From NCBI GenBank assembly GCA_902373635.1, contig CABKMV010000007.1:2020-66019 (forward strand): a DNA stretch of 64,000 nucleotides. Direction: 5' to 3'. This DNA comes from an uncultured Oscillospiraceae bacterium (lineage in GTDB: Bacteria; Bacillota; Clostridia; Oscillospirales; Oscillospiraceae). The position numbers were made by a program, and so were the translations under genes. The notes beneath the pieces were generated by a model. That model had not been told where the DNA came from and did no database searches. It saw only the letters and a list, made by a program, of their open reading frames with translations. Of this stretch, positions 1-64,000 are shown piece by piece. Position 1 is the first letter of the stretch. The number at the start of each line of letters is the position of its first letter.

Positions 1-39
1 AGCCGCTCCCGCCGCACATAAAAAACGGAGGAAAACGAT

Positions 40-1320
40 ATGAACAAAAAATTTGAGAAGCTGGGCATGAAGCCCGCGGACATCCTGCTGCCCCGGGACT
101 GCGACATGAGCAAGTGGGCTGTGGTGGCCTGCGACCAGTTCACCTCTCAGCCCGAGTACTGGGCCGAGGTGGACCGCATCGCCGGGGACGCCCCCTCTAC
201 CCTGCGCCTGATCCTGCCGGAGAGCAAGCTCAATGACGCCGATGTGGAGGAGCACATCGCGGACATCAACCGCGCCATGGCCGACTATCTGGCGCGGGAC
301 ATCTTCAAGACCTATCCTGACTCCATTATCTATATTGAGCGCAGCCAGTCTGACGGCGAGATCCGCCACGGTCTGGTGGCGGCCGTGGATCTGGAGCAGT
401 ACGACTACACCCCCGGCTCCGGCTCCCTGATCCGGGCCACGGAGGGCACTGTCCTGGAGCGCATCCCGCCCCGTGTCCGGGTCCGGAAGGACGCCCCTAT
501 CGAGCTGCCCCACGTGATGCTGCTGATCGACGACCCTCAGAAGACCGCGATCGAGCCTATCACCGCTGAGACCAGCTCCATGGAGAGCGTCTACGACTTT
601 GAGCTGATGATGAGAGGCGGGCATCTGAGGGGCTGGAAACTGACGGACAGCCAGATCGATCGTCTCGCCGACGCCCTCGCCGATCTGACTACCGACAGCG
701 CTATGGCCGCCAAATACGGCATCACCGGCGTCGCCCCCCTGCTCTTCGCTGTGGGCGACGGCAACCACTCCCTGGCCACTGCCAAGACCTGCTATGAGAA
801 CCTGAAGAAGGTAACGCCCCAGGATCAGTGGGCCGACCTGCCCGCCCGCTATGCCCTGGTGGAGATCGAAAACCTCCACGACGACGCCCTGAAGTTCGAG
901 GCCATCCACCGTGTGGTGTTCGGCGTCGATCCCGAGAAGCTGCTCTCCGCCTTCAAGGAGTTCTATCCCAGCGCCCACGAGGGCCAGGGCGTGGGACACA
1001 CCATTGCCTACACCTGGGCTGGCGGCAAGGGCTATCTTACGGTCCCCAACCCCAAGGTGCAGCTGGCTGTGGGCACGCTCCAGAACTTCCTGGACGCCTA
1101 CCTGAAGGAAAACGGCGGCGAGATCGACTATATCCACGGCGACGAGATCACCGACGAGCTGGGGGCCAAGCCCGGCAACATCGGCTTCAAGCTCCCCGCC
1201 ATGGGCAAGGACCAGCTGTTCAAGACCGTTATCGCCGATGGCGTTCTGCCCCGCAAGACCTTCTCCATGGGCCACGCCGAGGACAAGCGTTACTACATCG
1301 AGGGCCGGAAGATCAAGTAA
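40..1320 (+). CDS. DUF1015 family protein (function unknown)
   Basis: 426-aa ORF with ATG 8 nt after GGAGG. Length and motifs (FAVGDGNHSLATAK) resemble the DUF1015 family. Confidence 0.75.
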   Translation: MNKKFEKLGMKPADILLPRDCDMSKWAVVACDQFTSQPEYWAEVDRIAGDAPSTLRLILPESKLNDADVEEHIADINRAMADYLARDIFKTYPDSIIYIERSQSDGEIRHGLVAAVDLEQYDYTPGSGSLIRATEGTVLERIPPRVRVRKDAPIELPHVMLLIDDPQKTAIEPITAETSSMESVYDFELMMRGGHLRGWKLTDSQIDRLADALADLTTDSAMAAKYGITGVAPLLFAVGDGNHSLATAKTCYENLKKVTPQDQWADLPARYALVEIENLHDDALKFEAIHRVVFGVDPEKLLSAFKEFYPSAHEGQGVGHTIAYTWAGGKGYLTVPNPKVQLAVGTLQNFLDAYLKENGGEIDYIHGDEITDELGAKPGNIGFKLPAMGKDQLFKTVIADGVLPRKTFSMGHAEDKRYYIEGRKIK

Positions 1321-1330
1321 ACTATTGTCA

Positions 1331-1397
1331 GCATTCTTTTCTTTTGAAAAAGAAAAGAATCAAAAGAAAACTTTTGCGGCAAAACTCCGTTTTGCCT
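1331..1397 (+). repeat. two-hairpin intergenic element, copy A
   Basis: TTCTTTTCTTTT-GA-AAAAGAAAAGAA, then ATCAAAAGAA, then GGCAAAA-CTCC-GTTTTGCC. Homologous to 43905-43965. Confidence 0.6.
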
Positions 1398-1436
1398 GGG
1401 TAATATCTGGTCAAGTCCGGCAGAATATGCTATACT

Positions 1437-1470
1437 ATCCCCGTGGAAGCTTCCACGGGGATAGTGTTTT
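1437..1470 (+). terminator. perfect 26-nt palindrome plus T-run (terminator or operator)
   Basis: ATCCCCGTGGAAG/CTTCCACGGGGAT followed by AGTGTTTT. Confidence 0.5.
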
Positions 1471-1551
1471 AAGTGGATAGGATGAGGCGCCGTCCGCTCC
1501 GGCTATCCCTGCCGGCCCCTCCATATACCCAAACATTGATCGGGAGAAGCT

Positions 1552-2418
1552 ATGACATACACCGAACCCGCCTATGCAAAACTGAATCTGGCGCTGGACA
1601 TCCTGGGCAAACGGCCCGACGGCTACCACGAGCTGCGGATGGTGATGCAGTCTATTGACCTGCAGGACATGGTCGCCCTCTCCGCACAGGAGGGGGACGG
1701 TGTACAGATCACCACCGATCTCAGCTTCCTGCCCAGGGATGGGAGCAACATCGCCGCTAAGGCTGCCCGCCGTTTTTTTGAAAAGCTGTGCCTTCCATCT
1801 CCCGGTCTGGCCATCGACATCCAGAAGCGGATCCCTGTCTGCGCCGGTATGGCCGGGGGCAGCAGCGACGGCGCGGCGGTGCTGCGCATTCTGCGCCGCG
1901 CATACGCGCCTGATCTGTCCCAGGAGGAGCTGGAGGCCATAGGGGCCCTGGTGGGCAGCGACGTTCCCTACTGTGTCCGGGGCGGGACCGTTCTGGCTGA
2001 GGGCCGGGGTGAACTGCTCACCGATCTGCCCCCTCTCCCCCCCTGCTTCTTCGTGGTCTGCAAGCCGGATTTCCCCATTTCCACCCCAGAGCTCTTCGCC
2101 CAGGTCCGCGTGAAAAAACTGCGCTGCCATCCTGATACGGCGGGGATGCTCTCCGCTCTGGAGCGGCAGGATCTGGAGGGGGTCGCCCGGCGGCTCTACA
2201 ACGTCTTTGAGGACGTGCTGCCCCGGAAATACGCCCAGGTGTTCGAGATCAAGCGGGCGCTTCTGGAGGAGGGCGCTATGGCCTCCTCCATGACCGGCAG
2301 CGGGCCCACCGTCTTCGGCATTTTCCGGGATCAGGCCACTGCCCGGCGGGCGGCAGAAGCCCTCCGCCCCCGCTGCCCCGCTACATTTTTTTGTAAAAAT
2401 GTGGGCAGGGCTGTTTAA
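1552..2418 (+). CDS. ispE: 4-(cytidine 5'-diphospho)-2-C-methyl-D-erythritol kinase
   Basis: 288 aa. N-terminus AYAKLNLALDILGKRPDGYHEL and GHMP-kinase motif IPVCAGMAGGSSDGAAV. Confidence 0.9.
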   Translation: MTYTEPAYAKLNLALDILGKRPDGYHELRMVMQSIDLQDMVALSAQEGDGVQITTDLSFLPRDGSNIAAKAARRFFEKLCLPSPGLAIDIQKRIPVCAGMAGGSSDGAAVLRILRRAYAPDLSQEELEAIGALVGSDVPYCVRGGTVLAEGRGELLTDLPPLPPCFFVVCKPDFPISTPELFAQVRVKKLRCHPDTAGMLSALERQDLEGVARRLYNVFEDVLPRKYAQVFEIKRALLEEGAMASSMTGSGPTVFGIFRDQATARRAAEALRPRCPATFFCKNVGRAV

Positions 2419-2475
2419 AACCAAAACATACCGTCCATACTGGCAGTATCAAAGCCATTATGGACGGTATTTCTT

Positions 2476-2703
2476 ATGAAAAAACGCAGTAAGATCCTGA
2501 TCTCCATCATCGCCGGTCTCCTGGCCATGATGCTGTACAGCTCCCCCATGTGGTGGGGCGTTCTCTTCTCCCCCATTACCCGGCAGCTCACCACCGCCCC
2601 TCTCACGGAGGACACGGAGGGAGGGTTCCGCTGGGAGTCGGACGGGATCGTTCTTCGGTTCAAGTCCCTGGATATGCTCTTCTCTTTCCTCCATCAAACA
2701 TAA
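2476..2703 (+). CDS. small membrane protein, hypothetical
   Basis: 75-aa ORF with an N-terminal hydrophobic segment (ILISIIAGLLAMMLY). No family recognised. Confidence 0.4.
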   Translation: MKKRSKILISIIAGLLAMMLYSSPMWWGVLFSPITRQLTTAPLTEDTEGGFRWESDGIVLRFKSLDMLFSFLHQT

Positions 2704-2704
2704 A

Positions 2705-2745
2705 GGGGACCGGCCCGCCGATTCGGCAGGGCCGGTTCTCGCATC
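2705..2745. terminator. hairpin between convergent genes
   Basis: ACCGGCCC-N12-GGGCCGGT. The U-tracts are weak. Confidence 0.4.
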
Positions 2746-2813
2746 TGCAGCCTTCCGCCCTGGGGCGCCGGGGCTGCCCGTATCCTTTTATAAAAGCGGG
2801 AGAGCCGGGCGCG

Positions 2814-4259
2814 CTACCGTCCAAGCCGGCCGGCCTTGGCAAAGTGCTCCTTTGTCAGCCTTGCCACCACCGGGCTCAGAGCGATCACCGCCACCAGGTT
2901 TGGAAGGGCCATAAGTCCGTTGAGAGTGTCGGCAATATGCCAGGCGGTCTCCAGCTCCATGGTGGCGCCTACCACCACAAAAACGGCAAAGATGACCTGG
3001 TAAACCTTCCCCGCCTTGTTCCCAAACAGGAACTCAAAGCAGCGGGTGCCGTACAGCCCCCAGGTCAGAACAGTGGACAGGGCAAAAAGGCTCAGGCAGA
3101 GGGCCACGATCACGCCGGGCAGCACGCCGCCAAACACGGATCTGAACCCCGCGATGGTCAATGCCGCCCCCTGATCCACGCCATAGGGGATGTTGTCCAC
3201 ACCCACGCCCAGCAGCACCACCATGGCGGTCATAGTACACACCACAATGGTATCCATGAAGACCTCAAACACGCCGTAGATCCCCTGGGACACGGGATCC
3301 TCCACATCCGCCGCGGCATGGGCAATGGGGGCGGAGCCCAGGCCGGCCTCATTGGAGAAGATCCCGCGGCCAACGCCCTTGGTGATGGCCTTCCGGATGC
3401 CGACGCCCGCCAGGCCGCCGGCCACGGAGGCGGGAGCGAAGGCGCCCTTGAAGATCGCGGCAAAGGCGTGAGGGATCGCGGTGATATTGAAGATAATGAC
3501 GCAGAGGGACGCCAGCACGTAGATGATCGCCATGACCGGCACCAGCAGGGCGCAGACGTCGCCGATCCGCTGGATGCCGCCCACCAGTACGACAAAGACG
3601 ATGACAGCGCAGACAATGCCGATCCCCAGGGCGATCGCCTCCTTCTGTCCCTCGGTGGTGGGCACAAAACCGGCGACCGCCTCGTTGATCGTGCCGGCAA
3701 TCGTGTTGACCTGGGTCAGGTTGCCGATCCCAAAGGAGGCCAGGCCGCCAAAGACGGCGAAGACCACCGCCAGCCATTTCCAGTTCCTGCCCAGGCCGTT
3801 TTTGATGTAGTACATAGGGCCGCCCACCCAGTCTCCGCTGGCATTGCGCTCCCGGTACTTCACCGCCAGCGTCACTTCCGAGTATTTGGTGCACATGCCC
3901 ACCAGGGCGGAAACCCACATCCAGAACACGGCGCCGGGGCCGCCAATGGCGATCGCGCCGGACACACCGGCGATGTTGCCTGTGCCGATGGACGCGGCCA
4001 GGGCCGTACACATCGCCTTGAATGGGGAGACAGCCCCCTTCTTTGTCTCCTGTTTTTTCAGCGCCTTGCCCAGGGTATTCCTGAAGATGTACCCCAGTTT
4101 TGTGAACTGCGGGAACCCGCACAGCACGCTCAGCAGGATGCCTGCGCCCAGTATCAGGGCCATTGCAGGGATCCCCCAGACGACATCGTTGATGGTCCGT
4201 TCGATACCGCCCTCTCCCAAAAGCCCTCCAACGCCATCGACGCCCATCAGAAGCTCCAT
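2814..4259 (-). CDS. alanine/glycine:cation symporter (AGCS family), paralog 1
   Basis: Polytopic protein with AGCS-like motifs (GTGNIAGVSGAIAIGGPGAVFWMW, GIFSNEAGLGSAPIAHAAA). The track ORF extends to 4583, but the ATG at 4259 (or GTG at 4271) follows GAAAGGAGAG. The upstream extension is non-membrane, Arg/Cys-rich junk. Confidence 0.85.
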   Translation of the reverse strand: MELLMGVDGVGGLLGEGGIERTINDVVWGIPAMALILGAGILLSVLCGFPQFTKLGYIFRNTLGKALKKQETKKGAVSPFKAMCTALAASIGTGNIAGVSGAIAIGGPGAVFWMWVSALVGMCTKYSEVTLAVKYRERNASGDWVGGPMYYIKNGLGRNWKWLAVVFAVFGGLASFGIGNLTQVNTIAGTINEAVAGFVPTTEGQKEAIALGIGIVCAVIVFVVLVGGIQRIGDVCALLVPVMAIIYVLASLCVIIFNITAIPHAFAAIFKGAFAPASVAGGLAGVGIRKAITKGVGRGIFSNEAGLGSAPIAHAAADVEDPVSQGIYGVFEVFMDTIVVCTMTAMVVLLGVGVDNIPYGVDQGAALTIAGFRSVFGGVLPGVIVALCLSLFALSTVLTWGLYGTRCFEFLFGNKAGKVYQVIFAVFVVVGATMELETAWHIADTLNGLMALPNLVAVIALSPVVARLTKEHFAKAGRLGR

Positions 4260-4301
4260 CAACTTCTCCACGCATTCTCTCCTTTCAGATTTTTCTGTCC
4301 C

Positions 4302-4335
4302 AACAGGAAAATGGAGCGCTGCCAGGCAGCGCCCC
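4302..4335 (-). terminator. leader (attenuator-type) terminator upstream of AGCS paralog 1
   Basis: Minus strand GGGGCGCTG-CCTGG-CAGCGCTCC followed by ATTTTCCTGTT, about 45 nt upstream of the start codon. Confidence 0.5.
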
Positions 4336-4551
4336 GCCCAGACAGTCGCCCCCACCTCTTCCCTCCTCCATCCTATGACTGGCGCGGGAGCGGTATGACC
4401 GCGTCCTTCCCTTCTGCATAGGAGCCAGCAGGGCGGCGCTGCACATACTCTCTGGCATTTGCCGCCTGGATGTGGACGGAGGCGCAGCGCCTGCCGTCTG
4501 CGCCTATCCGCATTCCAGCAGCAGACAGGCGCCATGCAGCTCCACACTTTC

Positions 4552-4579
4552 TTGACTTGCCACTGGGGCATGGTATAAT
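4552..4579 (+). promoter_or_regulatory. sigma-A-type promoter for the nitroreductase-NUDIX gene
   Basis: TTGACT, 16-nt spacer, TGgTATAAT (extended -10). Confidence 0.65.
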
Positions 4580-4657
4580 ACATACTGTACCATGATCCCT
4601 ATATCTTCCCGCATCTGGGGGAGCGCTCCCCCGGCGGCATGCAGAAAGGAGCCCGAT

Positions 4658-5791
4658 ATGACGCTGTCCGACGCTATCACCGTCCGCACCTCCCTCCGCC
4701 GCTATCTGCCCGACCCCATCTCCCAGGCACAACAGCAGGAACTGGAAAAAGCCATCAGCCGGTGCAATGACCGTTCCGGTCTGCACATAAGGCTCATCTG
4801 CGGCCAGGGGGAGCCCTTTGGCTCCTTTTCCAAAAGCTATGGTATGCTGAAGGGAGTCAGCAACTTCCTTCTTTTCGCCGGGCGGGCCGAAGACCCGGAC
4901 CTGGAGGAGAAGTGCGGCTATTACGGCGAGCTGATCATCCTCACTGCCACCGCCATGGGGCTGGGGACCTGCTGGGTAGGCGGCACCTATGACAGGAAGC
5001 CCTGCGAGGCCCTGTTGGACGACGGCGAGGCCTTGGTCTGCGTGGCCGCCATTGGCCATACACCGGAGGAGCGCACCGGCCGCGAGAAACTGATCCGCCG
5101 CGTGGCAAAGCGCTCTGGAAAGAACGTGGCGGAGCTGGCCTCCGGATTGAACCATGCTCCCAGCTGGTTCATGTCCGGCATGGCGGCTGTCCAGCGCGCC
5201 CCCTCCGCCTTGAACCGCCAGGGCTACCGTTTTGTGAAGAAGCGGGATCACTCCGTGGAGGTCTATCTGACCGACGAGGGCGCTTCTTCCCTGGTGGACC
5301 TGGGCATCGCCAAGCTCCACTTTGAGATCGGCGCCCACGGCGGGACCTGGACCTGGGGCAGCGGCGGCAGCTTTCACAAGGCCGTGGAGGAGAAGTCCTG
5401 CGGCGCTGTGATATGGCGGCTGGCAGAGGGCCGGCGCCAGTACCTTCTGGCACGGCACAACGGCGGCCACTGGAGCTTTCCAAAGGGCCACGTGGAGGGC
5501 GGCGAGACAGAAGCGGAGACGGCGGAACGGGAAATTCAGGAGGAAACCGGCCTGCGCGCCGAAATCGACACCAGCTTCCGCCAGGTCGTCACCTACTATC
5601 CCAAGCAGGGAGTCATCAAAGATGTGATCTTCTTCCTGGCCACCCCATATGGCGGAACGGAGCGCGCCCAGGAGGAGGAGATCGCCGAGCTTGCCTGGCT
5701 GCCCTTCCAGGAGACCCGGGAGCGCATCACCTTTGCCACCGATGAGGAAGTCCTTCTGGCGGCGGAGGCGTACCTGTCGGAAAAAGAATAG
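4658..5791 (+). CDS. nitroreductase-family domain fused to a NUDIX hydrolase domain
   Basis: ATG at 4658 follows AAAGGAG. The N-terminal ~235 aa are nitroreductase-like (ITVRTSLRRY..., GLGTCWVGG). The C-terminal ~140 aa carry a Nudix box (GHVEGGETEAETAEREIQEETGL). Confidence 0.8.
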   Translation: MTLSDAITVRTSLRRYLPDPISQAQQQELEKAISRCNDRSGLHIRLICGQGEPFGSFSKSYGMLKGVSNFLLFAGRAEDPDLEEKCGYYGELIILTATAMGLGTCWVGGTYDRKPCEALLDDGEALVCVAAIGHTPEERTGREKLIRRVAKRSGKNVAELASGLNHAPSWFMSGMAAVQRAPSALNRQGYRFVKKRDHSVEVYLTDEGASSLVDLGIAKLHFEIGAHGGTWTWGSGGSFHKAVEEKSCGAVIWRLAEGRRQYLLARHNGGHWSFPKGHVEGGETEAETAEREIQEETGLRAEIDTSFRQVVTYYPKQGVIKDVIFFLATPYGGTERAQEEEIAELAWLPFQETRERITFATDEEVLLAAEAYLSEKE

Positions 5792-5817
5792 AGAAACCCT
5801 CATATCCAGGAGAAACT

Positions 5818-6234
5818 ATGGAAGACTACTTTGACTTACATGTAGCCGAGGACGAGATCCGCGGCATCAGCAGTATCGGCTTGGCCCACCTGGGGGATGC
5901 GGTATATGAGCTGCTGGTCCGCTCCTATCTCTGCGTCCACGGCAAGGCCACCGGAAAGGGGCTCCACCGGGCCGCTGTAGAGCTGGTGAAGGCGCCCGCC
6001 CAGGCGGAAAAGGCCGATAAGATCCTGCCGCTGCTCTCCCAGGAGGAGCTGGCGGTCTTCAAGCGGGGCCGCAACGCCCACGTCAACACCATCCCGCAGC
6101 ATGCCAGCCGCAGCGACTATCTGAAGGCCACCGCTCTGGAATGCCTGCTGGGATATCTGTACCTGCACGGCGCCAGGGGCCGGATCAATCAGCTCTTTGC
6201 CGTTATGATGGAGGAAACCGACCATGCCACTTGA
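5818..6234 (+). CDS. mrnC: mini-ribonuclease 3
   Basis: 138 aa. GLAHLGDAVYELLVR and RGRN...P.HA motifs are typical of Mini-III. Confidence 0.85.
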   Translation: MEDYFDLHVAEDEIRGISSIGLAHLGDAVYELLVRSYLCVHGKATGKGLHRAAVELVKAPAQAEKADKILPLLSQEELAVFKRGRNAHVNTIPQHASRSDYLKATALECLLGYLYLHGARGRINQLFAVMMEETDHAT

Positions 6235-7969
6235 CGCTGTATGCCTGACCGGCGTGATACAGGAGCTGCAGAAGACGATCATTGGGCTGCGCATCGAAAA
6301 AGTGCAGCAGCCCGCAAGGGATCAGATCGTTCTCACCCTGCGTGGCAATCAGAAGCTCCTGCTCTCCGCAGGGGCCAGTCAGTCCCGCATCCACATGACA
6401 GGCATTTCACGGGAAAATCCCGCCGCCCCGCCCATGTTCTGTATGCTCCTGCGCAAGCACCTGGGCGGAGGACGGATCGCCTCTATTCATCAGCCCAGCC
6501 TGGAGCGGGTGGTATGCCTGACCATCGACATGGTGGACGAGCTGGGAGAGCCAGGAGAGCGAAAACTGATATTGGAGTGTATGGGCAGGCGCTCCAATCT
6601 GATCCTCCTTGACGGCCAGGAGCGCATCATCGACTGCCTGCGCCGGGTAGACATGGAGATGAGCGAGTCCCGGCAGATACTGCCCGGCCTCTTCTACCGC
6701 CTCCCTCCCGTCCAGGAGAAGGCGGACCCGCTGGAAACGGATGGGGAGAGCTTTGCCCGCCTGCTTTCCCGCACCGGAACAGATACGGAGGCCAGCGGTT
6801 TTCTGCTGGACAGCTTCTTCGGCCTCTCTCCCCTGGTCTGCCGGGAGATCGCCCACCAGGGCTGCGGCAGCCCGGATGCCCGCCTGGAGACGCAGGCCCA
6901 GCGGGAGAGGCTGCGGGACGCCTTCCTATCCTGGCAAAAATCTGTGAAGGATCATTCCTTTACAGCTTATATGCTTACAAAAGATGGAAAACCCTTCGAT
7001 TTCTCCTATCTTCCTATCTCCCAGTACGGAGAGGCTATGGAGCTGGTGCGCTGGGACAGCTTCTCCGCCCTGCTGGACGCCTTTTATGAGACAAAAGAAC
7101 AGCTGGAGCGGGTACGGCAGAAGGGGCAGGATCTTCAGCGCGCCGCCACAAATGCCAGAGACCGCATCCGCAGGAAGCTGGCCCTCCAGGAGAAAGAGTA
7201 TGCCCGGACCCAGGATCGGGACAGGCTGCGCTTATCCGGCGAGCTCATCACTGCCAATCTCTACCGCATGGAGAAGGGGCAGAAAGATCTGCGGGCCCAA
7301 AACTACTATGAGGCGGACTGCCCGGAAATAGACATCCCCCTTGACCCGCTGCTGACCCCTCAACAGAATGCAGCCAAGTATTTTAAGCAGTACAACAAAG
7401 CGAAAACAGCGGAGAAATATCTCACCGAGCAGATGGCGATCGCGCGCCGGGAGCGGGACTGGCTGGAAAGCGTGCTGGACGAGCTCAGCCGCGCGGAGAC
7501 GGAGCAGGACTTCAACGAGATCCGCCAGGAGCTGCGGGACGCCGGCTATCTGAAGGGCCAGTCCCGCGGCAGGAAGGAGCCCAAGCGGGCGCCCAGCCGT
7601 CCCCGGGTATTTTTCTCCAGCACAGGTCTGAAGATCCTGGTGGGACGCAGCAACGCCCAGAACGACCAGCTGACCAGGGAAGCGGCCAGATCCGATTACT
7701 GGTTCCACACCCAGCGCATCCACGGCTCCCATGTCATCCTATGTACCGAAGGACAGGAGCCGGACCCGCAGTCCATGACGGAGGCCGCCATGTTGGCCGC
7801 CTGGTTCTCCCAGGGACGGGAGGGCGGTCAGGTGGCGGTGGACTACACCCAGGCTCGCTATGTCAAAAAGCCGGCCGGCGCCCGGCCCGGCATGGTGGTA
7901 TATGACCCCTACCAGACGGCCTATGTGACCCCGAATGAGGCGTTGGTCAAGCAATTGGCCGGCAAATAG
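6224..7969 (+). CDS. rqcH: NFACT-family ribosome quality control protein (RqcH / FbpA-like)
   Basis: 581 aa with NFACT-N, coiled-coil and NFACT-R (DYWFHTQRIHGSHVIL) architecture. Overlaps mrnC by 11 nt. Confidence 0.85.
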   Translation: MPLDAVCLTGVIQELQKTIIGLRIEKVQQPARDQIVLTLRGNQKLLLSAGASQSRIHMTGISRENPAAPPMFCMLLRKHLGGGRIASIHQPSLERVVCLTIDMVDELGEPGERKLILECMGRRSNLILLDGQERIIDCLRRVDMEMSESRQILPGLFYRLPPVQEKADPLETDGESFARLLSRTGTDTEASGFLLDSFFGLSPLVCREIAHQGCGSPDARLETQAQRERLRDAFLSWQKSVKDHSFTAYMLTKDGKPFDFSYLPISQYGEAMELVRWDSFSALLDAFYETKEQLERVRQKGQDLQRAATNARDRIRRKLALQEKEYARTQDRDRLRLSGELITANLYRMEKGQKDLRAQNYYEADCPEIDIPLDPLLTPQQNAAKYFKQYNKAKTAEKYLTEQMAIARRERDWLESVLDELSRAETEQDFNEIRQELRDAGYLKGQSRGRKEPKRAPSRPRVFFSSTGLKILVGRSNAQNDQLTREAARSDYWFHTQRIHGSHVILCTEGQEPDPQSMTEAAMLAAWFSQGREGGQVAVDYTQARYVKKPAGARPGMVVYDPYQTAYVTPNEALVKQLAGK

Positions 7970-8010
7970 GCGGCGAGTTTTCTTGCCATAGACCCCAAAT
8001 GCTGTCAAAG

Positions 8011-8058
8011 CGCCGGAGTGCCGCGATCCTTGTTGGATCGCGGCACTCCGGCTTCTTT
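8011..8058. terminator. bidirectional intrinsic terminator
   Basis: 18-bp stem GCCGGAGTGCCGCGATCC / GGATCGCGGCACTCCGGC, flanked by CAAAGC and TTCTTTG. Confidence 0.8.
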
Positions 8059-8093
8059 GCAGCTCTGGCAGACGTTCCCTTCTCCCTACGGGA

Positions 8094-8189
8094 TCAGGCG
8101 AGCATCGGCAGGATCAGGCCCGCCAGCATGGTAAGTACCAGCAGGGCGATAATTACCCTGGAAATGATCTTCGTCCATTTTTGATTCAT
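8094..8189 (-). CDS. 31-aa hydrophobic micro-ORF (MNQKWTKIISRVIIALLVLTMLAGLILPMLA), hypothetical
   Basis: Translated by hand. Its ATG overlaps the TGA of the DUF951 gene (ATGA), and GAGGAGGA lies 5 nt upstream. Followed by the strong terminator at 8011-8058. Confidence 0.35.
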   Translation of the reverse strand: MNQKWTKIISRVIIALLVLTMLAGLILPMLA

Positions 8190-8386
8190 CTGGCATCCTC
8201 CTCGTTCAGGATTTTTTTGATGGCCTTCTCAGCCTTGCTGCGGGGGAGCATCAGCTCATGGCCGCAGCCATTGCACCGCAGCTTGATATCCATGCCCACC
8301 CGCAGGATGGTCCATATCTTACTGCCGCATGGGTGCTGCTTTTTCAATTCCACCTGCTGGTTCAGCTTCAAGTCCAGGAAACTCAC
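8186..8386 (-). CDS. DUF951 family protein
   Basis: 66 aa. HPCGS...W...R.G.DI.L.C..C pattern is typical of DUF951. Confidence 0.8.
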   Translation of the reverse strand: MSFLDLKLNQQVELKKQHPCGSKIWTILRVGMDIKLRCNGCGHELMLPRSKAEKAIKKILNEEDAR

Positions 8387-8444
8387 CTCAGATCCTCAAC
8401 GGCCAAGCACTGCGCCGCATAAAATGGTTTATCAAAAAGATAGG

Positions 8445-9338
8445 ATGGTGTATCGCTTGCGCAGAAATGAATTTTTACCAGAGGGCGTGTGCCCTCTCTT
8501 CCCGGAGCATCAACCGCTCTCCGCCCTCCGGGAGGCCATGGAGGATCAGCGTGTCCTCTGCGGCACCGCTGTCCGGTGTGACAGCCAGCGGGATCTCCAC
8601 GTCCGCTTTGGCGGCTATGAGGGCATCATCCCTCGTTGCGACGCCGTCCATCCGTCTGTCAGCGGAGCTGAACGCGATATCGCAGTTCTCTCAAGGGTTG
8701 GAAAGCCTGTTTGCTTTACGGTCAACAGCATATCTGTGGACGGCGGCGGCAAACCCAGGCTGACACTGTCCCGCCGGTCAGCTCAGGAGCAGGCCATCGC
8801 CTGGCTGCTGGAAAACGCCGGCCCCGGTAGGGTGCTCCCCGCCAGGGTCACACATCTGGCCGACTTCGGCGCCTTTGTGGATCTGGGGTGCGGCGTCATA
8901 TCCCTTATTCCCCTGGAAAACCTCTCCGTGTCCCGCATCAGCCACCCCTCTGACAGGCTCCGGGTGGAACAGGATATCTTAGCCGCAGTGACTGCCGTGG
9001 ACCGGGAAAACAGCCGGTTCTATCTCAGCCAGAAGGAGCTTCTGGGGACCTGGCTGGAGAATGCCGCCGGCTTTGCCCCGGGAGACACCGTTACCGGCAC
9101 TGTCCGCAGCATCCGGGAATACGGCGTATTCGTGGAGCTGACCCCCAACCTGTCGGGCCTGGCGGACTGGAAGAGCGGCCTGCTTCCCGGAGATGCGGTT
9201 TCCGTATACATCAAATCCATCCGCCCGGACAGCCGCAAAATCAAGCTGCAGATCATCCAGGATCTAGGCCCCGCCGCGGTCCCAAAGGAGCTCCACTATT
9301 TCATCACCGACGGCACAGTGGAGGGCTGGACCTACTGA
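8445..9338 (+). CDS. S1 RNA-binding domain protein
   Basis: Repeated S1-like segments (ARVTHLADFGAFVDLG..., GTVRSIREYGVFVELTP...). The start at 8445 (alternative 8424) is chosen because the track ORF start at 8181 lies antisense inside the DUF951 gene. Confidence 0.7.
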   Translation: MVYRLRRNEFLPEGVCPLFPEHQPLSALREAMEDQRVLCGTAVRCDSQRDLHVRFGGYEGIIPRCDAVHPSVSGAERDIAVLSRVGKPVCFTVNSISVDGGGKPRLTLSRRSAQEQAIAWLLENAGPGRVLPARVTHLADFGAFVDLGCGVISLIPLENLSVSRISHPSDRLRVEQDILAAVTAVDRENSRFYLSQKELLGTWLENAAGFAPGDTVTGTVRSIREYGVFVELTPNLSGLADWKSGLLPGDAVSVYIKSIRPDSRKIKLQIIQDLGPAAVPKELHYFITDGTVEGWTY

Positions 9339-10597
9339 TCGCCCTTGATCTTCTCCCAATACGCCTTTGCCGCCTGTTCGGTCTTGTTGTCGCCGTATTG
9401 GTAGTAAGTTGTTCCCACCAGCTCATCCGGCAGGTACTGCTGTCTGACCCAGTGGCCTGGGTAGCTATGGGGATAGAGATAGTTCTGCGCCCTCTCCTGG
9501 CCGGTGGTATCCGCATGGACATTTTGCAGTTCCCGGGGAATACCGCCTGTCCTCCCCGCTTTCACATCCGCCCAGGCTGCGCCGATAGCGCTGACCACGC
9601 TGTTGGATTTGGGCGCGGTTGCCAGTAGGATGGCGGCCTGGGCCAGGGGCAGCTGCGCCTCCGGCAGCCCCAGCTGCATGGCAGTATCCACGCAGGATTT
9701 TACAATAGAGACAGCCTGGGGATATGCCATACCCACGTCCTCACTGGCAGAGCACAGCAGCCGCCGGCATGGTGTGATGAGATCCCCCGCCTCCAGGAAG
9801 CGGGCCAGGTAGTGGAGCGCCGCGTCGGGGTCGCTGCCCCGCAGGGACTTCATCAGGGCGGAAGCCATGTCGTACATAGCGTCTCCCCCCTTGTCATAGC
9901 GCATGGCGCTGCGCTGGGCCACCTGCTGGGCGTCGGCCACGGTGATCAGGAGCTCCCCCTTGACCGGGACAGCCGACTCGTAGAGCAGCTCCACCGCGTT
10001 CATCGCCTTGCGCACATCCCCGCCGCAGGCGTGGGCGATGTGATCCGGGACCCCCTCCTCCCACTTGAGGGGAAGCTGGCTCTCCTTCGCAACGATCCCC
10101 AGCGCCCGCTCCACCGCCGGGAGCACGTCCGATGCGGTGACGGGTTTGAACTCAAAGACCGTGCTACGGCTCAAAAGGGCGGCGTAGACATAGAAATAGG
10201 GGTTCTCCGTGGTGGAGGCGATAAGGGTGATGGAGCCGTTTTCCATGAACTCCAGCAGGGACTGCTGCTGCTTTTTATTGAAATACTGGATCTCATCCAG
10301 ATAGAGCAGCACGCCGCCCGGGGCCATCATAGTACCCACGTCCGCCATGATATCCTTGATATCCTGGAGGGACGCCGTTGTGGCGTTGAGCTTATAGAGG
10401 GTGCGGTGGGTCCGCTTGGCGATGATGTTGGCAATGGTGGTCTTTCCCGTGCCGGAGGGGCCATAGAACACCATGTTGGCGTCGGTCCCCTTCTCAATGA
10501 AGCGGCGCAGCAGAGCGTCGGGGCCCAGCAGGTGGCGCTGGCCCACCACCTCGTCGATGGTCTGGGGCCTGATCCTGTCTGCCAGAGGGCGGTCCAT
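9332..10597 (-). CDS. rarA: replication-associated recombination protein A (AAA+ ATPase)
   Basis: 421 aa. RPQTIDEVVGQ.HLLG, Walker A GPSGTGKTT, and a MgsA C-terminal region. Confidence 0.9.
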   Translation of the reverse strand: MDRPLADRIRPQTIDEVVGQRHLLGPDALLRRFIEKGTDANMVFYGPSGTGKTTIANIIAKRTHRTLYKLNATTASLQDIKDIMADVGTMMAPGGVLLYLDEIQYFNKKQQQSLLEFMENGSITLIASTTENPYFYVYAALLSRSTVFEFKPVTASDVLPAVERALGIVAKESQLPLKWEEGVPDHIAHACGGDVRKAMNAVELLYESAVPVKGELLITVADAQQVAQRSAMRYDKGGDAMYDMASALMKSLRGSDPDAALHYLARFLEAGDLITPCRRLLCSASEDVGMAYPQAVSIVKSCVDTAMQLGLPEAQLPLAQAAILLATAPKSNSVVSAIGAAWADVKAGRTGGIPRELQNVHADTTGQERAQNYLYPHSYPGHWVRQQYLPDELVGTTYYQYGDNKTEQAAKAYWEKIKGDQ

Positions 10598-10640
10598 AAC
10601 TTCCCACTCCCTTCCTTTGTCGTTTTTGGGGGAAGGCGGA

Positions 10641-11105
10641 TCAGTCGCACTTCTCCGCGTCGATGGCTAATACCACCATCAGCGCGCACAGCACATTGGC
10701 CTGGTCCGGCACGTCAATGACGTAGGTATCCGTCCAGTTGAACAGCTCCTTGCTGATGGTGGCCACAAGGCCCTGGGTGGGGCTGGTGATCGCATAATTC
10801 CACGCCGTCCAGTCCCCCTCCACCTGCCAATCGCTGCAGTCGATGGTGAACTTGGGCGCAAAAAAAGTAAACTCTTTTTTCAGGCAGCCCAGGTACTCCC
10901 CATAGGCGTACAGCTCAAATTGGGGAAGGAACGTCATCACCTTCTCCTGGACCGTGCCGATATGCTCCCCGGCAGCGTTCAGGATATGCAGGCAGTGGCC
11001 CCAGCTGAGTTTTCCCTCCACGGTAAAAACAGTGCTGCCCGCCTCATCGTAGATATCGTAGCTGTCAAACCAGGAAAAGAAGCGCTGCTTGAACAATAGT
11101 TTCAC
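10641..11105 (-). CDS. LURP-one-related / DUF567 (tubby C-terminal-like fold) protein
   Basis: 154 aa. The N-terminus MKLLFKQRFFSWFDSYDIYDEAG is typical of the bacterial LURP-one-related family. Confidence 0.65.
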   Translation of the reverse strand: MKLLFKQRFFSWFDSYDIYDEAGSTVFTVEGKLSWGHCLHILNAAGEHIGTVQEKVMTFLPQFELYAYGEYLGCLKKEFTFFAPKFTIDCSDWQVEGDWTAWNYAITSPTQGLVATISKELFNWTDTYVIDVPDQANVLCALMVVLAIDAEKCD

Positions 11106-11233
11106 GGTAGTATGCCTCCTGTGCCGCCTATCGGCGGCGTGCTATACATCATACCACATTTTTTTCCCTTTGCACAGATATTTTTCTCGAAATTCGTCGA
11201 AGAATATGATACGATAGGCGCTGAGGTGATATC

Positions 11234-11884
11234 ATGAAAGACCAAGCGTCTATCCAGGCCATTATTGAGGAACTGAAAAACCTGTATCCGGAGGCGGAGT
11301 GCTCCCTGGCGTATGATCCGGAGAAGGCTTATGAGCTGCTGTTCTCCGTCCGGCTGGCGGCACAGTGTACCGACGCCCGTGTCAACCTGGTGACGCCGGT
11401 GCTGTACGCCAAATTTCCCACCCTGGAAGCACTGGCCTCCGCCACCGAGGAGGAAGTGGGAGAAATCATCCATTCCACGGGCTTCTGGCGGGCCAAGGCG
11501 CGGGATATCGTGGCCGCCAGCAAAATGCTTCTGGCGGAGTATGGCGGCAGGGTCCCCGACACGATGGAGGACCTGCTGCGGCTGCCCGGCGTGGGCCGCA
11601 AGACCGCCAATCTGATCCTGGGCGATGTGTACGGCAAGGAGGGCTATGTCTGCGACACCCACTGCATCCGCATCACGGGCCTGCTGGGTATCACCGACGG
11701 CAGCAAGGACCCGCTGAAGGTAGAACAGCAGCTGCGCCAGTGCATCCCACCGGAGGAGAGCAACAATTTCTGCCACCGCATGGTGCTCCACGGCCGTGCA
11801 GTATGTGTGGCCAGGCGCCCGGATTGTGAAAACTGTACCCTTCGGCTCTGGTGCGACCACGGCGGGGCCGCGCAGAAAGTCTGA
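11234..11884 (+). CDS. nth: endonuclease III
   Basis: 216 aa. HhH-GPD (LPGVGRKTANLIL) plus a C-terminal 4Fe-4S cluster loop (C..RRPDCENCTL...C). Confidence 0.9.
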   Translation: MKDQASIQAIIEELKNLYPEAECSLAYDPEKAYELLFSVRLAAQCTDARVNLVTPVLYAKFPTLEALASATEEEVGEIIHSTGFWRAKARDIVAASKMLLAEYGGRVPDTMEDLLRLPGVGRKTANLILGDVYGKEGYVCDTHCIRITGLLGITDGSKDPLKVEQQLRQCIPPEESNNFCHRMVLHGRAVCVARRPDCENCTLRLWCDHGGAAQKV

Positions 11885-11897
11885 CCTCTCCCGTATT

Positions 11898-11937
11898 CGT
11901 TCCCCCATCGGCCGGCCGGATGGGGGAACATTTTTTT
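11898..11937 (+). terminator. intrinsic terminator after nth
   Basis: GTTCCCCCATC...GATGGGGGAAC followed by ATTTTTTT. Confidence 0.8.
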
Positions 11938-11983
11938 CTCCCGCCTCATATACTGGAGAGACAACGATGCGGGAGGCTACACC

Positions 11984-12244
11984 ATGAAACAGTCAAACCA
12001 ACCCAATCTACAGCAGCTGCTGGGCAACAAGAAGGCCCTTCAGCAGGTGGCCCAGTCCCCGGACGCCCAGGCCCTGGCCAGTATGCTGACGAAAGGGCAG
12101 GACCAGGCGTCCCTGCAGAAGATAGCCGAGGAGGCTGCCAAAGGGAACACGGCCCAGCTCAGTCAGCTGGTCCAGTCCATCACCAGCAGCCCTGGCGGCG
12201 CCGAGCTGCTGCGGCGGCTCAGCCAGTCCATCGAAGGGAAATAA
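11984..12244 (+). CDS. hypothetical small Gln/Ala-rich protein
   Basis: 86-aa ORF with GGGAGG SD 7 nt upstream. First gene of a three-gene small-protein operon. Confidence 0.5.
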   Translation: MKQSNQPNLQQLLGNKKALQQVAQSPDAQALASMLTKGQDQASLQKIAEEAAKGNTAQLSQLVQSITSSPGGAELLRRLSQSIEGK

Positions 12245-12274
12245 GTCCATGCGCCGGGAGAGGAGGGATCGGCA

Positions 12275-12721
12275 TTGAGTGAGTTTGAAGAAAAACTGAA
12301 TGCCATTCTGTCCAACCCGGACGCCATGGCGCAGGTGGCAAGCCTGGCCCAATCCCTTAACCTGGGCGGCTCCTCGGGAGACGGCGGCAGCAGGCAGCCA
12401 CAGGGCGGGGAAAGTCCGGCGCCCCCCTCTCCCCCGCCGCCCTCCGGCGTGCAGAGCGGTCTGCCGGGAGGGCTGGGCGCTCTCTCCGGCCTTGGAGACC
12501 TGCTTGGGCAGATCGATCCAAAAACGATCCAGAGGCTCCTTCCCCTGGTAAGCGAACTGACCAACAACAGCGCCTCCGACCAGCGCATGCAGCTGCTGTA
12601 TGCGCTGCAGCCTTTCCTCAAGCCGGAACGCCGGGACAAGGTGGAGCGGGCCGCAAAAGCGGCAAAGCTCCTCCATGTGGGAAAAAAGCTATTGACAACC
12701 ATGGGTGATCCCAATGTATAA
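12275..12721 (+). CDS. hypothetical protein with Gly/Pro/Ser-rich linker
   Basis: 148 aa. TTG start 8-9 nt after GGGAGAGGAGGG. No family recognised. Confidence 0.5.
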   Translation: MSEFEEKLNAILSNPDAMAQVASLAQSLNLGGSSGDGGSRQPQGGESPAPPSPPPPSGVQSGLPGGLGALSGLGDLLGQIDPKTIQRLLPLVSELTNNSASDQRMQLLYALQPFLKPERRDKVERAAKAAKLLHVGKKLLTTMGDPNV

Positions 12722-13100
12722 CCGCTATATTCGCAACGATGCCGGCGTATACCAGCGCATTCCTGTCCAGGAGGACCCGCCGCCCTCCGGCGGGTCCTCC
12801 CGTACAGATGAGGGGCCCCGGCAGCAGGCATATGAGCAGACGTATTGGGAAGCGCCCCCCCAGGGAGATCCCCAGCAGAGTAATACCCGGCAGGAAAGTT
12901 CCGGTTGGGAGGGATTCGGCCCCTTCGCGCCTCCAAGAGGCGGCGACAAAAAGGGCTTTCTCTCCGGCCTGCTGGGAAAGCTGAAGCTGGACGAGATCGA
13001 CACCGGCGACCTCCTGCTCCTGGTGATCCTCTTCCTTCTGTTTAAAGACGGCGAGGACGAGGAGCTGCTCATCGCCCTGGGGCTGCTGCTGATCCTCTGA
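12714..13100 (+). CDS. hypothetical protein with C-terminal hydrophobic/acidic tail
   Basis: The ATG at 12714 (MYNRYIRNDAGVYQRIP...) overlaps the upstream stop by 8 nt. C-terminal segment DTGDLLLLVILFLLFKDGEDEELLIALGLLLIL. Confidence 0.5.
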   Translation: MYNRYIRNDAGVYQRIPVQEDPPPSGGSSRTDEGPRQQAYEQTYWEAPPQGDPQQSNTRQESSGWEGFGPFAPPRGGDKKGFLSGLLGKLKLDEIDTGDLLLLVILFLLFKDGEDEELLIALGLLLIL

Positions 13101-13174
13101 GGCTTCCCTGCCGATATGGCTCCAGGCTGTTAACAGCCCGAGTCGCGGAATGAAACATGCCCAAGCGACCACAA

Positions 13175-13220
13175 CATGGGAGAAAGAGGCACCCCGTGCA
13201 GGCAGCGTCCTGCCGGGGAG
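13175..13220 (+). terminator. intrinsic terminator after the small-protein operon
   Basis: AGAGGCACCCCG...CGGGGAGCCTCT followed by TTTTTT. Confidence 0.7.
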
Positions 13221-13342
13221 CCTCTTTTTTCATAAAATGTGGCAAGCTGTTTCCATGTATTTACAGTTTTTCGCAAGTTTTTCGTGGGATTCTGCGCTGT
13301 TTCGTGTACAATAAAATATAGGAGTAAAAAGGGGGTGGCAGC

Positions 13343-13885
13343 GTGCTGGAACAGGAAATCATTGGATTGATCCAACAGCGGGACGAAAAAGGCGCCGAAG
13401 CGCTTCTCAAGCACTATGGTCCTCTGATGCGCTACATCATTGCCCCCATTCTGCCTGATCCGCAGGACCAGGCAGAATGCCTGTCCGAGGTCGCCATGCG
13501 GGTCTGGGACAGGATCGATCTGTTCGACCGGGAGCGCGGGAACTGGCGCGCCTGGCTGACTGCGATCACCCGAAACACCGCACTGAACATGGCACGGAAG
13601 AGCAAAAGCATTGATATGGCGGGAGACATCCCGCCACAGCTCCCCTCGTCGGAGCCGACGCCGGAGGAAGCAGTCCTGGAGATGGAGCGGCGGGAAGCGG
13701 TCAAGGGGGCCTTGGAGCAGTTGTCCCCAAAGGATCTGGTCCTGTTCTATCGGAAATACTACTATCTGCAATCCACCGCCCAGATCGCCTCCGAGTTCAG
13801 CATGACGGAACGGGCAGTGGAGGGAAAGCTGTACCGCCTGAAAAAGCAGCTGCGCAATATACTGGGAGGTGAGGGACATGCGTGA
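13343..13885 (+). CDS. RNA polymerase sigma factor, ECF/sigma-70 group 4
   Basis: 180 aa, GTG start after AAAGGGGGTGG. Region 2 (W.AWLTAITRNTALN) and region 4 (YYYLQSTAQIASEFSMTERAVEGKLYRLKKQL). Confidence 0.85.
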   Translation: MLEQEIIGLIQQRDEKGAEALLKHYGPLMRYIIAPILPDPQDQAECLSEVAMRVWDRIDLFDRERGNWRAWLTAITRNTALNMARKSKSIDMAGDIPPQLPSSEPTPEEAVLEMERREAVKGALEQLSPKDLVLFYRKYYYLQSTAQIASEFSMTERAVEGKLYRLKKQLRNILGGEGHA

Positions 13886-15380
13886 CCAGGAATGGGCCTC
13901 CATGCAGGAAACGGACTTTGATTCCATGCTTGTACACAGCGTGCCGGAGCTGCCGCCCAACGACATAGTGACAGAAGTGACGCCCTGGCGGAAGGCCATG
14001 GATCAGATCCTTGTCGGCATGGCCCTGGCCACTGTGATGTTCGACTTCTGGGGCCTGAACTACATTCTGCCCACGATCGGCCTTCTCCTCTGCCTGCTGG
14101 GGTTCCGAACGCTCCGCAATGAGAGCGTCTGGCTGAAGCTGTGCTGGATCCTCTCCGCAGCGCGGATGGCCTGTCACCTGGTTTCCCTGATCCTGAACGC
14201 AGTCATCTTTCCGGACGCCGCGCTTTTTTCGCAGGTGACAAGCGTCCTGATCTCTGTGGGCCAGCCGCTGCTGTTTCTGTTGCTGCTCGCCTTCTGGAAG
14301 GGCCTCAGCGTCATACAGCAGAAGACCGTCCTGCCCTCCCGGGGCGGCAGCGCGGCCGCCCTGATCCTCTGGTACGCAGTTCTCTGGCTGCTCTTCCTGC
14401 TTCAGGTCGGCATAATCCCTCTCGTGCTCATCATGATCGCCGTCTATGCCCTGATCCTCCGCAGCCTCTTCCGGTTGTCCAGGGTCCTTGATGAATCCGG
14501 ATATACGATCCGGGCAGCCTCCGTGCGGGTTTCGGACCGGACTGTTGTGATTGCGGTTCTTGCTGTCCTCGCCGCTGGAATCGCCTGCGGCTATCTGTTC
14601 TTCCACAGCTACCCCATGGACTGGACGCCCGAGGAGGTGTCGGACAGCGCGGAAGCTGGAGAGATCAGAGAGCAGCTTCTTGCCCTGGACTTCCCCGCCG
14701 CAGTATTGGAGGATCTGTCGGAGGAGGACCTGGCTGCCTGCAAAGGCGCCCTGCGCGTAGTGTCTGCCGCAGAGGACTTTGCGGCGGATAGCCTGGATAG
14801 TCCAAGGGAGATCCAACGCATCACCGGCATCGCCCCGGAGGAGGTCAAAGGGTTCCATATCACCAGCGTTGCTGTGGAGCTTCCCGGAGAGCAGGAGCAG
14901 TGGAAGATCATCCACCACTTTCTCTGGACAGTTGATCCAGGATTTTATGGGACGGAGGCCATCCAGCTCTGGCCGGCCTACCGTTTTGAGAAGCTCTGGC
15001 GTGCCGCCGGTGATCTCAGCGGCCGTCTGCTCTATGACAGGGACGGGCAGCGCTATACCGCCCCTTACTATCTGCTGGAAGAAAACCCCTATGCCGCTTT
15101 CAGCTTCTTTGGGGACGCACAGACCTCCCCCTATGTGTTCGCGGCCTTCTCCATGCCAAGCAGGGGCGAAAACCACCGCGGCTATTTGTCCTATATCATT
15201 CAGGAAGTGCAGGATAGCTGGACTATCGACACCTGGATTGAATACACCCACCAGAGAGGCTGGGCACAGTACCCCGTCACAACCGCTTTGGAGTTCCAGA
15301 TGTCCGGCTGGGGCTCCTCCCCTGTGTTCCGGACAGTCAGCGGCGCCCTGCAATTCGATCCAAACGCCCAAAACAAATGA
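13878..15380 (+). CDS. polytopic membrane protein, putative anti-sigma factor partner
   Basis: ATG after GGGAGGTGAGGG, overlapping the sigma gene stop by 8 nt. It has a short cytoplasmic N-terminus, about 6 hydrophobic segments and a soluble C-terminal domain of ~260 aa. The role is inferred from position only. Confidence 0.55.
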   Translation: MRDQEWASMQETDFDSMLVHSVPELPPNDIVTEVTPWRKAMDQILVGMALATVMFDFWGLNYILPTIGLLLCLLGFRTLRNESVWLKLCWILSAARMACHLVSLILNAVIFPDAALFSQVTSVLISVGQPLLFLLLLAFWKGLSVIQQKTVLPSRGGSAAALILWYAVLWLLFLLQVGIIPLVLIMIAVYALILRSLFRLSRVLDESGYTIRAASVRVSDRTVVIAVLAVLAAGIACGYLFFHSYPMDWTPEEVSDSAEAGEIREQLLALDFPAAVLEDLSEEDLAACKGALRVVSAAEDFAADSLDSPREIQRITGIAPEEVKGFHITSVAVELPGEQEQWKIIHHFLWTVDPGFYGTEAIQLWPAYRFEKLWRAAGDLSGRLLYDRDGQRYTAPYYLLEENPYAAFSFFGDAQTSPYVFAAFSMPSRGENHRGYLSYIIQEVQDSWTIDTWIEYTHQRGWAQYPVTTALEFQMSGWGSSPVFRTVSGALQFDPNAQNK

Positions 15381-15390
15381 GGAAAGTCTG

Positions 15391-15436
15391 AAAAGCCCCG
15401 ATGTACCAGGATTTCTACCTGTACATCGGGGCTTTT
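15391..15436. terminator. bidirectional terminator between convergent operons
   Basis: AAAAGCCCCGATGTAC...GTACATCGGGGCTTTT. Confidence 0.8.
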
Positions 15437-15437
15437 C

Positions 15438-16184
15438 TCATGTTCCGCTTCCCAGGGCCTGGTTGAGTAAGACCATTGCAGGCAGCTGGAAAAGCTCCTC
15501 TTCCGGAGGTGTCCCCTCCGGCTCAGAGCTGGTAAAGCGATAGACCAGCTCACCGCCGCATCGGCGCTCCGCCTTCAACAGCAGGCCGCTGGACACGCTG
15601 ACCCAGTAGCTGTCGGCATAGCCGTCCTCGTCCTCTTGGGTGGCGACATAGATGCAGTAGACGCCGTCCTCCTCCCGGTAGTCCGCCTGGGCGATATCCT
15701 CCACAGGCAGGCTCAGGACCGTCTCATAGGACAGCATCCTCTGGGCAATATCGGCGGTAAATTTCTCGGCCTGGAGAACCGTAGGCGAGGAGGCATCGTC
15801 ATCGTACCACACAGCGGCGGCGGCGCCGGTGACAAGCATATGGTAGGTGCTGCCGTCCGGCATGGCGGTGTCAATCCTGGTATAGCTCCCGCTGACAGCC
15901 ACCTGGGACACAGACTTTCCGCTTCCGCCGCTCCAGAAGGTCTCCACCGTCTGAGTCCTCTGATAGGCCACCGGACGCGAGAGGGTGTTGATGGCGGGGC
16001 GGACCGTCTCCGGCGTAATGCGGATCTCGTTCAAACCGCTCTGCCCGCTCTCCTCCCCTGTGGCTCCCGTATCGGCGGGCGTCTCCGGCAGGGCGATGCC
16101 GCCGCTCCGCCGGGGACCCCCCTGGGCCAGCAGCAAAACCACAACCACCAAGAGAACACACAATCCAACGCTGAAGTAGGTCAT
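15438..16184 (-). CDS. membrane-anchored hypothetical protein
   Basis: 248 aa. N-terminal TM anchor (VGLCVLLVVVVLLLA) followed by a soluble domain. Last gene of the trpS / cell-wall operon. Confidence 0.55.
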   Translation of the reverse strand: MTYFSVGLCVLLVVVVLLLAQGGPRRSGGIALPETPADTGATGEESGQSGLNEIRITPETVRPAINTLSRPVAYQRTQTVETFWSGGSGKSVSQVAVSGSYTRIDTAMPDGSTYHMLVTGAAAAVWYDDDASSPTVLQAEKFTADIAQRMLSYETVLSLPVEDIAQADYREEDGVYCIYVATQEDEDGYADSYWVSVSSGLLLKAERRCGGELVYRFTSSEPEGTPPEEELFQLPAMVLLNQALGSGT

Positions 16185-16260
16185 CCTGCTATTTTTATTC
16201 AGAGAGCAGCACCTCCCCTCTGCCAGTGGGCTTACCTCAAATTACCGACCGTTCCAGCGC

Positions 16261-17406
16261 TCACGAGCAAAAATCCTCCGGGCGCTCCCCCCTGCCGAAA
16301 TGCCACAAGATCGCGTCCGCGATCCGGCGGCAGGCCTCGCCGTCCCCGTAGGGGTTCACAGCGTGGGCCATGGCGGCGTAGGCCGCGCTGTCGTCAATGA
16401 GCTCGTCCGCCATGCGGACGATATCGCCGCGGGCCACACCCGCCAGCTTCACCGTGCCGGCGCGGACGGCCTCGGGCCGCTCCGTCTCCCGGCGCAGCAC
16501 CAGCACAGGCTTGCCCAGGGCAGGCGCCTCCTCCTGGAGCCCGCCGGAGTCGGTCAGCACCAGGTAGCACCGGGCCATGAGATTGTGCATCTCGTCGGCG
16601 GCCAGGGGGGGGATCAGGTGGACGTTCCCGATCCCGTCCAGATGGCGGTGGGCGCACTCCTGGACCACAGGGCTGAGGTGGACGGGATAGACCAGTTCCA
16701 CATCCCCATGGGTCCCGGCAATCTCTGCCAGTGCCGACATAATGTCCTCCATGCTCTGGCCATAGTTCTCCCTGCGGTGGCAGGTCACAAGAAGGATCTT
16801 TTTGCTGTCATAAGGCAGTGCGTTCAGCTCCTCAGTTGTAAAGGTATAATCCTTGCGCACTGTTGTTTTCAGGGCGTCGATAACCGTATTCCCTGTGACG
16901 AACACGCCCTCTGTCACGCCCTCCCTGCGCAGATTCTCCCGGTTATTCTCCGTGGGGCAGAAATAGAGGTCCGCAATGGCGGTAACAAGCTTGCGGTTCA
17001 TCTCCTCCGGATAGGGGGAGTATTTGTCATAGGTCCGAAGCCCTGCCTCCACATGGCCAACAGGGACCTTGTGATAGAAGGCGGAGAGGGCCCCGGCAAA
17101 AGTGGTGGAGGTGTCCCCGTGGACCAGGATCATGTTGGGCTTTAAGGCGTCAATAGCCTCGTCCATACCGGTGAGGCACTTGCTGGTGATTGTGGAGAGG
17201 GTCTGCCGGGGCGTCATGATGTCCAGATCCCAGTCGGGCTTCAGGTCAAATACCTCCAGCACGCTGTCCAGCATCTCCCGGTGCTGGGCGGTGACGCAGC
17301 AGATGGATTCGATCTCGGCCCGGCCGGCCAGTTCCTTGACCAAAGGCGCCATTTTGATGGCCTCCGGCCGGGTGCCGAACACGCTCATAATACGCAGCTT
17401 TTCCAT
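16261..17406 (-). CDS. mnaA: UDP-N-acetylglucosamine 2-epimerase (non-hydrolysing)
   Basis: 381 aa. FGTRPEAIKMAPL, HVEAGLRT and DSGG.QEEAP motifs. Confidence 0.9.
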   Translation of the reverse strand: MEKLRIMSVFGTRPEAIKMAPLVKELAGRAEIESICCVTAQHREMLDSVLEVFDLKPDWDLDIMTPRQTLSTITSKCLTGMDEAIDALKPNMILVHGDTSTTFAGALSAFYHKVPVGHVEAGLRTYDKYSPYPEEMNRKLVTAIADLYFCPTENNRENLRREGVTEGVFVTGNTVIDALKTTVRKDYTFTTEELNALPYDSKKILLVTCHRRENYGQSMEDIMSALAEIAGTHGDVELVYPVHLSPVVQECAHRHLDGIGNVHLIPPLAADEMHNLMARCYLVLTDSGGLQEEAPALGKPVLVLRRETERPEAVRAGTVKLAGVARGDIVRMADELIDDSAAYAAMAHAVNPYGDGEACRRIADAILWHFGRGERPEDFCS

Positions 17407-18576
17407 TTATGGCTCCTTCTTTTCTCCCGTAGTGCTCTCCGACTGAGCAGGAAGGCTCCCCTCTTCAACCGGGGTGCTGCTGGGGGAGGGCTGCTCCCTG
17501 TGCTGTTCCTCCTGCTCTTTCTTGTGGTGCTCATGGGGGTAGCGGGCAATGCGGGCCACCGTATAGGCCGTGGCGATCAAAGCCACGATGGATAAGATCA
17601 CCTTCAAATAGCCGCTGGTGACGATCATCACCGCGAACAGACCCAGCACGCCGGCCACCATGTACAGCGTGGCCACCGCCTGCTTTTGGTTCATGCCCAT
17701 GTCAATGAGCTTGTGGTGGGTGTGGCTGCGGTCCGCCTTCATGGGATTCTGGCCCTTGAGGATGCGGCGGATAAAAGCGGAGGCCGTATCATAGATGGGA
17801 AAGCCCAGAATGATAAAGGGCACAATAAAAGAGATCATGGCATAGAGCTTGAAGAGGCCCGTCACAGAGACCGTGGCCAGGATATAGCCCAGGAAGGTCG
17901 CTCCGGTGTCGCCCATAAAGATCTTGGCAGGGTTGCGGTTATAGGGGATGAATCCCAGGCAGGCCCCCACCAGGGCCGCGCAGATGACCGCCATCTCCAG
18001 GTTGCCCATCATCAGCGCGATGATCAGCATGGTCAGCGCGCCGATGGTACTCACGCCGTCCGCCAGCCCGTCCAGCCCGTCAATGAGGTTGACGGAGTTG
18101 GTAACGGCCACGATCCAGATGACCGTGATGGGGACAGCCATTACGCCGAAGTCCCAATAGGGCGTGCCGCTGAAGGGAAACGGATTGGCAATGGTCTGGA
18201 TGATCACGCCATGCCACACAGCAATCAGCGCCGCAACGATCTGAAGGATGAACTTGACGCCGGCGCCCAGGGGGTGGGAGTCGTCCACCACGCCTACCGC
18301 CACGATGAGGCAGGAGCCCAGCAAAATGCCCCGCAGAGGGCGGTCAATCTCCGCAAAGAGCAGCACGCTGATCATAAAGCCCACAAAAATGGCCAGGCCG
18401 CCCAGCCTGGGGATGGGATGGTCGTGCATCCTGCGGCCGTCCTTGGGCACGTCCACCGCGCCGATCTTATAGGCCAGGCGCTTCACCAGCGGCGTGGCGG
18501 CGAAGCTGATCAGCATGGATACGCCAAGGGCAAAGATAACAGGCAGTACGCTTGTCCGGTCAAACATGGTATACAT
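17407..18576 (-). CDS. glycosyltransferase family 4, undecaprenyl-phosphate GlcNAc-1-phosphate transferase (WecA/TagO-like)
   Basis: 389 aa, polytopic. MraY/WecA motifs (NSVNLIDGLDGLA, FMGDTG). Abuts the epimerase start. Confidence 0.85.
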   Translation of the reverse strand: MYTMFDRTSVLPVIFALGVSMLISFAATPLVKRLAYKIGAVDVPKDGRRMHDHPIPRLGGLAIFVGFMISVLLFAEIDRPLRGILLGSCLIVAVGVVDDSHPLGAGVKFILQIVAALIAVWHGVIIQTIANPFPFSGTPYWDFGVMAVPITVIWIVAVTNSVNLIDGLDGLADGVSTIGALTMLIIALMMGNLEMAVICAALVGACLGFIPYNRNPAKIFMGDTGATFLGYILATVSVTGLFKLYAMISFIVPFIILGFPIYDTASAFIRRILKGQNPMKADRSHTHHKLIDMGMNQKQAVATLYMVAGVLGLFAVMIVTSGYLKVILSIVALIATAYTVARIARYPHEHHKKEQEEQHREQPSPSSTPVEEGSLPAQSESTTGEKKEP

Positions 18577-18594
18577 TTCTCTGTCCGCCCCCGC

Positions 18595-19599
18595 TTATCT
18601 GGCCACAAAGCCGACTTTTTTGTAGACCTTGCGCAGGGTCTTCTCCGCCACATAGGACGCCTTTTCCGCACCGGCGCGGTAAACGCTCTCCAGGTAGGCC
18701 TTGTCTTTTATCATTCTGGACGCCTCCTCCCGGATGGGGCGCAGCGTCTCCACCACGGCCTCGCCTACGGCGGGCTTGAACTTGCCGTAGCCCTGGCCGG
18801 CAAACTCCGCCTCGATCTCATCATAGCTCTTGCCGGTGACAGCGGCATAGATGGTCATCAGGTTGGCAACGCCCGGCTTGCTTTCCGGATCGTAGCGGAC
18901 ACAGTTTTCCGTGTCGCTGTCGGTGATCGCCCGCTTAAACTGCTTCATGATAATGGCGGGGTCATCCATCAACGTGACGCGGCCAGTGTCTTCGTTTTCA
19001 CTCTTGCTCATCTTGGCTGTGGGATTGGTCAGGCTCATGATCCGCGCCCCCACCTTGGGGATATAGGGCTCCGGCATCTTGAACACATCGCCGTAGATAC
19101 CGTTAAAGCGCTGAACAATATTTCGCGTCAACTCCACGTGCTGCTTCTGATCCTCCCCCACTGGCACATAATCCGGCTGGTAGAGCAGGATATCCGCCGC
19201 CATCAGAGAGGGGTATGTGAAAAGGCCGCCGTTAATATTCTCGGCATTTTTCGCGGACTTATCCTTGAACTGGGTCATGCGGCTGAGCTCTCCAAACATA
19301 GCGTAGCAGTTGAGGACCCACCCCAACTCCGCGTGCTGGTGGACGTGGGACTGGATAAAGAGGGTGTTCTTCTCCGGGTCCAGGCCGCAGGCGATATACT
19401 GGGCCAGCTGTTCCAGGGTACGGCGGCGCAGATCGGCAGGATTCTGCCGCACGGTAATGGAGTGCATGTCCGCCATAAAATAGTAGCAGTCAAACTGGTC
19501 GGCCCGCTCAGCCCAATTTTTGATAGCCCCCAGATAAGAGCCCAGGGTCAGATCACCACTGGGCTTGATACCGGAGAGCATGACTTTTTTCTCATCCAT
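18595..19599 (-). CDS. trpS: tryptophan--tRNA ligase
   Basis: 334 aa. SGIKPSG.LTLG.Y.GA and KMSKS motifs. Confidence 0.92.
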   Translation of the reverse strand: MDEKKVMLSGIKPSGDLTLGSYLGAIKNWAERADQFDCYYFMADMHSITVRQNPADLRRRTLEQLAQYIACGLDPEKNTLFIQSHVHQHAELGWVLNCYAMFGELSRMTQFKDKSAKNAENINGGLFTYPSLMAADILLYQPDYVPVGEDQKQHVELTRNIVQRFNGIYGDVFKMPEPYIPKVGARIMSLTNPTAKMSKSENEDTGRVTLMDDPAIIMKQFKRAITDSDTENCVRYDPESKPGVANLMTIYAAVTGKSYDEIEAEFAGQGYGKFKPAVGEAVVETLRPIREEASRMIKDKAYLESVYRAGAEKASYVAEKTLRKVYKKVGFVAR

Positions 19600-19662
19600 T
19601 GTAACATAGCTCCTTTTATTTTATCCTCATCGCATCATGCGTATATGGCTCAGCAGTTTTTA

Positions 19663-19691
19663 ATTGTACCACAAGCCGTTTGAGTTGACAA
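19663..19691 (-). promoter_or_regulatory. sigma-A-type promoter for trpS
   Basis: Minus strand TTGTCA, 17-nt spacer, TGgTACAAT. Leaves a leader of only about 57 nt. Confidence 0.65.
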
Positions 19692-19743
19692 CCGTCTTCC
19701 CAAGAAAACAGACGCTGGAACCAGGAATTTGTTCCCGCCGCCC

Positions 19744-19772
19744 TTGACCCGCCTCCCCCTTTTCGGTATAAT
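19744..19772 (+). promoter_or_regulatory. sigma-A-type promoter for gltX
   Basis: TTGACC, 17-nt spacer, TATAAT. Confidence 0.7.
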
Positions 19773-19812
19773 AGGGTGTCACACAATACCACCGATACGG
19801 AGGACGACATAT

Positions 19813-21300
19813 ATGATGAACGACGCCCAGTATTTTGCGGATATGGAGGCCAAGATTCCCCACGGGAGGGTCCGCACCCGCTTTGCCCCCTCTCCTACCG
19901 GCTATATGCACGTAGGCAACCTGCGCACTGCCCTGTATACATGGCTGATCGCCCGCAACGCGGGCGGTACCTTCATCCTCCGCATCGAGGACACCGACCA
20001 GGGCCGCCTGGTGGAGGGCGCCACGGACGTGATCTACCGCACCATGGCCGAATGCGGCCTCAATCACGACGAGGGGCCCGACGTGGGCGGCCCCGTGGCC
20101 CCCTATATCCAGTCCCAGCGCCGGGACACCTATGGCAAGTATGCCCGGCTTCTTGTGGAAAAAGGGCACGCCTACTACTGCTTCTGCGAGAAGACGGAGA
20201 GCGAGGAGGATTCCGGCGACTTTGACCGCGCCGCCGACCCCTGCCGGGACTTGGACCCCGCCGCCGCCCAGGCCCGGGTGGACGCCGGGGAACCCTATGT
20301 CATCCGTCAAAAGATTCCTGCCGGAGGATCTACCACCCTCCACGACGCCATTTTTGGCGACATTACCGTGGAGAACAGCACCCTGGACGACCAGGTGCTC
20401 ATCAAGCGGGACGGCCTGCCCACCTACAATTTTGCCAACGTCATCGACGACCATCTCATGGGCATCACCCATGTGGTCCGGGGCAGCGAGTACCTCTCCT
20501 CCGCCCCCAAGTACGACCTGCTCTACCAGTCCTTCGGCTGGTCCGTTCCCACCTACGTCCACTGCTCCCCGGTGATGCGGGACGCCCACAACAAGATGAG
20601 CAAGCGCCACGGCGACCCCTCTTATGAGGACCTGAAGGCACAGGGCTACCTCACAGAGGCTATCCTCAACTATGTGGCCCTTCTGGGCTGGAGCCCCCGG
20701 GGCGATCAGGCGGAGCAGGAGATCTTCTCCCTGGACGAGCTGGCAAGGGTATTTGATATCGCCGGGATATCCAAGTCTCCCGCTATCTTTGATATTGAGA
20801 AGCTGACCCACTTCAACGCCCTCTATCTCCGGGCCATGACGGCGGAACAGTTCCACGCCGTCGCGGAGCCCTATATCCGCCAGGCGGTCAAAAATCCCGC
20901 CCTGGATACTGCTGCTATTGCAGCATTGCTCCAGGCCAGGTGCGAAAAGCTGACGGATATCCCTGAGAAAGTCGCTTTCTTTGAGACGCTGCCCGCCTAC
21001 GGGAAAGACCTTTTCACCAACAAGAAGTCCAAGACCAACGACGAGGTGGCCAGAGCCATGCTGAGGGCCGCGATCCCCGCCCTGGAGGCTCTTCCCACCT
21101 GGGATCAGGAGGGGATCCACGGCTGTCTCATGGGCTTGGCAGAAGAGCTGGGGGTAAAGAACGCCACCCTCATGTGGCCGGTCCGCATTGCGGCGGCGGG
21201 GCAGGCCGTTACCCCCGGCGGAGCCATTGAGATCTGCCAGATCTTAGGCCGCGAGGAGTGCCTGCGCCGGTTGAGGCTGGGTCTGGAGAAGCTGGTATGA
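19813..21300 (+). CDS. gltX: glutamate--tRNA ligase
   Basis: ATG at 19813, 8-9 nt after GGAGG. RTRFAPSPTGYMHVGNLRTALY and KMSKR motifs. The track start at 19729 lies upstream of the promoter. Confidence 0.92.
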   Translation: MMNDAQYFADMEAKIPHGRVRTRFAPSPTGYMHVGNLRTALYTWLIARNAGGTFILRIEDTDQGRLVEGATDVIYRTMAECGLNHDEGPDVGGPVAPYIQSQRRDTYGKYARLLVEKGHAYYCFCEKTESEEDSGDFDRAADPCRDLDPAAAQARVDAGEPYVIRQKIPAGGSTTLHDAIFGDITVENSTLDDQVLIKRDGLPTYNFANVIDDHLMGITHVVRGSEYLSSAPKYDLLYQSFGWSVPTYVHCSPVMRDAHNKMSKRHGDPSYEDLKAQGYLTEAILNYVALLGWSPRGDQAEQEIFSLDELARVFDIAGISKSPAIFDIEKLTHFNALYLRAMTAEQFHAVAEPYIRQAVKNPALDTAAIAALLQARCEKLTDIPEKVAFFETLPAYGKDLFTNKKSKTNDEVARAMLRAAIPALEALPTWDQEGIHGCLMGLAEELGVKNATLMWPVRIAAAGQAVTPGGAIEICQILGREECLRRLRLGLEKLV

Positions 21301-21920
21301 GCTATCTGAAAGAGCAGTATGGCCTGCTGAAGCGGTTTTTGTACTCCGGCTTCGGCAGGATCCTCCGCTGGTGCGCCCTGGCGATGTGCGCCGCCATCGC
21401 GCTGGGCGTGGTAGCTGGCCTTCTCTCCCCCGACATCATCGATATGGTCCTCGCCGCCTTTATGGAGATGGTGGAGGATTCGGGCGTGGTGGATCAGGCC
21501 GGGAATCTCTCCGTGTTTGCCCTGCTGGCCAACAATTGGGGCGCCATGCTCCTGGCTGCAGCCTATGGCTTTATTCCCTTCGTCTTCCTCCCTCTTGTCA
21601 GCCTTATCTCCAACGGTTTTCTCATCGGCCTGCTGCTGGCCTGGTATCACAATAACGGCGTATCCCTTCTGCTGTATCTGGCGGGCATCCTGCCCCACGG
21701 CATCTTTGAGCTGCCCGCCCTGGTGCTTTCCGTGGCCTGCGGCGTCTCTCTCTGCATCAATATGTGCCGGATCGTCACCAGCAGTCCTAAGCGCCTGCCT
21801 CAGATCAGCCTGCTCAGCGACCTGCTGCGGGTCATCGTGCTGCTGGTGGCCCCCTTGACGGTGATCGCCGCGGTCATTGAGTGCTACGTGACGCCAGTGA
21901 TCATGGGCCTTTTCCTGTAG
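21297..21920 (+). CDS. spoIIM: stage II sporulation protein M (DUF95 family)
   Basis: 207 aa, polytopic. GILPHGIFELPA motif. Its ATG overlaps the gltX TGA (ATGA). Confidence 0.7.
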   Translation: MSYLKEQYGLLKRFLYSGFGRILRWCALAMCAAIALGVVAGLLSPDIIDMVLAAFMEMVEDSGVVDQAGNLSVFALLANNWGAMLLAAAYGFIPFVFLPLVSLISNGFLIGLLLAWYHNNGVSLLLYLAGILPHGIFELPALVLSVACGVSLCINMCRIVTSSPKRLPQISLLSDLLRVIVLLVAPLTVIAAVIECYVTPVIMGLFL

Positions 21921-21931
21921 ATCCCTCTCCC

Positions 21932-21980
21932 ATTACATTACAAGATCCCCGGCAGGCCATCAAACCTGCCGGGGATCTTC
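21932..21980. terminator. terminator between spoIIM and lplA (convergent)
   Basis: AAGATCCCCGGCAGG...CCTGCCGGGGATCTT. Confidence 0.75.
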
Positions 21981-21998
21981 TATGATTCTTCTGATGAT

Positions 21999-22997
21999 CT
22001 ATCCATGGCAGAGGATATCCAGAAGCGTGCCGCTGTCCAGCCCTGTGAAATACAGCCCCGCGTCCACCCCCTCCAGGGCGGTGCGGTAATCCTCCTCCAC
22101 CGGGCGCAGGCCGACGAAGCGCCGGGCCAGCTCCTCCGGCTCCACGGTGCTGAAGAAATCGCCCCGGAACTGGAGCGACGTGATGCGGCCCTTGTCCGTC
22201 TGGATGTATGCCTCCACGGTCCCGCATCCCTCTACCCTGCGGCGGCGGAGGAGAGAGCAGGCGGGGGACGCGCCATAGTTCCACTCCCAGGTGTTGTACC
22301 GCTGGGCGCGCAGTTCCTCCACGGCGGCAATGTCCGCCTCTGTCAAAGTATACTCCTCCATGGGCTGGCCCTGGAACATGCTCTCCAGCAGCTTGGACTT
22401 GAACTCCTGCAGGGAGATATCCCTGGGCAGGTGGGGACGCACCGAGGTGACACGGCTCTTGACGGACTTGACGCCCTTGGCGGCGATCTTCTCCTTGTTC
22501 ACATTCAGGGCCTGCCCAACCACCGTCAGGTCGGAGTCGAACATGATGGTACCATGGTGCATGACCCGGCCCTCACGAATATACTGAGAGTTGCCTGAGA
22601 ACTTCTGGCCGTCGATGGTAATATCGTTGCGGCCGTTGACCTGTGCGTCCACCCCCAGGGCGCGGAGGGCGTCCGCCACCGGCTGGCAGAAGAGCTTCAT
22701 GTCCAGCTGCATCCCCTGGGAGGCATCTACAATATAGGTGAAATTCAGGTTTCCCATATCGTGGTAGACCGCGCCGCCGCCGGAGAGCCGACGCACCACC
22801 CGGATCCCCCGCTCCCGGACAAAGTCCTCGTTGATCTCAGCCAGGGTGTTCTGGTGCTTCCCAACGATGATGGCGTTGTCATTCTGCCACAGCAGGAAAT
22901 ACCCCCGGTCTCTGGGCATCTTGTCAAAGACATACTGCTCCAGCGCCAGATTAAAGGTGGGGTCGGTGGTGGATACGTCGATAAATGTCATTGGCAT
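21999..22997 (-). CDS. lplA: lipoate--protein ligase
   Basis: 332 aa. RR.SGGGAVYHD.GNLNF motif and LplA C-terminal domain. Confidence 0.88.
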   Translation of the reverse strand: MPMTFIDVSTTDPTFNLALEQYVFDKMPRDRGYFLLWQNDNAIIVGKHQNTLAEINEDFVRERGIRVVRRLSGGGAVYHDMGNLNFTYIVDASQGMQLDMKLFCQPVADALRALGVDAQVNGRNDITIDGQKFSGNSQYIREGRVMHHGTIMFDSDLTVVGQALNVNKEKIAAKGVKSVKSRVTSVRPHLPRDISLQEFKSKLLESMFQGQPMEEYTLTEADIAAVEELRAQRYNTWEWNYGASPACSLLRRRRVEGCGTVEAYIQTDKGRITSLQFRGDFFSTVEPEELARRFVGLRPVEEDYRTALEGVDAGLYFTGLDSGTLLDILCHG

Positions 22998-23012
22998 ATG
23001 CGGGTTCTCCTA

Positions 23013-24404
23013 TCAGGCACGCTTGGAGGGCATAACATGGATCGCCTGGCCATGGGCGGACTCCACCGCCTCCGTCACCGCCTCCACAAAGGTGGGGTGG
23101 GGCCGCAGGGCGGAGAGAAGCTGGCGGCTGGTGAGGCCGTTCACCACAGCGGTGGTCAGCTCGGCGATCATATCCGTGGCCCGGGGGCACATCATCTGGG
23201 CGCCCAGCAGCACGTCCGTCTCAGCGTGGAACACCAGCTTGATGAAGCTGCGCTCGGTGTGCTCCATCATGGTCTTGGCGTTGCCGCTCATGACGTATTT
23301 GCCGACAACTACGGGAATCCCCTTTTCCTTCGCCTCGTCCGCGGTGATACCGACACAGGCGATCTCCGGGTCAGTATAGACGCAGGAGGGCACCACATTG
23401 GGGTTGACGGAGGGCTCCGTCTTCCCGGCGATATGCTCCACGCAGGCGAGGGCCTGGACCTCGGCAGCGTGGGCCAGCTGCAGCCTGCCGTTGCAGTCCC
23501 CAATGGCGTAGATGCCGGGCACGCTGCTCTCGTACCAGTCGTTCACCTGGATAAAGCCGCGGACCATCTCCGGCGCGCAGCCCTCTTCAAAAACATTGGC
23601 CGTATTGGGCCGGCGGCCAACAGAGATCAGGATGCCGTCGCCATGGACAGCAGCCTCCCCCTTCTTCGTGGTAAAGGTGCAGGTGAGCCCGTCTTTCCCC
23701 CTGCTGATGCCGGAGACCATGGCGCCGGTATGGACCGCCACGCCCCGTTTCTTCAGGATCATAGCCAGATTCTGGCTGATCTCCCGGTCCATCATGGGCA
23801 GCAGCCGGTCCATGGCCTCCACAACGGTCACTTCACAGCCCAGGGCGGAGTAGACGCTGGCCATCTCCACGCCGATCACCCCGCCGCCGATGATGATCAG
23901 ACGCTGGTAGAAGCGGTTGAGCTCCTGGAGCAGCGCGTCGCTGGTGATGACGTCCTTGTCGTCCGCGCCGGGAATGGGAGGGATGCCGGGATAGGACCCG
24001 GTGGCCACCAGGATATTGTTTGCCTCCACCGTCTCCTCCCCCACCGTCACCTTCCCGGGGGCGGGCACCGAGGCCCGGCAGGGATAGACTGTAACGCCGT
24101 TGGCCTTCAGCAGCTGGGCAATGCCGCCGCGCAGCTTCTCAACCGTGTCCTGCTTGTAGTCGTGGATCTTCCCGTAGTCAAAGTTGGGGTTCTCCACAGT
24201 GATGCCCATGGCCCCCAGCTGCTCCAGCCGGCGGTAAGCGTCTGCGGCATGCATCAGCGCCTTGGTGGGAACGCAGCCCCGGTTCAGGCAGGTGCCGCCC
24301 AGGTCGCGCTCCTCCGCCAGAGCCACCGTCAACCCCAGCTGAGCGGCCTTGATGGCCCCCACATAGCCCGCAGGGCCGCCGCCAATGATAAAAATATCGT
24401 ACAT
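23013..24404 (-). CDS. lpdA: dihydrolipoyl dehydrogenase (glycine cleavage L protein)
   Basis: 463 aa. GGGPAGY FAD motif, redox-active GGTCLNRGCVPTK, and a C-terminal dimerisation/HPT motif. Confidence 0.9.
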   Translation of the reverse strand: MYDIFIIGGGPAGYVGAIKAAQLGLTVALAEERDLGGTCLNRGCVPTKALMHAADAYRRLEQLGAMGITVENPNFDYGKIHDYKQDTVEKLRGGIAQLLKANGVTVYPCRASVPAPGKVTVGEETVEANNILVATGSYPGIPPIPGADDKDVITSDALLQELNRFYQRLIIIGGGVIGVEMASVYSALGCEVTVVEAMDRLLPMMDREISQNLAMILKKRGVAVHTGAMVSGISRGKDGLTCTFTTKKGEAAVHGDGILISVGRRPNTANVFEEGCAPEMVRGFIQVNDWYESSVPGIYAIGDCNGRLQLAHAAEVQALACVEHIAGKTEPSVNPNVVPSCVYTDPEIACVGITADEAKEKGIPVVVGKYVMSGNAKTMMEHTERSFIKLVFHAETDVLLGAQMMCPRATDMIAELTTAVVNGLTSRQLLSALRPHPTFVEAVTEAVESAHGQAIHVMPSKRA

Positions 24405-24537
24405 ATTTGCCTCCTGTCATCTCAATCGGGGACCAGGCTCCATCATTTCCCGGTCCCCGATCAAGTCATATCAATTCCGTTGTCTCATTTTTCCGGAGGG
24501 CGCCGGGGCTTCTCCTCTCCCGGCGCCTCCCGTCTCC

Positions 24538-25938
24538 TCAGAAGCTGTAACGCAGCACAGGGTTCCGGGCGGCCCGTACCTCGTCGGGACGGCCGATCTG
24601 GGCGTTATGCGGCGCGTTGTGCATGAACTCGGGGTCCTTGTGGGCCAGCTCGTAGAGCTGGCGGTACACATCGGCGGCCCAGTCCAGGGTCTCCTTGCTC
24701 TCCGTCTCGGTGGGCTCCAGCATCAGGGCCTCGTGGACGATGAGGGGGAAGTACATTGTGGGCGGATGCATGCCGTAGTCGATGAGGGATTTGGCCACAT
24801 CCAGAGCAGACACGCCTGTCTCCTTCTTGAACTCGGCCAGATCCAGCACGAACTCGTGCATGCAGATGCGGTCAAAAGCGGGCTGGAAGGTACCCTTGAT
24901 CTTGGACTGGAGGTAATTTGCGTTGAGCACCGCATTTTGCGCGGCCTCGGGGATGCCCTCCCGGCCCAATGTCATGATGTACGTCAGGGCCCGCACTACC
25001 ACCAGGAAGTTGCCCGCGAAGGAGCGGACCTGGATATGGCCCTCGCCGTCCATCGAAGCGGACTTGGGCAGGAACTTGGCCAAGAAGTCCTTGCAGCCCA
25101 CCGCGCCAGCGCCGGGGCCGCCGCCGCCGTGGGGCGTGGCGAAGGTCTTGTGCAGGTTGGAGTGGATGCAGTCAAAGCCCATGTCGCCGGGGCGGACCAC
25201 GCCCATGACGGCGTTCAGGTTGGCGCCGTCGTAGTAGCACAGGCCGCCGGCCTCGTGGACCAGGCGCGTGATCTCCAGGATGTTCTCATCGAAGATACCC
25301 ACGGTGTTGGGGTTGGTCAGCATCAATCCCGCGGTATCCTCGCCCAGGACGGCCTTCAGGGCCTCCAGATCCACGCAGCCGTTGGGAGCGGAGGCGATGT
25401 TCACCACATCGTAGCCGCACATAGCGGCGGTGGCGGGGTTGGTGCCGTGGGCAGAGTCGGGGACGATGATCTTGGTGCGCTTCTTATCGCCGCGGGAATC
25501 GTGGTACTGCTTGATGAGCAGCACGCCGGTGAACTCGCCGTGGGCGCCGGCAGCGGGCTGGAAGGTGCAGTCGTCCATGCCGAAGATCTCGCACAGATAC
25601 TTTTTAGCGGTATCCAGGACCTCCTGGCAGCCCTCGGTGGTATGGGCTGGGGCCAGGGGGTGAACGCCGGTGAAACCGGGCAGCGCGGCCATCTCCTCGT
25701 CGATACGGGGATTATATTTCATGGTGCAGGAGCCCAGGGGGTAGAAGCCGCAGTTGACGCCGTGGACGTGCTGGTTGAGCTCGGTGTAATGGCGGGAGAC
25801 ATCCGTCTCGCTCATCTCCGGCAAGCGGGGCGCCGTCTCACGCTCCAGGCCGGCGGGCATGGCGACCTGCTCCACATCACAGGCGGGCAGCAGGCTGAGG
25901 CCCCGGCCGGGTACGCTCTTCTCAAAAATCAGTTTCAT
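24538..25938 (-). CDS. gcvPB: glycine dehydrogenase (aminomethyl-transferring) subunit 2
   Basis: 466 aa from MKLIFEKS. The PLP site region is NLHKTF. Its ATG overlaps the gcvPA TGA (ATGA). Confidence 0.92.
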   Translation of the reverse strand: MKLIFEKSVPGRGLSLLPACDVEQVAMPAGLERETAPRLPEMSETDVSRHYTELNQHVHGVNCGFYPLGSCTMKYNPRIDEEMAALPGFTGVHPLAPAHTTEGCQEVLDTAKKYLCEIFGMDDCTFQPAAGAHGEFTGVLLIKQYHDSRGDKKRTKIIVPDSAHGTNPATAAMCGYDVVNIASAPNGCVDLEALKAVLGEDTAGLMLTNPNTVGIFDENILEITRLVHEAGGLCYYDGANLNAVMGVVRPGDMGFDCIHSNLHKTFATPHGGGGPGAGAVGCKDFLAKFLPKSASMDGEGHIQVRSFAGNFLVVVRALTYIMTLGREGIPEAAQNAVLNANYLQSKIKGTFQPAFDRICMHEFVLDLAEFKKETGVSALDVAKSLIDYGMHPPTMYFPLIVHEALMLEPTETESKETLDWAADVYRQLYELAHKDPEFMHNAPHNAQIGRPDEVRAARNPVLRYSF

Positions 25939-27251
25939 CCGGCGCACACCTCCTTCACAATGGCGACGGCCCTGTCCAGGGCCTCCTTGGTCGCCTTCTC
26001 CGTGGCGCACCACAGCACGCCGCCCTCAACAGGCAGGCCGCCCAGGATATCGGCCTCCTCCAGCGCCTTGAGCGCCTCATTGGCCTTTGGCATCTCTGCG
26101 ACAAACTCGTCAAAATACTCTCCCGCGTACTTCAGAGACACGCCGGGGATCTTGCACAGCTCACGGGCCAGGTAGTGGGCCTTGGCCATGGACTGGCGGG
26201 CCGCCTCGGCCATGCCGCTGGGGCCCATCGTGGCCATGTACAGACCGGCGGTCAGGGCGCAGAGGGCCTGGTTGGAGCAGATGTTGCTGCTGGCCTTCTC
26301 CCGGCGGATGTGCTGCTCGCGGGCCTGGAGGGAGAGGACGAAGGCGCGCTCGCCCTTGCAGTCCACTGTCTCTCCCACGATGCGGCCGGGCAGCTTGCGC
26401 ATGTGCTTGGTGGTGGTAGCCATAAAGCCCAGGTAGGGGCCGCCATAGCTGATGGGCATGCCCAACGGCTGGCCCTCCCCCACCGCCACGTCGGCGCCGC
26501 AGTCTCTGGGCGTCTTCATGATAGCCAGGGCGATAGGATTGCAGCCCATGATGTACATAGCGCCGGCGGCGTGGACCGCCTCGCCGATGAGCTCCACATC
26601 CTCAAAGAGGCCGTTGAAGTTGGGCTGCTGGACATAGAAGGAGGCCACGTCGGCGGTGAGCATCTCCCTGAGCGCATCCAGATCCGTCTTGCCGTCCTTG
26701 GCGGGGACAAGGCGCATCTCATCCCCGGTGCCATAACAGTAGGTGCGGATGGTGTTGATGGTATCAGGGTGGGCGGCGGCGGAGACAAGCGTCACCCTCC
26801 GCTTCCGGTCCCGGCACATGGCGGCCGCCTCAGCCGCGGCAGTGGCCCCGTCATAGACGGAGGCATTGGAGACGTCCATGCCGGTCAGCTCGCAGATCAT
26901 GGTCTGGTATTCAAAGATAGACTGGAGAACGCCCTGGCTCATCTCCGCCTGATAGGGGGTGTAGGCGGTCAGGAACTCCTCCTTGGCGGGGATATACTTG
27001 ACGATACTGGGGATGTAGTGGTCATAGGCGCCGGCGCCGCGCAGCACGGTGGAGAACACCTTGTTCTTCGCTGCCATGGCGGAGACAGCACGGCTGACCT
27101 CCAGCTCGCTCATCCCGGCGGGAATATCCAGCGGGCGATCCAGGATCATGCTCTCAGGCACATCCCGGTACAGCTCCTTGTAGTCGCTGAGCCCGATGGC
27201 CTCCAGCATTTCCCGCCGCTGGGCCGGGGTGGAAGGCACATAGCTTCCCAT
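25935..27251 (-). CDS. gcvPA: glycine dehydrogenase (aminomethyl-transferring) subunit 1
   Basis: 438 aa from MGSYVPSTPAQRREMLEAIGL. GAGGAGGG SD. Starts 1 nt after the gcvH stop. Confidence 0.92.
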   Translation of the reverse strand: MGSYVPSTPAQRREMLEAIGLSDYKELYRDVPESMILDRPLDIPAGMSELEVSRAVSAMAAKNKVFSTVLRGAGAYDHYIPSIVKYIPAKEEFLTAYTPYQAEMSQGVLQSIFEYQTMICELTGMDVSNASVYDGATAAAEAAAMCRDRKRRVTLVSAAAHPDTINTIRTYCYGTGDEMRLVPAKDGKTDLDALREMLTADVASFYVQQPNFNGLFEDVELIGEAVHAAGAMYIMGCNPIALAIMKTPRDCGADVAVGEGQPLGMPISYGGPYLGFMATTTKHMRKLPGRIVGETVDCKGERAFVLSLQAREQHIRREKASSNICSNQALCALTAGLYMATMGPSGMAEAARQSMAKAHYLARELCKIPGVSLKYAGEYFDEFVAEMPKANEALKALEEADILGGLPVEGGVLWCATEKATKEALDRAVAIVKEVCAG

Positions 27252-27252
27252 A

Positions 27253-27630
27253 TCAGCCCTCCTCAGCGCAGAAAGCCTCGTAGGCGGCCGCCTCCAGCAG
27301 CTCCTCCTGATCCGTGATATTCTCCACCTTGATGATCCAGGAGCCATAGGGATCGCTGTTCAGATTCTCGGGGGAGTCAGCCAGGTCCTCGTTGACCGCG
27401 CAGATGGTGCCGGAGACAGGGCAGACCAGATCGGAAACCGCCTTGACGGACTCCACATCGCCAAAGGCCTCGCCGGCGGCAACGCTGTCGCCCTCCTGGG
27501 GCAGATTGATGAACACTACATCGCCAAGGGAGTCCTGGGCATAGTCAGAGATGCCGATCACGGCGATGTCGCCCTCCATCTTGACCCACTCATGGGACTT
27601 GGAATACTTCAACTCAGCAGGATGATTCAT
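27253..27630 (-). CDS. gcvH: glycine cleavage system H protein
   Basis: 125 aa. YSKSHEWV and lipoyl-lysine context ESVKAVSD. Confidence 0.92.
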   Translation of the reverse strand: MNHPAELKYSKSHEWVKMEGDIAVIGISDYAQDSLGDVVFINLPQEGDSVAAGEAFGDVESVKAVSDLVCPVSGTICAVNEDLADSPENLNSDPYGSWIIKVENITDQEELLEAAAYEAFCAEEG

Positions 27631-27718
27631 AGTGTGATACCTCCAAAATATAGTTTTTTGTCCTTATTCCCTCCGGAGCGGCGTTTCCGCCGCCCCGGAG
27701 CAGAGATAACCGTTTTTA

Positions 27719-30373
27719 TCAAAGGCCGGTAGCCTTGCAGAAGTGCTCCATGGCGCCGTCCAGCTCCTTGTCGGAGAAGCAGTACTTCATCTCAGTGTAG
27801 CCGCTGCGGAACTTTATAACCTCGTCCTTCACGTCCACGCCCTTGACGCACTCGGCGATCAGGTGGGCCAGGCGCTTGAACTCCTCCTTGCCGAAGCCGA
27901 AGCGGGTCATCTCGTTGACGCCCATACGCAGCGCGCCGGAGGCGGTGAAGCCCTCCTCCTCGGGAGTCGCCTGATAGTTGACGATGATGTTGTTGCGCTC
28001 CAGACGTTCAGCAATCTCGGGGCCCTTGCTGTAGCCGACCTTGACGATGACCTGATGGGTCTCGGTGTAGCTGATGGCGGGATCGCCGGCCACGTCCATG
28101 CCCTCGTCGGCCAGGCACTTGGCGAAGTACTTGGCGTTGGCCACCACGTTCTTCTGGTACTCGTCCTTGAAGGCGTTCATCTCATAGGCGCTCATCAGCT
28201 CGCCCAGCAGGGTGCCCAGGTGGTGGTTGGAGACGCTGCCCGGGAAAATACGGGTCTGCATGGTCTCCCACAGGCCCCACTTCAGATCCTCGGGCTTGTA
28301 GCTGACGCCGATGACGCCGCGCTGGGGACCGAAGAAGGTCTTGTGGGTGGAGCCGGTGACGATCTCAGCGCCCTCCTCGAAGGGCTTCTGGAAGTAGTCG
28401 CCGATCAGGCCCAGGACGTGAGCCATATCGTACATGATGGTGGTGTTGATGCCCTGCTCGTCAACGAACTTGCGGATCTCGGCCACAGGTTCCTTGTGCA
28501 GCACCATGGACTTACCAAAGATGATGAACTCGGGCTTATAGCGCTCCAGCAGCACCTTGGTGGCTTCCACGTCGATCTTGTAGGGGTTGTCGGGCAGGAC
28601 GGGGAAGTTGACCACCATCTGCTTCTCGGTGACGGGGTCCACAGCCACATAGTCGTGGAGGGCGCCCATGGGCTGGGCGGACAGGTGGCCGCCGCGGACG
28701 ATGTGGTTATTCATGATCCAGCCAAGGCGCTGGGGCTGACGCTTGCGGTCCACGCGGTTTTTGAAGTCCATCAGCGCGGAGAACACGGCGGTGTTGGACA
28801 TCTGGCCGGAGGTGCCGCGGGTCTCCACCTGGGCCGCGCCCAGGAACTTGCGCATCTCCTTGGTCAGCAGGTCCTCCACGGCGACGATGAACTTGGTGCC
28901 CTGATAGTAGGGGATGTCCGCGTCGTCAAATGCCTTCTGCTTCTTGTGCTCGGCGTAGCGGCCGGCGGGATCGGAGGCGGAGAGCAGCCGGGTGGCCCGG
29001 GAGGGGGTCATCTCGGAGGGGATCAGGTTGATGCACAGGTTCTGACGCCACTCATGGTTCTCCAGCGCCTTGGTCAAGAGCTCCGCGGCCTGGGCGGCGT
29101 AGTCTGTGACCTGACTGGGGCCGTCGGTGGTGCTCTTCTTGTAGATGATGGGACGGGCATAGGGAGGCGCGTCGCCGCGCATGTGGCAGGCAGTGACCAC
29201 GGCGGGCAGGCGCTTGCCGCGGATATCCACCTCGATCTCAAACTCTGTGACCACATGGGACTTCATGTAGGCCATACCGATGGAGCGCTTGGCGGTCTTT
29301 TCAGTGATGACGGTCTCAATGCCGGTCCCCTCGGTGACATAGTAGGGGATCATGGTGCCGCTGGTGACATAGCCCAGCTCCTCGCCGGTACGGGCGTCAT
29401 AGACGGGGCAGCCGGCGCGGAGAACACCCTTGCCCAGCAGGCAGATGGGCTGGATGCGGTAAGGCAGGTCCTCGTTGGAGGAGTAGTCGCGGTTGAGGAT
29501 CTTCTTCAGGGCCTCAAACTGCTTGCGCAGAGCGGCCTTGCCCACGAAATCGCCCTTCTCCTCGGCGAAGGAGACGGCGAACTTGGCCAGAGGAACGGAG
29601 TAGATGGGAATCTCGCCGCCCAGCTTGCACTCGCCCATCTCATGGCCGTACAGGGGCAGAGCGGCCTCCAGGCGGAGGGTATCGCGGGCCCCTAGTCCGG
29701 TGGGCTTGGCGCCCAGCTCGATCAGGCGGTTCCAGAAGTATGTAGCGTCCTCGCTGTCGCAGTACAGCTCAAAGCCAATGGGCTCGCCGGTGTAGCCGGT
29801 CTTGGCCACGCGGACGGGCTTGCCGTCCATGACGGTGGTATTCAGAGCGTTCTTGACGTTCTCGACAGTCAGCTCCTTGCCGCCGTGCATGGCCTTGAGG
29901 ATGTCCTTGGACTTGGGGCCCTGGACCGCGATGGCCGCGTACTTGTCGGAGACGTTGGTGATCTTGACGTCGAACTTTTCGGCCTCCTTGTACAGGTGGG
30001 CCAGATCCTTGTCGATGTTGCCGGCGTTGACCACCAGCAGATACTTGCTCTCCTCAAAGCGATAGAGGTAGACGTCGTCGATGGCATAGCCGTTCTCATC
30101 GGGCATGATGGCGTACTGGGACTGGTTCAGATCCAGCGCCAGAACGTTGCTGGAGATCACGTGCTGCAGGAACTTGACCATGTCCGGACCCTCGATGTCC
30201 AGGCGGCCCATATGGGACACGTCAAAAATACCGCAGTTGCTGCGGCAGTACAGGTGCTCCGCCACAATGCCGGTGGGGTACTGGACGGGCATCTCCCATC
30301 CGCCAAAATCCACCAGGGTGGCGCCTGCCTCCACATGGGCGTCATAGAGCTGGGTGCGCTTAAGTTCACTCAT
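27719..30373 (-). CDS. gcvT: aminomethyltransferase (GcvT) fused to a divergent serine hydroxymethyltransferase-like PLP domain
   Basis: Uninterrupted 884-aa ORF. The N-terminal ~410 aa are GcvT (LVDFGGWEMPVQY, GIFDVSHMG). The C-terminal ~450 aa are SHMT-like (INLIPSEMTPS, MYDMAHVLGLIG, GSTHKTFFGPQRG). AAGGAGG SD. Confidence 0.85.
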   Translation of the reverse strand: MSELKRTQLYDAHVEAGATLVDFGGWEMPVQYPTGIVAEHLYCRSNCGIFDVSHMGRLDIEGPDMVKFLQHVISSNVLALDLNQSQYAIMPDENGYAIDDVYLYRFEESKYLLVVNAGNIDKDLAHLYKEAEKFDVKITNVSDKYAAIAVQGPKSKDILKAMHGGKELTVENVKNALNTTVMDGKPVRVAKTGYTGEPIGFELYCDSEDATYFWNRLIELGAKPTGLGARDTLRLEAALPLYGHEMGECKLGGEIPIYSVPLAKFAVSFAEEKGDFVGKAALRKQFEALKKILNRDYSSNEDLPYRIQPICLLGKGVLRAGCPVYDARTGEELGYVTSGTMIPYYVTEGTGIETVITEKTAKRSIGMAYMKSHVVTEFEIEVDIRGKRLPAVVTACHMRGDAPPYARPIIYKKSTTDGPSQVTDYAAQAAELLTKALENHEWRQNLCINLIPSEMTPSRATRLLSASDPAGRYAEHKKQKAFDDADIPYYQGTKFIVAVEDLLTKEMRKFLGAAQVETRGTSGQMSNTAVFSALMDFKNRVDRKRQPQRLGWIMNNHIVRGGHLSAQPMGALHDYVAVDPVTEKQMVVNFPVLPDNPYKIDVEATKVLLERYKPEFIIFGKSMVLHKEPVAEIRKFVDEQGINTTIMYDMAHVLGLIGDYFQKPFEEGAEIVTGSTHKTFFGPQRGVIGVSYKPEDLKWGLWETMQTRIFPGSVSNHHLGTLLGELMSAYEMNAFKDEYQKNVVANAKYFAKCLADEGMDVAGDPAISYTETHQVIVKVGYSKGPEIAERLERNNIIVNYQATPEEEGFTASGALRMGVNEMTRFGFGKEEFKRLAHLIAECVKGVDVKDEVIKFRSGYTEMKYCFSDKELDGAMEHFCKATGL

Positions 30374-30435
30374 CGTACTTCCTCCTTAATTTATTGTTGA
30401 AACATGAAATGGGAAGGACTGGGGGCCGTGCGGGC

Positions 30436-30476
30436 AAAGAAAAAGACACAAAATTTCCCTAAGAAAACTTTGTGCC
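30436..30476 (-). terminator. riboswitch expression-platform terminator
   Basis: Minus strand CACAAAGTTTTC-TTAGG-GAAATTTTGTG followed by TCTTTTTCTTT. The 5' arm overlaps the aptamer-2 closing stem. Confidence 0.75.
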
Positions 30477-30655
30477 TCTGTTTGCGCACCTGAGAGATTC
30501 CCCGCCCCGGCATCAATGACTGTACCGCGCAGGTTGCACCTTCGGCGTGCGGCGTTCACCGCACTCTACAGAGTATTGTCATGGCCCGGCCCTTTTGCCT
30601 GAGAGTTTTCGCATTCCCCTTCGGCGCCATTTCCGGTCTTCTGGTCTCTCCCGGG
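30476..30655 (-). promoter_or_regulatory. tandem glycine riboswitch (two aptamers)
   Basis: Minus-strand aptamer 1: GGGAGAGACC...GGCGCCGAAGGGGAA...CTCTCAGGCAAAAGGGCC. Aptamer 2: CTCTGTAGAG...CGCCGAAGGTGCAA...TCTCTCAGGTGCGCAAACAGAG. Both match the glycine riboswitch core and lie directly upstream of gcvT. Confidence 0.9.
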
Positions 30656-30851
30656 CCAATCATCCAATTCAGTATCACATATAACAAATACCAATATAAC
30701 AAATCAGTATTTTATATGGGTCAATGTTACCATGGGGTTTCTCGCCTTGTCAAGGAAAATTTCTCATTTATTCATAATTTTGCTTATTTATCTAAATCGA
30801 TTCGGAAAAATTTTGGTGATTCCGACAAAATACCTCCCGGTTTTACGGCTC

Positions 30852-30880
30852 TTGCACCCTCGCCGCTGCCATGGTATGAT
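30852..30880 (+). promoter_or_regulatory. promoter for the response regulator gene
   Basis: TTGCAC, 17-nt spacer, TGgTATGAT. Confidence 0.6.
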
Positions 30881-30916
30881 AGCAAAAAGTCCGCCGGAAG
30901 GAGCTGGAGGTCCGCC

Positions 30917-31582
30917 ATGAAACAGATCGCTATCATTGACGACGACATTTATATCGGCGATATGCTGGAGGAGGTGCTGCGCCGGGAGGGCTACGGCGTC
31001 TGGCGGGCCTATTCCGGCACGGAGGCTCTGCTGCTGGTCCAGTCCAGGCGGCCGAACCTCGTTTTGCTGGATCTGATGCTGCCGGGCTTAAGCGGCGAGG
31101 AGGTGCTGCCAAAGCTTGAGGGCATCCCGGTCATCGTCCTGAGCGCCAAGGGGGACGTGCAGGAGAAGGTGGGGCTCCTCCTGGGCGGCGCGGCGGACTA
31201 TATGACCAAGCCCTTCGACACCAGGGAGCTGCTGGCCCGGATCGCCGTGCAGCTGCGGCGGAGCGCCGCCCCCTCCCCCCTTCTGCGCTGCGGCTCTCTG
31301 ACGCTGGACGCCGCGCTGCGCGCCGTCTCCGCCGGAGAGCGAGAGGTCCATCTGACCAGGACGGAGTACGCCATTTTAAAGCTTTTGATGCAGAACCCAG
31401 GGCAGGTGATCACCAAGTCCCGTCTGCTGGAGGACATCAGCCTGGACACGCCGGACTGCGTGGAGAGCTCCCTGAAGGTCCATGTCAGCAACCTGCGGAA
31501 AAAACTGCGGGACGCCGGGGCCGGGGACTGTATCGAGGCGGTGTGGGGCATCGGCTTCCGGCTGGCGGAGCCGGAGGGATAA
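30917..31582 (+). CDS. OmpR/PhoB-family response regulator
   Basis: 221 aa from MKQIAIIDDD, 7 nt after GGAGG. Receiver domain (VLLDLMLPG) plus a winged-helix C-terminus (LTRTEYAILKLL, GIGFRL). Confidence 0.88.
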   Translation: MKQIAIIDDDIYIGDMLEEVLRREGYGVWRAYSGTEALLLVQSRRPNLVLLDLMLPGLSGEEVLPKLEGIPVIVLSAKGDVQEKVGLLLGGAADYMTKPFDTRELLARIAVQLRRSAAPSPLLRCGSLTLDAALRAVSAGEREVHLTRTEYAILKLLMQNPGQVITKSRLLEDISLDTPDCVESSLKVHVSNLRKKLRDAGAGDCIEAVWGIGFRLAEPEG

Positions 31583-31589
31583 ATCTTTA

Positions 31590-31613
31590 CCTTTTCTTGA
31601 CCCTTTTCTTAAC
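31590..31613 (+). promoter_or_regulatory. tandem 12-nt direct repeat, candidate OmpR-family regulator binding site
   Basis: CCTTTTCTTGAC immediately followed by CCTTTTCTTAAC (11/12 identical), about 60 nt upstream of the ABC ATPase start. Confidence 0.5.
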
Positions 31614-31670
31614 CGCCCCCTTTACCATGTCCTGCTATCCTGCTTTCAACCCAACAAAGGAGGTTTGGAT

Positions 31671-32585
31671 ATGGAGTACGTTCTGCGTACAAAAGATTTA
31701 TGTAAACACTACAAGCACTGCAAAGCCCTGGACCGGCTGACCATGTCGGTGGAAAAAGGGGCCATCTACGGCTTCGTGGGCCGCAACGGCGCGGGCAAGA
31801 CCACCCTCATCCGCCTGGTCTGCGGCCTGCAGTCTCCCACCGGAGGCAGCTTCGAATTGTACGGCTGCCCCAGCGCCAGCCGGGAGATCGCCAGGGCCCG
31901 GCGGCGGATGGGCGCGGTGGTGGAGACCCCCTCCATCTACCTGGGGATGACGGCGGAGGAAAACCTCCGCCAGCAGTACCAGGTGCTGGGGCTCCCCTCC
32001 TACGACGGCCTGCAGGAGCTTCTGGAGCTGGTGCGGCTCCAGGACGCAGGGAAAAAGAAGGCGAGAGACTTCTCCCTGGGCATGCGCCAGCGGCTGGGCA
32101 TCGCCGTGGCTCTGGCCGGGGATCCGGACTTTCTCATTCTGGACGAGCCCGCCAACGGCCTGGACCCCCAGGGCATCGTGGAGATCCGGGAGCTGATACT
32201 GCGGCTGAACCGGGAGAGGCAGATCACCTTTCTGATCTCCAGCCACATTCTCGACGAGCTCAGCCGCCTGGCCACCCACTACGGCTTCATCGACAGCGGC
32301 CGCATGGTCAAGGAGATCAGCGCCAGGGAGCTGGAGAGCGCCTGCCGCAAGTGCCTGCGCGTCACCGTCAGCGACACCCGGCCCATGACGACGGCGCTGG
32401 ACAAGCTGGGCATCGAGTACACCGTCTGGTCCGACACCATGGCAGATGTGTACGGGGATATCGGCATCACAGAACTGACGCTGGCGCTGCATCAGGCTGG
32501 CTGTGAAGTAAAAAACCTTCATGAGCGGGAGGAGAGCCTGGAGAGCTACTATATGAACCTGGTGGGAGGTGGAAGCCATGCGTAA
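31671..32585 (+). CDS. ABC transporter ATP-binding protein
   Basis: 304 aa. Walker A GRNGAGKTT, signature FSLGMRQRL, Walker B FLILDEP. AAAGGAGG SD. Confidence 0.88.
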   Translation: MEYVLRTKDLCKHYKHCKALDRLTMSVEKGAIYGFVGRNGAGKTTLIRLVCGLQSPTGGSFELYGCPSASREIARARRRMGAVVETPSIYLGMTAEENLRQQYQVLGLPSYDGLQELLELVRLQDAGKKKARDFSLGMRQRLGIAVALAGDPDFLILDEPANGLDPQGIVEIRELILRLNRERQITFLISSHILDELSRLATHYGFIDSGRMVKEISARELESACRKCLRVTVSDTRPMTTALDKLGIEYTVWSDTMADVYGDIGITELTLALHQAGCEVKNLHEREESLESYYMNLVGGGSHA

Positions 32586-33408
32586 TCTGCTGCAGGCCGG
32601 CTTTGCAAGGCTGCGGAAAAATTTTGCGTTCTGGCTGTGTATGGCCGCATCCGCCCTGTGGTCCGGCGCGATCGCCGTCATCCAGTACCGGGAGCGTCTG
32701 CAATATCCCGCCTCTTCCGGCATAGACAATATTCTGTGGGAATTTACCCCTGTGGTGGGCCTGTTCTGCGCCGTATTCGTATGTCTCTTCATCGGCGTGG
32801 AGCACAGCGACGGGACCATGCGCAACAAGGTTTCCGTGGGGCACACCCGTGCCGATATCTATTTCTCCAACCTGACCGTCTGCGTGGCGGCAGATCTTCT
32901 TATCATGCTGGCCTGGGTCGCTGTGACTTTCTTCTTGGGCGTCCCCCTGCTGGGCGCGCCTCAGATGGCTGTTCAGGAGATCCTCATTCACCTGCTGCTG
33001 TCGGCGCTGACGGTGGTGTCCACCACTGCCATACTGCTGCTGGCGGCCATGCTGCTGACCAACAAGGCCGCCTCCGCCGTGGCCTGTATCCTGCTGGCCC
33101 TGGCCCTGCTCGTCGCGGGAAGCTACGTCTACGGCGCTCTTCAGGAGCCGGAGATCGAGAGCGGCGGTCTCCTCGTAACAGAAAACGGCACGGAATGGCT
33201 GGATCCCCAGCCTAACCCCCGGTATCTGCAGGGGGCCAAGCGCACGGTCTATGAGGCGCTGGCGCTGCTGCTCCCCGCCGGCCAGCAGATCATGATCAAC
33301 GATCAGAACATGGCCCAACCCTGGGCCATGGCCCTGTGCTCGGTGCTGGTAACGGCACTGGCTGCCGGAGTGGGATTTTTGATCTTCCGCAAAAAGGATT
33401 TAAAGTAA
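32578..33408 (+). CDS. ABC-2 type transporter permease
   Basis: 276 aa with ~6 hydrophobic segments. Its ATG overlaps the ATPase stop by 8 nt, after GGGAGGTGGA. Confidence 0.75.
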   Translation: MRNLLQAGFARLRKNFAFWLCMAASALWSGAIAVIQYRERLQYPASSGIDNILWEFTPVVGLFCAVFVCLFIGVEHSDGTMRNKVSVGHTRADIYFSNLTVCVAADLLIMLAWVAVTFFLGVPLLGAPQMAVQEILIHLLLSALTVVSTTAILLLAAMLLTNKAASAVACILLALALLVAGSYVYGALQEPEIESGGLLVTENGTEWLDPQPNPRYLQGAKRTVYEALALLLPAGQQIMINDQNMAQPWAMALCSVLVTALAAGVGFLIFRKKDLK

Positions 33409-33434
33409 CAAGAAAAATAAGGGAGGTTTCCCCT

Positions 33435-34322
33435 ATGGTGTACTGTCTCGGGGCGCTGTGCGCGGCGTTGGCCGCCGCCGTTCTCGCGCTGCTGGTGAAG
33501 ATCCATCTCCTGCGCCGGGCGGCGGAGGAGATCAGGCTGGGCTTTTCCCTGCGTCTGGAAACAGACACCAATACCCTTATCTCCCTCTCCAGCCGGGACA
33601 AGCCCATGTGCTGCCTGGCATCCGAGATCAACAGTCAGCTGCGCCTGCTGCGGAAGGAGCGCCGCCGCTACCAGCAGGGGGACCAGGAACTGAAGGACGC
33701 CGTGGCCGGCGTCTCCCACGACCTGCGCACCCCCCTCACCGCCATCTGCGGCTATCTGGACCTGCTGGAGCGGGAGGAGAAGAGCGAGGCGGCCGAGCGG
33801 TATCTGGTCCTGATCCGGAACCGGGCTGACCATATGAGGGCCCTGACCGAGGAGCTGTTCCGCTTCTCCGTGGTCCTGTCCTCCCGGCCCCTCTCCCCCG
33901 TCCCCCTCTCGCTGAACCGGGCGCTGGAGGAGGGCCTGGCGGCCTACTACGGCGCGCTGACCGAGCGGGGCATCGTCCCGTCTGTCAGGATGCCGGACGC
34001 GCCGGTCATGCGGGAGCTGGACAGCGGGGCGCTCAGCCGCGTCTTCGGCAACATCCTCTCCAACGCCCTGAAATACAGCGCCGGAGACCTGACGGTGGAG
34101 CTGGACGAGGCCGGGACCGTCGCCTTTTCCAACACTGCCCCCGGCATGACGCCCGTACTGGCCCAGAAGCTTTTCGACCAGTTTTTCACCGTGGAGACGG
34201 GCCGGGGATCCACGGGCCTGGGGCTCTCCATCGCCCGGGGCCTGACGGAACGGATGGGCGGGACCATCTCCGCCCGGTGCCGGGACGGGGTGCTGACGGT
34301 GACAGTCTCCTTTCCGCGCTGA
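33435..34322 (+). CDS. sensor histidine kinase (intramembrane-sensing type, no extracytoplasmic domain)
   Basis: 295 aa. One N-terminal TM, H-box SHDLRTPLTAI, and HATPase N/G boxes (LSNALKYS, GSTGLGLSIA). GGGAGG SD. Confidence 0.85.
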   Translation: MVYCLGALCAALAAAVLALLVKIHLLRRAAEEIRLGFSLRLETDTNTLISLSSRDKPMCCLASEINSQLRLLRKERRRYQQGDQELKDAVAGVSHDLRTPLTAICGYLDLLEREEKSEAAERYLVLIRNRADHMRALTEELFRFSVVLSSRPLSPVPLSLNRALEEGLAAYYGALTERGIVPSVRMPDAPVMRELDSGALSRVFGNILSNALKYSAGDLTVELDEAGTVAFSNTAPGMTPVLAQKLFDQFFTVETGRGSTGLGLSIARGLTERMGGTISARCRDGVLTVTVSFPR

Positions 34323-34474
34323 AGCCGGTTTTCCCTTTTCTCTGCCGCGCCCTGCCTCCCCCGCTCTTTGGGACACATTCCGCGCCTCCTGGAAAGAAAA
34401 TTTCTCCCTCCCGGGAACTTTCCGCCATGCTTTTCGTCTATATAAGCAAAAAGCTGAGAAAAGAGGGTTTACTG

Positions 34475-34579
34475 ATGAAAAAGGTGATCGCCCGGATGGA
34501 CGCGCTGCCCGCAAAGATGGTCCTCTCCCTGCTGCTGGCTGCGGCTATGGTGCTTGCCTCCGCCTCCTGGCTGGTGTGA
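34475..34579 (+). CDS. 34-aa hydrophobic micro-ORF (MKKVIARMDALPAKMVLSLLLAAAMVLASASWLV), hypothetical
   Basis: ATG 8 nt after AAGAGGG. Followed 33 nt later by a strong intrinsic terminator. No family recognised. Confidence 0.3.
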   Translation: MKKVIARMDALPAKMVLSLLLAAAMVLASASWLV

Positions 34580-34611
34580 GCGCCGGTCCTTTCCGTTTCT
34601 TCCGCGCTGTT

Positions 34612-34646
34612 GGCCGCCCCTTTGGGGGCGGCCTTTCTTTTTTCTT
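34612..34646 (+). terminator. intrinsic terminator after the kinase/micro-ORF
   Basis: GGCCGCCCC-TTT-GGGGGCGGCC followed by TTTCTTTTTTCTT. Confidence 0.85.
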
Positions 34647-34673
34647 GCCCTCCGCTTATTCGCGTGCTACAAT
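34645..34673 (+). promoter_or_regulatory. promoter for the PaaI thioesterase gene
   Basis: TTGCCC, 17-nt spacer, TGcTACAAT. Confidence 0.6.
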
Positions 34674-34715
34674 TGGGCATACTCAACTTATTGAAATGAG
34701 AAACGAGGTATCCCT

Positions 34716-35114
34716 ATGCCCACTATGGAAGAATTGAAAAACCGGTTTGCCGCCGACCGCTTCGCCACCGTCGCCCTGGGCGCGGAGATCCGGGAGGCGG
34801 AACCGGGCCGTGCGGTCTGCACCGCCAGGCTGCGCCCAGACCACATGAACGCCAACGGCGCGCCCATGGGCGGCGCCATCTTTACCCTGGCGGACTTCGC
34901 CTTTGCCATCGCCGTCAACGGCTTCAGCGAAAAGATCACCGTCAGCCAGCACGCCTCCATCACCTACCTGGCCCCCGCCCGGGGCCTTGCGCTGATTGCC
35001 GAGGCCAAATGCGTCAAGGCCGGCCGCACCACCTGCCTCTACACGGTGGATATCCACGACGACGCCGGCACCCACGTGGCCTATGTGACGGTAAACGGGT
35101 TCACGGTGGGATGA
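34716..35114 (+). CDS. PaaI-family hotdog-fold thioesterase
   Basis: 132 aa. N.NG..MGGAIFTLADFAFA motif. Confidence 0.8.
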   Translation: MPTMEELKNRFAADRFATVALGAEIREAEPGRAVCTARLRPDHMNANGAPMGGAIFTLADFAFAIAVNGFSEKITVSQHASITYLAPARGLALIAEAKCVKAGRTTCLYTVDIHDDAGTHVAYVTVNGFTVG

Positions 35115-35183
35115 CCGCGGGAACTTTTTCCTCCTTTTCTCCGTCTTAGGGGACAGAGCGCATATAAAAGGAGGTCTTTCCCT

Positions 35184-36149
35184 ATGAAACGATTTGGCGT
35201 TATCCTGCTCTCGGCCCTTCTCTGCCTGGCCCTGGCCGCCTGCGCCGCCGACGGTCCCGACGGCGCTGGCCTCTGTCTCGCGGACGAAGGCGGAGACCTG
35301 TCCACGGCTCCCCTCTCCTTATCCCCGGACGCAGCTCAGGAGGAGGCGGAAAACATCCCCCTGTCCCCGGCCTCCTCCTGGGCTGTGACGGAGGACATCA
35401 CCCTCTCCCTGCTCCAGAGTTCCTACCCCGTGGGCACGGAACATCTGACCATGGTGCTGGAAAACCGGGGCACGCAGGTCATGCTCTACGGCCAGGGCTG
35501 GTCCTACGAAAAGTATGTGGACGGGCAGTGGCAGGCGGTGGAAACCATAGAGGATTACGGCTTTGACGCGGTGGGATATATCCTCCAGCCGGGCCAGACC
35601 GCCGCTTTCTCCATCGGCGCCTGGTTTTTGGCCCAGCCCCTGGAGGCTGGATACTACCGGGTCACAGGGTGCGCCCTGCGCGTGGCGGCGGACGAGGAGG
35701 ACCTCTCCTATGGTGGAAATTATACCGACTACCCTGCCTACCAGCTGGAGTTTCTGGTGACGGAAGACGCCCAGCCGGAGCCGGACTACGCCCTGACGGT
35801 CCTCCCCTCCGACGGCGGCTCCCTGCTCAGGATCCTCCTCCATAACACCACGGGCCAGGACGCCAGCATCCTGCTGATCCCCTCGCTGGAGCGGGAGAAT
35901 GACGACGGGACGTGGGGGGAGGTCCCTTACGCCCAGGGCGTTGGTTTCTGCGGCACCCCCGACCCCCTGCCCGCCGGGAGCAGAAACTGGTCAGAGGAAA
36001 CGGACATGCTGTGGGGACCTCTATCCAATGGCCGCTACCGCCTGAGCTATACCGTCACCGACAGCACCGGCAGTGAATATACCGCCAGCGGCGAGTTCAC
36101 CATAGACAATGCGCTGTGCGCTCTGCCCACCGCGGACACCGGAGAATAA
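35184..36149 (+). CDS. lipoprotein with two tandem beta-rich repeats, hypothetical
   Basis: Signal peptide with lipobox (LCLALAAC). Two ~100-aa modules share the pattern L.N.(T)G...DG.W..V...G.YR. AAGGAGG SD. Confidence 0.65.
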   Translation: MKRFGVILLSALLCLALAACAADGPDGAGLCLADEGGDLSTAPLSLSPDAAQEEAENIPLSPASSWAVTEDITLSLLQSSYPVGTEHLTMVLENRGTQVMLYGQGWSYEKYVDGQWQAVETIEDYGFDAVGYILQPGQTAAFSIGAWFLAQPLEAGYYRVTGCALRVAADEEDLSYGGNYTDYPAYQLEFLVTEDAQPEPDYALTVLPSDGGSLLRILLHNTTGQDASILLIPSLERENDDGTWGEVPYAQGVGFCGTPDPLPAGSRNWSEETDMLWGPLSNGRYRLSYTVTDSTGSEYTASGEFTIDNALCALPTADTGE

Positions 36150-36165
36150 GGCCCAACAAGACGCG

Positions 36166-36198
36166 TCCCCCCTCCCCACGGCGGAGGGGGGATTTTTT
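36166..36198 (+). terminator. intrinsic terminator after the lipoprotein gene
   Basis: TCCCCCCTCC...GGAGGGGGGA followed by TTTTTT. Confidence 0.8.
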
Positions 36199-36227
36199 CA
36201 AATATTCGGGAAATATCGCTCTTTCTG

Positions 36228-36256
36228 TTGACTTTAGCTATTAAAAGTAGTAAAGT
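36228..36256 (+). promoter_or_regulatory. promoter for the acyl-CoA ligase / SSF / iorAB operon
   Basis: TTGACT, 17-nt spacer, TAAAGT. 26/30 identical to the promoter at 42047. Confidence 0.6.
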
Positions 36257-36285
36257 ATCCATGGTGTATACAAGGGGGATTCTTT

Positions 36286-36323
36286 CGCTCTCTGCCGTAT
36301 GCGCAGAGGGCGGATTTTTTATT
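36286..36323 (+). terminator. leader attenuator hairpin upstream of the acyl-CoA ligase gene
   Basis: CGCTCTCTGC-loop-GCAGAGGGCG followed by GATTTTTTATT, 34 nt before the ATG. Confidence 0.55.
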
Positions 36324-36356
36324 CCGCTGCCCAACCTGATTTTTGGAGGAGAACGT

Positions 36357-37994
36357 ATGGTCATTACAGAATTTCTGGAGCGAAACGCCAGGCTCTACGG
36401 CGCGGAGACGGCGCTGGTGGAGCTGAGCCCTTCGGAGGAGCGTGACAGAGCTGTCACATGGCGGGAGGCGCAGCTGATCGAGAGCGCCCAGCCGGACGCG
36501 CCCTACCGGCGGGAGATGAGCTGGGCGGACTTTGACCGGAGAGCCAACCGCTTCGCCAACCTGCTGCTCAGCCGGGGCGTCCAGCGGGAGACCAAGGTTG
36601 GCATTCTCATGATGAACTGCCTGGAATGGCTGCCCATCTACTTCGGTATTCTAAAGGCCGGATGCATCGCCGTGCCGCTGAACTTCCGCTACTCCAGCGA
36701 TGAGATCAAATACTGCCTGGAGCTGGCGGATGTGGAGGTGCTGGTCTTCGGCCCGGAGTTCGTGGGCCGGATGGACGTTATTGAAGAGAGCCTTCCCCAG
36801 GTGCGGATGAAGTTCTTTGTGGGCCACGACGGCCCCGGCTATACGGAGGACTGCCTCAGGCTCATGGGCTTCTGCTCCTCCAGCCCGCCCCCGGTGGCCC
36901 TGGAGGAGACGGATTACGCCGCTATCTACTTCTCCTCCGGCACCACAGGCTTCCCCAAGGCTATCCTGCACAACCACCGCGCCCTTCTCTGCTCCTGTCA
37001 GGCGGAGCAGAACCACCACGGCCAGACCAGAAACGACGTCTTTCTCTGCATCCCGCCCCTGTACCACACCGGCGCCAAGATGCACTGGTTCGGCAGCCTG
37101 ATCTCCGGAAGCAAGGCGGTGCTGCTGCGGGGTGTAAAGCCGGAGTGGATCCTGCGGGCCGTCACGGAGGAGCGGTGTACCATTGTGTGGCTTCTGGTGC
37201 CCTGGTGCCAGGATCTGCTGGACGCCATCGAATCCGGGAAGGTGGATCTGAACAACTACTTGCTGGACCAGTGGAGGCTGATGCATATCGGCGCCCAGCC
37301 GGTGCCCCCCAGCCTGATCCACCGTTGGATGAAGATCTTCCCCCACCACCAGTACGACACCAACTACGGCCTGAGCGAGTCCATTGGCCCCGGCTGCGTC
37401 CACCTGGGCGTGGAGAATATCCACAAGGTGGGGGCTATCGGCAAGGCGGGCTACCAGTGGCAGGCCCGGATCGTGGACGACAAGGGCCAGGACACGGCCC
37501 AGGGGGATATTGGCGAGCTGATCGTCAAAGGCCCCGGCGTCATGCTCTGCTACTACAAGAATCCCGAAGCCACGGCTGAAATTTTAAAGGACGGCTGGCT
37601 CTACACCGGCGACATGGCCCGGATGGACGAGGACGGCTTCATCTACCTGGTGGACCGGAAAAAGGACGTGGTCATCTCCGGCGGCGAGAACCTGTATCCG
37701 GTGCAGATCGAGGACTTTTTGCGGAAATTCGATAAGATCAAGGACGTGGCCGTCATCGGCCTGCCGGACCCCCGCCTGGGGGAGATCGCCGCCGCCATCA
37801 TCGAGATCAAGGAGGGGCTTACCTCCTCGGAGGAGGAGATCAACAACTTCTGCAGGGAGCTGCCCCGCTACAAGCGCCCCCGGAGGATCATCTTCGACAA
37901 GGTCCCCCGCAACCCCACCGGCAAGATCGAAAAGCCTGTCCTGCGGGAGAAATACTGCCACGGCCGCCTGGTGGAGGCGCAGATCAGCAATTGA
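36357..37994 (+). CDS. AMP-dependent acyl-CoA synthetase/ligase
   Basis: 545 aa from MVITEFLERNA after GGAGGAG. AMP-binding motifs YFSSGTTGFPK, YGLSE, TGDMARMDEDGFIYLVDRKKD. Confidence 0.85.
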   Translation: MVITEFLERNARLYGAETALVELSPSEERDRAVTWREAQLIESAQPDAPYRREMSWADFDRRANRFANLLLSRGVQRETKVGILMMNCLEWLPIYFGILKAGCIAVPLNFRYSSDEIKYCLELADVEVLVFGPEFVGRMDVIEESLPQVRMKFFVGHDGPGYTEDCLRLMGFCSSSPPPVALEETDYAAIYFSSGTTGFPKAILHNHRALLCSCQAEQNHHGQTRNDVFLCIPPLYHTGAKMHWFGSLISGSKAVLLRGVKPEWILRAVTEERCTIVWLLVPWCQDLLDAIESGKVDLNNYLLDQWRLMHIGAQPVPPSLIHRWMKIFPHHQYDTNYGLSESIGPGCVHLGVENIHKVGAIGKAGYQWQARIVDDKGQDTAQGDIGELIVKGPGVMLCYYKNPEATAEILKDGWLYTGDMARMDEDGFIYLVDRKKDVVISGGENLYPVQIEDFLRKFDKIKDVAVIGLPDPRLGEIAAAIIEIKEGLTSSEEEINNFCRELPRYKRPRRIIFDKVPRNPTGKIEKPVLREKYCHGRLVEAQISN

Positions 37995-38031
37995 GGGCCC
38001 GCAGCCAACTATTAGAGAGGGAGAAAATACT

Positions 38032-39585
38032 ATGGATATGTTCATCAAGCTGGCAATGCTCGTTATTTTCTTTGGCGTGATGGTAGGCATCGGCCTCTAC
38101 TGCCGCCGCCATGCCACCGACGTCAACGGCTTCGTCCTGGGAGGACGGTCCGTGGGCCCCTGGCTCACCGCTTTTGCCTACGGCACCAGTTACTTCTCCG
38201 CCGTTGTCTTTGTGGGCTACGCCGGCCAGTTTGGCTGGAAGTACGGCATCGCCGCCACCTGGGCGGGCCTTGGCAACGCCTTTTTGGGCTCTCTGCTGGC
38301 CTGGGTGGTCCTGGGCCGCCGCACCCGCGTCATGACCCAGCATCTGGACAGCGCCACCATGCCTGAGTTTTTCGGCAAGCGTTTCGGCAGCACGCCCCTG
38401 AAGCTGGCCGCCTCCGTTATCATCTTCATTTTCCTGATTCCCTACACCGCCTCCCTGTATAACGGACTGAGCCGCCTCTTCGCCATGGCTTTCGACATCG
38501 ACTACTCCGTTTGCGTCGTTGTCATGGCTGTGCTCACCGGCATCTACGTCATCGCCGGCGGCTATATGGCCACCGCTATCAACGACTTCATCCAGGGGAT
38601 CATCATGATCTTCGGCATCATCGCCGTAATATTGGCGGTCCTCAACAGCCAGGGCGGCTTTTTGGCCGCTCTGGAGAAGCTGGCCCAGGTCAACGACCCC
38701 ACCGTCTCCTCCGCCCCCGGCGTGTTCGCCTCCTTCTTCGGCCCGGACCCCGTCAACCTGCTGGGCGTGGTGCTGCTGACCAGCCTGGGTACCTGGGGCC
38801 TGCCCCAGATGGTGCAGAAATTCTACGCCATCAAGAGCGAGGCCGCCATCAGCAAGGGAACCGTCATCTCCACCATCTTCGCCGTCATTGTCTCCGGCGG
38901 CTGCTACTTCCTGGGCGGCTTCGGCCGTCTCTTCAGCGACAAGATCGACATCGCCGCCAACGGCTACGACTCTGTCGTCCCCACCATGCTCTCCGGCCTG
39001 CCCACGATTCTGATCGCCGTGGTGGTCATTCTGGTGCTCTCCGCCTCCATGTCCACCCTGTCCTCCCTGGTGCTGGCCTCCAGTTCCACCTTGACGTTGG
39101 ACTTCATTAAGGGTAATATAATAAAAGATATGGACGAAAAGCGGCAAGTGAAGTGGATGCGTGGCCTGGTCGTGGTGTTTATCACTATCTCCGTGGTGCT
39201 GGCCCTGATCCAGTACCGATCCAGCGTCACTTTCATCGCTCAGCTGATGGGCGTATCCTGGGGCGCTCTGGCGGGCGCGTTCCTGGCCCCCTTCCTGTAC
39301 GGCCTGTATTGGAAGCGGACCACCAAGGCGGCCTGCTGGGTCAGCTTTATCTTCTCCACCGTGGTCATGCTGGCCAACATCTTTGTCCGCTCCAGCTTCC
39401 CCGCGCTGCTTCAGTCCCCCATCAACGCCGGCGCGTTCTGTATGCTCGCCGGACTGGTCCTTGTACCGGTGGTCAGCCTCTTCACCAGGGCTCCCGCCAA
39501 GGAGCGCCTGGAGGAGGTATTCTCCTGCTACGATCAGAAGGTAACGGTCTCTGTGCGGGACTCCATCGGCGACCAGAACAACTAA
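38032..39585 (+). CDS. sodium:solute symporter family (SSF) transporter
   Basis: 517 aa, ~13 TM. SSF-like pattern (GGRSVGPWLTAFAYGTSYFSA...). Confidence 0.82.
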   Translation: MDMFIKLAMLVIFFGVMVGIGLYCRRHATDVNGFVLGGRSVGPWLTAFAYGTSYFSAVVFVGYAGQFGWKYGIAATWAGLGNAFLGSLLAWVVLGRRTRVMTQHLDSATMPEFFGKRFGSTPLKLAASVIIFIFLIPYTASLYNGLSRLFAMAFDIDYSVCVVVMAVLTGIYVIAGGYMATAINDFIQGIIMIFGIIAVILAVLNSQGGFLAALEKLAQVNDPTVSSAPGVFASFFGPDPVNLLGVVLLTSLGTWGLPQMVQKFYAIKSEAAISKGTVISTIFAVIVSGGCYFLGGFGRLFSDKIDIAANGYDSVVPTMLSGLPTILIAVVVILVLSASMSTLSSLVLASSSTLTLDFIKGNIIKDMDEKRQVKWMRGLVVVFITISVVLALIQYRSSVTFIAQLMGVSWGALAGAFLAPFLYGLYWKRTTKAACWVSFIFSTVVMLANIFVRSSFPALLQSPINAGAFCMLAGLVLVPVVSLFTRAPAKERLEEVFSCYDQKVTVSVRDSIGDQNN

Positions 39586-39601
39586 CAGGAGGAATCCAGC
39601 T

Positions 39602-41344
39602 ATGAAAACCTTGCTGCTGGGCAACGAAGCGGTTGCCAGGGGCCTCTACGAGGCCGGCTGCTCCTTCATCTCCAGCTACCCCGGCACCCCCAGCACGGAG
39701 ATCACCGAGTGCGCCGCCAAGTATGAGGAAATTTACGCGGAGTGGGCCCCCAACGAGAAAGTGGCTATGGAGGCGGCCTTCGGCGCGTCCCTGGCGGGGC
39801 GGCGCAGCTTCTGCGGCATGAAGCATGTGGGCCTCAATGTGGCCGCCGACCCCCTTTTCACCATCTCCTATACCGGCATAAACGCGGGCATGATCGTCGG
39901 CGTGGCTGACGACGCGGGGATGCACTCCTCCCAGAACGAGCAGGACTCCCGCCACTACGCCAGGGCGGCCAAGCTGCCCATGCTGGAGCCCGCCGACTCC
40001 GCCGAGGCCCTCAGCTTCACCAAGCTGGCCTACGAACTCTCCGAGCAGTTCGACACCCCGGTGCTGATGAAGATGTGCACCCGGGTCTCCCACTCCCAGA
40101 GCGTTGTGGAGCTGGGCCAGCGGGAGATGCCGGAGCAGAAGACATACGAGAAAAACGGCGCGAAGTACATTATGATGCCCGGCAACGCCAAGCGCCGCCA
40201 CCCCATTGTGGAGGAGCGGACAAAGGCTCTGACAGCCTGGGCTGAGAGCGCCTGCGTCAACCGTGTGGAGGATGGCATGGACAAGTCCATGGGCGTCATC
40301 ACCTCCTCCACCAGCTATCAGTATGTGAAGGAGGCCTGCGGCGACCGTTATCCCGTCCTGAAACTGGGCCTCATCTATCCCCTGCCGGTTCAAAAGATCC
40401 GCGATTTTGCCGCGTCTGTGGGCAAAGTGGTTGTTGTGGAGGAGCTGGACGGCTTTATTGAGACCCACTGCCGGAACATCGGCGTGGAGGTCGCAGGCAA
40501 GGAGCTCTTTTCCTGCATCGATGAGCTGAGCCAGAACATCGTCTCTGAAAAACTGGGTCTGGGCGGGCGTACCGGTGTGAAGCTGGCGGAGGACATCCCC
40601 GCCCGTCCCCCGGTGATGTGCGCGGGCTGTCCCCACCGTGGCCTGTTCTACACCTTGAAGCAGAATAAGTGCACCGTCATGGGCGACATCGGCTGCTATA
40701 CGCTGGGCGCGGTGGCCCCCCTAGGCGCTATCGACACCACCATCTGCATGGGCGCCTCTGTATCCAGCATCCACGGCTTCAACAAGGCCAACGGCGGCGA
40801 GAGCGAGGGCAGGACCGTGGCCGTCATCGGCGACTCCACCTTCATGCACTCCGGCGTGACGGGCCTGATCAATATCGCCTACAACGAGTCCAACTCCACG
40901 GTCATCATCCTGGACAACTCCATCACCGGCATGACCGGCCACCAGCAGAACCCCACCACCGGCTACAACCTGAAGGGCGACCCCTGCACCAAGATCGACC
41001 TGGAGAGCCTGTGCAGATCTGTGGGCATTAACCGGGTGCGGGTGGTGGACCCCTACGATCTGGCCCAGTGCGACCAGGCGCTCAAGGAGGAGCTGGCGGC
41101 GAAGGAACCCTCGGTCATCATCTCCCGCCGTCCCTGCGCCCTGCTCAAGTATGTCAAGCACCCCGGCCCCATCGCCTCCGACCTGGACAAGTGTGTGGGC
41201 TGCAAGAGCTGTATGCGCATCGGCTGCCCCGCTATCAGCATTGCCGACGGCAAGGCCCGGATCGACGCCACCCTCTGCGTGGGCTGCGGCGTGTGTACCC
41301 AGCTGTGCAAATTTGACGCCCTGGGCGGCAAGAAGGAGGCGTGA
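39602..41344 (+). CDS. iorA: indolepyruvate:ferredoxin oxidoreductase subunit alpha
   Basis: 580 aa. N-terminus LLGNEAVARG..EAG....SYPGTPSTEI, TPP-binding region GDSTFMHSG, and a C-terminal 2x[4Fe-4S] motif (C.GC..C...CP, C.GCG.C). Confidence 0.9.
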   Translation: MKTLLLGNEAVARGLYEAGCSFISSYPGTPSTEITECAAKYEEIYAEWAPNEKVAMEAAFGASLAGRRSFCGMKHVGLNVAADPLFTISYTGINAGMIVGVADDAGMHSSQNEQDSRHYARAAKLPMLEPADSAEALSFTKLAYELSEQFDTPVLMKMCTRVSHSQSVVELGQREMPEQKTYEKNGAKYIMMPGNAKRRHPIVEERTKALTAWAESACVNRVEDGMDKSMGVITSSTSYQYVKEACGDRYPVLKLGLIYPLPVQKIRDFAASVGKVVVVEELDGFIETHCRNIGVEVAGKELFSCIDELSQNIVSEKLGLGGRTGVKLAEDIPARPPVMCAGCPHRGLFYTLKQNKCTVMGDIGCYTLGAVAPLGAIDTTICMGASVSSIHGFNKANGGESEGRTVAVIGDSTFMHSGVTGLINIAYNESNSTVIILDNSITGMTGHQQNPTTGYNLKGDPCTKIDLESLCRSVGINRVRVVDPYDLAQCDQALKEELAAKEPSVIISRRPCALLKYVKHPGPIASDLDKCVGCKSCMRIGCPAISIADGKARIDATLCVGCGVCTQLCKFDALGGKKEA

Positions 41345-41346
41345 GT

Positions 41347-41919
41347 ATGGAAACGAAAAACATCATGATCGTCGGCGTGGGCGGCCAGGGCACGCTGCTG
41401 GCCAGCAAGCTGCTGGGCCGGATGCTGCTGGGCAAGGGCTACGACGTGAAGGTCAGCGAGGTCCACGGCATGAGCCAGCGGGGCGGCAGCGTCGTTACCT
41501 ATGTCCGCTACGGCGGGAAGGTCTACTCCCCCGTTATTGACAAGGGCCAGGCGGATGTGATCCTCTCCTTTGAGCTGCTGGAGGCCGCCCGGTGGACGGA
41601 GTATCTCAAGCCGGGCGGACGTATCATCACCAATACCCAGCAGGTCAACCCCATGCCCGTCATCACCGGCGCTGCGGAGTATCCCCAGGGCCTGGAGGAG
41701 AAAATGCGGGGCGCCGGTATCGACCTGGATGCCATCGACGCCCTCTCTCTGGCCGAGGAGGCCGGCAGCGCCAAGGCGGTGAATATTGTGCTCATGGGCA
41801 GGCTCTCCAAGTGGTTCGACTTTACGGAGGAGGAGTGGCTGGAAGCCATCGAGCAGAGTGTGCCGCCTAAGTTCCTGGAGATGAACAGGAAGGCATTCCA
41901 TCTGGGCAGAAACGCCTGA
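41347..41919 (+). CDS. iorB: indolepyruvate:ferredoxin oxidoreductase subunit beta
   Basis: 190 aa. IVGVGGQGTLLASK motif. ATG 8 nt after GAAGGAGG. Confidence 0.88.
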   Translation: METKNIMIVGVGGQGTLLASKLLGRMLLGKGYDVKVSEVHGMSQRGGSVVTYVRYGGKVYSPVIDKGQADVILSFELLEAARWTEYLKPGGRIITNTQQVNPMPVITGAAEYPQGLEEKMRGAGIDLDAIDALSLAEEAGSAKAVNIVLMGRLSKWFDFTEEEWLEAIEQSVPPKFLEMNRKAFHLGRNA

Positions 41920-41950
41920 CCGGGCGGTTTGGGTAAAGACAGGCAAAAAA

Positions 41951-41989
41951 GCCGGCGGGGGCCATTGTCCCCCGCCGGCATCTGTTTTC
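41951..41989 (+). terminator. intrinsic terminator after iorB
   Basis: GCCGGCGGGGG...CCCCCGCCGGC followed by ATCTGTTTT. Confidence 0.8.
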
Positions 41990-42046
41990 GGGCGCTCCAA
42001 GCAGGCAAAATCTTGCCAAATCTTTGCCATGCGCCTCACTGCCGCA

Positions 42047-42075
42047 TTGACTTTATCTATTGAAAGTGGTAGAGT
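42047..42075 (+). promoter_or_regulatory. promoter for the paaK / ACT / aminotransferase operon
   Basis: TTGACT, 17-nt spacer, TGgTAGAGT. Near-duplicate of the promoter at 36228. Confidence 0.6.
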
Positions 42076-42130
42076 AAAAAAGGAATATTTTTGGCCGCGG
42101 GCCTACATATCAACACCAAGGAGACCAGCT

Positions 42131-43429
42131 ATGGAGCGTTATTTTCAGCCTGAGATCGAGTGCGCCTCCCGGGAACAGATCCTGGCGTGGCAGAACGAGC
42201 GCCTGGTGAAACAGGTCCGGCATGTGTGGGACAACGTCCCCTACTACCGCAAAAAGATGGAGGAAAAGGGGCTGACTCCCGACGATATCCAAGGCGTGGA
42301 GGATCTGCACAAGCTGCCCTTCCTCACCAAGGACGACCTGCGGGACGCCTACCCCTACGGCCTGCTGGCCAAGCCCCTGAAGGATTGCGTCCGGATCCAG
42401 TCCACTTCCGGCACCACCGGCCGCCGTGTGGTGGCCTTCTACACCCAGCACGATATTGACCTGTGGGAGGACTGCTGTGCCCGGGCCATTGTGGCCGCCG
42501 GCGGCACGGACGAGGACGTGTGCCACGTCTCCTACGGCTACGGCCTCTTTACCGGCGGCCCCGGCCTCAACGGCGGCAGCCATAAGGTGGGCTGCCTGAC
42601 CCTGCCCATGAGCTCCGGCAACACCGACCGCCAGCTCCAATTCATGGTGGATCTGGGCTCCACCATTCTCTGCTGCACCCCCTCCTACGCCGCCTACCTG
42701 GCCGAGAGCATCCACGAGCGGGGCCTTCGGGACCAGATCAAGCTGAAGGCCGGTATCTTCGGCGCCGAGGCCTGGAGCGAGGAGATGCGCCGGGACATCG
42801 AGGACAAACTGGGCATTAAGGCCTATGACATCTACGGCCTCACCGAGACCAGCGGCCCGGGCGTCAGCTTTGAGTGCAGCGAGCAGACCGGCATGCACAT
42901 CAACGAAGACCACTTCATTGCTGAGATCATCGACCCCGATACCGGCGAGGTCCTGCCCGAGGGCAGCAAAGGCGAGCTGGTGTTCACCTCCATCACCAAG
43001 GAGGCATTCCCCCTGCTGCGCTACCGCACCCGGGACATCTGCGTGCTCACCCGGAAGAAGTGCTCCTGCGGCCGCACCCATGTGAAGATGAGCAAACCCA
43101 TGGGCCGCAGCGACGACATGCTCATCGTCAAGGGTGTCAACGTCTTCCCCTCCCAGATCGAGACCGTTCTGTTGGAGCAGGGCTATCCCGCCAACTACCA
43201 GATCATCGTGGACCGGGTCAACAACTCCGACACCCTGGAGGTCATGGTGGAGATGACTGCGGAGAACTTCTCCGACAACCTGGGCAAGATCACGGAGATG
43301 GAGAAGGGCCTGGTGGCCGCGCTGAAGGCTATGCTGGGCATTTACGCCAAGGTCCGCCTGGTGGCCCCCAAGTCCATCACCCGCAGCGAGGGCAAGGCCG
43401 TCCGCGTCATCGACAAGCGCAAGATTTGA
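42131..43429 (+). CDS. paaK: phenylacetate--CoA ligase family protein
   Basis: 432 aa from MERYFQPEIE. SSGTTG-like motif STSGTTGRRV, YGLTE, and a PaaK C-terminal domain. AAGGAGA SD. Confidence 0.88.
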   Translation: MERYFQPEIECASREQILAWQNERLVKQVRHVWDNVPYYRKKMEEKGLTPDDIQGVEDLHKLPFLTKDDLRDAYPYGLLAKPLKDCVRIQSTSGTTGRRVVAFYTQHDIDLWEDCCARAIVAAGGTDEDVCHVSYGYGLFTGGPGLNGGSHKVGCLTLPMSSGNTDRQLQFMVDLGSTILCCTPSYAAYLAESIHERGLRDQIKLKAGIFGAEAWSEEMRRDIEDKLGIKAYDIYGLTETSGPGVSFECSEQTGMHINEDHFIAEIIDPDTGEVLPEGSKGELVFTSITKEAFPLLRYRTRDICVLTRKKCSCGRTHVKMSKPMGRSDDMLIVKGVNVFPSQIETVLLEQGYPANYQIIVDRVNNSDTLEVMVEMTAENFSDNLGKITEMEKGLVAALKAMLGIYAKVRLVAPKSITRSEGKAVRVIDKRKI

Positions 43430-43446
43430 AAAGGAGGAGCGACGAT

Positions 43447-43878
43447 ATGACCATACATCAGATCTCCGTATTTCTGGAGAACCGTTCCGGCCAGCTGGCC
43501 GATATCACTGCAACCCTCTCTGAAAACCATGTTGACCTGCGGGCCATCAATATCGCCGAGACCGCGGATTACGGCGTGCTGCGCCTGATCGTGGACGACG
43601 CCCAGCGGGCCTCCTCCATCCTTCTGGAGCATGGGTTCATCCTGACCATGACCCCGGTGGTGGCGGTGGCTGTTCCCGACCGCCCCGGCGGGCTGAGCGA
43701 GGTGCTGGGCATCCTCTCCAAGTCCAACATCGACATTGAGTATATGTACTCCGTCTTTGGCCAGAAAAACGGACTGGCCTACATGATCTTCCGCGTCAGC
43801 GACACGGCGGCTCTGAACGCCGTCCTGGAGGAAAACGGCCTTGCCGCCGTCTCCGGCCAGGAGCTGGGCGTACACTGA
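43447..43878 (+). CDS. tandem ACT-domain protein
   Basis: 143 aa. Two ACT-like halves (ISVFLENRSGQLADIT..., VAVAVPDRPGGLSEVL...). AAGGAGGAG SD. Confidence 0.8.
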   Translation: MTIHQISVFLENRSGQLADITATLSENHVDLRAINIAETADYGVLRLIVDDAQRASSILLEHGFILTMTPVVAVAVPDRPGGLSEVLGILSKSNIDIEYMYSVFGQKNGLAYMIFRVSDTAALNAVLEENGLAAVSGQELGVH

Positions 43879-43904
43879 GAACGCAATAGGCATACATAAG
43901 GCAT

Positions 43905-43965
43905 ACATACTTTTCTTAAAAGAAAAGCATCAAAAGAATTTTATTCGCAAAATATTCGTTTTGCT
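43905..43965 (+). repeat. two-hairpin intergenic element, copy B
   Basis: CTTTTCTT-AA-AAGAAAAG, then CATCAAAAGAA, then GCAAAA-TATTC-GTTTTGC. Same order and spacing as copy A. Confidence 0.6.
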
Positions 43966-43976
43966 CACGAAAGGAA

Positions 43977-45155
43977 ATGACTATCATGCAGGAAATGAGC
44001 AGAAAAAACGCGATGTTTACCGACTCCGTCATCCGCCGGATGACCCGCATCGCCCTTGACTGCGGGGCTATCAACCTGGCCCAGGGCTTCCCCGATTTCG
44101 ACCCTCCGAAGGCCATACTGGACCGTCTGGAGGAGGTGAGCCACCTCGGCCCCCATCAGTATCCCATCACCATGGGCGCGCCCAACTTCCGCGAGGCCCT
44201 GGCCCGGAAGTGCGGCCGCTTCATGGGCCGCAAACTGGATCCCAATACGGAGATGGTTGTGACCATCGGCTCCACCGAGGCCATGGTGGACACCATTTTT
44301 GCCCTGACCAACCCCGGGGACAAGATCGCCATGTTCTCCCCCTACTTCGAGAACTACCGGGCCCAGGCCATTATGGCCGACTGCGAGCCGGTCTTCATCC
44401 CCCTTGTCCCCCCTACCTTTGACTTCGATCCCAATGTTCTGGAGGACGCCTTCAGGCAGGGCGTCAAAGCCATTCTGATCTGCAACCCCTCCAACCCCAG
44501 CGGCAAGGTATTCACCTACGACGAGCTGAAACTGATCGCGGATCTGTGCATCAAGTACGATGTGTACGCCATCATGGACGAGGTATATGAGCATATCATC
44601 TACGACGGAAACAAGCACACCTACATGAACAGCCTTCCCGGCATGTGGGAGCGGACGGTGAGCTGCTCCAGCCTCTCCAAGACCTACTCCATCACCGGCT
44701 GGCGCCTGGGCTACGCCATTGCCCCCAAGGAGATCATGGACCGCATCAAGCAGTACCACGACTTCAACACCGTGGGCGCCCCCTCCCCCCTGATGGAGGC
44801 CGCCGTGGTGGGGCTGGACATGCCGGACAGCTACTATGAGGAGTTTGGCGCCCACTACGCCCACATGAAGAAGCTCTTCACCGACGGGCTGAGGAACATC
44901 GGCATCCCCTTCACCGATCCCCAGGGCGCCTACTTCGTCCTGGCCAACATCGGGCCCTACCTGAAGAAGGGCCAGACGGATGTGGAGTTCTGTGAGGAGA
45001 TGGCCCATAAGGTGGGCGTGGCCTGCGTGCCCGGCACCTCCTTCTTCAACGAGAAGGGCGTCAACGACATCGTCCGCGTCCACTTCGCCAAGCTGGACAC
45101 CACCCTCAACGAGGCCCTGGACCGTCTCAGCCACATCAAGGAGAAGATGGCGTAA
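43977..45155 (+). CDS. class I/II pyridoxal-phosphate-dependent aminotransferase
   Basis: 392 aa. INLAQGFPDF, NPSNPSGKV, SLSKTYSITGWRLGY. The start may instead be the ATG at 43986. Confidence 0.85.
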   Translation: MTIMQEMSRKNAMFTDSVIRRMTRIALDCGAINLAQGFPDFDPPKAILDRLEEVSHLGPHQYPITMGAPNFREALARKCGRFMGRKLDPNTEMVVTIGSTEAMVDTIFALTNPGDKIAMFSPYFENYRAQAIMADCEPVFIPLVPPTFDFDPNVLEDAFRQGVKAILICNPSNPSGKVFTYDELKLIADLCIKYDVYAIMDEVYEHIIYDGNKHTYMNSLPGMWERTVSCSSLSKTYSITGWRLGYAIAPKEIMDRIKQYHDFNTVGAPSPLMEAAVVGLDMPDSYYEEFGAHYAHMKKLFTDGLRNIGIPFTDPQGAYFVLANIGPYLKKGQTDVEFCEEMAHKVGVACVPGTSFFNEKGVNDIVRVHFAKLDTTLNEALDRLSHIKEKMA

Positions 45156-45185
45156 TATCCAAAAACGGCCGCGCCGCTTTTTGAG

Positions 45186-45220
45186 AGCTGGGGCCCCTAG
45201 GGGCCCCAGCTTTGGTTTTC
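45186..45220 (+). terminator. intrinsic terminator after the aminotransferase gene
   Basis: AGCTGGGGCCCC-TA-GGGGCCCCAGCT followed by TTGGTTTT. Confidence 0.75.
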
Positions 45221-45302
45221 CAAATGGATCGTCTGTAAATGGCTGTGCCCATGACATACTTGATATACTTGCAATAACATGGGGAAAAAGAGGTGATCTC
45301 TC

Positions 45303-46202
45303 ATGGATGCGATCCTCCCGCGGCTTCGGGTTGAAATTCGAAAGATATTCCGAACAGAAAACGACAGGCAGGCAAAGGTCTCTTCTATGACAGCCTACCG
45401 TTTTTCCGAAGCAAACATCTATATGCCGCAGACGGAAAATCTGTATTTATATCTTGTCCTTGATGGGGCGCTCCGGCTTTATACCCCCTCCGGGATCATG
45501 GACTACATGGCGGGCCAATACTCCATATCAAAAATAGACACGCCGCTGTACGGTACGATCCTGTCCTTTTCAGAGCAGAATGATTTTCTGGCGATCGCAT
45601 TGGAGTTGACGGGCAATGAGGTGATCACCGCCGTATTGGACTTAGACAGCACACTGACGGAAAGGATCATGAAGGGGGCGATCCCCGAGCAGGAAATGTC
45701 TTTTGCCGATCATGCCGTCATGGGATCCGTTTATCGGCTTCTCGTTACGATGCAAAAGCCGCTTGCCTCTGATTATATCCGCAGGAATATCATGCGTGAA
45801 GTGATCTACTATGTCCTTTGCGGTTCATGCGGAAAACAGTTTCTGCAGGCCATTACAAATATACAGAACATCGACGAGATCTACGAAGCGAATCGTTGGA
45901 TCAAAGAGCATTTCCGCAGTTCGTTCACCGTAGAAAGTTTGGCGGAACAGCAGAATATGAGCGTTTCGCTGTTTCATCAAAAGTTCAAGAGCGCAGTTGG
46001 AATGGGGCCCCTGCAATGCCAGAAGCGTTTGCGATTGACCGAAGCCAGAAGGCTGATGTTGGATGAAAGCCGGAATGTAACGGAGGCTTCCCTGGAGGTC
46101 GGATACGAGAGCGTGTCCCAGTTCATTCGGGATTACAGGAAAATGTTTGGAGCCGCACCGAAAGAAGACATTTCGCGCCTCAGGGGGCAGCTAAAGAAAT
46201 AG
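45303..46202 (+). CDS. AraC-family transcriptional regulator
   Basis: 299 aa. C-terminal double HTH (VESLAEQQNMSVSLFHQKFK..., EASLEVGYESVSQFIRDYRKMFG). AGAGGTGA SD. AT-richer codon usage than the flanks. Confidence 0.8.
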   Translation: MDAILPRLRVEIRKIFRTENDRQAKVSSMTAYRFSEANIYMPQTENLYLYLVLDGALRLYTPSGIMDYMAGQYSISKIDTPLYGTILSFSEQNDFLAIALELTGNEVITAVLDLDSTLTERIMKGAIPEQEMSFADHAVMGSVYRLLVTMQKPLASDYIRRNIMREVIYYVLCGSCGKQFLQAITNIQNIDEIYEANRWIKEHFRSSFTVESLAEQQNMSVSLFHQKFKSAVGMGPLQCQKRLRLTEARRLMLDESRNVTEASLEVGYESVSQFIRDYRKMFGAAPKEDISRLRGQLKK

Positions 46203-46310
46203 GCAATTTTTTCAGAGGAACAGGCAAGGAAAAGCCTGTTCCTTTTGTTATGATAAGGCACAGCAGGCACAGCGATTTTTCAAAAATGATCTGAAAGCGA
46301 GGTATCTACT

Positions 46311-46721
46311 ATGATATTGACAGACGAATTGTGCGACAAACTATGCGCCGCCGCAAAAGAGAAAAGCAGGGAGATGGGCGTTGACATCAGTTTTGCCATC
46401 AGCGATGAAAACGGGCTGCCGCGCGTTTACCGCAGATACGGCGAAGCACTGGTATTGAGCATTACGCTTGTCCCCGGCAAGGCTTATACAGCAGCCGTTA
46501 CCCAATGCAAAACAAAAGATGTTGCCGCAGCCGCCGCGGAGGGTGCTTCCCTCATGGCAATTCAGACAAACGACCCCCGCATTACGCTCGTAGCCGGCGG
46601 GTATCCGCTGTTTGCAGGTGGGAAAATCGCAGGCGGTATTGGCGTCGGCGGCGGGAGCGAGGCGCAGGATTGCGAGATCGCGGAGCATGTTGTTTCTGTA
46701 TTCAACGAAGCAGTCAAGTAA
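46311..46721 (+). CDS. GlcG/HbpS-family (DUF336) haem-binding-like protein
   Basis: 136 aa. GG.P......AGGIGVGGGS...D motif. Confidence 0.8.
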   Translation: MILTDELCDKLCAAAKEKSREMGVDISFAISDENGLPRVYRRYGEALVLSITLVPGKAYTAAVTQCKTKDVAAAAAEGASLMAIQTNDPRITLVAGGYPLFAGGKIAGGIGVGGGSEAQDCEIAEHVVSVFNEAVK

Positions 46722-46741
46722 ATACGCTCCACAGGGTGCAG

Positions 46742-46785
46742 AAAAAGCGGGTAAGAGAACTCTGCTCTCTTACCCGCTTTCTGTT
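46742..46785. terminator. bidirectional terminator between GlcG and the transglutaminase gene
   Basis: AAGCGGGTAAGAGA...TCTCTTACCCGCTT with flanking A/T runs. Confidence 0.75.
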
Positions 46786-46804
46786 GCAGCCTGTTGGCCA
46801 GCCG

Positions 46805-49285
46805 TTAAGTTTGTTCCTCATACTTCCCTGCCGGCGGTTGGCTTTCGAGCCGCCTCTTCTTCTGCAGCATGTTCAGGATACGCAGCAAGGTGTGGGCGGA
46901 ACGGATGTTGTAGTTTGCGCAGGCATAGACGCCTCTTCCAGCTCTATCCAACACCACGGCAAGGGGCAGCCGTGAGTCCCCCACACCCATGGCCTGCCGG
47001 ATCTGATAGCGCAGCTCCTCCACAGGCAGATAGCAGGCGGCACCGGGCAGCTCCTCCAGCACCCGGCGGAGCGTGGCGTTTTCCGCCTCTTCCGGGCAGG
47101 AAAGCAGGATGGAAAGCGGCCAGCCCCCCTCCCGGTACGCCTGCCGCAGCTCCAGGAGCTCCTGGAACAGGTGCTCTGTAGGCTCTGTCCCCGGCTGGGC
47201 AAAGATGAGGAGGCTTCCGGCTCTGGTGGGGGCTGTTAAGTCTTTTTTGACAGTCCCTGTAATGGGAAAACACATTACAGATGGGAGCTGGCTGCACAGC
47301 AGTTTTTCCGCCGTCTGGTCCGGCCCCAGGACAAGGGTAAGCACGCGGTCCTCCTTCAGGAGGAAGCGGGAGACCCGGACGCTGAGGCTGCCGTCGATCT
47401 GCCGTCGGGCGGTGGTCAGACGGTAAGAGCCCGGAGGCAGGAAAATATCCCAGTAGTCCCGGACCGTGTGTTCCAGCTCCAGCGTGCGGTAGTCCTCCCC
47501 CATCCAGCGGGCCAGGGAAAAGTGCTCCCGGTAAGTAAGGGGTCCTTCCTTCGCGTGAAGCTGGAGACGGACGCTCTTCCCTTCCGCGCCGGGGGTATAG
47601 GCCCCGCCCTCCCCCACCAGCTGGATCCGGCCAGTGTCATGATCGATCAGCGAGGGGATGCCGAGGGCCCGGCAGAGCTGCACCGCCACGATCTCCCACT
47701 CCGGCCTGGGACAGACGCCGTGACGGAGGTAGGCCGCCGCGTCTCCCCGCCTGTCTGTGGGTCCGTCTCCCTCCACCGGCCGCAGGTGCGCCCCCATCCA
47801 GGCGAGCACATCCTCTCCGGTTTTCAGCCCCTCCCCTGCAAGGCGGGACAGCAGTTCGCACCGGACAGGCAGCAACATCTCATGCTCCACGCGGGGTGCT
47901 AAAATCCAGTTTTCCCAGACCAGCTTCTTGTACCTTTCCTTCCACGGCAGAGCGGCGGCCAGGGCGTCCTCCAGCGTCTCGCTTGTGATGTCGGCAAAGT
48001 CTTTTTCGGACAGCGTGTTCAGCAGCGCCTCCTTGTCCTCCCGTTCAAACTCCTCCAGGGCAAGAAATCGCTCGATCTCCTCCCGGTTTCCGCGGGCCAG
48101 CCGGAGCCACCGGGACCCGTCACGGCAAAAGGTATCCTCATATGCCTTCCGCTCTTTCTCGCACCGGCCCAGGCGCTCCCGGTGGGCGGCGTCCTCCGCA
48201 TTCGGAGAGGGGATGCGCCCGCGAGGCGGGACGAGTTCCCAGCCCTCCGTTCTCTCCCCTGCCAGCGGGTCAAAGCCCGCCTCCCAGTCCAGCAGGACAT
48301 GCCTTTCCCGCCGGAGGTCGACGCGCCGCTCCACCAGCCGCCCCCTGAAAAAGGCGGAGACCACCAGATCCCCCAGTCCCGCCTCAAAGGTCACAGCCCC
48401 CGCCGAACCGGTGACAGCTTCGTAAATGGTGCAGAGCCGGCTGTCGTTCACCAGCTGGAACCGGACGGGGACGCCCGCCTGCGCCGCGCCTCCCGCCCGC
48501 ACCTGTACAGTCAGCAGGCAGGTGTCGGCGTAGCGGGCGGTGACATTTACCACAGCACAGCCCTCTTTCCCTTCGAAGTCCGGCGCGAGAGCCCGGACCA
48601 GCATGGCCCGGGAGGCGGCGGCGGTGAACCACCCCGCGTCCGGGACGGGTTCCGGCTCGCAGGCCCCCATATAGTGCCACTGCCCTCCAGCCCAGAACTC
48701 CACCCAGGCATGGTTGTCGTCGCAGTGGGCCCAGCGGGGGGCATAGACCTGCCGGGCCGGGATGCAGGATGCCCGGAGGGCCGCCACCGCCAGGGTGGAC
48801 TCCTCCCCGCATCGGCCCCGGGTCCTGCGGCACAGGCCCATGGGGCCGATGGTGCGGTCGTCCGTTGGCAGGTACGCGGCGTGCTCACAGCACCAGTAGT
48901 TGACCTCCAGGGCGGCGGACAGCATATCCTTCCCCCGGACACGGTCTGCGAGCTGGCCATAGAGCCAGCCCCGGCTGCCGTCCAGGTCCTCGTTGTTCAC
49001 CCTGGGCGGCAGGACATAGCTCACAAACAGCTCCTCCGGAATATCGACGGCGTACGCCAGCTCCCGGCGGGCCAGGATCGTGGCGCGGACATAGGCCAGC
49101 AGCCGTTCCGGCGGCGCTCCCGTCAGATCCTCTACGCCAAGTCCGGCATAGACCGCCCTCAGACAGCGCTGCTCCTCCCCGCTCAGCGCCGGCAGCAGAG
49201 CATCCAGTTCCTTCTCCAAAAGCGGATAGGGGGCGACAGCGGCGCGGAAGGCCCTCCCGATCCGCTCTTCCCAGGTTTCAAGCAT
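46805..49285 (-). CDS. large transglutaminase-fold protein (PNGase-like Cys-His core)
   Basis: 826 aa from MLETWEERIG. Core is TRGRCGEES...DDNHAWVEFW. Its start overlaps the cutC stop by 8 nt, with GGAGGGGAGGAG SD. Confidence 0.8.
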   Translation of the reverse strand: MLETWEERIGRAFRAAVAPYPLLEKELDALLPALSGEEQRCLRAVYAGLGVEDLTGAPPERLLAYVRATILARRELAYAVDIPEELFVSYVLPPRVNNEDLDGSRGWLYGQLADRVRGKDMLSAALEVNYWCCEHAAYLPTDDRTIGPMGLCRRTRGRCGEESTLAVAALRASCIPARQVYAPRWAHCDDNHAWVEFWAGGQWHYMGACEPEPVPDAGWFTAAASRAMLVRALAPDFEGKEGCAVVNVTARYADTCLLTVQVRAGGAAQAGVPVRFQLVNDSRLCTIYEAVTGSAGAVTFEAGLGDLVVSAFFRGRLVERRVDLRRERHVLLDWEAGFDPLAGERTEGWELVPPRGRIPSPNAEDAAHRERLGRCEKERKAYEDTFCRDGSRWLRLARGNREEIERFLALEEFEREDKEALLNTLSEKDFADITSETLEDALAAALPWKERYKKLVWENWILAPRVEHEMLLPVRCELLSRLAGEGLKTGEDVLAWMGAHLRPVEGDGPTDRRGDAAAYLRHGVCPRPEWEIVAVQLCRALGIPSLIDHDTGRIQLVGEGGAYTPGAEGKSVRLQLHAKEGPLTYREHFSLARWMGEDYRTLELEHTVRDYWDIFLPPGSYRLTTARRQIDGSLSVRVSRFLLKEDRVLTLVLGPDQTAEKLLCSQLPSVMCFPITGTVKKDLTAPTRAGSLLIFAQPGTEPTEHLFQELLELRQAYREGGWPLSILLSCPEEAENATLRRVLEELPGAACYLPVEELRYQIRQAMGVGDSRLPLAVVLDRAGRGVYACANYNIRSAHTLLRILNMLQKKRRLESQPPAGKYEEQT

Positions 49286-50042
49286 TGCCGCTCCTCCCCT
49301 CCTTAAGCGCCTCCGCCGCCTGGCGGATGGCCTTCTCATCCGTGCGCCAGATCTGGAACTCGCTGATACCGGGCAGGCCCATGGATACAGACTGATTCCG
49401 GAAGGTCATGCCGCTGTCCAGCACGACTTTTCCGGAGAGGTGGAATGCCCCGGCTTTTGGAAAACTTCGGCGGAAATCCCGGATCGTCTGGGCGCTGACG
49501 CCCCCGCCGATAAGGATATCCGCCTGGTCGTCGGCCCGCTCCAGCAGCTCGCCGATGCAGGCCCGCCCGGCCCAGGCGCTGGCCTGCTGGCCGGAGGTCA
49601 GGATGGTGTCCACTCCCAGGAAGACAGCCTCCTCCAGCGTCCGGGCCGGGTCCCGGCAAACGTCAAAGGCCCGGTGGAGCGTGATGCGGGCGTCCCCCGC
49701 GGCCCGGATCATGCCCTCCATTTTCTCCCTGTCCAGCGTGCCGTCGGGACAGAGCGCGCCGACGACGACAGCGTTGGCGCCCCGGGCGGCAAAGTCCCTG
49801 ATCTCCCGGCACATGACAGCATATTCCGCATCCGTATAGAGGAAATCGCCAAACCTGGGCCGGATCAGCACGTTCACCGGCAGATCAACCGCCTCCCTCA
49901 CCGCTTCAAAGAGGGCGGGAGAGGGCGTAGTCCCCCCGATGATCAGGTTGGCGCAGAGCTCCAGACGGGTAGCGCCGCCCCGGGCGGCGGCCAGGGCAGA
50001 CTCCACGGAATCCACGCAGGCTTCCAGAATATACTCCGCCAC
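49278..50042 (-). CDS. cutC: CutC-family protein
   Basis: 254 aa, GTG start. N-terminus LEACVDSVESALAA..GGA.R.ELC..L..GG.TPS is typical of CutC. Confidence 0.85.
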   Translation of the reverse strand: MAEYILEACVDSVESALAAARGGATRLELCANLIIGGTTPSPALFEAVREAVDLPVNVLIRPRFGDFLYTDAEYAVMCREIRDFAARGANAVVVGALCPDGTLDREKMEGMIRAAGDARITLHRAFDVCRDPARTLEEAVFLGVDTILTSGQQASAWAGRACIGELLERADDQADILIGGGVSAQTIRDFRRSFPKAGAFHLSGKVVLDSGMTFRNQSVSMGLPGISEFQIWRTDEKAIRQAAEALKEGRSGNA

Positions 50043-50138
50043 TTACCTTCCCCCCATCCCTACGGCTGCACGGCAAAAAACGATACCTTCCTCAGAGCAG
50101 GCGGCGGCCTGTCCCTTTTCCTCTTGGCAACTCCTCAT
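50043..50138 (-). CDS. 31-aa Cys-containing upstream micro-ORF (MRSCQEEKGQAAACSEEGIVFCRAAVGMGGR), hypothetical
   Basis: Hand translation. ATG 4-7 nt after AAAAGGAGAGG. Its TAA stop abuts the cutC GTG (TAAGTG), and the cutC SD lies inside it. Confidence 0.3.
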   Translation of the reverse strand: MRSCQEEKGQAAACSEEGIVFCRAAVGMGGR

Positions 50139-50171
50139 ATGTCCTCTCCTTTTGCAGCTTGGAACTGTCTT

Positions 50172-50199
50172 CTTAAGAGACAGTATAGCAGTCCGCCTG
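50172..50199 (-). promoter_or_regulatory. promoter for the micro-ORF / cutC / transglutaminase operon
   Basis: Minus strand TTGCAA, 16-nt spacer, TATACT, followed by the inverted repeat ACTGTCT-N7-AGACAGT at the predicted start site. Confidence 0.55.
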
Positions 50200-50477
50200 T
50201 GATTTGCAAGGCTCGATTTTCTCATGGGGCATATCCCGTTGTGTTTCAGTAAAAAATGATGATGCTGCAAGACTTGTTCACAATTATCTGCTAGGCTGGA
50301 CAAAAGATGATGGCTCCTCCTCCGCGGAGGGCCGGCGCCAGGGCCTGCTCCCTTTCCCCATTTTTGTCCTGCTGTCCGATTTTTTCACATCAAATTCCAT
50401 TTGCCCCTTCCCTTTTTCCTCTGTCTGTGGTTATATAGTTTTATCGCACTACCCCCCGATCAAAAAGGAGTATGGTT

Positions 50478-52202
50478 ATGAATCTTTCCACTGCAAGCCG
50501 CACCTTCCAGCTGCTCAGCCGCATCATGGATGTCCGTAGCGTCACCGAGCCATTCCTGCCTGCCCAGGAGGAAAAACCTCCTCTGCCTCTGCGGAATGCC
50601 CAGCAGGGCTTCCCCCGCACCTCCCCCGAGTCCCAGGGGATTCCCTCCTCCCATATCCAAAAGTTTCTGGAGGAGCTCGATCGGGGCGGCGACCTCTACA
50701 TGCAGGATGTGATGGTCCTGCGCAACGGCAAGGTCCTCTGCGAGGCGGCCTATGGCGCCCAGGACCTGCGGGCCCCAAAATATACCTTCTCCGCCTGCAA
50801 AAGCGTCACTTCCCTGGCCGTTGGCCTGCTGATCGACGACGGCGTCCTCTCGCTGGAGGATAAGGTCGCCGACCTCTTTGACGATCTCTGCACCCCCTCT
50901 ATCCGCCGGCGGCTGAAGGACATGACGCTGGAGGATCTGCTCACCATGCGCGCCGGCGTTCTCTTCAGCGAGGCGGAGGCCCTGACCGAGAACGACTGGC
51001 CCCGCCGCTTCCTCAACTCCGCCCTGAAAGGCGAGCCGGGCACGGAATTTCTCTACAACAGCCTGAACACCTATATGCTCTCGGTCATCGTCCGCCGCAA
51101 AGCCGGCAAAAGCATGACAGAGCTGCTGCAGGAGCGGCTGTTCACGCCCATGGGCATTACGGACATCTACTGGGAGCGCTGCCCCATGGGGACGGAAAAG
51201 GGCGGCTGGGGGCTCTATATCCGGCCGGAGGACATCGCCAAGCTGGGGCAGCTGGTGATGGATGAGGGGATGTGGAAGGGGCAGCGTCTCCTCTCCCAGG
51301 ACTATATCCGCCGCGCCACCTCCCCGCACGCCGTGCCGCCCCCCGCGCTGGGCGACTTCAACTATGGCTACCAGATCTGGGTGGGCCGGAAGGAGGACGC
51401 CTTTCTCTTCAACGGCATGCTGGGGCAAAACGTCCTCGGCTTCCGGGGCAGCAGGATCCTTATCGTCACCAATGCCGGCGCGGACACGGATTACCAGGAG
51501 AGCCGCTACTTTGAAATCGTCAGCCGCTACTTCGGCGGCGTGTTCCCCGACTCCCTGCCCGAGGATGAGGCCGGCCGCGCGGCCCTGGAGGAGGCGGTCA
51601 GAGGCTTCTCCTACTACTTCCGGACCCCCGCCAAGCTGGAGCAGAGCGCCCAGGCCTTCCTCCACCACACCTATGCGGCGGCGGACGACAGGGCCCCCTC
51701 TGCGGGCCTTATGCCCCTGACGCTCCAGGCCCTGCACAATAACTACTCCTCCGGCCTGGCCTCTGTGGCCGTCAGTGTCCGGGGCGGGCTTCCGGAGCTG
51801 ATCTACCGGGAGCGCGACGCCATCTACCGCTTCCCCGTGGGGCTGAACGCCCCCGCCGTATCCCAGCTGGATTTCCGGGGCAATACCTTCCGGGTGGCCG
51901 CCACCGGCCGGTTTACCCACGACGAGGAGGAACGTCCTGTCTTCTATATCCGCCTCGACTTCATGGAGACCCCCTGCGTGCGCATCCTGAAGCTGGTGCT
52001 GACAGAGGAGGGCCTTCTGCTGAAGCAGACGGAGACGCCCGGCGTGCCATACGTCTATGACAAGCTCCGCACCGCCGCGGAGCAGCCCCTCTACAAGCCG
52101 CTGCTGCTGGTGGCAGCCGGCGGCACGGACGACGACTACCTCCGCTTCAAGACATTGCAGATCCTGTCGCCCGAGCTGCGCATGGTGCGGGTCGACCAGT
52201 GA
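50478..52202 (+). CDS. serine hydrolase, beta-lactamase/esterase (class C-like) family
   Basis: 574 aa. S-x-x-K motif in FSACKSVTSLAVGLL. ATG at 50478 is 7 nt after AAAGGAG. Confidence 0.8.
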   Translation: MNLSTASRTFQLLSRIMDVRSVTEPFLPAQEEKPPLPLRNAQQGFPRTSPESQGIPSSHIQKFLEELDRGGDLYMQDVMVLRNGKVLCEAAYGAQDLRAPKYTFSACKSVTSLAVGLLIDDGVLSLEDKVADLFDDLCTPSIRRRLKDMTLEDLLTMRAGVLFSEAEALTENDWPRRFLNSALKGEPGTEFLYNSLNTYMLSVIVRRKAGKSMTELLQERLFTPMGITDIYWERCPMGTEKGGWGLYIRPEDIAKLGQLVMDEGMWKGQRLLSQDYIRRATSPHAVPPPALGDFNYGYQIWVGRKEDAFLFNGMLGQNVLGFRGSRILIVTNAGADTDYQESRYFEIVSRYFGGVFPDSLPEDEAGRAALEEAVRGFSYYFRTPAKLEQSAQAFLHHTYAAADDRAPSAGLMPLTLQALHNNYSSGLASVAVSVRGGLPELIYRERDAIYRFPVGLNAPAVSQLDFRGNTFRVAATGRFTHDEEERPVFYIRLDFMETPCVRILKLVLTEEGLLLKQTETPGVPYVYDKLRTAAEQPLYKPLLLVAAGGTDDDYLRFKTLQILSPELRMVRVDQ

Positions 52203-52246
52203 CCCCTCCGCCGTTCCCCGCTCTTCCCCGGCTGTATGCCGCACTG

Positions 52247-52286
52247 TGTCCGCTGCCGCCGCGCAGCGGACATTTTTTGTTTTTTT
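52247..52286 (+). terminator. intrinsic terminator after the serine hydrolase gene
   Basis: TGTCCGCTGC...GCAGCGGACA followed by TTTTTTGTTTTTTT. Confidence 0.85.
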
Positions 52287-52417
52287 CTAAAAATTTTTTC
52301 GAAAATTTACTGACAGATTATCGAAAAATTTTATATTTGTTGGCCCTATTTTGCAACTTTAACAAGAAAATGCCGCAATACCATGCACACAGTATGCCAA
52401 ACCAAACAAAAAATCCT

Positions 52418-52446
52418 GTTGACAACCCGCAATAAATATGTCAGAA
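52418..52446 (+). promoter_or_regulatory. promoter upstream of the second glycine riboswitch
   Basis: TTGACA, 17-nt spacer, TGtCAGAAT. Confidence 0.5.
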
Positions 52447-52459
52447 TGATAACAAAGTT

Positions 52460-52585
52460 CCGGTGAAGCGCTCAGGATCTGTACAGAGACCGTGCGCAGA
52501 GGAAGCTCTGGAGAAACTCATTTATGAGTGCCGAAGGTGCAAGGCCGTAAGACCGAATCTCTCAGGCAAAAAGACAGAGAACGCG
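52460..52585 (+). promoter_or_regulatory. glycine riboswitch, single complete aptamer (core 52506-52579)
   Basis: CTCTGGAGAA...GTGCCGAAGGTGCAAGG...AATCTCTCAGGCAAAAAGACAGAG. The upstream segment has only a partial CUCAGG-like remnant. Confidence 0.85.
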
Positions 52586-52684
52586 GTATGGTATGTGAAG
52601 CTGGGCATGCCCAGCTTCTCGTTCCCCCGGGGGAACGACACCCTTTGGGAGAAGGGGGGGATTTTCGCCCTCTTTTGCCCTGTG

Positions 52685-52739
52685 CCCTCTCCAGTGCTGC
52701 TGATTTCACCGCAGCTAAATTTAGGAGAGGGGTTTTTTT
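52685..52739 (+). terminator. terminator / SD-sequestering hairpin of the second glycine riboswitch
   Basis: CCCTCTCC (52685-52692) pairs with the SD GGAGAGGG (52724-52731). It is followed by T7 and then the ATG at 52740. Confidence 0.6.
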
Positions 52740-54128
52740 ATGCTCGAAATCGTACAAAAAATCAATGGGTACCTGTCTGACTATATCCTGGTCGTCCTGC
52801 TGATCGCCGTGGGGCTCTGGTACTCCATCAAGACCCGCTTTGTGCAGATCCGCTGCTTCGGCGAGGGGATGCGCAAGGTCTTTGGCAACCTGTCCCTGCG
52901 GGGCGGGAAGCAGGAGAGCGGCATGAGTTCCTTCCAGGCCCTTGCCACCGCCATTGCGGCCCAGGTGGGCACCGGCAATATCGTTGGCGCCTCCGGCGCC
53001 ATCCTCGTCGGCGGCCCCGGCGCTATCTTCTGGATGTGGGTGATCGCCTTCTTCGGAATGGCCACCATCTACGCTGAGGCCACCCTGGCCCAGAAGACCC
53101 GGGTCAAGGACGAGGACGGCCATATCCACGGCGGCCCCGTCTATTACATCACCACCGCCTTCAAGGGCGGCTTCGGCAAGTTCCTGGCCGGGTTCTTCGC
53201 CATCGCCATCATCCTGGCCCTGGGCTTCTTCGGCTGCATGGTCCAGTCCAACTCCATCGGCTCCACCTTCGAGACGGCCTTCGGCGTCCCCTCCTGGATC
53301 GTAGGCATCGTGCTGGTGCTGATCTGCGGCTTCATCTTCCTGGGCGGCGTGCAGCGCCTGGCCTCCGTCACGGAGAAGGTCGTCCCCATCATGGCGGCGC
53401 TGTTCCTGCTGGGCGGCCTGATCGTCCTCATTATCCGCATCAAGTACATCCCCGCCACCATCGCCATGATCTTCAAGTATGCCTTCAACCCCAGCGCCAT
53501 CATCGGCGGCGGCGTTGGCTACGCACTGAAGACCGCCCTGAGCCAGGGCGCCAAGCGCGGCCTGTTCTCCAATGAGGCCGGCATGGGCTCCACGCCTCAC
53601 GCCCACGCTCTCGCCAATGTGGCCGAGCCCCATGACCAGGGCTGCGTCGCCATGATCGGCGTGTTCATCGACACCTTCGTCGTCCTCACCCTGAACTCTC
53701 TGGTCATCATCTCCACCCTGTATACCGCCGACGGCCCTCTCGCCAACGGCTATACCGGCGCTGTCACAGAAACCATCAACAAGACCAATTTGGCCCAGAC
53801 CGCTTTTGGCGCTGTCTTCGGAGAGAGTGCCGGCGCCATGTTCGTGGCCATCGCCCTGTTCTTCTTCGCCTTCTCCACGATCCTGGGCTGGAACCTGTTC
53901 GGTAAGATCAACGCCTCCTGGCTCTTTGGCAAGAAGAGCACGATCATCTACAATATCATCGCCCTGGTGTTCGTCTTCCTGGGCACGCTGGCCTCCAATG
54001 ATCTGGTCTGGGAGCTCAGCGACATGTTCAACCAGCTGATGGTCATCCCCAACGCCATCGCCCTCTTTGCCCTGACCGGCCTGGTCCTCTCCATGACCAA
54101 GGGGATCGGTACCAAGGCCAAAAAGTAG
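52740..54128 (+). CDS. alanine/glycine:cation symporter (AGCS family), paralog 2
   Basis: 462 aa. GTGNIVGASGAILVGGPGAIFWMW and GLFSNEAGMGSTPHAHA motifs. Preceded by a glycine riboswitch. Confidence 0.88.
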   Translation: MLEIVQKINGYLSDYILVVLLIAVGLWYSIKTRFVQIRCFGEGMRKVFGNLSLRGGKQESGMSSFQALATAIAAQVGTGNIVGASGAILVGGPGAIFWMWVIAFFGMATIYAEATLAQKTRVKDEDGHIHGGPVYYITTAFKGGFGKFLAGFFAIAIILALGFFGCMVQSNSIGSTFETAFGVPSWIVGIVLVLICGFIFLGGVQRLASVTEKVVPIMAALFLLGGLIVLIIRIKYIPATIAMIFKYAFNPSAIIGGGVGYALKTALSQGAKRGLFSNEAGMGSTPHAHALANVAEPHDQGCVAMIGVFIDTFVVLTLNSLVIISTLYTADGPLANGYTGAVTETINKTNLAQTAFGAVFGESAGAMFVAIALFFFAFSTILGWNLFGKINASWLFGKKSTIIYNIIALVFVFLGTLASNDLVWELSDMFNQLMVIPNAIALFALTGLVLSMTKGIGTKAKK

Positions 54129-54144
54129 TCCTCCCCATTTTTTA

Positions 54145-54188
54145 GCGGGGTCAGCCTCTTACGCAAGGCTGGCCCCGCACTTTTTATT
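54145..54188. terminator. bidirectional terminator between AGCS paralog 2 and asnB
   Basis: GCGGGGTCAGCC...GGCTGGCCCCGC flanked by ATTTTTTA and ACTTTTTATT. Confidence 0.8.
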
Positions 54189-54196
54189 GTCTTCCG

Positions 54197-56047
54197 CTAC
54201 AGGGACAGATGGAACCGCTCCATCCAGGCGTTGACCTGGATCAGATAGGCCAGCATCTGCGGCCCCGCCATGAGCTGGCCGAACCAAGGCCGCCCGTACT
54301 GGACCGGCGAGCGCAGGAACTTCTCCGCCCTGTCCTGGTCCAGCAGCGGGCGGATCGGCGCGTTGGCGTCCAGGAGGATCGCACGAAACCGCTCTGCCAC
54401 CAGCTGCTGATACCGGGGGCTGTAAGTCTTGGGATAGGGGCTTTTCTTCCGGTGGAGCAGCTGCGGCGGCAGCAGCCCGCCGCAGGCATCCCGCAGCAGG
54501 GCCTTCTCCTCCCCCGGGCGGTACTTCATGCTCCAGGGTACATTATAAAGATATTCAATGATCCGGTGGTCGGCAAAGGGCACCCGGGCCTCCAGCCCCG
54601 AGAACATGCTGGCCCGGTCCATGCGGTCCAGCAGCGTCTGCATAAACCAGCGCAGGTTCAGCCAGGCGATCTCCCGCCGCCGCTCCTCCTCCGCCGGCTC
54701 CCCCGGGAGCTTCGGCGTCTCCGCCAGGCTTTGGCGGCAGCGCTCCCCCGCGTACTCCTCCAGGCGCAGCTCCCGGCATACCTCTTCCCGCAGCAGCGCC
54801 TGCCGGGCCGCCATATCGTGGGACCACGGAAAGCCGTCCACTGCCAGCAGCTCCTCCCGGTAGAACCAGGGATATCCGCCGAAGATCTCGTCGGCGCACT
54901 CCCCTGTCAGCGCCACCTTGTTGTGCTCCTTCACCATGCGGCAGAAATAGAGCAGGGACGCGTCCACATCCGCCATGCCCGGCAGATCCTTGGCCTCTAC
55001 GGAGGTGGTGAGAAGATCCGCCAGGATCTCCTCGCCGCACTCCAGATAGGTGTGCCGAAGGGCTGGGCAGGCCGCCAGCATCCGGTCCACATAGGGGCGG
55101 TCCTGCTCAGGCTGGAAGCTGTTGGACTGGAAATACCGGTCGTTTCCGATAAAGTCGAAGGAGAAGGTATTCAGATGCTGTCCACGCTCCTCCATATAGC
55201 CGGATGCCAGGGCTGTGACGATGCTGGAATCCACGCCCCCGGAGAGGAAGCTGCACACCGGCACATCGGACACCATCTGCCTTCTGACGGCGTCCCGCAC
55301 CAGCCAGGCCACATGTTCCACTGTCTCCGGATAGCTCTCCGTGTGCTCTGCGGCCTGGAGCCTCCAGTAGGCCGTCTCATGGAACCCCTCCCTGTCCAGC
55401 ACGCCGCAGCAGCCCGGTCTCACTTCCCGGACGCCCTTGAACACACCGCATCCGCTGGTGCGGGCCGGCCCAATCCCGAAGATCTCCCGGAAGCTGTCCA
55501 TATCCGCCTCCGGCTCCACTGCCGGGTGTCGGAAAAGCGCCTTGGGTTCTGAGCCAAAGATCAGTTCCCCCTCCCGCTGGGCGTAGAAGAGGGGCTTCAC
55601 GCCCGCCCGATCCCGAACCAGTACCAGCCGCTCCAGCGCCTCATCCCAGATGGCAAAGGCGTAAATACCGTTGAGCTCCCGGAAAAACGCCTCTCCCTGC
55701 TCTATGTAGCCCCAGAGGATGACCTCCGTGTCCGCTGTCGTCTCGAAACGGCAGCCGGCTTTCTCCAGAGGTCCTTTCAGCTCCTCGGCATTATAGATTT
55801 CCCCGTTGTAGATGATGGCGCACCGCCTCCCATCCCTGCTCCGGACCATGGGCTGGCGGCCCCCCGCCACATCCCGGATCGAGAGCCTCGCGTGGCTGAG
55901 CCCGGCGTGGGGCGTAAGATACTCTCCGCTTTGGTCCCGCCCCCGGTGCGCTATGCTCTCCCGCATCTGGCGCAGGACCTCCATCCACTTCTCCCGCTGC
56001 CGGGTATAGTCCCCCGTGACATCACAAAATCCAGCGATCCCACACAT
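54197..56047 (-). CDS. asnB: asparagine synthase (glutamine-hydrolysing)
   Basis: 616 aa from MCGIAG (N-terminal nucleophile Cys). SGGVDSS PP-loop. Confidence 0.9.
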   Translation of the reverse strand: MCGIAGFCDVTGDYTRQREKWMEVLRQMRESIAHRGRDQSGEYLTPHAGLSHARLSIRDVAGGRQPMVRSRDGRRCAIIYNGEIYNAEELKGPLEKAGCRFETTADTEVILWGYIEQGEAFFRELNGIYAFAIWDEALERLVLVRDRAGVKPLFYAQREGELIFGSEPKALFRHPAVEPEADMDSFREIFGIGPARTSGCGVFKGVREVRPGCCGVLDREGFHETAYWRLQAAEHTESYPETVEHVAWLVRDAVRRQMVSDVPVCSFLSGGVDSSIVTALASGYMEERGQHLNTFSFDFIGNDRYFQSNSFQPEQDRPYVDRMLAACPALRHTYLECGEEILADLLTTSVEAKDLPGMADVDASLLYFCRMVKEHNKVALTGECADEIFGGYPWFYREELLAVDGFPWSHDMAARQALLREEVCRELRLEEYAGERCRQSLAETPKLPGEPAEEERRREIAWLNLRWFMQTLLDRMDRASMFSGLEARVPFADHRIIEYLYNVPWSMKYRPGEEKALLRDACGGLLPPQLLHRKKSPYPKTYSPRYQQLVAERFRAILLDANAPIRPLLDQDRAEKFLRSPVQYGRPWFGQLMAGPQMLAYLIQVNAWMERFHLSL

Positions 56048-56249
56048 CGCTTTCCATCCTTTCCCGGCGGCGTGATTTTCGAACAGCCCGATCCGCCCCT
56101 TATAGAACAGGATATGCAAAGCATCCGGCCCCGGCGCGGCCTATCATCCCGGTATTCGGTAAGTTTGGACGGCTGTACGAATTTCTGCGCCCCTGAGCGG
56201 TAAAATTTGCTCCATTTTGCCAGCGGAGAATGGCGCTGCTATGGAGAAA

Positions 56250-56297
56250 GGACGCGACCCCCTCTGTTAAAAAACAGAGGGGGTCGCGTCTTTTTCC
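56250..56297. terminator. 18-bp-stem hairpin downstream of the cydDC/ygbA/ybaN operon
   Basis: GACGCGACCCCCTCTGTT-AAAA-AACAGAGGGGGTCGCGTC. The T-run is on the plus side and CCTTTCTCC on the minus side. Confidence 0.7.
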
Positions 56298-56314
56298 CTG
56301 TCAGGAGGCGGCCG

Positions 56315-56725
56315 TCACTCCCCTGCTTCCGCTGCGGGGACAGGGGGCTCCCCTTCCGGAATCGTCTTCACGCCAAAGAGGAAGTAGACAATATGAAAGG
56401 CCCAGACGATCCCAAGGATGACCCTCCCCACCGGAACACGGCCCATCATCAGAAAGCCGACGGACATCAGCAGGGTGACTGTCACCATAATGCGGATCTT
56501 CGTCCGCCGCGTCATTCCCCGGCCCTGGACATAGCTCTCCAGGTTGTTTTTGTAGAGCTTTGTCCCAATGAACCAGCTGTGGAGCCGCTCAGAGCTTCTT
56601 GCAAAGCAGAAGGCGGCCAGCAGCAGGAAGGGGAAGGCCGGCAGCAGGGGCACCACCGCGCCTACGGCCCCCAGCCCTACGCCGAGGCAGCCAAGGATCA
56701 CATACAGGGTCTTTTTCAATTTCAT
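56315..56725 (-). CDS. DUF454 (YbaN-like) inner membrane protein
   Basis: 136 aa. LP.FPFLLLAAFCFARSS.R...W motif. Its ATG overlaps the upstream TGA (ATGA). Confidence 0.75.
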   Translation of the reverse strand: MKLKKTLYVILGCLGVGLGAVGAVVPLLPAFPFLLLAAFCFARSSERLHSWFIGTKLYKNNLESYVQGRGMTRRTKIRIMVTVTLLMSVGFLMMGRVPVGRVILGIVWAFHIVYFLFGVKTIPEGEPPVPAAEAGE

Positions 56726-57066
56726 TCGCTCTTCTCCAATCTCTTTTTCTCTTTTTTGCTCTCGATCACGTGGCGCAGCGCCATCACCGGATGATAGAAG
56801 AGCATCCTCGGGCCGGAAAACCGCATGACCTGGCGGATCCTCTCGCGCATTTCCGGCTTGTAGCAGTGCACCTTGCAGTTGGAGCAGAAGGTCTTTGTCT
56901 CCATGAAGGGGCACTTGTCGCTGCGCTGGCGGGCATAGGCGTCCAAAGCGGCACAGTCCGGACAGAGGCCGCCCTTCGTCCCGTGGTTTTTCGTGCAGTA
57001 CAAGGCGATCATCCGGGAGACCACCTTCTTCTCCCGCTCCCGCTTGCTCTCCACGTTCCTCCTCAT
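56722..57066 (-). CDS. nitrous oxide-stimulated promoter family (YgbA-like) Cys-rich protein
   Basis: 114 aa. LC..C..L..YA..R...CPF...K..C..C..HCY.P pattern. Confidence 0.7.
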   Translation of the reverse strand: MRRNVESKREREKKVVSRMIALYCTKNHGTKGGLCPDCAALDAYARQRSDKCPFMETKTFCSNCKVHCYKPEMRERIRQVMRFSGPRMLFYHPVMALRHVIESKKEKKRLEKSE

Positions 57067-58724
57067 CAGCTGACCCTCCCGTGCTCCACGGAATACACCT
57101 TATCCGCAATGCGCATGGTGGACTGGCGGTGGGAAACAAGCACCACCGTTTTATCCTCCCGCTCCTCTCCCAGGGCCCGCAAAATGACCGCCTCGTTCAG
57201 GCTGTCAAGATTGCTGGTGGGCTCATCCAGCAGCAGGAAGGGCGCATCGTGCAAAAAGGCCCGCGCCACCCCCAGACGCTGCCGCTCGCCGCCGGAGAGG
57301 GTATCGCCCAGCTCGCCTACCGGGGTGTCATAGCCCGCCGGCAGGCCCATAATGAACTCATGCACCGACGCCTTCCTGCAGGCGGCCTCCAACTGCTCCT
57401 GGGTGGCGTCCAGCCTGGCAATGCGCAGGTTGTTGGCGATACTGTCGTGGAACAGATGAGTCTCCTGGGTGACAAAGCTCTCCATATCCCGCAGGTTGGC
57501 GGTGTTGACCGCGTCGATCGGTGTGCCTGAGATGGAGATCTCTCCCTCCTCTGCCTGCCAGAACCGCATCAGCAGCTTCAACAGCGTGGACTTTCCGCTG
57601 CCGCTGCGGCCGACGATCCCGACAACCGCATGCTGTGGGATATCCACTGAGACAGACTCCAGGATGATCTCCTCCCCGTAGGAAAAGGTGACGTTCTCCG
57701 CCCTCGCGCCGGTGAAGGCGATCTCCTCCCTGCCGGACACATCTTCCACTGCCGGATCCTCCTCCAGGATATCCAGCACCCTGTTCCCGGCGGCAAAGGT
57801 GTTTTGCAGGGTGCTTCCGAGATTGGCCAGCGCGATCACCGGGCCGAAGGAGCTCATAAGAGCCAGGGTGGGGATCAGCACACCGCCGAAATCCACAGCG
57901 CCGGCCTGATAGAGGCCGATGGACGAGAGCAGCATGGCAACATCCATCAGGAGGATCACCGTATTCGTGACCGCCATATTGCGGCCGGAGACGCGCTTCA
58001 TACGCTCCTCCTCCATGGCCAGGGCGTCGGTCTGGGCGTCCATGTCCGCCAGCCGCTTTTCTCCCGCGCGGTACTGCAAAATCTCCTGCAGCCCCCGCAG
58101 GCTGTCCAGGACAAAGCTGCTGAGATCACCGCTCCTGGCACGGAAGCGCGCCCCTGTATCACCGCTGCACTTGGAGGTAATGACAGGGATACAGATCCCC
58201 ACTGCCAAATAGGCCGCCAGGGCCAGCAGTCCCAGCGCCCAGTGGTAGCTGCCAATGAAAAGGCACAAAACCGTACAAAACAGCAGCGCAATGGCCGCAG
58301 GGGAGATGGTGTGGGCGTAAAATACCTCCAGGAGCTCAATATCCGAGGTGATGATGGAGATGAGATTCCCCCTGTCCTTCCCCTCCAGCTTGGCCGGGCA
58401 GAGACGGCGCAGAGCCCGGAAGACCCTGTCCCGGATCAGCGCCAGCAGCTTAAAGGCGATATAGTGATTACATGCCTGCTCGCCGTAGCGCAGGGCGCCC
58501 CGGGCCAGGGCGAAGACGCCCATGGCGGCGAACAGCGACCACATAGCCGGGCCGGTAATACAGCCCAGGCCGCGCAAAACGGCGAAGCCGCCGAAGATCG
58601 TGATAAACGCGGCGCACAGATGTCCTGCAAGGCCCATGGCAATAGCCAGGACCATATAGCCGGTCAGCGGCCTCACCAGGCCGATCAGGCGCGCCATGAC
58701 AGCCAAATTACTGCGCTTTTTCAT
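57066..58724 (-). CDS. cydC: ABC exporter, fused permease/ATPase, CydC-like
   Basis: 552 aa from MKKRSNLAVMARL. Six-TM domain plus NBD (GRSGSGKST, LSGGERQRL, LLLDEP). Overlaps the upstream stop by 1 nt. Confidence 0.75.
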   Translation of the reverse strand: MKKRSNLAVMARLIGLVRPLTGYMVLAIAMGLAGHLCAAFITIFGGFAVLRGLGCITGPAMWSLFAAMGVFALARGALRYGEQACNHYIAFKLLALIRDRVFRALRRLCPAKLEGKDRGNLISIITSDIELLEVFYAHTISPAAIALLFCTVLCLFIGSYHWALGLLALAAYLAVGICIPVITSKCSGDTGARFRARSGDLSSFVLDSLRGLQEILQYRAGEKRLADMDAQTDALAMEEERMKRVSGRNMAVTNTVILLMDVAMLLSSIGLYQAGAVDFGGVLIPTLALMSSFGPVIALANLGSTLQNTFAAGNRVLDILEEDPAVEDVSGREEIAFTGARAENVTFSYGEEIILESVSVDIPQHAVVGIVGRSGSGKSTLLKLLMRFWQAEEGEISISGTPIDAVNTANLRDMESFVTQETHLFHDSIANNLRIARLDATQEQLEAACRKASVHEFIMGLPAGYDTPVGELGDTLSGGERQRLGVARAFLHDAPFLLLDEPTSNLDSLNEAVILRALGEEREDKTVVLVSHRQSTMRIADKVYSVEHGRVS

Positions 58725-60463
58725 CACGCGTTCTCCTCCCTTCCGTAGTTCTCCAGCTGCTGCTGCGCCTTCCAAAGCCTGGCATAAACGCCATTGCGCG
58801 CCAACAGCTCCTCATGGCCGCCGCACTCTGCCACCGTGCCGCCATCCATGACATAGATGCGGTCCGCGCCAACTACGTTGGCCAGGCGGTGGGAAATCAG
58901 CAGCACGGTTTTTTCCTTTGCCAGGGCATGGATCTGCTCCATGATGTCATTCTCACTCTCCACATCGATATTGGACGTGGCCTCGTCAAAGATGTACACC
59001 TGGCTGTCATGGAGGAGCGCCCGGGCCAGGGCAAGGCGCTGGCACTGGCCGCCGGACAGGTTGGCTCCCTTCTCCGCGATGGGTGTGTCCAGCCCCCGCT
59101 CGCCCCGCAGGAAATCCGCCAGCTTGACCCGCTCCAGCACCGACCAGAGCGCGTCGTCTCCAGCGTCTGGCCTCCCCATCAGCAGGTTTTCCCGCACAGA
59201 CCCTTTGAAGAGATAGCTGGCGTGGCCGATATAGGTGATATGCCGCAGGAGGCTGTCCTCTGCAAGCTGGGACAGCTCCGTCCCCCCGATGGTAACAGAG
59301 CCGGTATACTTCCGGTTCCTGCCGATCAGGATCGACGCCAGCGTAGATTTTCCGCAGCCGCTCTCCCCCACCACGGCGGTAAAGCTACCCCGGGGCAGAT
59401 CAATCTCCACATCCCGCAGCACCGGTCTGCCGGCATCGTAGGAAAAGCCCAGGTCACGGCAGCAGATATCTCCCTCCTCCGGGACAGGTTCCCCCTCGCC
59501 GCGACCGTCCTCCGGCAGGTCCAGCAGCCGGAAAATCTTGTCGCTGGCCGCCATGCCGTTCATGGCGATGTGGAAAAAGCTGCCCAGCTGGCGCATGGGG
59601 ATAAAAAAGTCCGCCGACAGCAGGATAATGAAGAGGCAGCCCCCCAGGGACACCCTCCCTGCGGTGAACTGCGTAACCGCCAGGATCGCGCCGAGGGCCG
59701 CTCCCCCATAGGCGATCAGATCCATGATGGTGATCGAGTTGAGCTGCATGGTCAGCACCTTCATGGTGATGCGGCGGAAATTTTCCGACTCCTGGTTCAT
59801 CACCTGCTGCTTGTATTCGTCCGCCTGGTAGATCTTCAGCGTCGTCAGCCCCTGGAGATTCTCCAGGAAGGTGTCGCCCAGGGCGGTATACTGCCCCCAA
59901 TATTTTGCCAGCAGCTTCTTCGCCCAGGTCTGAACGGCGGCTATCGCCATCGGAATCAGGGGCACGCACACCAGCAGCACCGCCGCGGAGAGGACATTGA
60001 CAAAGCACAGAACAATAAACAATGTCAGCGGCGCCAGCATAGCGTAGAAAAACTGGGGCAGGTATGCGCCGAAATAGGTCTCCAGCTGATCCACACCCTC
60101 CACTGCCACCTGCACCACCTCAGAGGTCTGCACCTGCTGGTTGTAGGACGCGCCCAGGCGAAGCAGCTTCTGATAGATCATCCCCCGCAGCGTCTTCTTT
60201 ACAGCCTTGGAGGAGAGATAGCTCATCCGGCTGGAGAGCGTTGTGCAGAAAAAGCGCACCAGAATGGCACAGGCCGCCGCTGCCCCCACAACAGCGACAT
60301 CCCGCCCCTGGGCCTGCCGCCCATACAGCTTCTCCAGCAGCCGGGTGATCGCGGCCATCATGGCAATGTTGGCCCCTAAGGAGCACCACTGTGCCGCCAC
60401 ATTCCCGGCAATATACCTTTTGCTCTCGCTGACCGTGCCGATCAGCCGCTTGTTTATCATCAT
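58724..60463 (-). CDS. cydD: ABC exporter, fused permease/ATPase, CydD-like
   Basis: 579 aa from MMINKRLIG. NBD motifs GESGCGKST, LSGGQCQRL, IFDEATS. The basic 53-aa upstream extension in the track ORF is judged non-coding. Confidence 0.75.
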   Translation of the reverse strand: MMINKRLIGTVSESKRYIAGNVAAQWCSLGANIAMMAAITRLLEKLYGRQAQGRDVAVVGAAAACAILVRFFCTTLSSRMSYLSSKAVKKTLRGMIYQKLLRLGASYNQQVQTSEVVQVAVEGVDQLETYFGAYLPQFFYAMLAPLTLFIVLCFVNVLSAAVLLVCVPLIPMAIAAVQTWAKKLLAKYWGQYTALGDTFLENLQGLTTLKIYQADEYKQQVMNQESENFRRITMKVLTMQLNSITIMDLIAYGGAALGAILAVTQFTAGRVSLGGCLFIILLSADFFIPMRQLGSFFHIAMNGMAASDKIFRLLDLPEDGRGEGEPVPEEGDICCRDLGFSYDAGRPVLRDVEIDLPRGSFTAVVGESGCGKSTLASILIGRNRKYTGSVTIGGTELSQLAEDSLLRHITYIGHASYLFKGSVRENLLMGRPDAGDDALWSVLERVKLADFLRGERGLDTPIAEKGANLSGGQCQRLALARALLHDSQVYIFDEATSNIDVESENDIMEQIHALAKEKTVLLISHRLANVVGADRIYVMDGGTVAECGGHEELLARNGVYARLWKAQQQLENYGREENA

Positions 60464-60546
60464 GGCGCCGATACCTTCCCCTTTTTTATCCCTTCCCGCA
60501 GGCCGCTGCGCGCCAAGCCGCCCGGCGCTGTGTCCCAGGGCCTCCT

Positions 60547-60564
60547 GGTTAGATTTTGCTAACC
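60547..60564. promoter_or_regulatory. second GGTTAG-N6-CTAACC palindrome in the cydD leader
   Basis: Same GTTAG-N6-CTAAC core and spacer (ATTTT) as the site at 60688-60713. Confidence 0.45.
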
Positions 60565-60687
60565 TTTGCCGCCTGAAAAAAGCCGCCCGCTGGAGCAGCT
60601 TTCGTTCCTTCTGTTGCCGCACGCCGCCTGCCGGGACGCTCCGGCGGAGGACATCTAAGGAGCAAGCTGCCCCCTAGACCTCCCTCA

Positions 60688-60713
60688 CAAAAGTTAGTAT
60701 TTTCTAACTTTTT
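60688..60713. promoter_or_regulatory. operator-like palindrome AAAAAGTTAG-N6-CTAACTTTTT at the predicted transcription start
   Basis: 10-bp arms immediately downstream of the -10 element. Confidence 0.5.
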
Positions 60714-60715
60714 CG

Positions 60716-60744
60716 ATTATACTTCAATCCGTCATTGCTGTCAA
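60716..60744 (-). promoter_or_regulatory. consensus sigma-A promoter for the cydDC-like operon
   Basis: Minus strand TTGACA, 17-nt spacer, TATAAT (perfect hexamers). Confidence 0.7.
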
Positions 60745-60872
60745 GCGATAGAAACAGTTCCCCCCAGCCAGGCCCACGGCAGGAACCATGCCATGCCACT
60801 GCTAACGGCGCCCCTCAGCGTATAAACTACCGGCGCAGCGCCTTTTTTACAAGGCATTGCGCCGGCAGCGGT

Positions 60873-63800
60873 TTAAAACAGGGTGATCTGGCTGGTATCC
60901 GCCATACCGGCGAAAGCCCCCAGGTTTTTGAGCTGGTCGATGTGGGTCTTGCTGAGCTTATTGCAGCAGGCGGCAAACTCCTCCACGGAGATAAACTCCT
61001 TCCCCTGCCGCTTCTCTACGGTGTCCAAGGCCGCCGTCTCCCCCAGGCCGCGGACAGCGGTAAAAGGCGGGATCAGGGCGTCGTCCCCCTTGAGGACGAA
61101 CCGAGTGGCCTCGGATTCGTAGATATTGATGGGCTCGAACCGGAAGCCCCGGAGGTAAAATTCGTAGCACACCTCAAGCGTCACCGCCAGGTCCTGCTCC
61201 ACGGCGGCGGCGTCCTTGTTGTTCCAGATCTCCAGCAGCTTCCGCTTCACCGCGTCGAAGCCCGCGCAGCAGTACTCCGCATCGAAGGCTTTGGCCCGGA
61301 TGGAGAAGAACGTGGCGTAGAACGCCAGCGGTTTATGGACCTTGAACCAGGCGATGCGAAAAGCCATCATGACATAGGCCACGGCGTGGGCCTTGGGGAA
61401 CAGGTAGCCGATCTTGGCCAGGGACTGGATGTACCAGTCGGGAACATCGTGCTCCCGCATGGCCTCCTCCCAGCCCGGCTCAAAGCCCCCCTTCTTCACC
61501 TTGCCCTTACGGACCGCCTCCATGATCTTAAAGCTCATCTTGGGATCCAACCCCATGGAGATGAGGTAGAGCATGATATCGTCACGGCAGCCCACCGTCT
61601 CCGTAACGGAAGCGGTCCCGCCCACGATCAGCTCCCTGGCATTGCCCAGCCACACGTCGGTGCCGTGGGAAAAGCCGGAGAGCCGGACCAGGGTGTTGAA
61701 GTCCTGCGGCTGTGTATCGATGAGCATCTGGCGGGTAAATTTGGTGTTGAACTCCGGGATGGCCACAGCCCCGGTGGGGCCAAGGATCTCGTCGTTTTCA
61801 AAGCCCAGGGCCCTGCTGGTGGTGAAGAGGCTCATGGTGTCCGGATCGTCCAGAGGGATCTGCCGGGCGTTCACCCCGGTGAGATCCTCCAGCATGCGGA
61901 CCATGGAGGGATCATCGTGTCCCAGCATGTCCAGCTTCAGCAAGTTGTCCTCCATGCAGTGGTATTCAAAATGGGTGGTGATGATGTCGCTGTCCGCCGC
62001 GTCCGCTGGGTGCTGGACGGGACAGAAGTCCTCCACATCCAAATCGTCCGGCACCACCACCAGGCCGCCTGGGTGCTGGCCCGTGGTGCGCTTGACGCCC
62101 ACGCAGCCCAGGGCCAGGCGGTTTTCCTCCGCGTGGCCTGGGTTGAGGCCCCTGGCCTCCAGGTACTTTTTCACGTACCCGTAGGCGGTCTTCTCCGCCA
62201 CGGTGCCGATGGTGCCGGCCCGGAACACCTGGGTCTCCCCAAACATCTCAATGGCGTGGCGGTGGGCCCTGGCCTGGTACTCGCCGGAGAAGTTCAGGTC
62301 GATATCCGGCACCTTGCCGCCGCCGAAGCCCAGGAAGGTCTCAAAGGGGATGTCAAAGCCGTCCTTGACGTACTTTGTGCCGCAGATGGGGCAGTTCTTA
62401 TCGGGCATATCCGCGCCGCAGCCATAGGAGCCGTCGGTGATGAACTCGCTGTGCTTGCAGCTGGGGCAACGGTAGTGGGGCGGCAGGGCGTTGACCTCCG
62501 TGATCCCGGACATGTAGGCCACCAGGGAGGAGCCCACAGAACCCCGGGACCCCACCAGATAGCCATTTTCCAGGGACCGCTGTACCAGCTTCTGGGCGGA
62601 CATGTACACCACGTCGTACTTGCCCAGGATGCCCCCCAGCTCCACATTCAGCCGGTCCACGATCAGCTGGGGCGGGTCCTCTCCGTACAACTCATGGACC
62701 TTGTCCCACACCAGGCGGTTTAAGTCCTCCTCGGAGTTCTCCAGCCTGGGCGGGAACAGCTTGCCCTTGGGCAGCAGCTCGAAGGTCTCCACCTGGTCCG
62801 CGATCGCCCGGGTGTTGGTGACTACCACCTCCATGGCCTTCTCCGCGCCAAGGTAGGAAAACTCCTGGAGCATCTCGTCGGTGGTCTTGAAGTAGATGGG
62901 CAGCGGCGCGTCGCAGTCCGCGAACTTCTTGGTATCCAGCAGGATGTGGCGGTAGATCTCATCCTCCGGGTCCATAAAGTGGACGTCGCCTGTGGCGCAC
63001 ACCGGCTTTCCCAGCTCCTCCCCCAGTTGGACAATGGTGCGGTTGAACTGGCGCAGCTCCTCCTCGTCCTTCACCTTCCCCTCCCTGAGCATGAAGGCGT
63101 TGTTGCACAGGGGCTGGATCTCCAGATAGTCATAGAAGGAGGCGATGCGCCTGAGTTCCGCCCAGTCCTTGTGTTCCACCACAGCCTGGAACAGCTCCCC
63201 CGCCTCGCAGGCGGAGCCGATGATCAGGCCCTCCCGGTGGGCGATCAGCTCGTGCTTGGGGATGATGGGAACCCGTTTAAAGTATTTCAGATTGGACAGG
63301 GAGATGAGCTGATAGAGATTTTTCAGCCCGACCTTGTTCTTGGCGATCAGAATGATATGGCGGGGCCTGCGGTTTGCGTGCCCCTTGGAGCGGAGCGCGG
63401 GCATAGCGGCGTTCACAGCCTGGAGGGAGTGGACGTCCAGTTCCTCCTCCAGCTTTTTGAAAAAGTGGGGCAGGAACAGGCCGCAGGTGGCGGCGTCGTC
63501 GCTGGCCCGGTGGTGCTGGAAGGCGGGCAGCTTCAGGTGCTCCGCCACGATATCCAGCTTGTATTTCCCCAGCTCCGGCAGCAAATTCTGGGCCAGGATC
63601 AGGGTATCCACATAGGTGGGATCAAAGGGCAGCCCCGCCCTGCGGCAGCCCTCCCGGATAAAGCCGATATCGAACTCCGCATTATGGGCCACCAGCGGCC
63701 GGTCCCCCACAAACGCCAGGAAAGCGGCCAGAGCCTCCCTGGGCTGCGGCGCGCCCTGGAGCATGGCGTCAGTGATGCCGGTCAGGGCGATGATCTCCGG

Positions 63801-64000
63801 CGTCAGGTGGCGGCCCGGGTCCACAAAGGTCTGGAACCGCTCCCCGATCACCCCATTCCGGATGACCACGGCGCCGATCTCCGTGATGGCGTCCCGTTTC
63901 ACCTGGAGGCCGGTGGTCTCAATGTCAAAGGCTACATATTCATCTGTAAAGGAAAACTCCTTGTCTCCATGTACCACGATGCGGTCATCCAGGTTGTTGA
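60873..64000 (-). CDS. polC: DNA polymerase III PolC-type, C-terminal ~1040 aa (5' end outside the window)
   Basis: The ORF is open to the window edge. Exonuclease motif FDIETTGL, PHP and polymerase core (PGGLVVVP, GMLKLDMLGHDDP-like). Confidence 0.9.
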   Translation of the reverse strand, partial: NNLDDRIVVHGDKEFSFTDEYVAFDIETTGLQVKRDAITEIGAVVIRNGVIGERFQTFVDPGRHLTPEIIALTGITDAMLQGAPQPREALAAFLAFVGDRPLVAHNAEFDIGFIREGCRRAGLPFDPTYVDTLILAQNLLPELGKYKLDIVAEHLKLPAFQHHRASDDAATCGLFLPHFFKKLEEELDVHSLQAVNAAMPALRSKGHANRRPRHIILIAKNKVGLKNLYQLISLSNLKYFKRVPIIPKHELIAHREGLIIGSACEAGELFQAVVEHKDWAELRRIASFYDYLEIQPLCNNAFMLREGKVKDEEELRQFNRTIVQLGEELGKPVCATGDVHFMDPEDEIYRHILLDTKKFADCDAPLPIYFKTTDEMLQEFSYLGAEKAMEVVVTNTRAIADQVETFELLPKGKLFPPRLENSEEDLNRLVWDKVHELYGEDPPQLIVDRLNVELGGILGKYDVVYMSAQKLVQRSLENGYLVGSRGSVGSSLVAYMSGITEVNALPPHYRCPSCKHSEFITDGSYGCGADMPDKNCPICGTKYVKDGFDIPFETFLGFGGGKVPDIDLNFSGEYQARAHRHAIEMFGETQVFRAGTIGTVAEKTAYGYVKKYLEARGLNPGHAEENRLALGCVGVKRTTGQHPGGLVVVPDDLDVEDFCPVQHPADAADSDIITTHFEYHCMEDNLLKLDMLGHDDPSMVRMLEDLTGVNARQIPLDDPDTMSLFTTSRALGFENDEILGPTGAVAIPEFNTKFTRQMLIDTQPQDFNTLVRLSGFSHGTDVWLGNARELIVGGTASVTETVGCRDDIMLYLISMGLDPKMSFKIMEAVRKGKVKKGGFEPGWEEAMREHDVPDWYIQSLAKIGYLFPKAHAVAYVMMAFRIAWFKVHKPLAFYATFFSIRAKAFDAEYCCAGFDAVKRKLLEIWNNKDAAAVEQDLAVTLEVCYEFYLRGFRFEPINIYESEATRFVLKGDDALIPPFTAVRGLGETAALDTVEKRQGKEFISVEEFAACCNKLSKTHIDQLKNLGAFAGMADTSQITLF

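What the first reader, a model, noticed from the sequence alone, without database searches (positions are those of the whole stretch)
27719..30373. Single-polypeptide fusion of GcvT with a divergent SHMT-like PLP domain
Seen in the sequence:
- The 884-aa ORF has no stop or frame change between its two halves.
- Residues 1 to ~410 are a normal aminomethyltransferase (LVDFGGWEMPVQY, GIFDVSHMG, C-terminal barrel).
- After a short polar linker (KKSTTDGPSQV, around nt 29050-29130), the remaining ~450 aa follow the serine hydroxymethyltransferase layout. INLIPSEMTPS corresponds to LIASEN(F/Y).S, MYDMAHVLGLIG to DMAH.AGL, and GSTHKTFFGPQRG to TTTHKTL.GPRG with the PLP lysine.
- Classical SHMT substrate and folate motifs are altered: SEMT replaces SENF/Y, and there is no GYPGKRYYGG.

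Inference:
- T-protein releases 5,10-methylene-THF, which is exactly the SHMT co-substrate. A covalent fusion could therefore channel the C1 unit (2 Gly to Ser + CO2 + NH3, or the reverse reductive-glycine direction).
- The divergent active-site motifs leave open a different aldol or C1 reaction.
- I know of no biochemical characterisation of this architecture, but I cannot query databases here.
Basis: partly seen in the sequence, partly recalled or inferred. Interest (0 to 1): 0.7.

Follow-up and report, generated by a model that had tools for sequence, protein, structure and literature searches.

The report
Fused glycine-cleavage T-protein and SHMT
One gene encodes the glycine-cleavage T-protein joined to a serine hydroxymethyltransferase at the head of a glycine-sensing operon; this fusion is real, widespread and apparently unstudied, and most likely turns two glycines into one serine by making and using the folate-bound one-carbon unit on one protein.

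Summary
An 884-aa ORF lies at 27719-30373 on the minus strand, with Pfam domains GCV_T, GCV_T_C and SHMT and no stop or frameshift. It is not an assembly artefact. The same architecture occurs in at least 587 stretches of species-representative genomes, including complete genomes of cultured bacteria, and in Woesearchaeota archaea. Databases name it only "GcvT".

The C-terminal half belongs to the Methanocaldococcus jannaschii-like SHMT branch. It is also more conserved than the T-protein half in 78 of 80 loci.

The gene heads an operon (gcvH, gcvPA, gcvPB, lpd, lplA) behind a tandem glycine riboswitch. A riboswitch precedes the fusion or its operon in 62 of 80 related loci, and serine dehydratase genes are linked in six.

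Best reading: a glycine-induced bifunctional enzyme giving 2 Gly -> Ser + CO2 + NH3 + NADH, with tetrahydrofolate recycled locally. Channeling itself is inferred, not shown. Eight literature searches found no description of the fusion.

Verdict: an uncharacterised new variant of known enzymes, of moderate interest.

The parts
30724..30753 (-). Promoter-like site (TTGACA, 18 nt spacer, TAACAT, with TG extension) upstream of the riboswitch
   Evidence: Consensus scan, 10 of 12 matches. Pattern match only.
30512..30667 (-). Glycine riboswitch with tandem aptamers (first aptamer 30577-30663)
   Evidence: Rfam RF00504 scores 59.2 bits against a gathering score of 32. A two-aptamer alignment over 30512-30667 to clan member RF03166 scores 60.8 bits, E=2.5e-12, which is below that family's own gathering score.
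30442..30479 (-). Terminator-like hairpin followed by a T-rich tail, the likely expression platform of the riboswitch. A ribosome-binding site (AAGGAGG) and the ATG at 30373 follow.
   Evidence: Terminator scan: 17-pair stem then TTCTTTG. Sequence read. Its role as an anti-terminated ON switch is inferred.
27719..30373 (-). gcvT-shmt fusion gene, 884 aa
   Evidence: ORF; Pfam GCV_T + GCV_T_C + SHMT; full-length relatives in more than 80 genomes.
29141..30373 (-). T-protein (aminomethyltransferase) half, residues 1-411
   Evidence: NCBIfam GcvT equivalog TIGR00528 scores 267.1 against a cut-off of 235.85, and PRK00389 scores 339.1 against 300. Matches 1yx2, 1woo and 3a8i at E=1e-50 to 3e-64, with the motifs FDVSHMG, IDD, VVNAGN, TGYTGE and GLGARDTLRLEA conserved.
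29078..29140 (-). Inter-domain linker, residues 412 to about 432 (KKSTTDGPSQV...)
   Evidence: Together with the C-terminal tail, the least conserved stretch among close relatives: top-residue frequency is 0.62 for residues 396-432, against 0.74-0.88 in the two enzyme domains and 0.60 for the tail 841-884. Residues 402-404 and 415-422 have pLDDT below 50 and the model shows coil until helix 425 (the model is low-confidence overall).
27722..29077 (-). SHMT half, residues 433-884, of the M. jannaschii-like branch
   Evidence: Pfam SHMT E=2e-36. Best solved match is 4uqv/4bhd at 168.8 bits, against 85.4 bits for E. coli 1dfo. The catalytic residues are mapped.
28340..28342 (-). Codon of K678, the predicted PLP Schiff-base lysine (E. 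coli K229)
   Evidence: Alignment to E. coli GlyA and to 4uqv. Invariant in 26 of 26 close relatives.
27253..27630 (-). gcvH (H-protein)
   Evidence: TIGR00527 scores 150.3 against a cut-off of 115.85.
25935..27251 (-). gcvPA (P-protein subunit 1). The start was chosen at MGSYVPS and overlaps the gcvH stop codon.
   Evidence: NF001696 scores 566.9 against a cut-off of 364. The start codon is inferred.
24538..25938 (-). gcvPB (P-protein subunit 2). The start at MKLIFEKS overlaps the gcvPA stop codon in an ATGA arrangement.
   Evidence: NF003346 scores 678 against a cut-off of 441. The start codon is inferred.
23013..24404 (-). lpd (dihydrolipoyl dehydrogenase, L-protein)
   Evidence: TIGR01350 scores 482.9 against a cut-off of 408.8.
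21999..22997 (-). lplA (lipoate-protein ligase, which lipoylates the H-protein)
   Evidence: TIGR00545 scores 399.4 against a cut-off of 280.

Best explanation
The gene encodes a genuine bifunctional enzyme. The N-terminal half is a glycine-cleavage T-protein (aminomethyltransferase). A short variable linker joins it to a catalytically complete, PLP-dependent serine hydroxymethyltransferase of the M. jannaschii-like branch.

It is the first gene of a glycine-riboswitch-controlled operon that also supplies the H, P (two subunits) and L proteins and the lipoate ligase.

Proposed mechanism:
1. When glycine is abundant, the riboswitch lets the operon be transcribed.
2. The P and H proteins decarboxylate one glycine.
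3. The T half transfers the aminomethyl group to tetrahydrofolate, releasing NH3 and forming 5,10-methylene-THF.
4. The SHMT half uses that methylene-THF with a second glycine to make serine and regenerates THF on the spot.

Net reaction: 2 Gly + NAD+ -> Ser + CO2 + NH4+ + NADH. Serine can then go to pyruvate via serine dehydratase.

Shown here: domain identities, retention of catalytic residues, conservation of the fusion, operon and riboswitch linkage.
Inferred: enzymatic activities, THF as the cofactor, direction of flux, and any kinetic channeling.
For: - Domains and thresholds.
- T half versus solved T-proteins.
- SHMT half is closest to solved M. jannaschii SHMT: E=2e-48.
- Catalytic residues kept in the window protein and in fusions down to 31% identity: S453, Y473, E475, Y489, Y490, S522, G523, H563, S622, D649, H652, H677, K678 and R816, equivalent to E. 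coli S35, Y55, E57, Y64, Y65, S97, G98, H126, S175, D200, H203, H228, K229 and R363.
- The SHMT half is under stronger constraint than the T half: mean identity 70.9% against 61.9%, higher in 78 of 80 loci.
- The fusion is conserved: at least 120 clusters at 67-99% identity; fusions of 873-961 aa down to 31% identity, all GCV_T + SHMT; at least 587 stretches in species-representative genomes.
- Operon: GcvH, GcvPA, GcvPB, Lpd and LplA are all above curated cut-offs. gcv genes are adjacent in 58 of 80 loci, and in 43 of the 49 loci with at least 3 kb of flank on both sides.
- Glycine riboswitch in the window and on the same strand in 62 of 80 loci. In 49 of these it lies less than 450 nt upstream of the fusion, even where the fusion is a lone gene, as in L076 and L048.
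- Serine dehydratase lies immediately upstream of the fusion in L071 and at the end of the riboswitch-gcv operon in L062. It is also nearby in L064, L061, L069 and L026.
- Logic of the fusion: only in the Gly -> Ser direction is the product of one half the substrate of the other.
- Methylene-THF released by the glycine cleavage system decomposes to formaldehyde in vitro (PMC7227101), which would give a selective reason to capture it.
Against: - No enzymology exists for any member, as far as eight literature searches show.
- The SHMT half scores below NCBIfam's SHMT cut-off (246 against 335).
- Some residues that I recall as contacting folate in E. coli GlyA differ (N347->Q, R235->Q, R372->F), so cofactor binding could differ.
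- The closest characterised relative, M. jannaschii SHMT, uses tetrahydromethanopterin (PMC3697235).
- Both reactions are reversible, so the riboswitch and the operon are also compatible with serine -> glycine -> C1 flux.
- About a dozen loci have no gcvH or gcvP within 10 kb.
- One fusion lineage (P0132) has lost the PLP lysine, so catalysis by the SHMT half is not obligatory for keeping the fusion.
- The AF2 model was too poor in the SHMT half to examine domain geometry.
Confidence: 0.65

Rival explanations
1. Same bifunctional enzyme, but the physiological flux runs the other way. Serine is split by the SHMT half into glycine plus methylene-THF. The glycine is then cleaved by the P, H and T proteins into a second methylene-THF, feeding the C1 pool or the Wood-Ljungdahl methyl branch. 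The fusion would then co-localise two THF-consuming steps rather than hand over an intermediate.
For: Both reactions are reversible (established biochemistry). The fusion occurs in acetogens and C1 specialists: Acetobacterium carbinolicum, Sporomusa malonica, Clostridium thailandense and Ca. Formimonas warabiya. In the closest relative, L077, a MetV/MetF methylene-THF reductase pair sits between the riboswitch and the fusion, which suggests that methylene-THF also leaves the system.
Against: In this direction the two halves share no intermediate, since glycine goes to the P-protein and not to the T half, so the fusion has no obvious benefit. A glycine-sensing ON switch suits glycine disposal. 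Serine dehydratase genes in the same operons (L062, L071) would already dispose of serine directly.
Confidence: 0.18
2. The fusion works in the reductive (glycine synthase / reductive glycine pathway) direction for C1 assimilation. Methylene-THF + CO2 + NH3 gives glycine, and glycine plus a second methylene-THF gives serine.
For: The fusion is present in acetogens and in a dichloromethane fermenter. Reductive glycine routes are proposed for related anaerobes (PMC10327494).
Against: In this direction both halves compete for methylene-THF rather than pass it on. Control by a glycine-activated riboswitch in 62 of 80 loci is the signature of glycine catabolism or detoxification. Most hosts are gut Oscillospiraceae, and the loci show no sign of autotrophy.
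Confidence: 0.07
3. The C-terminal half is not a working THF-dependent SHMT. Either it catalyses another PLP aldol or transaldol reaction, such as threonine or beta-hydroxy amino acid cleavage that supplies glycine, or it serves mainly as a dimerisation scaffold for the T-protein.
For: It scores below the NCBIfam SHMT cut-off. There are weak partial matches to a threonine transaldolase structure (7k34) and to the fluorothreonine transaldolase model. N37->M and other changes occur near the substrate and folate sites. The P0132 lineage keeps the fusion without the PLP lysine.
Against: All core SHMT catalytic residues are conserved across the family, including E57 and Y64/Y65, which in my recollection are tied to the folate-dependent reaction. 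The half is more conserved than the T half. The transaldolase model score is far below its cut-off (128 against 650). A glycine-producing role fits poorly with glycine-induced expression.
Confidence: 0.08
4. The single ORF is an assembly or sequencing artefact that joins two adjacent genes.
For: None found. Only the a priori possibility in a draft or metagenome sequence.
Against: The same continuous protein is found in at least 120 clusters and in 80 independent loci, including complete genomes of cultured strains. The linker varies but is always in frame.
Confidence: 0.01

Closest known systems
[quoted passage not shown]
   Same: The N-terminal 411 residues pass the curated GcvT equivalog threshold. 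They share the conserved motifs and sit in an operon with gcvH, gcvPA, gcvPB and lpd behind a glycine riboswitch.
   Different: Canonical T-proteins are stand-alone proteins of about 360-400 aa. This one has roughly 45 extra residues within the domain and carries a 450-aa SHMT on its C-terminus.
Methanocaldococcus jannaschii serine hydroxymethyltransferase (PDB 4UQV/4BHD)
   Same: Best solved match, at 168.8 bits. It shares the branch signatures GSTHKTFFGPQ.G and FPG.VSNHHL, RYAE...YQG, and a C-terminal extension that ends in an (H/K)Y(S/C)F motif.
   Different: That enzyme is stand-alone and uses tetrahydromethanopterin (PMC3697235). This one is fused to a folate-binding T-protein in folate-using bacteria, has a 7-residue insertion between the Y55/E57 and Y64/Y65 equivalents, and has Met in place of the SEN asparagine.
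Bacterial housekeeping GlyA (E. coli SHMT, PDB 1DFO)
   Same: Same fold family and catalytic residue set.
   Different: Only 27% identical, and the fusion half scores below the NCBIfam SHMT cut-off. A canonical glyA (58% identical to E. coli GlyA) coexists next to the fusion in L022, so the fused SHMT is an additional, dedicated copy in at least that genome.
Plant mitochondrial glycine decarboxylase + SHMT coupling in photorespiration
   Same: Same net chemistry (2 Gly -> Ser + CO2 + NH3 + NADH) with methylene-THF as the shared intermediate (established biochemistry).
   Different: In plants the enzymes are separate proteins. Here the producer and the consumer of methylene-THF are covalently joined.
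Other fusions involving folate enzymes: DHFR-TS of protozoa, and the GcvT-like folate domains of sarcosine oxidase alpha subunit and dimethylglycine dehydrogenase
   Same: Consecutive steps that share a folate or a C1 intermediate are placed on one polypeptide. The GCV_T domain is a recurrent fusion partner: weak SoxA and TMAO-demethylase matches are seen.
   Different: In those enzymes the GCV_T-like domain receives a C1 unit from an upstream oxidase or demethylase. Here the T-domain is the producer and is fused to a downstream consumer. The mechanistic comparison rests on my own knowledge and was not tested here.

Membership tests
GcvT aminomethyltransferase (TIGR00528 / PRK00389; Pfam GCV_T + GCV_T_C) | Score above the curated family cut-offs | tested here: met
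   TIGR00528 scores 267.1 against 235.85, and PRK00389 scores 339.1 against 300. Pfam GCV_T scores 263.5 and GCV_T_C 34.1, both above their gathering scores.
GcvT aminomethyltransferase (TIGR00528 / PRK00389; Pfam GCV_T + GCV_T_C) | Conserved T-protein motifs, including the IDD aspartates and GLGARDTLRLEA | tested here: met
   Residue-level alignments to 1yx2, 1woo, 1vlo and 3a8i. D99, D100, N116, E197, R230 and R234 are invariant in 26 relatives.
GcvT aminomethyltransferase (TIGR00528 / PRK00389; Pfam GCV_T + GCV_T_C) | Genomic association with the H, P and L proteins | tested here: met
   gcvH, gcvPA, gcvPB, lpd and lplA lie directly downstream. The association is conserved in 58 of 80 loci.
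GcvT aminomethyltransferase (TIGR00528 / PRK00389; Pfam GCV_T + GCV_T_C) | THF-dependent aminomethyl transfer from the H-protein | not testable with these tools
   Needs an enzyme assay.
Serine hydroxymethyltransferase (Pfam PF00464; NCBIfam NF000586) | Pfam gathering threshold | tested here: met
   125.8 bits against 27, covering profile positions 8-399 of 399.
Serine hydroxymethyltransferase (Pfam PF00464; NCBIfam NF000586) | NCBIfam SHMT naming cut-off | tested here: not met
   246.2 bits against a cut-off of 335. The stand-alone members of the same sub-branch, P0129 and P0134, also fail, while ordinary M. jannaschii-like SHMTs pass.
Serine hydroxymethyltransferase (Pfam PF00464; NCBIfam NF000586) | PLP Schiff-base lysine in the T-H-K-T motif, the Asp that binds pyridine N1, and the stacking His | tested here: met
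   K678, D649 and H563 align to E. coli K229, D200 and H126. They are conserved in 12 of the 13 fusion sequences aligned (the window protein, P0001 and 11 representatives); the exception is P0132.
Serine hydroxymethyltransferase (Pfam PF00464; NCBIfam NF000586) | Substrate and catalytic residues S35, Y55, E57, Y65, H203, H228 and R363 | tested here: met
   S453, Y473, E475, Y490, H652, H677 and R816.
Serine hydroxymethyltransferase (Pfam PF00464; NCBIfam NF000586) | Canonical folate-contacting residues of bacterial SHMT | tested here: inconclusive
   Y64, L127 and F257 are kept. N347->Q, R235->Q, L121->I and G262/G263->S/N are changed. R235->Q and G262/G263->S/N are shared with M. jannaschii-like SHMTs, whereas N347 is Gln in the fusion sub-branch but mostly Asn in the ordinary M. 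jannaschii-like SHMTs. The alignment around N347 is uncertain.
Serine hydroxymethyltransferase (Pfam PF00464; NCBIfam NF000586) | THF-dependent Ser <-> Gly activity and an obligate dimer | not testable with these tools
   Needs biochemistry. The AF2 monomer model was low-confidence in this half.
M. jannaschii-like ('archaeal-type') SHMT branch | Closer to 4UQV than to bacterial or eukaryotic SHMTs, with shared branch motifs | tested here: met
   168.8 bits against 85.4 bits for 1dfo. A rough neighbour-joining tree puts all fusion C-domains in one clade inside this radiation. The branch is not exclusively archaeal: P0161, for example, is from Ca. Schekmanbacteria.
M. jannaschii-like ('archaeal-type') SHMT branch | Use of tetrahydromethanopterin | not testable with these tools
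   Unlikely in these hosts. The fused T-domain is a folate-binding domain, and L077 has a THF-type MTHFR in the same operon. This is inference only.
Glycine-riboswitch-controlled gcv operon | Glycine aptamer above the Rfam gathering score, upstream and on the same strand | tested here: met
   RF00504 scores 59.2 against 32 at 30577-30663(-). The tandem arrangement spans 30512-30667, and a terminator-like hairpin lies at 30479-30442. 62 of 80 related loci have one.
Threonine / fluorothreonine transaldolase (TIGR04506) | Curated cut-off | tested here: not met
   128.3 bits against 650, and only a partial match.

The most novel reading that the evidence does not exclude
The fusion creates a self-contained 'glycine-to-serine synthase'. 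Tetrahydrofolate would behave as a captive shuttle between the T-protein cavity and the SHMT site of a dimeric complex. Methylene-THF would then never equilibrate with the cell's C1 pool, no formaldehyde would leak, and the pathway would run at very low folate levels. That would be a natural example of true folate channeling between the glycine cleavage system and SHMT, conserved from gut Clostridia to DPANN archaea, and directly usable to improve synthetic reductive-glycine or photorespiratory-bypass designs.
Probability: 0.2. Interest if true: 0.7.

Novelty: new variant of a known kind. Interest (0 to 1): 0.55.

Why it matters
The glycine cleavage system and SHMT are the two hub reactions of one-carbon metabolism. 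Whether their shared intermediate is handed over or freely diffuses has long been discussed for photorespiring mitochondria, and it now matters for engineered reductive-glycine pathways. Methylene-THF released by the cleavage system decays to toxic formaldehyde (PMC7227101).

A natural covalent fusion offers a ready test case and a possible engineering part. It is conserved in hundreds of species, including abundant gut Oscillospiraceae, several cultured anaerobes and some archaea.

It also matters for annotation. These genes are named only 'GcvT', so metabolic reconstructions miss an SHMT activity. They may wrongly score genomes as lacking glyA, or overlook a glycine -> serine -> pyruvate fermentation route in gut anaerobes.

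Tried and rejected
1. **Plus-strand reading.** Translating 27719-30373 on the + strand gives no such protein. The gene is on the minus strand.

2. **Structure route.** I did not run a fold search on it and drew no conclusion about domain geometry. Only the linker's low confidence is mentioned, and only as weak support.

3. **Second SHMT in the same genome.** tblastn with E. coli GlyA finds no other SHMT in the 64-kb window. The rest of the genome is not available, so coexistence could be shown only in a relative, L022.

4. **Literature.** Eight full-text searches and the candidate papers read gave no description of a natural GcvT-SHMT fusion. This is absence in the held library, not proof of absence.

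5. **Different-chemistry idea.** The transaldolase or aldolase reading was considered and downgraded.

6. **Loci without gcvH or gcvP.** Context was inspected in Sporomusa, Formimonas, C. thailandense and Desulforhopalus. No alternative conserved partner emerged. Formimonas and Mogibacterium still have the glycine riboswitch, and Desulforhopalus has serine dehydratase.

7. **MetV/MetF linkage.** It was found only in L077 and is not general.


Full report
**1. Observation**

An 884-codon ORF (ATG to stop) spans 27719-30373, on the minus strand. The plus-strand translation of the same interval is meaningless.

Pfam finds GCV_T (residues 9-248, E=2e-78), GCV_T_C (360-394) and SHMT (433-839, E=2e-36, nearly the whole profile). 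NCBIfam places the N-terminal half above the curated GcvT cut-offs: TIGR00528 scores 267 against 236, and PRK00389 scores 339 against 300. The C-terminal half falls below the SHMT cut-off, at 246 against 335.

**2. Not an artefact, and not rare**

- A search of 5.8 billion clustered proteins returned at least 120 clusters of 878-888 aa with the same three domains, at 67-99% identity. Where they are named, the name is only 'glycine cleavage system aminomethyltransferase GcvT'.
- An exhaustive HMMER search with the C-terminal domain alone found fusion-length proteins (873-961 aa) down to 31% identity. Pfam finds GCV_T in all ten that were scanned and SHMT in nine; the tenth, P0195, matches the window's SHMT domain directly at E=8e-47.
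The 80 loci kept are full-length or cut only by contig ends.
- The closest is Faecousia sp. (92%), so the window is probably from an Oscillospiraceae gut bacterium.
- Cultured hosts include Acetobacterium carbinolicum, Sporomusa malonica, Clostridium thailandense, Ca. Formimonas warabiya and Desulforhopalus singaporensis.
- Other record labels include Caldilineaceae, Spirochaetales, Thermoleophilia, Syntrophaceae and Pseudomonadota. The most distant fusions are from Ca. Woesearchaeota archaea.

**3. The SHMT half**

My recalled E. coli GlyA sequence is identical to PDB 1dfo, so it was used for numbering. The C-terminal half is 27% identical to it. It matches M. jannaschii SHMT (4uqv/4bhd) much better, at 168.8 against 85.4 bits, and shares GSTHKTFFGPQ.G, FPG.VSNHHL and RYAE...YQG.

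In a multiple alignment the following are conserved in the window protein and in fusions across the whole family (E. coli numbering): the Schiff-base lysine (K678 = K229), D200, H126, H203, H228, S35, Y55, E57, Y64/Y65, S97/G98, S175 and R363. 'SEM' instead of 'SEN' is one of several variants (N, M, Q, S) at that position in the sub-branch.

Some positions that I recall as contacting folate differ (N347->Q, R235->Q, R372->F). R235->Q is shared with M. jannaschii-like SHMTs, whereas Gln at the N347 position is typical of the fusion sub-branch.

A rough neighbour-joining tree puts all fusion C-domains in one clade within this branch, with a few stand-alone proteins nested inside it. The branch also has bacterial members.

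The SHMT half is more conserved than the T half in 78 of 80 loci, at a mean of 70.9% against 61.9%. That argues for a selected function. One lineage (P0132) has lost K229, E57, H126 and H203, and that gene sits alone outside any gcv operon.

**4. The T half**

It aligns with solved T-proteins at E=1e-50 to 3e-64, with the FDVSHMG, IDD, VVNAGN, TGYTGE and GLGARDTLRLEA motifs intact. These residues are invariant among 26 close relatives.

**5. Context in the window**

Downstream on the same strand, partly with overlapping stop and start codons, lie gcvH, gcvPA, gcvPB, lpd and lplA. All are above the curated NCBIfam cut-offs.

Upstream lie, in order:
- a promoter-like site (30753-30724);
- a glycine riboswitch (RF00504, 59 bits; tandem aptamers at 30667-30512);
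- a terminator-like hairpin (30479-30442);
- a Shine-Dalgarno sequence and the ATG.

**6. Context elsewhere**

- gcvH, gcvPA or gcvPB are adjacent in 58 of 80 loci, and in 43 of the 49 loci with at least 3 kb of flank on both sides.
- A covariance model built from six glycine aptamers found a same-strand riboswitch in 62 of 80 loci. In 49 it lies less than 450 nt upstream of the fusion, and in 10 it lies upstream of a gcvH- or gcvP-first operon that contains the fusion.
- This includes loci where the fusion is a lone gene: Formimonas L076 and Mogibacterium L048.
- Serine dehydratase lies immediately upstream of the fusion in Desulforhopalus (L071). It closes a riboswitch-fusion-gcvH-PA-PB-lplA-lpd-sda operon in L062, and it is nearby in four more loci.
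- A canonical glyA (58% identical to E. coli GlyA) sits beside the fusion in L022. Extra stand-alone gcvT genes precede it in L002 and L007.

**7. Mechanism**

Shown: domain identity, an intact catalytic set, conservation of the fusion, and linkage to the operon and to glycine sensing.

Inferred: when glycine is high the operon is transcribed. P and H decarboxylate glycine. The T half makes 5,10-methylene-THF and NH3. The SHMT half condenses that C1 unit with a second glycine to give serine and regenerates THF locally. Serine dehydratase then yields pyruvate. The fusion makes mechanistic sense only in this direction, because only then is the product of one half the substrate of the other.

Capture of methylene-THF would also limit its known decay to formaldehyde (PMC7227101). 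THF, rather than methanopterin, is inferred from the hosts, from the folate-type T-domain, and from a THF-type MTHFR in the same operon in L077. The closest characterised relative uses H4MPT (PMC3697235), so this needs testing. True kinetic channeling is untested.

The AF2 model was too weak in the SHMT half to look at geometry. The linker region is, with the C-terminal tail, the least conserved part of the protein, and part of it has low model confidence, which is consistent with a flexible tether.

**8. Rivals**

- Reverse flux (serine and glycine oxidation to C1 units, for example in acetogens) is chemically possible and is my main alternative, at about 0.18.
- Reductive glycine assimilation (about 0.07) fits poorly with a glycine-ON riboswitch and with both halves competing for methylene-THF.
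- A non-SHMT or scaffold role (about 0.08) is disfavoured by the residue conservation, although the P0132 lineage shows it can happen.
- An artefact is excluded.

**9. Comparison and novelty**

Both halves are members of well-known families. The SHMT half belongs to the M. jannaschii-like branch but fails NCBI's naming threshold, which explains why the protein is annotated only as GcvT. The architecture is visible in public databases, but I found no paper that describes or characterises it in eight searches of the held library.

I rate it a new variant of a known kind. It is logical rather than astonishing. It is nevertheless widespread, consistently under-annotated, and directly relevant to the old question of coupling between the glycine cleavage system and SHMT, and to C1 pathway engineering. 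Interest: 0.55.

Noticed in passing
window 52498-52587 (+) and 52740-54128 (+): A second glycine riboswitch (RF00504, 58.8 bits) precedes a 462-aa AgcS-family amino acid carrier (TIGR00835, 429 bits). Glycine uptake and glycine cleavage therefore appear to be co-regulated by the same ligand.
   Followed up: partly
L082 3132-5801 and L083 760-3429 (protein P0132): An 889-aa GcvT-SHMT fusion whose SHMT half has lost the PLP lysine (K->H) and also E57, H126 and H203. It is a lone gene next to LpxK and glycosyltransferase-9 genes, so it may be a pseudo-enzyme version of the fusion.
   Followed up: partly
L077 8170-10000: In the closest relative (Faecousia sp., 92% identical fusion), a MetV-like gene (PF12225) and a MetF gene (MTHFR, PF02219) sit between the glycine riboswitch and the fusion. 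They are absent from the window and from the other 79 loci.
   Followed up: yes
L022, around 8230 (-): A canonical glyA (58% identical to E. coli GlyA, 449 bits) lies about 1.7 kb from the fusion on the opposite strand. The fused SHMT therefore coexists with a housekeeping SHMT in that genome.
   Followed up: partly
L002, around 8317 (+); L007, around 10001 (+): A second, stand-alone gcvT (59% identical to the T half) lies directly upstream of the fusion. In L007 the riboswitch precedes this extra copy.
   Followed up: no
L071 1429-2661; L062 18503-19708; also L064, L061, L069, L026: L-serine dehydratase genes (SDH_alpha + SDH_beta) are linked to the fusion. In L062 the gene closes a riboswitch-controlled operon that would take glycine all the way to pyruvate.
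   Followed up: yes
L081 5293-6750 (protein P0129): A stand-alone member of the fusion-type SHMT sub-branch (50% identical) lies in a cluster with NuoF-like and molybdopterin formate-dehydrogenase-like genes, an aminotransferase, a PALP enzyme, an NAD kinase and a GDC-P fragment.
   Followed up: no
L060 4747-9252 (Sporomusa malonica): Here the fusion has no gcvH or gcvP nearby and no glycine riboswitch. Upstream are an MttB-family methyltransferase, a hydantoinase-like gene, and a guanidine-I riboswitch followed by a PNPOx-like gene. Downstream is a B12-binding radical SAM gene.
   Followed up: partly
window 27743-29695 (+), and many others between 18000 and 40000: Very long ORFs (up to 650 aa) run antisense to real genes, as is usual at about 62% G+C. 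I take them to be shadow ORFs, but none was searched.
   Followed up: no
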